Source: the human T2T-CHM13v2.0 reference genome, Homo sapiens. From it: DNA of 64,000 bases. Positions 1-64,000 of this stretch are shown here, one piece after another. The stretch is from the NCBI RefSeq assembly GCF_009914755.1, contig NC_060938.1; one strand, 5' to 3'. The position numbers and the translations under genes were made by a program. The notes under the pieces were generated by a model, which was given only the letters and a program-made list of their open reading frames with translations, did not search any database and was not told where the DNA came from. How positions within the stretch are numbered: position 1 is the first letter of the stretch; each line of letters begins with the position of its first letter.

Positions 1-339
1 ACGGTCACTGTGAGTAGATCACACAATGTTGCTCTCTCATACCAGGTGATGGTATAGTTCTGTCAAGGAATTACTATAATTCATAATACCAACCCTATCA
101 CAGCCACTGGAAAACAGGTTCTAGCCTCACTTTTCTTACAAACGGGTAAAATAGTGCTAGACACACAGGAGGCACTCAGTAAAATTTGTTGAATTGAATT
201 ACCAGTGGTAGTTGTGATTACATAAGTATTGTATACATATGTACATATTATGGACACATAAGTAGTGAATACATAACTCAAATAATTGAGCTGAACACTT
301 AAACTTAGTGCACTTTGTGAGCATCATGGTACATATATA

Positions 340-647
<308 letters not shown>

Positions 648-682
648 TTTCATGGTATATTTTACCTTATTATTTTTTTTTT

Positions 683-792
683 AGATTAGTCAAGTGCAGT
701 AGTGAGAAGGGGGAAAAGAACAGAACAAGGAGTTTGATCTGTAACTGACTGTGAACAATCAGTTGAGATAACACACTACCTTCAGACCAACC
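683..792 (-). pseudogene. Y1 RNA (RNY1-like) retrocopy
   Basis: Reverse complement GGTTGGTCTGAAGGTAGTGTGTTATCTCAACTGATTGTTCACAGTCAGTTACAGATC...CTGCACTTGACTAATCT matches hY1 along its full length; followed by an A-tail (T run 673-682). Confidence 0.9.
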
Positions 793-1281
793 ATCACGTC
801 AATCTTTAAAAGGTTTTAAAAAAGAAAAATATATTGAGGTAAAGAGGTTCATACCCCCAGAACTCCTACTTTGTCCCTGTAGGCCCCATCCCCTCCCGCT
901 TAGGTGTCAACTCTCCACTCCCTGCCTGCCCTTAATCTGGGAGTGGTTGGTATCAGTTTGTGTTGACCCAACTCTTCTGGAAATACCCAGCCTTTGGCTT
1001 GCACTCCCAGCCCAGCCCACACCTAGACTCTGACCTGGAGGGCCCAGCCAGGAGGCCTCTCTTCCCTCTATCCCTCTAAGCTCTATGTCAGATTCCCCAA
1101 ACTCTCCTCTGCTTTGCTGGCCTGTGCTCCAGAGGTCTCCCCACCTCATCCCTGCACAAGATTGCATGTAGGTTCTGAGAGGAGGAAAGCTGGGTAAGGG
1201 ACTTAGAGGAACACACCCCACTCTCTATGGCTGCGCCCACTCCATGTGCAAGACCCGCGGGGCAGGGTTTGCAGGGTGGTA

Positions 1282-1295
1282 GCGCCCCCTTGTGC
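1282..1295 (-). promoter_or_regulatory. CTCF-like motif
   Basis: Minus strand GCACAAGGGGGCGC, 12/14 to CCACCAGGGGGCGC, in a TE-free GC-rich patch. Confidence 0.45.
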
Positions 1296-2139
1296 TGGAT
1301 GTTGGGACTGCAAACCGAACCTAGGGAACTGAGAGGCAGAGGCAAAGCCAGTCCCGCCAGGGCCACGGGCACTACCAGCCTCTTCCTTCCCCTGTTCCAC
1401 TTTCCATGTTTCCACCCTGGACACCTGTACTTAAAGGGGTGGGACTCGGCGAGACGGGCAGACAAGCCGCTCTTAGCTTTCCAGCTGCAGAGAGGGAAAT
1501 GTCAGAGTTTCCGTCTGCTGTCCCTGTGTGGAGGTTGGTGGGCAGCCCTCACTAACTCCAGGAAAGGACAGGGAGTGGGGGGGCGGCGGGTGGTACAGGA
1601 CAGATGGTCCGCGGGAGGGGAGAAGGTTGGCACTTCTGTGCCCTCTCCTTGGAGCGCCTCTGAGTTGTCACACTGCCCCCCTGTGGGCGCCTCAGACACG
1701 AATCACTCCAGGATGCCTGTCCCCGGGGTCCCAGGGTAAGAGTCCAGGTGAGACTCTGCACTCCTGGACTGCAGAATGCTATCACAGAACTCCTTCTGAC
1801 CAAGACAAGCAGGCCCCTGTGTCCCCTTTATCTAAGAGTGGGACATTTCTGTGCCAATTCCCTGAGGCTTTTGGAGATAACACCCATGCCTCTTGAGGGA
1901 CCTCTAACCTGCACCCATGCCCCTGTCCTCGTCCTCACCCTGGTGCCATGAGAATCCTTTGGTCTCAGCCTCACATTTATAAAGGCCCTTAAATTTCTAA
2001 TTTTGTAGTTAAAAAAATTCCTGTTGGTTCTTGTAAATAGTACTATATAGCTGTGTTGTTTGTACCAAGTTTGTATTTGTTAAATGTTTAAATATACCAA
2101 GTATTATCAAAACCATCTTAGCATTTCTTAGTTGTTTTT

Positions 2140-3742
<1,603 letters not shown>

Positions 3743-3859
3743 CTAGTTTCATAAACAGCTTATCATATGACATGACTTAGAGACATTTCAACATTCCTGT
3801 CACCTTCCTCCGCATTATTTCATTTTACTAATCTTTTATAATGTGGCTTCCAGTATATG

Positions 3860-4600
3860 AGGAGGCAGTAACAGGTAGTGGCTAGGAACAAGGGCTCTGG
3901 ACTTGGCAATTAGTGTGTGAATCTAGTCTTTACTGCTTACTGGTTGGGACCTTCAGCAAGTTATATATCCTGCTGGAGCTTCAGTTTCCTCACCTTTAAC
4001 ATGGAGCTAATAATACAAAGGGTAGTTGAGTAGATTAAAAGACATCATCTATGTGATGCCTGTCACTAGTGGTCACTGATTCATTCACTCAAAAAGCATT
4101 TATTGAATACCTACTATGTGCTAGACATTGTTTTTGGCACTGAGGATACGGCAGTAAACAAATAGACCCTGCCCTCATGGAACATACATTCTTGTGAGAA
4201 GAGCAGGGATAAATGTGATGAATTAATAAAATAGTTTATTAGATAGTGCTAAGTGCTAAGGAGAAAAATTAATTGAGGAAGGGAGATAGACATTGTTGGG
4301 GGTGTAATTTTATACACTGGGGTCAGAGAAGGCCCCACCAAGAACCTGAGGATATGAGGGAACAAACCAAGTGGTTCTCAGGAAGAAGAGCATTCCAAGC
4401 AAAAGCAGAAGTAAATGCCAAGACTGAGGTGAGTACATGGCTCCCATATTCATGTCTTAGTGAACAAGGTAGTGTGGCTGGAACAGAATGATCAAGGAAG
4501 ACAGCAATAGAAGAGGAGATCAGACAGGTCATGGGGTGACATCCCATAAAACCCTGTAAGTCATTGTAAAGACTTTGGCTCATACTCTAACTGAAAGGAA
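3860..4600. mobile_element. MIR followed by L2 3' fragment
   Basis: MIR core (cttcagtttcctcacctttaacatgg) at ~3980; L2 3' end signature cattcactcaaaaagcatttattgaatacctactatgtgctag at ~4080. Confidence 0.7.
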
Positions 4601-4648
4601 GGAAGACTGCAGTGGCGTAAAGGAAGGACGTGGTATTTTAGTACAGTG

Positions 4649-4703
4649 TAAATACTCATTATTATTATATATTATTATAAATACTCATTATTATTATATA
4701 TTA
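4649..4703. repeat. 29-bp-period AT-rich tandem duplication
   Basis: TAAATACTCATTATTATTATATATTA occurs at 4649 and 4678. Confidence 0.85.
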
Positions 4704-4736
4704 AATAAATATTTTTTTTATTTATTTTTCTTTTGA

Positions 4737-10374
<5,638 letters not shown>

Positions 10375-10564
10375 CTAATATTAGCATCATCCTTACTTTA
10401 TACATGGAGAAAATTGGGCATAGAAAAGTAAAAACTTGCCAAGTTCATTCACCTGATAAATGGCAGTACTGGCCAGTTCTGCTTCTCTAATATGTTAGCT
10501 TTTATGCAACCACGCCATGCTAATTCATTCAGCACCAGCAGAAATCTCTAATCTGTCAATTAAA

Positions 10565-13341
<2,777 letters not shown>

Positions 13342-14970
13342 AAGAATGATTTTAGAATGATGTGTCTAGTTGGTGAACTATGCCAGGTACTAGTGATGAT
13401 TACCTCCATGGGTCAGAATCTGGTCAGGTAAACAATCCATAACAGTTAATTCAGTAGAAGAAATGTAACAAAGAACGAGAAAAATATGATGAAATTGCTA
13501 AAAGTCCAAAAGGAGATGGTGAGGTAGCCCAGAGATAAGCAACAGCAGGAAGCTGGAGGAACAAAGGGAGGAGGTGGTGTCACCAGCACCTAAGAAGCCA
13601 GGCTACCCAGTGGGAACTAGAACCATGGAAGATGCACGGCTGCTGCTAAAGACAAAGCTGAGGCAGAGGGGATGGGGCCCGCCCTGGGTCCTCCTTCCCT
13701 GCCTCCCCTCCAGTCTCCCACTAGTGCCTCCTGCTGGCTGAATCTACCCCAAAGTCACTTGGCCAGAGAGCCTGGGAAGTGCAGTTTGCAGGAAGAGGCA
13801 GCAGGATTAATCTGAACACAGACAAGTAAATGACTGGCATCCATTCTAGAAATTAGCCAGGTGTTAGATTCCTTGCTCTGAAGATTCTAGAATCTACCAT
13901 GTTTAACAGCAAGGCCTCTGATTCAGACAGCTTATGTCTTGGCTCTTGCAGATGCTAGTAGTTTGATCTTGAGCAAAGTGTCAAACTGTCTATTTCCTCA
14001 ATTAAAAAATGAGGACAAAAAATAACACCTACTTCCTAATGTGGTCAGGATTAAATGAGATAATGTATGTGAAGTGCTTAGAACCGTGCCTAACATATGG
14101 TGAGTCCTCTATAAAAGTTAGATATTATCATCTTAAAAACTAAACATCAGCCAGGCACGGTGGCTCACGCCTATAATCCCAGCCCTTTGGGAGGCCAAGG
14201 CAGGAGGATGGCTTCAGGCCAGCAGTTTGAGATCAGCCCGGGCAATATATCAAGACCTCATCTCTACAAATAAATAAATAGAAATTTAAAAATAAACATC
14301 TGTCCATTTCCCACTACTTTCACTATTTTTCATAGTTCCTCAAAGATTTCCAAGAATATTTCCACAGTCCCATTCCCAAAGGTACTTGATCATTTAGGAT
14401 ATGATTTTTATGGGCCTGAACACTGAAACTCACTAAGCTAATTAAAGCTTAAACTCATTATAAAGACCTAGGTCGTCTTGAATTTTTCCCTCATCTTTTT
14501 TTTTTTTTTTTTTTGGCTTGCATTCAATCTTGAATATTAACTCCCAGTGTCTGCCACAGTGTCTTGCACTTGGAAGGCACTTAAATATTTACAGAATGAA
14601 AGTGTGTTCTGCCTGGGTGCCATTTATTCCTGATGATGATTATGCCCAACAGCACAGGTCTTGACTATTTTCTGCAAATTTCAGTTTATTCAGCATTCCA
14701 GACCATGGGTTCTCTTCCCCCTTTCTTCACCCCCATAACTCTTCCCATCTCACTACCACCTTTCCTGCTTCCTTTCCAAACTCCTACTCCCTGAGATGCC
14801 CATTCCCATGGGTACTCCCCATGGCTGTCTGGCATTGTTAATTTATGTATCTGATCTCTCTTTCCAACTAGACTGTAAGCTCCTTGAAGCTAAAGTGAAG
14901 TCTTAAGAATTCCAGGCATCCAAAAAGAATATAGCCAGTGCTCAGCTGAAACTTCCGTGACCACTTTTAG

Positions 14971-15502
<532 letters not shown>

Positions 15503-15504
15503 TA

Positions 15505-18645
<3,141 letters not shown>

Positions 18646-19410
18646 CAGATGCAATTCCACTCAATTCCCCCAACCCCACCCCTGATAATATTTTCCATCT
18701 ACGATCAGTTAAATCTGCGAATGCAGAACCCAAGATATGGAGGGCCCACTGTACTAGATCTTGGGCAAAATACTTAACTTTTCTGTGCCTGCATTTCTCG
18801 GAATACCTTGGAAATTGGAAGTAATAATAGTATGTACCTCACAGGGTTGTTTAGAGGATTAAACCCGCAAATGCTTGTAAAGTGTTAATGTATTTAGTAT
18901 ATACTAAAATAGTTCCTAAGTATTTAGTAAAGTGCTTACTTAGATCTGTGCCTGAAAAGTGGAAAAATCTAAAATTGTTTGCTATTTGTTGTGTTTATTT
19001 TTTCACTGAAAATTCTGAGCTTCAATATTGTTTATTAATGTTATCTATCAGTGCCACAGGAAATCGGTAACCTCCAGCTCACACAAATTAGAAACACCTT
19101 CTGTGACTGATAATAATAGTTGCTACCAGATATGGAGCACTTCCTGTATGTCAGGGAACTTGCTCTCCTTAAATGTTAGCAACAACCTTAAGAGGAAGTT
19201 GCACTATCATAAGCCTCATTTTATACCTGAGGAGAACAGAGAGGTTAAGTAATTTCCTGGAGGTCACAGCCAGCAAATGGAGAAGGCGTACTTATTCATT
19301 TATTTACCATTTATTGAGTTCTTCCTGTGTCTCAGCAGGAGAGAAGCCCTGTAGGTGCAAAGGTAAACAGTCTAGGCCCCAGCCTACGGGAAGTTTCAGT
19401 TTGCAGAGAA

Positions 19411-19429
19411 GGGGCGGGGCGGGGGCGGG
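19411..19429 (+). promoter_or_regulatory. GC-box cluster / G-quadruplex motif upstream of LRP10
   Basis: GGGGCGGGGCGGGGGCGGG: four G-tracts with 1-nt loops and overlapping Sp/KLF sites. Confidence 0.6.
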
Positions 19430-20243
19430 AATGACGAATAAATAGTTACCGTACCGTGTGGTAATAGCTGTAATAAAGTCTCACTCCGAAAAGTGCTGCC
19501 GGATCTCAGACCCTGGGACAAGAAAAGTACTGAGAGCTTAGGGCCCAAAGGAAAGACATCACAGTTATGGAATAAGCAGACGTCCTTTGACAAACGTGTG
19601 ACAAACATATGACAAACATGTCCTGTAACGACAAACGTGTTACACCCCAAGGATTAAACAAAGCAGGGTTAAATGTGGAAGCTGAAGCTGCAAGTCAAGG
19701 GCCCGTCTGACAAGTCCGGCAGGGCCGGGAAAGGGGTTAAGGCGAGCAAGTGGGTGTGGCCCGTGCGTTGATTGGCAGGGGTGGGACCGGGCTTGTCACC
19801 CGCCCCGGCTACTCCAACCCCTGGGCGGGCGGGGGTACCGCCTGGGCAAGGGCCGGGGCGCCGGGCCGAGCCACCTCTTCCCCTCCCCCGCTTCCCTGTC
19901 GCGCTCCGCTGGCTGGACGCGCTGGAGGAGTGGAGCAGCACCCGGCCGGCCCTGGGGGCTGACAGTCGGCAAAGTTTGGCCCGAAGAGGAAGTGGTCTCA
20001 AACCCCGGCAGGTGGCGACCAGGCCAGACCAGGGGCGCTCGCTGCCTGCGGGCGGGCTGTAGGCGAGGGCGCGCCCCAGTGCCGAGACCCGGGGCTTCAG
20101 GAGCCGGCCCCGGGAGAGAAGAGTGCGGCGGCGGACGGAGAAAACAACTCCAAAGTTGGCGAAAGGCACCGCCCCTACTCCCGGGCTGCCGCCGCCTCCC
20201 CGCCCCCAGCCCTGGCATCCAGAGTACGGGTCGAGCCCGGGCC

Positions 20244-20315
20244 ATGGAGCCCCCCTGGGGAGGCGGCACCAGGGAGCCTGGGCGCCCGGGGCTCCGCCGC
20301 GACCCCATCGGGTAG
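20244..20315 (+). other. Upstream ORF (23 aa) in LRP10 5'UTR
   Basis: GCCATGG strong Kozak; MEPPWGGGTREPGRPGLRRDPIG*; ends 46 nt before the main ATG. Confidence 0.6.
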
Positions 20316-20361
20316 ACCACAGAAGCTCCGGGACCCTTCCGGCACCTCTGGACAGCCCAGG

Positions 20362-25585
<5,224 letters not shown>

Positions 25586-26117
25586 GGGGACCTGGGGGCT
25601 CTACTGAGGCCTCTCCCCTGGGGGCTCTACTCATAGTGGCACAACCTTTTAGAGGTGGGTCAGCCTCCCCTCCACCACTTCCTTCCCTGTCCCTGGATTT
25701 CAGGGACTTGGTGGGCCTCCCGTTGACCCTATGTAGCTGCTATAAAGTTAAGTGTCCCTCAGGCAGGGAGAGGGCTCACAGAGTCTCCTCTGTACGTGGC
25801 CATGGCCAGACACCCCAGTCCCTTCACCACCACCTGCTCCCCACGCCACCACCATTTGGGTGGCTGTTTTTAAAAAGTAAAGTTCTTAGAGGATCATAGG
25901 TCTGGACACTCCATCCTTGCCAAACCTCTACCCAAAAGTGGCCTTAAGCACCGGAATGCCAATTAACTAGAGACCCTCCAGCCCCCAAGGGGAGGATTTG
26001 GGCAGAACCTGAGGTTTTGCCATCCACAATCCCTCCTACAGGGCCTGGCTCACAAAAAGAGTGCAACAAATGCTTCTATTCCATAGCTACGGCATTGCTC
26101 AGTAAGTTGAGGTCAAA

Positions 26118-26123
26118 AATAAA
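26118..26123 (+). terminator. LRP10: LRP10 proximal poly(A) signal
   Basis: AATAAA ~530 nt after the stop codon. Confidence 0.75.
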
Positions 26124-27096
26124 GGAATCATACATCTCAAAATTTTGCAAATTAGCTGCGAGCCTGAGCCCCGCCTCTGCCCATCTCAGTCTATGCTCAC
26201 CTCATCCCACTCCTCCCTGTGGAGCCCTTTGCTTGGCCCTCTACCTCCTGCCCTCTTCCTGTTCATCTCCCAACCACTGCACTCTTGATTTTTATACCAC
26301 ACAGAAGGTAAGAAAATTCTAGGAACCCTAAGGATCAATCCTCTCCATTTTCACTCAAATGCCTGGGGCCCAGCTCTGCAATGACTGACTCCAGGGCCTC
26401 TTTCCTCACTGCCAGCATAGAAGTCAGGGGAGCCAGCTGGGCCCTGCGGTCAGGAAGGTTCTCATTTTTGGAGCATTCCCTGAGCCCAGATCATAGGAGC
26501 AGCTGTCCCTGGTGGGACACAGGAGTCATGACTCCTACCCTCCACCCTCCACACCCACCAGGCATTTAGCAGTCTGTCCTATGCAAGACAGATGAATTCT
26601 CAGCCAGGATACCTCAAGGCAGGCAAAGGTGAGTGGAGGGAAAATTCACAAACATTCAGGGTGTGTGGTGCTGGCATCACCATGGCCAAATCCAAGAGGT
26701 CTTCCTGGAAGAGGGCCCAAACTGGAACCAAAAGAATGCTGTCAGCAGTTGGAATAGAGCTGTGAATTCTAGACAGGGGGAGTGTCCCCAGAACAAGCAA
26801 ACGGAGGAGACAAGAGGGCAAGGGTTATAGGAAAGACCCTGGGCCTGAGAGCACAAGCAGCGGCCAGAGCTGCAGCGCTGGGGTGGGTGATGGAGGGAAT
26901 GATTCGCAAGCAGTGTTGGAACCCAGCCCCTAGTGAGCAAAGTGACAGAAGCTGCCCCAGAGTTTGGAAGGAAGATCGAGGCAGAAGATGTAGAAGGAAG
27001 CTGTGGGGGTGGGAGTGATGCCTCAGGAACAAAACTGAGGAATTCCCTAACGGACCCAGTCCCTGGGGAAAGAGGCTCCCCTCAGGCTCTCCTTGT

Positions 27097-27180
27097 CTAG
27101 CCCCACACCTGGCAGAGCCTGTCACCCAGCCTAGCCCCACGCCTGGCAGAGCCCATCACCCAGCCTAGCCCCACACCTGG
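27097..27180. repeat. 34-bp minisatellite, about 2.5 copies
   Basis: CTAGCCCCACRCCTGGCAGAGCCYRTCACCCAGC at 27097 and 27131, partial copy at 27165. Confidence 0.9.
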
Positions 27181-28116
27181 TGGAGAGGCCCTGTTGATTA
27201 CACCCTGTCAGCCTCCTCAAACCCAGCACTAATTGCACAATTTTCCTCTCTTCTAGTGAGCAAGAGCCTGAGGAAGTAGCAGAGAGGGGTGTGGGCCCAT
27301 GTGCAGTTCTGGGACCCTGGCACCTTGGCTCAGGGAAGACCCGAGCTCCTTTCACTGCAGACCCTCTCCAGAGACTGGGGAGAGGGCTCTGGAGAACCTG
27401 GTTCTTGCTTACTGTTCTCCCTTTGGGCCCTCCTTCCCAAACGCAAACAATCCAGGATCCACTCAGCGTCAGGCCCAATGGAAATAGTGAAGCAGTGATT
27501 TTCCCTCCCCTGCCTCTCCATAGCCTGGTCTTTTGCCCTCTCCTTTGCTCTTCTCTTCCCCCATAGCCACCTCAAATACCTGCAGCCTGATATCTTCATC
27601 CCTTCATCCAGACCTTTTCTCTCCTAGTGGTATTGCAAACTGAAAGTGGACAAAGACTTAAGGTAAACCTGCTCCTCATGGTGGAATGCTTCCAAATGCT
27701 GGAAGGAGGACTTTAGGGCAGAGTTCACTAAGGAGGCTTGTGCTTATAGATCAGTGGGCCTGAAAGAAGTTTCTCTAGGTTCTGGTTGTGTGCTGTACGA
27801 GGTGTAGGTAGTAATAATACTCTTGTCAGCCACAGTGAAGCCCCAAGCTAGCCGGGATAGGGGACTGACCTTGTACAGGCAGCATGGAGAAACTAAGACA
27901 GAGTGTCCTGCCCAAGTGATGGCACTGGGGAGCAGTCACTCAGGTTTATTTCCACCAGGGCCCAAGAAAAAAAGAAATGAGGCAACCTAAAATTCCATCA
28001 AGATAGATACCAATATCCAAGGTGCTTGGTCTTAGCGGTGTGGGACCCACGTTAAGGCTCTTGGTGGGAAGGTGGGAGGTGTTTTCAGCATGAGATAGGG
28101 TTCAGGCTGTGAATCA

Positions 28117-29415
<1,299 letters not shown>

Positions 29416-29747
29416 ATACTCATTTTGGAAGGAAGTCATTCTAAAATGTTACACTTGTCTTCAGCATATCTGCAATATAATAATTTTCTGCATAACTGAG
29501 GATCATTCACAGAAACCAATGGCTTTTCTCCAGCAGTGTCTTCTGAAGTTGTAACAGTAGGGGCACGGGGAGCTATTTGCTTTTATGCTAAATGACCTTA
29601 GACCACTTATAAAATGCATATGAGTGCTTTAAATGTTATTTTGTGTGTGTGTGGTGTTGCCTCCCTGACTACAAGGGGTCACTTGCTACTCTAAATGTGT
29701 TTCTAATCTACTAGTACAGGAACACACATGGACACGTTAAAATTGTG

Positions 29748-29753
29748 AATAAA
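29748..29753 (+). terminator. LRP10: Candidate LRP10 distal poly(A) signal
   Basis: AATAAA at the end of an AU-rich non-repeat block before the REM2 promoter. Confidence 0.55.
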
Positions 29754-31139
29754 AGTAAGTAAAAAGTAAAAGTAAGTAGGCCATGACTGAGGACTGGAGA
29801 ATCTACCCAGTGAGTAAAGCACAGGAGTATTTTAGCAGCTGAGGGGTCCTTTCTGCTCCCTCAAACCCTGCACTGTTGCCCTATAGCTGACCTCCAAATA
29901 AGTGAAGTGTCACTGCACATTGTTCCCAAGATTATTCTTTGCCTCTTCCATTGGAAGAGTCCACTGAGGATAGCAATATAGACTGTTCCCAATAATAGGA
30001 GACAGTTGGAATATTTAAGAGAAGGAAAGCTGCACAATGTAGAAATGAAAAATCCTTGGCACTGGAAAGATGTGGGTGGGATTCCTGGTGTTCCCATTTT
30101 CCAGCTGCAAGATTGCTTTAGGGACGGGGCACCCACCTACCACTGTGGGCCTTGGGCTCAAGAAGATGAAAGGAGATAATGCAAGAAAGTACTTAGCACA
30201 GCATCTGGCAAAAACGGGGCAAGGAAAGGAAATCGGAACGTGTGTCTGGGAGCTTAAGGGTGTCAGGAAGGAGGACAAGAAGGAAAGGGGCAGGAGAAGG
30301 AACCTGAAGGGAAAGGGAACTGGGCAGAAAAAGAACGGTAAAAGAGATGTGCTATCTGGGCTTCCTACAAACAGGCAGACATCACCCATTGCGTACCTGC
30401 CTTGCATAGCCCAGAAGGCCTGGCAGCTGCACCAAAAAAACATTAACAGTGGGTAGGGGAGTTGGGGGGTAGCTGGCACTCCCCCTTCCCCACCCACTTA
30501 AGATTGGGAACCTCGTGTTTGAGATAGCTAGCTTTGTCTCACCCTTTTTTCCTGCTCTGATTATCGTTAGCTTGGTGGGCCTGGCAGGGAGAGAAGGTGG
30601 AAGAGTCTCCACAGTGGTTTGCCCCTACCTGAACTTAGTGGCAAAATGAAGCTGCCCAAATGAAGCAGCTGAATTTCCTTCCTCAGAGCCCGCATCTGCC
30701 TAGGGGCTGGGAAATGAGTACTTTCGTGGCTCTTAGCCCAGAAGAGGCAGGGTGGAGAAGGAAAAGGTGGCAGGGTGGCTGACCCTCAGTCCCCACACCT
30801 CTTTTGGCCTGCATCTCTTTGTCTTTCAGACCAGCTTTTAATCTTTCTGCCTCTTGCCCCTGTGCAGCCACTGAGCACGCTCTCTGGGCTAGACACTGGG
30901 CTAGGGGTCTGGAAATACAAAGACAAATGATGCGTAGTCCTGGCTGCTGGAGAAAGACCTTCACCTCCCCAGGTCCCTGCCTTCTGTCACCCTGAGCTCC
31001 CTTACCCACTGACACCCCCTGCAACCCTTGTCTGTTCTGCCCCTTGACTGTTCTGTCATAACTCAACCAAGCTCTGCAGTGTGTGTGCTCCCAGAGAGAA
31101 GCGACACAAAGAAAAGGGAGGGGGGGCAGAAAGGAGGGA

Positions 31140-31345
31140 ATCCCGCTGACATCACTGCTCATTAGCATGTGTGACCTCATCAGGGGGTGGGACAATTTCC
31201 CCAGGTGTCTAGGGGGGAGGGCATGTGTGTGTGTGGGGGGGGGGGGTGGTATTTAAAGGGAAAAGCTGACAGTGCTGCTGAGTGAGGGAGAGGGTGCTGC
31301 GAGCTGCTGGGCTGCACACGCACACGCACACGCACACGCACACTG
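31140..31345 (+). promoter_or_regulatory. REM2: REM2 core promoter and 5'UTR
   Basis: TGACATCA (31147), ATTAGCAT (31161), TGACCTCA (31172), TATA-like TATTTAAA (31250-31257) ~95 nt before the ATG. Confidence 0.7.
31315..31343 (+). repeat. (CACACG)n microsatellite in REM2 5'UTR
   Basis: Four full copies plus one partial copy just before the ATG. Confidence 0.9.
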
Positions 31346-31448
31346 ATGCACACGGACCTGGACACAGACATGGACATGGACACAGAAACCACAGCACTCT
31401 GCCCCTCTGGCAGCCGCCGGGCCTCCCCTCCAGGGACGCCCACACCAG
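31346..31448 (+). CDS. REM2: REM2 exon 1 coding part
   Basis: MHTDLDTDMDMDTETTALCPSGSRRASPPGTPTP G|gtgag. Confidence 0.92.
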
Positions 31449-34400
31449 GTGAGGGCTAACCTGGGCAGGTTCCGGCTGAAACCATGGGGGTGGGAGCTGA
31501 AGCTTTGGTGGGGAGGTCAGAACTAGGGGTTGAGGGAGCTTGAGCTCAGTCAGCAAGAGGAGAAGAGCAATTGAGAAAGTGGAGAAGACCCCTGCTCACA
31601 CAAGGGATTGGGGCTGGGCTAGGGTGGAGGGGAAGAGCTGCCTAAATGCCCCCTCCCCCAGCACTCCCAGGGCTTTGCTTGAGAAACTGGTACATGGCCC
31701 CTAGCTCAGCCTCATTCCCGAGGCTGGAACAGGCAAGAAGGAAGGGGAGAGGAAAGGGGCAGCCCACAAGCCTGGGAATCACAGGCAGGGGCTACCCCGG
31801 GGAACTATTGTAAGGGTTCTTCTGGCTGCTGGAGGCCCTGGCTGCTGGCCAAGTATTGATCCTGGGCTATTTCCAGCCTCCCTCTAGCCCCCTTTGTTGT
31901 GTCTGTTGTTCCTCCTCCAGTTACCCTGACCCACGCATTGTCACTCTCCCTTTCGCTCACACACACACACACACACACACACACTATCTCTCTCTCTCTA
32001 CTTCTACTGCTCTATGAACACAATATTCTCTCCCACTCACAGGGACAGACAGGGATGCAGGATTCTCACATCCAACCACGCAATGAGGGATGCTCACCTA
32101 CAGGGCCACGGGAAGCAGCAGCCCCTCTCTCTCTCTCACACACACACACAGAGAACCCACAGAGACCCAGCACGCACATCATCTCAAAAAGCAAAGGCCC
32201 TTTCCTAGGAAGAAGCTCACTACAAAGTTTTTTACTCTGCTATACCTACTCCCCAGACACTGGGCAGCAGTTTCAGCTTGTCATCCTCTCTGCTCCTCAG
32301 TTTGGGGATTACCAGTGCTGGAAACAGGAGGAGGAAGGGCCTCTTGATGGAAAAAGAGGCAGCTTCCCCAAACCTCCCCCAACTCCACCGTACAGGGCCA
32401 GAGGCCTAGTCTGGGGGTTTGCCTGTGTATCAGTGTAAAGTGTGAGTGGGTATGTGAGCCTGCATTCAGGTCCCTTCCCTGCATGGGGCACGTTTTGAAT
32501 AGGTTGGGGTTGGGACCGCATTGGAGAAGCTATCATGTCAACTCCAGTTCAGGCTTCTGGAGACTTTAGTGTAAGAGGTCAGGCCAGACATTCTCAGTTC
32601 CTTCTGGGTAATGGTCATCAAGTGGGTGTAGCTGGGCCTCTGATACTGGAACAGCCTGGATTGAGCCTTCTGCATATGGTTGAGCATATCCCACTCATAG
32701 CTTCCTTTTCTTTGCCCTCCCATTTTATTTTAGAAGCAGATGCCACGCTACTAAAGAAGTCAGAGAAACTGTTGGCAGAGTTGGACCGGAGCGGGTTACC
32801 CTCTGCCCCTGGGGCCCCCAGACGAAGAGGCAGTATGCCTGTCCCCTACAAGCACCAGCTCCGGCGGGCCCAGGCTGTAGATGAACTTGACTGGCCACCT
32901 CAGGCCTCATCCTCTGGCTCGTCTGACTCCTTGGGCTCAGGGGAGGCAGCCCCTGCTCAAAAGGATGGCATCTTCAAGGTCATGCTAGTGGGGGAGAGCG
33001 GCGTGGGCAAGAGCACCCTAGCAGGCACTTTTGGTGGTCTCCAGGGAGACAGTGCTCACGAACCGGAGAACCCAGGTATTTGGGGAAGCCCTCCAGGGGT
33101 TGAGGGGGCTCTGGGGCCCTGGTCAGGGAAGGAAGTGCTCGTGACCTGAGCAGCCCCTGAAGGACAGAGCTTAACAGAAGCTTTTCCAATGCTTTCTGTG
33201 GTAGCCTCCCTGAAGAGGGGCAGGGTTCCCTGGTGCTGAGATCTGAGGTGTCCCTGGTTACCAGGTCTCACAAATGTTGGGAAACCTCCTAATGGACTTT
33301 ATACCCTCTCCCTATTTCCCAGCAGAGGATACCTATGAGAGACGCATCATGGTGGATAAGGAGGAAGTGACTCTAGTCGTTTATGACATCTGGGAACAGG
33401 TGAGAACTAAGATGTGGCTGCAGGCAGGTGATGAAGCTGGGAGAACTGGGGAAGGGCAAAGTCTGGCTGAAGGCTGGTGGGACTGCTGGTCCTGGTTTCC
33501 ACATGTACTGGAACCTGACCTTTCATTCATATCACCTCAGAAAGCAAAGGCCCACACTACAGCCTGTGGCTGTTAAGACCCACAGTCTTTCCAGGATCTT
33601 CTGACTCAGAGCAAACTTAGGATGGGAATTTGACAAACCCTGCAGCTCCAAGCTAGGCTGGACACCCTGAAATTGACTCCATCCATAAATTTTTCAGCCT
33701 GAAGGAATCTGATGTGACAAGACAAGAGCTCAGGGATCTGGAATATCAGGGAAGGGGGAAAAAAGTGAGGACTTCTGAATATTTGGACATAAAGGTTACT
33801 ATGTAGAAATAAGAGGCCAAATTACAGACGTGTGAATAATATTCATTTTTGAATCAAGAGCTTAAGAAATTAGGATGGCTACCCTAGTCTAGGATCCTCA
33901 TATTACTAATTTCTTCCTCCTCCACAAACACTCTGGGTAGGGAGATTCTGCCATTAACTAGCTCTGCTGTCCTAAGCAGGTGGCTTCTTTCTGCCTCACA
34001 GCCCTGTTCCTCCTCTTTGAGGTGTAGGTGCTGGACAGGATCTCCTATGCCTCCAGCCCTAACGTTCCTCTGCCTGTCTGCAGGGGGATGCAGGAGGGTG
34101 GCTGCGGGACCACTGCCTTCAGACCGGGGACGCCTTTCTCATCGTCTTCTCAGTCACCGACCGACGGAGTTTCTCCAAAGTTCCAGAGACCCTACTTCGG
34201 CTCCGGGCTGGGAGGCCGCACCACGACCTACCCGTTATCCTCGTTGGAAACAAGAGCGACTTGGCCCGCTCCCGGGAGGTATCACTGGAGGGTGTGTATC
34301 CTGAACAGATTCCATACTTGCGATCTCAGGGGAATGCTCTCCCTTCCAAGTCACCTCTTCTCCCTAAGGCCTTTTTACCATCGCGGACGCACTCACTTGC

Positions 34401-34969
34401 AATCAGACCCAGGCTAGGGGGACACTCCCAATGCCCCACTCGAGGATCCTGAGAATCCCTTCTTGTCACTTCCCCTCACCTCTCTCCTAGGCCTCCTTCT
34501 CCCTCTCCTTCGCACCTCCACAGACCCACCATATGAGCTCAGCCATGTTCTCTCGGTTGCAAGATTCACTAGTACCAATCCCTTGCCACCGCACGCCCAG
34601 GCCCTCCCTAGACCCACCCTCGCCCCGGGTCCCGTACAGCCCAGCGGGCGCCTGAGCCGGTGCCTTCCTGCAGAGGGCCGCCACCTGGCCGGGACGCTGA
34701 GCTGCAAGCACATCGAGACGTCGGCCGCACTGCACCACAACACGAGGGAGCTCTTCGAGGGCGCGGTGCGCCAGATCCGGCTGCGGCGGGGCCGAAACCA
34801 CGCCGGAGGCCAGAGGCCCGATCCGGGCAGCCCCGAGGGCCCTGCGCCACCTGCACGCCGCGAGAGCCTCACCAAGAAAGCCAAGAGGTTCCTCGCCAAC
34901 CTGGTGCCGCGCAACGCCAAGTTCTTCAAGCAGCGCTCCAGGTCGTGTCACGACCTCTCGGTGCTCTGA
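31346..34969 (+). CDS. REM2: GTP-binding protein REM2 (RGK family), join(31346-31448,32734-33075,33326-33399,34084-34291,34674-34969), 340 aa
   Basis: Exons sum to 1023 nt; G1 GESGVGKS, RGK-type G3 DIWE, G4 NKSD, G5 ETSA, 14-3-3 motif RRRGSMP, polybasic C-terminus ending RSRSCHDLSVL. Confidence 0.97.
31957..31998. repeat. (CA)n plus (TC)n microsatellite in REM2 intron 1
   Basis: CA run followed by TC run. Confidence 0.9.
32734..33075 (+). CDS. REM2: REM2 exon 2 (P-loop)
   Basis: tttag|AA GCA GAT...CCA G|gtatt. Confidence 0.95.
33326..33399 (+). CDS. REM2: REM2 exon 3
   Basis: cagcag|AG GAT ACC...GAA CAG|gtgag; DTYERRIMVD...DIWEQ. Confidence 0.93.
34084..34291 (+). CDS. REM2: REM2 exon 4
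   Basis: tgcag|GGG GAT GCA...GAG G|gtgtg; contains ILVGNKSDL. Confidence 0.95.
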
Positions 34970-35300
34970 GCCGCGGTCGCCATGGCCACTGCGGTCGCCA
35001 TGGTCACCGCGCCCTCCGCTCGCCCCCCCTCGCCCCGCCCCGCCCCCGTCCGGCTTCCTTGGTGGAGGCCGTCTAGGAAACCAAAAACTCCCAGGATGCC
35101 CCGGTGTGACCGCCGGGGGCGGCCCGGGGCCGCTCGGCGGCACCTCCACACCCGCCCCAACGCGTTCTCTGGAGCTTTGGGCCTCAGGGCGCCTAGAAGG
35201 CGAGGACGCAGACCTGAAGGCGGCCGGTGAGCGGGGCGGGTTCTGCTGGGTCGGGAAGAAAAATAATTCTGCAAGGTATTTTGTTTTTTATTAATTCGCG
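34560..35300. promoter_or_regulatory. CpG island over REM2 last exon and 3'UTR
   Basis: Very high CpG density; GC boxes at 35020-35050; X-box-like repeats at 34976 and 34994. Confidence 0.8.
34674..34969 (+). CDS. REM2: REM2 exon 5 coding part
   Basis: tgcag|AG GGC CGC...GTG CTC TGA. Confidence 0.96.
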
Positions 35301-35306
35301 CTTGGC

Positions 35307-35627
35307 CACCTCATCTGTAAAGAGATTCTAAAAGCAAGATCTGGAAAAGTGCTTCGTAGACTCCTTGACGGAGTTTGCCTCCTTTGTACGCTGCGTGAAC
35401 ATGCCTCACCTTTAAGAGAGTCTTAAAGGTAAAGACACGAAAACACTTCCTCCAGGGACCTTCCCGAAAACGTTCTGGCTCTCATCTGGTGCGGCATGTG
35501 TCCACTTTGCCTTTAAGGAGTTCTTAAAGGCAAGGGCCTGGAAGTGCTGTTCCTGAGATGGATTCTCTTGACTTACCAGTCCACCACGGCACTTCCCCTT
35601 TAAGGTTATTAAAGGTAAGGGGTGGAC
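35307..35627. repeat. Degenerate ~95-bp-period repeat with palindromic CCTTTAA(G)..(C)TTAAAGG core in REM2 3'UTR
   Basis: Palindromes at 35408-35430, 35507-35533 and 35597-35615; degenerate copy at 35314-35335. Confidence 0.75.
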
Positions 35628-35716
35628 AGACTTTCTGCATTCAGATAATGAGCAGTGGCAACCCCTTTTGGCCAGGGCCAGGGGGGCACCAGCAAGGGGC
35701 CACCCTTTCCCTTTTC

Positions 35717-35722
35717 AATAAA
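35717..35722 (+). terminator. REM2: REM2 poly(A) signal
   Basis: AATAAA followed by U/GU-rich sequence. Confidence 0.8.
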
Positions 35723-36576
35723 TAATTTTTGTACTGCCTCTGTTCACTTTTGACTCTGTTCTTGGAGTCTTTGGGGAAGGAATGGGTGTTGATGGAAACT
35801 GCTGTTACCCACCAGAAAACTCAGGCCCAGAGGAGCAAGGAACCTAACTCTCTAAGGAGGCTCTGGAACTGACTTGGCCTGGGGTAGTCCATGTCATAGG
35901 GCCACAGGCCCTTACAGATAATCAGGTCCACTTCTTGCGTTTGCCGATGAGAAAACAGGCTTGGAGAGGAACAGGGACCTCCTAGAAGTCATTTGTAAAT
36001 TAGTGACACAGTGGGACCAAATCTCTAGATTCTGAGCCTCATCTCCTTACCCCCACTCTATCCTGCAGGGAACAGGCTAGAGGCTACACTTAGCTCCCAG
36101 CGGTACTCAGCTTTGACTTGGGCTGGTTCAAAGTGGGGCCCATATCCACCAGGGAAGCCCATCAGCTGTGGCGTGATGGGGGTCTGTCTGTGCCTCCTCT
36201 GGCAGGGCTCCACAGCCCCAGCTGTCACCTGCAAAGCCCGTGTGAGTACTGAAACTGTCACTGCCTCCCCTGGGGACGCCCACGCCTGCTGCTGCCTGAG
36301 CCATGAGTTTGAACAAAGGGAGCAGAGGCAGCAGCTCCCCTCACCACCCCTAGACATACAATACAGCTACCTGAGCACCTGAGGGCCAGCCTCCATTCTA
36401 CCCCACACAGCCTCCCAGAACTTGATGGAAAGAGGGTTGCAATGCTTCCTGAGTCCTTGTAGCTGGGGAGGAGCCAAGGGGACCATCCCAGCATGGGTAC
36501 TTATAATAAGATGAATAATGGCCCTATCCTTAGGACTTTATACACTTTATCTGTTAATTCCTTAAAGACTATATAA

Positions 36577-37844
<1,268 letters not shown>

Positions 37845-38049
37845 TGAGGCTCCCTTTCCAATAAGGATGGGAGGAAGAGAAAGAGGGGACAGCAGTCAAG
37901 ATGCGGGGACACAATGGGCAGGGCCATGTGCAGTGGCTGTGGTGAAAGGTCCAGAGAAATTACATGGCTGTAGTGGAGTAAGCAAGTTCTAAATTCTGAA
38001 GACCATGAACAGAGGCAGCTCAAATTTTAAAACACAGGAAAACACACTG

Positions 38050-38700
38050 GGCCCATTAAGGGACCAGATGGCTGTACAGTTGGGTTGAAACCTCAGGGAC
38101 ATGAAGAGGAGGGGTAAGAGATGAGCATGGAAAAGAAGGTTTGGAGTCCCACTGTAAAGGACCTTAAATGCCAGGAAAAAGAGTTTGTGCCCAACTCTGT
38201 AGGCAGGGAGAGTCACTGCAGGTATCTGAATGTGGAAGTCATGATTAGGATGGTCTTTTGGGAAGAGGAGGCTGGGAGAGGTGTGTATGGATTGGAGCTG
38301 CAGAGGCAAGTACTGAGGAGCTGAGTTTAGGGACCAGTTAATAGTGATACATACAGAGGATAATGAAAGGCCATCCTGAGGGGGGTGGCAGTGGGAAAGG
38401 AAGGAGGCATGGGTTTGAGCATCAGAATCAATGGGACTTGGCAACTTAGTGGATGAGTATAAAGAGAGGAAGAAGTTGTAGGTGGTGAGAGGATGGTGCA
38501 GAACTTGGAGTAAAGGGGCAGAGGAGGTAGTGAGAGTAAGGAGCTCCATTTTGGAGACACTGAATTTGAGATGCTAGAAGAACATCTATATAGAGTTTCA
38601 GCAGCTCTCTAGAGTTGAATCTGAATCTGAAATTCAGAACAAGTTGGGACAAGAGAAACAGATTTGAGAATAATTACCATAAAGATAGTAGTAGAAGAGC
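38050..38700. mobile_element. L2 fragment
   Basis: Purine-rich degenerate L2 signature (gagctccattttggagacactgaatttgagatg...). Confidence 0.55.
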
Positions 38701-38711
38701 AAGGAGAAAAG

Positions 38712-38830
38712 GTGACCTGTGCAGTCACATAGGGCCCTAAGCTTAGTTTAATGTTCTGCTGTTATGTTCTTAAAATTCTTCGAACAAGGAGCCCTGTATT
38801 TTCATTTTGCAAGGGGATCCACAATTATAC
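38712..38830 (+). mobile_element. MER91A-like (hAT-Tip100) fragment
   Basis: gtgacctgtgcagtcacatagggccc...gaacaaggagccctgtattttcattttgca resembles MER91A. Confidence 0.6.
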
Positions 38831-38991
38831 TAAGGGAGAAGGTGCAGTACAGGCTGGGATCCTTACCCCAGACTACTGATGGAGTCTGCGTCTTGTGAAA
38901 TGGTACATACAATCTGATGTATTTGTGTAGTCATACCTGTGTCTGAGAATAGGGTTCATGAATTTCATCAGATTCACAAAAGGGTTTGTTA

Positions 38992-40371
<1,380 letters not shown>

Positions 40372-41285
40372 TTAAAACAAAGCCTTAGGGGTCCAGAGAA
40401 AGAAGAGGGAACAAGGAGATCCTGGGGATATATAGATGGAGAAGGTGGAGAAGCAGCTGCCAAAGAGGTAGTGGGAGAACTAGGATTGAGCCTGTTGTGA
40501 CTGCTGCCAGAGGAGGGGTTTCTAGGAGAGTATCACCAATGGTCAGATGTGGCCAGAGAGGAGGATGAGGAACAAGAAAGGCCCAGTGCCTTTTACGTGG
40601 CAGAAGCTTAAAACATGTCTTTCGTGTATGGAAGACCATGATGGCAAGACCTCCCCCACGAGGGGAGCCACACACCATGAGCCTCCCTCCCCCAACTCAG
40701 CCAGTCCCATCAGCCCGACCCATCTGTGTGTTCCCTCCAGACGCCTACAGGGAATAGCTCAGAACAGACGGAAGCTGAAGCCAGGCTCCCGCCAGACTTG
40801 GGAGAGGTGAGGCCTTCTCTGAGAGCCAGGCCATTCTCTCTTTCTCTCTCAAGGCAAAGTAGAGCCATTGATCTTGGCTGGGGTGAGAGGTCAGCAGAGG
40901 GCACTGGGACCTGAGCTGCCATGCCAGGTAAGGTCCTTTCTGTCCTCATGCATCTCTTAACCACTGCAATTTTGTCTTGGAGTCCGTGTTCCCTTACCAG
41001 CCCCTGCTACTCCCACTCCCCTTTGCCCACAAGACCGCCTCATTGGCCCAGAGCATAGACTTTGTGTGCTCTCCCCTGAGGGTCAGAGGAACGGGGGAGT
41101 CCTGCATCTGGAAATTTTTCCACTCTGGGCCTCTGCCTACAGATGAGCTTTTAGGCCGTGCTGCATCTGAGCCCTCTAGAGAGACTGGAACAGGGGCTCT
41201 TCTCTTCTGAAAGACTGCCGGGGTCATACGTGGAAGTCCTCTGGGTTAAACCCTCACTCCCAGGAAGTTCACACACACACATCTT

Positions 41286-41291
41286 TTTATT
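41286..41291 (-). terminator. RBM23: Candidate RBM23 distal poly(A) signal
   Basis: AATAAA on the minus strand, followed downstream by a (GT)n GU-rich element. Confidence 0.5.
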
Positions 41292-42498
41292 AATCTAATA
41301 TAGTTTCAATCCACATCAATCTAAGTAAATTTTCCTGGACATTTTAATCTTTCATCCACAAATGCTAGAAGACATTTTGTTTCTCTCAAGTACTAAACAT
41401 CTGCAATATGCCAATCAGTGTGCCGGGCCCAATGGGGAAAACAAATACAAATAAGACACAATTTCTGCCCGTCAAATAGCTTACAATTAAGCTGGGGAGA
41501 TGGATGAGGTGATACAGCACAAAACAGGCAAAATAGCAGCAAACAATACCACATTCTATCTAACTGGGGGCTACCTCATGTGCTCCAGGAATTCTGAATG
41601 GAAGAAACAGTAAATTTGGAAGACATATTTTAGAAACTGGGCCTTAAAGGATATGTAGGCTATAGATAGTTGAGAGAAAGAAGGAAAAGCATTCCTTGTG
41701 GTCAAACTACATGAGCAAATGCACAGAGAAGAAACAGTGGGCAGCCCACCACATGAGGAAAAGGCCCTTCCTATAAAGAAGGCAGCAAAATTTGGGTGGA
41801 TGGTGCAGTCGTCAAAGGACACAAATGCCGGACAAGAGCATACTGCTTCTCAGGCCTTTATCATCTCGGTGACTCCCTGATGGATATGCTTAAGGTCCCT
41901 TTTCATCTATTTGAATATTGATGTCAAGTTTCCACAGCTTAGTGGCCTTGAAAACTCCAGATGTGAATGCAAATTCAGTAAGCCCTTGAATGCTTTTCAA
42001 TTAGTGCTCAGGATGTTTCCTGGATGGGGGTCTGTGGATGAAGTCACTCTTAACCTGTCTGGTTTGCTGAACTCAGCTATGCTATCCCAACTCTAAAATG
42101 AAGAATACCTACCTTATAGCGAAGTCATGAGGACTAAATAAAAGAGCAAAGATCTTTGTAATTTCTCAAGCATTATACAGAGAAGCAGTGGAAGTAGTAA
42201 TGCCTTTTGCAACCTATGTCCTGGCCCTTTATTTAGGCATCAAAGCAGCTTGCTAAACTCTCAAAGCACAGCACCATTTGGAGATAAAAATTTAAGTTAT
42301 GGTCTACAAAGTCCAACGTGCCTTCCGTAGGACTCACGGGTAACACTTTTTTGGGTTTTGTCATCTGATGGAAGGTTGGGGGACAGATTGGAAATTGAAG
42401 CTCCACGATGGTATTTTACTGCATGATTTTCCATTTTTGTGTTCAAATTACAACTTGACTTTAAGCAGAGGACCTGTGCTGATTTAAAATACTTACTC

Positions 42499-43851
<1,353 letters not shown>

Positions 43852-45020
43852 CTGAGTGCCCTGGTATTTTTCCCCTGCCAGACAAAGCTAATGGTGTTAG
43901 GTACCTTGAAGGTACCTGTGAGGGGGGCTCATTTTGATTTTTCGAAACCATCTGGTTAAAATCTAACTATGTGGACAGAGCCTCAAGCATAAAGAGATTG
44001 GGCTAGTGGGATCTGTTTTCCTGAAAACTAGGCAGGTTGTGTGTGACCCAAGACCTTGTAAGCTTGGGGCTTCAGTGCAGGAACAATTTATTTATTTAAA
44101 AATGAAGATTTATTTTCACCATTGCACCGCCCTTGCTTTTCCCCATAAACCTTGAGCTCTAAAGTTGGGGAGAATGAAGTCAGCTAGAAAATCAAGTGAG
44201 TAGGCATCCAGAGGAGTGAAAATACTGAGGACAGTAATGAGCCAAGTTCCAAACCTTTCTCAATGAATTCTCACAACATCCCTATGAGATAGGTGTTATC
44301 ATTTCCTTTTTACAGATGAAGTGTGAGAGAAGTGAAGTAACCTACCCAAGCTTATTCAGCTAGTTTGTGAGGGAAGAGGGATCTGAACCATGCTGTGTGG
44401 TTCCAGAGTGTGACACTCGGCTACAGGGTGGAGGTCCCCTAGCTTGCTTATGCTCAGGAGTTGAGGAGGCGAATTCTTAGCACCACTAATTCTAAGCAAG
44501 TAGGCTTCCTGATGCCTGAAAGCTGACTGAAACTCCCATCCTTTCTGGAACATTGGCAAGTTTGACGGGTCTCCGATTTCCAAGGTCATTGTTTCTCCTT
44601 TCTACAATCCGGCACTGACTGGCTGCTTTCCAGTCTTCAGGCACCTCATCCATCTACCCATTGCTCTCAAAAATAACTGCTTAATGGCTCTCCAGAAACT
44701 CCAGCCAACTCCTTAAGGGCTCTTGAGAGCAGATCATCTGAACAACTAATAGACTTCATCCAACTTTTTGAAGTGATCTTTGCTCAGCTCTTTCCTTGCA
44801 CCCACCTTCCCACGTGATCTAAGTTGGTTGGTCTGCTTCACCTCACTTTCACAGAGCTCTCTCAACCAAGGGCACACCAGAGAGCAAACCAGTCCTGGAT
44901 ATAAAGCGCAAAAGTTATGAGAGAGGGGAAAGGATGTCTGAAGCTAGAAGATTCAGATATGCAGCTTCTCAGACCGGAATTCCTTTCCTGCATCCAGCTC
45001 GTGACTATTGCCTTCACCTG

Positions 45021-45098
45021 GTTGCCATGGAAACATCAGTCTCTGGTGGATGGCAAGCAGCACTTTAGAAAGAAAGTATCACAGGCTACCATGGTAAC
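45021..45098. promoter_or_regulatory. Paired RFX X-box motifs
   Basis: GTTGCCATGGAAAC (45021-45034) and GCTACCATGGTAAC (45085-45098). Confidence 0.6.
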
Positions 45099-45508
45099 AT
45101 CAGAAAGAGTAAAGCTGCATCTTCTCTCCTGGTGGAGTGAGGAAGGAATGGATGAGGCTGCTGGGAAAAGCAGCCTAGAAGGGGCAGCCTTTGGAAAGCC
45201 TGGTGCTGACTTTAACACTTTAATGAACAGCATTCATTCAATTCTACAGACATTTAATATGTGCAAGGCAAAGCAATCATGAGAAAGACATCCAAGTCTG
45301 GCCTCATCAGGCTGTAACCATCAAGTAATGGAGTTTTCAATAAAATAATTTTTATTGCAATTATTTTATTTACTAAATAAAAGTAGAGTAAGATGACCCA
45401 CAAGAGGACAAAGAATACTGAAAAGAGAGATTAACTCCACCTAGGAAAGCTTCAGGGTCTTAAAGGACAGGACTTTGATCAGCAGAAGGAGGAAAGGAAG
45501 AGAGATAG

Positions 45509-45679
45509 CTGGCAGGTTAGATCACTCCCATGCCTCCTAGCAAGATGCTGAGCCTACAGTAGGTCTGGCCTCAAGCTGCTTCAAGATAAGGTCTGAGGCT
45601 GGCTTCTCAATGCACATGCCCATGCTATCTCCCAGGGCCCTTGTAGCAGAAAGAGCACCTTCAAGGTTCACCCACAAAC
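45509..45679 (+). repeat. Direct ~170-bp copy of 49185-49353
   Basis: Near-identical non-Alu sequence ctggcagg...ttcacccacaaac at both positions. Confidence 0.95.
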
Positions 45680-47139
45680 ACTGTCACTCAAGATAAGCAA
45701 AGACATGGCAGTGGAAAAATTCTGAGTCTACGGAGAGCTATGGGTACAGGGATAGGAAAAGTGACACTTCCTCACTGACTCCAAGGCCTTGTCTTCCATG
45801 GTGGTGCTGAGAGGCAGGTAAGGTTAAGATCAAGGGATCTGAAGCGAGAGTACTTGGATTGGAATCCCTAACTTGCTAACTTTGTGCTTATGGGGAAAAT
45901 TATTTAACTTATTTGGATATGTTTCCTTGTTTACAAAGTAAAGATAATAAACTACTTGAGAGGATTGTTGTGAGGATTTTGTGACTTAATACACGATTAG
46001 AACACCTAACCTACAACCAACCTTGCATAAATGTTAACAATGACCATTATGCCACCTCCTGTCACCTCACCTTTCAGAGTCTCTTTTCACTGTCCAAGTG
46101 TTGCTGCCTGATTTTCACTAAAGCCTTTCCATTACACGGAAAAGAGGGACTGTGATATAATTCCATCCTTCAGGTTTTTACTCAATTCCCTTCATGATAT
46201 GCTCCAGGACTAAAAGTTCACAGGTCAAGCCTCTGCTTCTACTGGTAACTCCTATCTGGGGGTTGTTGGGAGTCTGAGGAAGCAGGCAGAATTCCTGTGT
46301 CAAGAGCACAGCAGTTTAAAGAACAGGGAGGAAATGCTGCCACCTTAGTGAATACAGAAGCATAGACTGGAAGTCAAAAATCAGGTGAGAATCTTTTCTA
46401 GAACTGAAGACTGGTAGGGAAATTCTAACTATGCTGGCAAAGGATCTAGATCACAATGTCACCCCTACGCCACCAGCCACCATGTGCAGGTAGATGTTGA
46501 GGGAAGTTTCTTTTACCTTAAGCTGGGCCCAGAGTCTGTTCACAGCCCGCTTCTCTCCACTCTAACCACCTCGTATGGAGGGATGAGTAACAAGAAGGCA
46601 CTGAGTCACACACGGACAGCAACTGTCACTCACTAGATACCATCACCTTATATGGAGTAAGACTGGAAATTGTCTTAGATACGTCCTTACTTCCAACATT
46701 GTCTCTCTCCCAGCAAGAGGCTATGTGAGGAACTAAGAACAAGAAAGAACTGAGGTGGAAGGATCCGAGTGTAGGAAGGCCAAGGTAGCTAGGGATGGAA
46801 ACATAAGGAAACCAAGCAGAGGAAGGCAGGGAGGCAAGGCCTGTGGATATTTATAATAGTCTGAAGGAGCCAAGCCAGCCATGAGAAGACCCAGTTCATG
46901 GCCTCAGGATGACTAACAAAAACGGTACCCACTGCACTTCTCAAGATACATTAGAAGCCAAATCAATAACTGTAGGGGTGCTGGGTCATAGCCAGCAGCT
47001 TCTACCTAAAAATAGTGCATCCTCCTTCCCTTTTCCCCCGGTCCAGAAAGCAAACTAGGATAAGATGGGGGAAGGGATGGGGGTGGTAACCAGGAGAACA
47101 GCAACATCATGTGAGATCTAGGCCTGGAAGAATCAGAAA

Positions 47140-47800
<661 letters not shown>

Positions 47801-48453
47801 GAGCTAGAGTCCCACTGGCCTTTTATGACTCAAGCAGGCTTCAAGTATTTAAATGATTTTGTGTTAAAAGCAACCCCAGAGGCTAACATCACTGGCTTAG
47901 AAGTCTGAGAGCTGACAAATTAAAACCTAACAGCAATTATCCATATTTTTAGCATAAGAAAGTCTTAGCATTTTGTTGCCATAGAGATCAAAAAAGGAGC
48001 CCCACAGAGCCCTGCCCCTGAATTCAGGCCTTCTCATTTGGTCCCTAAGCTGGGTGAGACAGCCTCTCTCCCACCCCCTTATTATTAAGGCAGTGGTAGG
48101 TGCACCTTCCCTTTCACAGAGGTATTTCTGGAATACTCAGTTCCCTACAATTCACTGGTCCCAGGCCTGTGTTATCCCAGGCAGAGCCACATGGAAAGCA
48201 GGAGTTGAGGGGACTGACAGAGGAACAACAGTAGACATCAGGTCAGGAGAACCCTGCTGTTATACAAGACCCAAACCCCTTTGGATATTGGATTGGGATC
48301 GCTACTACAAAGAGGGTCAAAGGCAGGTACAAAGGCCAATAGAGTTAAGAAAGCTCAGCTTAGCTCTGGTACTTAACTCTTCAAGATCACAACCCCCCCC
48401 TCCCCGCCCCGCCCCACTAGAAAAAAACAAGTGTAGAATGCAGTACTGTCATA

Positions 48454-48467
48454 GTGCCATCTGCTGG
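48454..48467 (-). promoter_or_regulatory. CTCF motif
   Basis: Minus strand CCAGCAGATGGCAC, a full match to the CCASYAGRKGGCRS core. Confidence 0.7.
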
Positions 48468-48840
48468 AAAGATCTGTCATTAGGCACAGAGAAGGAGCCT
48501 GTTAAGTCTAAGTCTGTCCTGGTGCTGCAACTTGGCTGTTTGGGTAATTCTGTCCAGTGGGTAGCTGGGATGGAGATAGTTAGGATGAAGATAGATGGAG
48601 AAGACAACCATAGATCAACAGTGTAATGCAGATACAGAATGGGAACCCCACCCAGGTGTGAGTTTTCATTTTTCTTTCTAAAGGTGGTTAAATAAATAAA
48701 CACAATGATGTTACTAATGTTTTATATCCCTAGAAACATCATAAGTTGGGCTAATGAGAAGTTGTCAGACACACAACAAAGACCACACACAAATGGGCAA
48801 CAGCTGCCACAAGGAGGAGGCTTGCCTTTTGTACAAAGTT

Positions 48841-48876
48841 TTTATGTATATATATATGTATATATATTTATGTACA
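48841..48876 (-). terminator. RBM23: RBM23 proximal poly(A) region (variant CATAAA, UGUA and Pumilio element)
   Basis: Minus strand TGTACATA...CATAAA, followed by GU-rich tttgtgtgtggtctttgttgtgtg. Confidence 0.55.
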
Positions 48877-49126
48877 CAGACACAAGGGTATAAAATCCAG
48901 TGAGAAGGGCTCACACATGCCCAGGTAAGGGATGGGAGTAGCTATAATTGCCAGGGTTGAGGCCACAGTAGAGGCACACAGGAAGTGGTAGAGTAGCAGC
49001 CTCCCTCCATCCTCCTACCTCGGGCCAAAGGGAGGAAATGGGAGGAAGGACAAGTATACAAAGGAAGATGGAAGATACTGGAAAGGCATACTCCACCTTT
49101 TACTAAATTCCTGAAAGCCCCTAAAT

Positions 49127-49229
49127 GCCTCACAGGACAGATCACTCTCACACCTCCTGGCAGGACAGATCACTCTGAGGCCTCCTGGCAGGATAGATCA
49201 CTTCCATGCCTCCTAGCAAGATGCTGAGG
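49127..49229. repeat. 28-bp tandem repeat, about 3.5 copies, in RBM23 3'UTR
   Basis: Unit CCTCCTGGCAGGAYAGATCACTYYNNNN. Confidence 0.85.
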
Positions 49230-49792
49230 CTACAGTAGGTCTGGCCTCAAGCTGCTTCAAGCTAAGGTCTGAGGCTGGCTTCTCAATGCACGTCCATGCT
49301 ATCTCCCAGGGCCCTTGTAGCAGAAAGAGCACCTTCAAGGTTCACCCACAAACTCAGTCCTCTTGATTCAGAGGTCCTAAGGGTTTTCCTTGACAGACTA
49401 AAGGTTAAAGGTACAGGAAAAGGAGAGAGGTCAGTTCCTTCAGTTAATGCCCTATGGCCTTCCCAATGGGGGAGAAATTGAGGAATCACTAAGGTGTTGG
49501 AAAGGGCAAGAAGGTAATCTCAGAGACGATACACATGGAGAAACAGGTATTCAATGCAGGTGTGGATTCTGTTCTCTTCAACTGGTGGCTTTGCTCAGCA
49601 GAGTCCATTTCCAGTGGGACCATGGGCAGGAGCTTTTCTTGGTATCTTAAGGGTGGCCCCAATTTCCTCAGAGACAATGTCCATGCCCTCAGGATGGCTT
49701 GGTCCACAAAATGGAGAAATGGGGCCATGGAAGAGTAGATGTGAAGTGGCAGGATCCAGAGGCACAAGGAGGCAGTATACTGTGCCACTGAT

Positions 49793-60020
<10,228 letters not shown>

Positions 60021-60669
60021 CAATACATAAAAAAATAGTCAAGGATATAGAAGAAAACTGAGTATCTAGGAAGAAACAAAATACAACACTGATCCTGTTC
60101 TATGAAGAGAAAATGATGGTGGCCAAACTACTGTTCACTATAAAATAGACATTAGGTCTCCACTCTACTGTTCAAAATTCTGAATAAATACCTGGTTTAA
60201 ACTCAAATAATAAAAACAGGCCTGGCTGCTACAGATGTGAGAAAAATATAAAACGAAAAAATAATAAACAAATATAGGCGCATTATGTCCAATAAAAAGA
60301 TAAAGAGGCAAGACTAAAAATCAGAAGCAAGTCAAAGCAACACCAAAATGCAGATTTGCCCTAACGTCTTCCTCTCCGCATACCCTGAACACCAATAATT
60401 AGGGCCTTATCCCTGAGCATTTTCTAACCAATACCAACTACAGTTTAGGTAACTCAGAAATATGATGATTAAGACAGGCTCGACTAATCCCATCTTGAAA
60501 CCTTTCTCTCTGGCAGGCAAGGTAAAACGTGCCTCCCCAAGCTTTCACATCTAGAAACTGCCTTTCCCCAGGCTGTCTACCACCAGTTTGTCAAATAAGA
60601 AAAACAGAAAATACCAAAGAAAACCAATAGGATAAATTATTCAAATGTTATTGGTCTGGAATTATCAAC

Positions 60670-63868
<3,199 letters not shown>

Positions 63869-64000
63869 TCTACTTCTTCCAGTAACACTTTATATTTATT
63901 TAGCAATCAAAGGTAACAAATGCTGCAGACAGGTAATATATGATTCATACCCAAATTTTTTAAAACTAACGTTTTTTGAACTGCTCAAAGTCATACATAG

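What the first reader, a model, noticed from the sequence alone, without database searches (positions are those of the whole stretch)
35307..35627. Periodic array of palindromic CCUUUAAG/CUUAAAGG hairpins in the REM2 3'UTR
Seen: three palindromes: ACCTTTAAGA-gag-TCTTAAAGGT (35408-35430, 10-bp stem), TTGCCTTTAAG-gagtt-CTTAAAGGCAA (35507-35533, 11-bp stem) and CCTTTAA-ggtta-TTAAAGG (35597-35615, with an outer GTCCACC/GGTGGAC helix). A decayed fourth copy is at 35314-35335. Centres are 95, 101 and 86 nt apart with diverged spacers, and flanks still align (gcaag..ctgga..aagtgct). The outer stem pairs differ between copies but still pair (A-T vs G-C), suggesting selection on symmetry. I recognise no repeat family here. 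Inference: either a multivalent RNA stem-loop element (localisation, decay or translation control of a neuronal mRNA) or a DNA array of inverted CTTTAAR motifs for a dimeric factor beside the CpG island.
Basis: partly seen in the sequence, partly recalled or inferred. Interest (0 to 1): 0.8.

Follow-up and report, generated by a model that had tools for sequence, protein, structure and literature searches.

The report
Hairpin repeat array in REM2 3'UTR
The tail of the human REM2 messenger RNA carries a one-of-a-kind run of four old repeat units, three of which keep the same short palindrome able to fold into a hairpin; it looks preserved rather than accidental, but what it does is still unknown.

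Summary
Three palindromes built on CCTTTAAG/CTTAAAGG lie at 35408-35430, 35507-35533 and 35597-35615. A decayed fourth copy lies at about 35314-35338. Start-to-start spacing is 94, 101 and 85 nt.

Chance does not explain it. The pattern occurs 3 times in the window against 0.02 expected. It occurs only 290 times in the 3.1-Gb genome, and consecutive copies occur nowhere else.

It is not a dispersed repeat or an Rfam family. I found no paper describing it.

It is an old local tandem duplication. The far flanks are at random-level identity. The inner 8+8 bp are identical in units 2 and 3: 0 of 16 differences against 28 of 43 elsewhere. This argues for constraint on the core.

Only one pair shows a double change, and 384 of 500 shuffles do as well. 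Both strands fold about equally well, so RNA-level and DNA-level function cannot be separated.

Cross-species conservation, the decisive test, could not be run with these tools.

Best guess: a cis-acting RNA stem-loop platform (about 0.4). Rivals are a non-functional relic (0.3) and a DNA palindrome site array (0.2).

The parts
35314..35338 (+). Unit 1: decayed copy of the palindrome core. It no longer folds.
   Evidence: 67% identical to the reference copy. A leave-one-out profile finds it at E=0.012. Fold -1.8 kcal/mol, z=+0.59. Not found by the covariance model R1.
35356..35378 (+). Unrelated 9-bp hairpin in the spacer between units 1 and 2.
   Evidence: Present in the global fold and listed by the stem-loop scan.
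35408..35430 (+). Unit 2 hairpin: ACCTTTAAGA / TCTTAAAGGT, 10-bp stem, 3-nt loop.
   Evidence: I16. Plus strand -10.5 kcal/mol, z=-3.07. Minus strand -18.5 kcal/mol, z=-6.71.
35505..35535 (+). Unit 3 hairpin: 11 perfect bp (35507-35533). A U.G pair and a C-G pair extend it to 13 bp. Loop of 5 nt.
   Evidence: I11. Plus strand -18.0 kcal/mol, z=-3.21. Minus strand -16.1 kcal/mol.
35540..35596 (+). Helix between the 3' flank of unit 3 (35540-35550) and the 5' flank of unit 4 (35586-35596).
   Evidence: (I18): 11 nt, 91% complementary. Formed in the folds.
35579..35627 (+). Unit 4 hairpin: CCTTTAA / TTAAAGG (35597-35615, 7 bp, 5-nt loop). Three further pairs and the outer helix GTCCACC / GGTGGAC enclose it.
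   Evidence: plus strand -18.8 kcal/mol, z=-2.18; minus strand -17.7 kcal/mol.
35499..35628 (+). Predicted four-way junction. Outer helix 35499-35506 / 35621-35628 encloses hairpin 3, the 35540-35596 helix and hairpin 4.
   Evidence: -53.8 kcal/mol, z=-3.08, 0 of 200 shuffles as good. The minus strand folds likewise: -50.1 kcal/mol, z=-3.77.
35612..35620 (+). Splice-donor-like AAG|GTAAGG in the 3' arm and flank of unit 4. Weaker copies lie at 35426-35434 (AAG|GTAAAG) and 35527-35535 (AAG|GCAAGG).
   Evidence: 7 of 9 matches to the donor consensus, all 7 contiguous, equal to REM2's own donors (7, 7, 7 and 5 of 9). Such 9-mers occur 0.64 per kb in the window, so this is not significant on its own.
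35444..35596 (.). Three GGAAGTG heptamers: 35444-35450 (-), 35540-35546 (+) and 35590-35596 (-).
   Evidence: 17 in 64 kb (12.5 expected), with three of them inside 153 bp here.
35717..35722 (+). AATAAA poly(A) signal of the annotated transcript, which ends at 35738. The hairpins lie about 100-310 nt upstream of it.
   Evidence: Read; transcript end taken from the hub's gene table.

Best explanation
The array is a single-locus, old tandem duplication in the terminal exon of REM2. It has four units of about 85-101 bp. The ancestral unit carried a palindrome with arms of about 13 bp and a 5-nt centre.

The spacers have diverged to random-level identity and unit 1 has decayed. Units 2-4 have kept the inner CCTTTAAG / CTTAAAGG arms almost unchanged.

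In the mRNA, these units fold into three stem-loops about 100-310 nt upstream of the poly(A) signal. Hairpins 3 and 4 are tied together by two more helices into a four-way junction.

Inferred, not shown: the three hairpins act in cis as a multivalent platform for a factor that binds stem-loops or double-stranded RNA. That factor would tune stability, translation or 3'-end handling of this activity-regulated mRNA.

Shown: the anatomy, the uniqueness in the genome, the contrast between core and flanks, and the predicted stability. Inferred: that the contrast reflects purifying selection, and that the selected object is the RNA rather than the DNA.
For: - Not chance: 3 pattern hits in the window against 0.02 expected.
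- Rare in the genome: 290 sites in 3.1 Gb, against 429 for the reversed control. Consecutive palindromes occur only here. Other places number 1 and 3, against control counts of 8 and 4.
- The 371-nt stretch matches only itself in the genome.
- Core versus rest, differences between units: U2-U3 0 of 16 against 28 of 43 (p=3e-6); U2-U4 1 of 16 against 29 of 45 (p=7e-5); U3-U4 1 of 16 against 24 of 45 (p=9e-4).
- 34 of 39 stem cells pair over the 13-bp model.
- Hairpin energies on the plus strand: -10.5, -18.0 and -18.8 kcal/mol, with z from -2.2 to -3.2.
- The 141-nt junction has z=-3.08, with 0 of 200 shuffles as good.
- The 371-nt array has z=-2.60, with 1 of 100 shuffles as good.
- The array lies inside an annotated 3'UTR exon (hub gene table).
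Against: - No covariation. Of 13 pairs, 1 has a double change, and 384 of 500 shuffles reach the same score.
- The pattern is conserved stems with a variable loop (GAG, GAGTT, GGTTA). This is the reverse of known protein-bound 3'UTR hairpin arrays.
- No strand signal. Hairpin 2 is much more stable on the minus strand (-18.5 against -10.5 kcal/mol). Hairpins 3 and 4 are only slightly better on the plus strand. The junction z-score is -3.77 on the minus strand against -3.08 on the plus strand.
- Unit 1 has been allowed to decay.
- No Rfam family matches.
- No paper on a REM2 3'UTR structure was found.
- Conservation outside human was not testable.
Confidence: 0.4

Rival explanations
1. Non-functional relic. 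A short palindromic segment was duplicated locally. The perfect arms are kept or restored by a mutational process, namely template switching at quasi-palindromes during replication, and not by selection.
For: - No covariation and no strand asymmetry.
- Unit 1 decayed and unit 4 is partly eroded: 7 bp, with a C-to-A change in the 3' arm.
- Homology of the spacers cannot be demonstrated. The duplicated piece may therefore always have been short, and the array younger than the spacers suggest.
- Template switching is reported to create and maintain hairpins and to give apparent compensatory changes. I saw only the search listing and abstracts for 10.1101/2021.04.15.439925 and PMC5453318.
Against: - Template switching perfects each palindrome on its own. 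It does not explain why three units keep the same 8-mer (0-1 differences in 16) while the loop and the outer stem differ at 5-9 of 15 positions between the same units.
- Homogenisation by gene conversion over 8-nt tracts that skip the loop is implausible (inference).
Confidence: 0.3
2. DNA-level element. The palindromes are inverted half-sites for a dimeric DNA-binding factor, possibly working with the nearby GGAAGTG motifs. They sit on the 3' shore of the CpG island that covers the last REM2 exon.
For: - Both arms are conserved in sequence while the centre varies. The 8-mers are 5 nt apart in units 2 and 3.
- The two strands are equivalent.
- GGAAGTG occurs three times in 153 bp, in both orientations.
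- CpG observed/expected falls from 1.10 (35200-35399) to 0.07 (35500-35699) across the array.
Against: - From memory, I could match the half-site CTTAAAGG to no transcription factor; no motif library was available.
- The spacer is 3 nt in unit 4.
- Centre spacings of 94, 101 and 85 bp give no constant helical phase.
- The palindrome is not enriched genome-wide: 290 against 429 for the control, and 249 against 759 for the tighter form.
- The RefSeq silencer rows in the hub's table that lie nearest (34528-34597 and 34838-35167) end upstream of the array. Three functional-element rows were not shown to me, so an overlap is not excluded.
Confidence: 0.2
3. Masked U1 site. The 3' arm plus its flank reads AAG|GTAAG, which resembles a splice donor, and the 5' arm sequesters it. 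Hairpin opening would expose U1 snRNP binding sites in the terminal exon and so affect polyadenylation or nuclear retention.
For: - Unit 4 matches the donor consensus at 7 of 9 positions, all 7 contiguous, as well as REM2's real donors. Units 2 and 3 match at 6 of 9.
- The idea would explain why both arms are conserved in sequence.
- Mouse Rem2 mRNA was among the Sm-RIP RNAs. Its Sm association depended on neither the predicted Sm site nor ATP (PMC12359035, passages read).
Against: - Donor-like 9-mers of this quality occur 0.64 per kb in the window, and only one lies in the 3'UTR.
- AAGGTAAR is not enriched: 9 against 6.1 expected.
- Unit 3 has GC instead of GT.
- I do not know whether mouse Rem2 carries the array.
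- The Sm-RIP paper does not link the signal to U1.
Confidence: 0.05
4. Fragment of an ancient transposable element or satellite that the tools here could not recognise.
For: - No Dfam or RepeatMasker search was available.
- The genome DNA search skips very common words and scores only the best candidates (note).
- The sequence files carry no soft-masking.
Against: - Only a self match for the 371 nt.
- TRF reports no array here.
- The tighter palindrome with its flank occurs 34 times in the genome against 54 for the control, and no other cluster exists.
- Compound patterns find consecutive palindromes only at this locus.
Confidence: 0.05

Closest known systems
Iron-responsive element array in the TFRC 3'UTR (recalled from established knowledge)
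   Same: Several similar stem-loops lie tens to a hundred or so nucleotides apart in one 3'UTR. They act together as a multivalent protein platform that sets mRNA stability.
   Different: IREs keep the loop and a bulged C and let the stems vary. Here the stems are kept and the loops vary. No IRE or any other Rfam model reaches its threshold.
MAT2A 3'UTR hairpins bound by METTL16 (search listing and abstracts only)
   Same: An array of related hairpins in a 3'UTR that arose by local duplication and regulates the host mRNA.
   Different: The defining loop nonamer is absent from the array. The nearest matches with up to 1 mismatch are at 35165 and 35913, both outside it. The stems here are AU-rich and conserved in sequence.
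Roquin/Regnase decay elements (recalled)
   Same: Short 3'UTR stem-loops that can occur in tandem.
   Different: Those have a pyrimidine-purine-pyrimidine triloop on a 5-8 bp stem. Here the loops are GAG, GAGUU and GGUUA on stems of 7-13 bp.
Quasi-palindromes shaped by replication template switching (10.1101/2021.04.15.439925 and PMC5453318; listing and abstracts)
   Same: Short, perfect inverted repeats with apparent compensatory changes and no strand preference.
   Different: That process acts within one palindrome. It does not predict three paralogous units keeping the identical 8-mer.
Palindromic binding sites of dimeric transcription factors
   Same: Conserved inverted half-sites, a free central sequence and strand symmetry.
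   Different: No known factor is matched. The spacer length is not constant (5, 5 and 3 nt). The site lies in a transcribed 3'UTR exon.

Membership tests
Any Rfam 15 RNA family | Covariance-model score at or above the family's gathering threshold | tested here: not met
   One search gave 4 matches with E up to 10, all far below threshold. The only one overlapping the array is SNORA8, 15.9 bits against 38, E=6.6.
Dispersed repeat / transposable element | Further recognisable copies elsewhere in the genome | tested here: not met
   the 371-nt query matches only itself (1 candidate, 1 scored); no other cluster of the palindrome. No Dfam search was possible, so very old families are not excluded.
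Satellite / VNTR | Head-to-tail copies similar enough for Tandem Repeats Finder | tested here: not met
   no TRF row in 35050-36100 at minimum score 30. Mean column identity of the units is 63%.
Structured RNA element supported by covariation | Compensatory changes beyond the shuffled expectation | tested here: not met
   of 13 pairs, 1 has a double change and 9 never vary. 384 of 500 shuffles reach the observed covariation score. Only three paralogous sequences were available, so power is low.
MAT2A-type METTL16 hairpin | Conserved loop nonamer (recalled motif) | tested here: not met
   no match with up to 1 mismatch inside 35300-35640.
microRNA precursor | Stem of roughly three helical turns (recalled) | tested here: not met
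   Stems are 7-13 bp. No miRNA model reaches threshold in the array.
U1-binding donor-like element in a terminal exon | Contiguous complementarity to the donor consensus, upstream of the poly(A) signal | tested here: inconclusive
   unit 4 has 7 of 9 matches, all 7 contiguous; units 2 and 3 have 6 of 9. The background rate is 0.64 per kb, so the motif alone proves nothing. Binding was not testable.
Conserved mammalian 3'UTR element | Sequence or structure conserved across mammals | not testable with these tools
   Only the window's own genome is held (note: 'no relatives here'). Metagenome scans were capped at 0.

The most novel reading that the evidence does not exclude
The three hairpins are a previously undescribed, selection-maintained multivalent stem-loop module in the mRNA of an activity-regulated neuronal GTPase. 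It would be read in a stem-sequence-specific way. In its boldest form, each stem masks a donor-like U1 site, so that hairpin opening gates U1/Sm association and 3'-end fate.
Probability: 0.25. Interest if true: 0.65.

Novelty: new member of a known kind. Interest (0 to 1): 0.4.

Why it matters
REM2 is an activity-regulated neuronal GTPase. The papers listed concern its mRNA expression and its induction by neuronal activity; none of those listed describes its 3'UTR.

If the core is under selection, this would be a compact, easily mutated cis-element: three 20-30-nt hairpins. It could be used to test post-transcriptional or 3'-end control of REM2.

It would also be a rare example of a hairpin array in which the stems, not the loops, carry the conserved information.

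If the core is not conserved outside primates, the array is a tidy example of how local duplication plus palindrome dynamics can mimic a structured RNA element.

Tried and rejected
- Rfam at relaxed E-value: nothing.
- TRF: no array reported.
- Genome-wide DNA search with the 371 nt: self only.
- Genome-wide pattern counts: the palindrome is not enriched. 290 against 429, 249 against 759, and 34 against 54 for the control.
- The pattern (half-site, gap, half-site) was uninformative: 1163 against 1308, dominated by an unrelated repeat family.
In the window it finds only units 2-4 and their reverse-strand echoes, not unit 1.
- A profile search for a fifth unit found none; the next best hit had E=1.6.
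- The idea that a two-unit block was duplicated (U1/U3 against U2/U4) was dropped. Pairwise differences summed do not alternate: U1-U3 30 of 60, U1-U2 34 of 60, U2-U4 30 of 61, U2-U3 28 of 59, U3-U4 25 of 61.
- Homology of the flanks in either orientation: not significant.
- Donor-like motif enrichment: not significant. The donor part was mis-indexed and was redone.
- The bacterial promoter/terminator scan is irrelevant to a human locus. It only re-listed the spacer hairpin.
- Literature:
  - No occurrence of the phrases 'REM2 3 UTR' or 'REM2 3 untranslated'.
  - None of the palindrome strings is in print; the only hit was an unrelated 13-mer in a phage paper.
  - No REM2 in the 15 listed papers on conserved RNA structures.
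  - No REM2 in the supplements I could search: 3 of 4 files of PMC3467077 and 1 file of PMC11310781.
  - The 12 papers listed (of 236 holding at least two of its six terms) do not mention Rem2, so that search turned up no Rem2 link to Staufen or Roquin.
  - PMC11721575 names Rem2 only as a predicted miRNA target (passages read).
They may hold the mouse Rem2 construct and its predicted sites, which bear on the U1/Sm idea.

Full report
**What is there**

- 35408-35417 / 35421-35430: 10-nt arms, perfect, 3-nt loop.
- 35507-35517 / 35523-35533: 11-nt arms, perfect, 5-nt loop.
- 35597-35603 / 35609-35615: 7 bp. Three further pairs and the helix GTCCACC / GGTGGAC (35579-35585 / 35621-35627) enclose it.

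The same call groups four direct copies of a 24-nt core at 35315, 35409, 35510 and 35595, with spacing 94, 101 and 85 nt.

A profile built from units 2-4 alone recovers unit 1 at E=0.012 in the 64-kb window. The other three are recovered in leave-one-out runs at E=5e-3, 1e-6 and 2e-4. A four-unit profile finds no fifth unit; the next best hit has E=1.6.

Unit 1 no longer folds: -1.8 kcal/mol, z=+0.59.

**More than chance, and unique**

- CCTTTAAN{3,9}TTAAAGG occurs 3 times in the window against 0.02 expected; 0 of 100 shuffles reach 3.
- In the whole 3.1-Gb genome it occurs 290 times, fewer than the 429 of the reversed control. The tighter CTTTAAGN{1,7}CTTAAAG occurs 249 times against 759.
- With the YAA flank there are 34 strand-hits against 54 for the control, and 4 of the 34 are at this locus.
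- Compound patterns ask for a palindrome followed within 40-101 nt by another half-site. They find both junctions of this array plus 1 and 3 isolated places elsewhere, against control counts of 8 and 4.
- The 371-nt stretch has only itself as a DNA match in the genome.
- TRF reports nothing here. Rfam gives nothing near threshold.

The array is therefore real, local and one of a kind in this genome. It is not a young dispersed repeat or a satellite. An origin from a very old transposable element cannot be excluded without Dfam.

**Anatomy**

- Aligned as units of about 95 nt, the four copies share 19 invariant columns out of 104.
- Homology is demonstrable only in the central 30-55 nt.
- In 56 local alignments of the eight 48-nt flanks, direct or reverse-complement, nothing beyond three trivial self-overlaps beats p=0.047 uncorrected.
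- The 'far' columns differ at 63-75% between units 2, 3 and 4, which is about random.
- Over the central 31 nt, units 2-4 fit a 13-bp palindrome: 34 of 39 cells pair.

Within that palindrome there is a sharp contrast. Differences between units, inner 8+8 bp against all other aligned columns:
- Units 2 and 3: 0 of 16 against 28 of 43, Fisher p=3e-6.
- Units 2 and 4: 1 of 16 against 29 of 45, p=7e-5.
- Units 3 and 4: 1 of 16 against 24 of 45, p=9e-4.

Even the loop plus outer stem differ at 9, 7 and 5 of 15 positions. I chose the core boundaries after seeing the data, so these p-values are optimistic. The contrast is still large.

Inference: either the inner arms have been under purifying selection in three paralogous copies, or the copies are younger than the unalignable spacers suggest because only a short piece was ever duplicated.

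**Predicted RNA structure**

- Plus-strand hairpins: -10.5, -18.0 and -18.8 kcal/mol, with z=-3.07, -3.21 and -2.18.
- Two more helices tie hairpins 3 and 4 together: 35540-35550 with 35586-35596 (I18), and 35499-35506 with 35621-35628.
- Together these give a four-way junction of -53.8 kcal/mol, z=-3.08, with 0 of 200 shuffles as good.
- The whole 371 nt has z=-2.60, with 1 of 100 shuffles as good.
- The hairpins lie about 100-310 nt upstream of the AATAAA at 35717-35722.

**Tests that could have favoured RNA, and did not**

- Covariation: of 13 pairs, 9 never vary, 3 only break, and 1 shows a double change (A-U, G-C, and a mismatch in unit 4). 384 of 500 shuffles reach the same score.
- Strand: hairpin 2 is far better on the minus strand (-18.5 kcal/mol, z=-6.71), because its two C.A mismatches become G.U. 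Hairpins 3 and 4 are slightly better on the plus strand. The junction folds on both strands, with z=-3.08 on the plus strand and -3.77 on the minus strand.
- Pattern of conservation: stems kept, loops varied (GAG, GAGTT, GGTTA). This is the reverse of IRE or MAT2A-type arrays. It is what one expects of inverted DNA half-sites, or of arms that also matter as single strands.

**Context**

- The CpG island over the last exon ends inside the array. CpG observed/expected is 1.10 at 35200-35399, 0.41 at 35400-35599 and 0.07 at 35500-35699.
- GGAAGTG occurs three times within 153 bp, in both orientations.
- The 3' arm plus flank reads like a splice donor: unit 4 AAG|GTAAGG, 7 of 9 matches and all 7 contiguous, as good as REM2's own donors. 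Such 9-mers occur 0.64 per kb in the window, and AAGGTAAR is not enriched.

**Literature**

- I found no description of this element.
- The phrases 'REM2 3 UTR' and 'REM2 3 untranslated' do not occur. 13 papers hold 'Rem2 mRNA' or 'Rem2 transcript'.
- The palindrome strings are not in print.
- REM2 is absent from the 15 listed papers on conserved RNA structures. It is also absent from the supplements I could search for two of them (one file of PMC3467077 was not searchable).
- One lead comes from PMC12359035 (passages read). Mouse Rem2 mRNA was among the RNAs identified in Sm-protein immunoprecipitations. Its association depended on neither the predicted non-canonical Sm site nor ATP.
- Template switching as a source of perfect hairpins and pseudo-compensatory changes is documented. 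I saw only the listing and abstracts.

**Explanation and rivals**

- I commit to a local tandem duplication whose hairpin core is maintained and acts in the mRNA as a multivalent stem-loop platform (0.4). This rests on the location in a 3'UTR exon, the stability of the predicted structure and the contrast between core and flanks.
- A non-functional relic shaped by palindrome mutational dynamics is nearly as likely (0.3). It explains the lack of covariation and of strand signal. It does not explain why three units keep the same 8-mer.
- A DNA-level array of inverted half-sites on the CpG-island shore (0.2) fits the symmetry and the two-orientation GGAAGTG. It has no candidate factor and the spacing is inconsistent.
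- A hairpin-masked U1 site (0.05) and an unrecognised ancient repeat (0.05) remain possible.

**What could not be done**

- No Dfam, CLIP, structure-probing, footprint or population data were available.
- The covariance model could not be run on the genome.

**Verdict**

There is internal evidence for constraint on the palindrome core. Function, and the level at which it acts, remain unproven.

Noticed in passing
window 34971-35047: Directly after the REM2 stop codon lie an 18-nt tandem repeat (CCGCGGTCGCCATGGCCA, 2.3 copies, itself partly palindromic) and a C-rich 5/10-nt repeat. Both are inside the CpG island part of the 3'UTR.
   Followed up: no
window 35608-35613: The C-to-A change that shortens hairpin 4 creates ATTAAA, the common variant poly(A) hexamer (recalled). 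It lies about 110 nt upstream of the annotated AATAAA. No annotated transcript ends there.
   Followed up: no
window 35497-35503 and 35313-35319: AUGUGUC lies just 5' of hairpin 3, and AUCUGUA lies in decayed unit 1. Both fit the loose 'non-canonical Sm-site' pattern AUNU(U/G)UN quoted in PMC12359035. That paper found mouse Rem2 association with Sm proteins not to depend on such sites.
   Followed up: partly
window 35399-35410 / 35488-35499: A 12-nt, 92% complementary pair bridges the 5' flanks of units 2 and 3 (I9). It is used in the global fold.
   Followed up: no
own genome C1:208552441 and C1:208553540: Two CCTTTAA...TTAAAGG palindromes lie 1.1 kb apart on chromosome 1. Only the first 50 of the 290 sites were listed, so other loose pairs may exist.
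   Followed up: no
own genome C3:91554108, C6:57499522, C6:61726893; C1:121532208, C5:51256761, C5:51263119: Identical palindrome-plus-flank strings recur at three places each. They are probably copies of duplicated or satellite sequence. Their loops are unrelated to those of the REM2 units.
   Followed up: no
window 17459-17484, 45339-45370, 52476-52498: Other perfect hairpins in the window with 10-12-bp stems.
   Followed up: no
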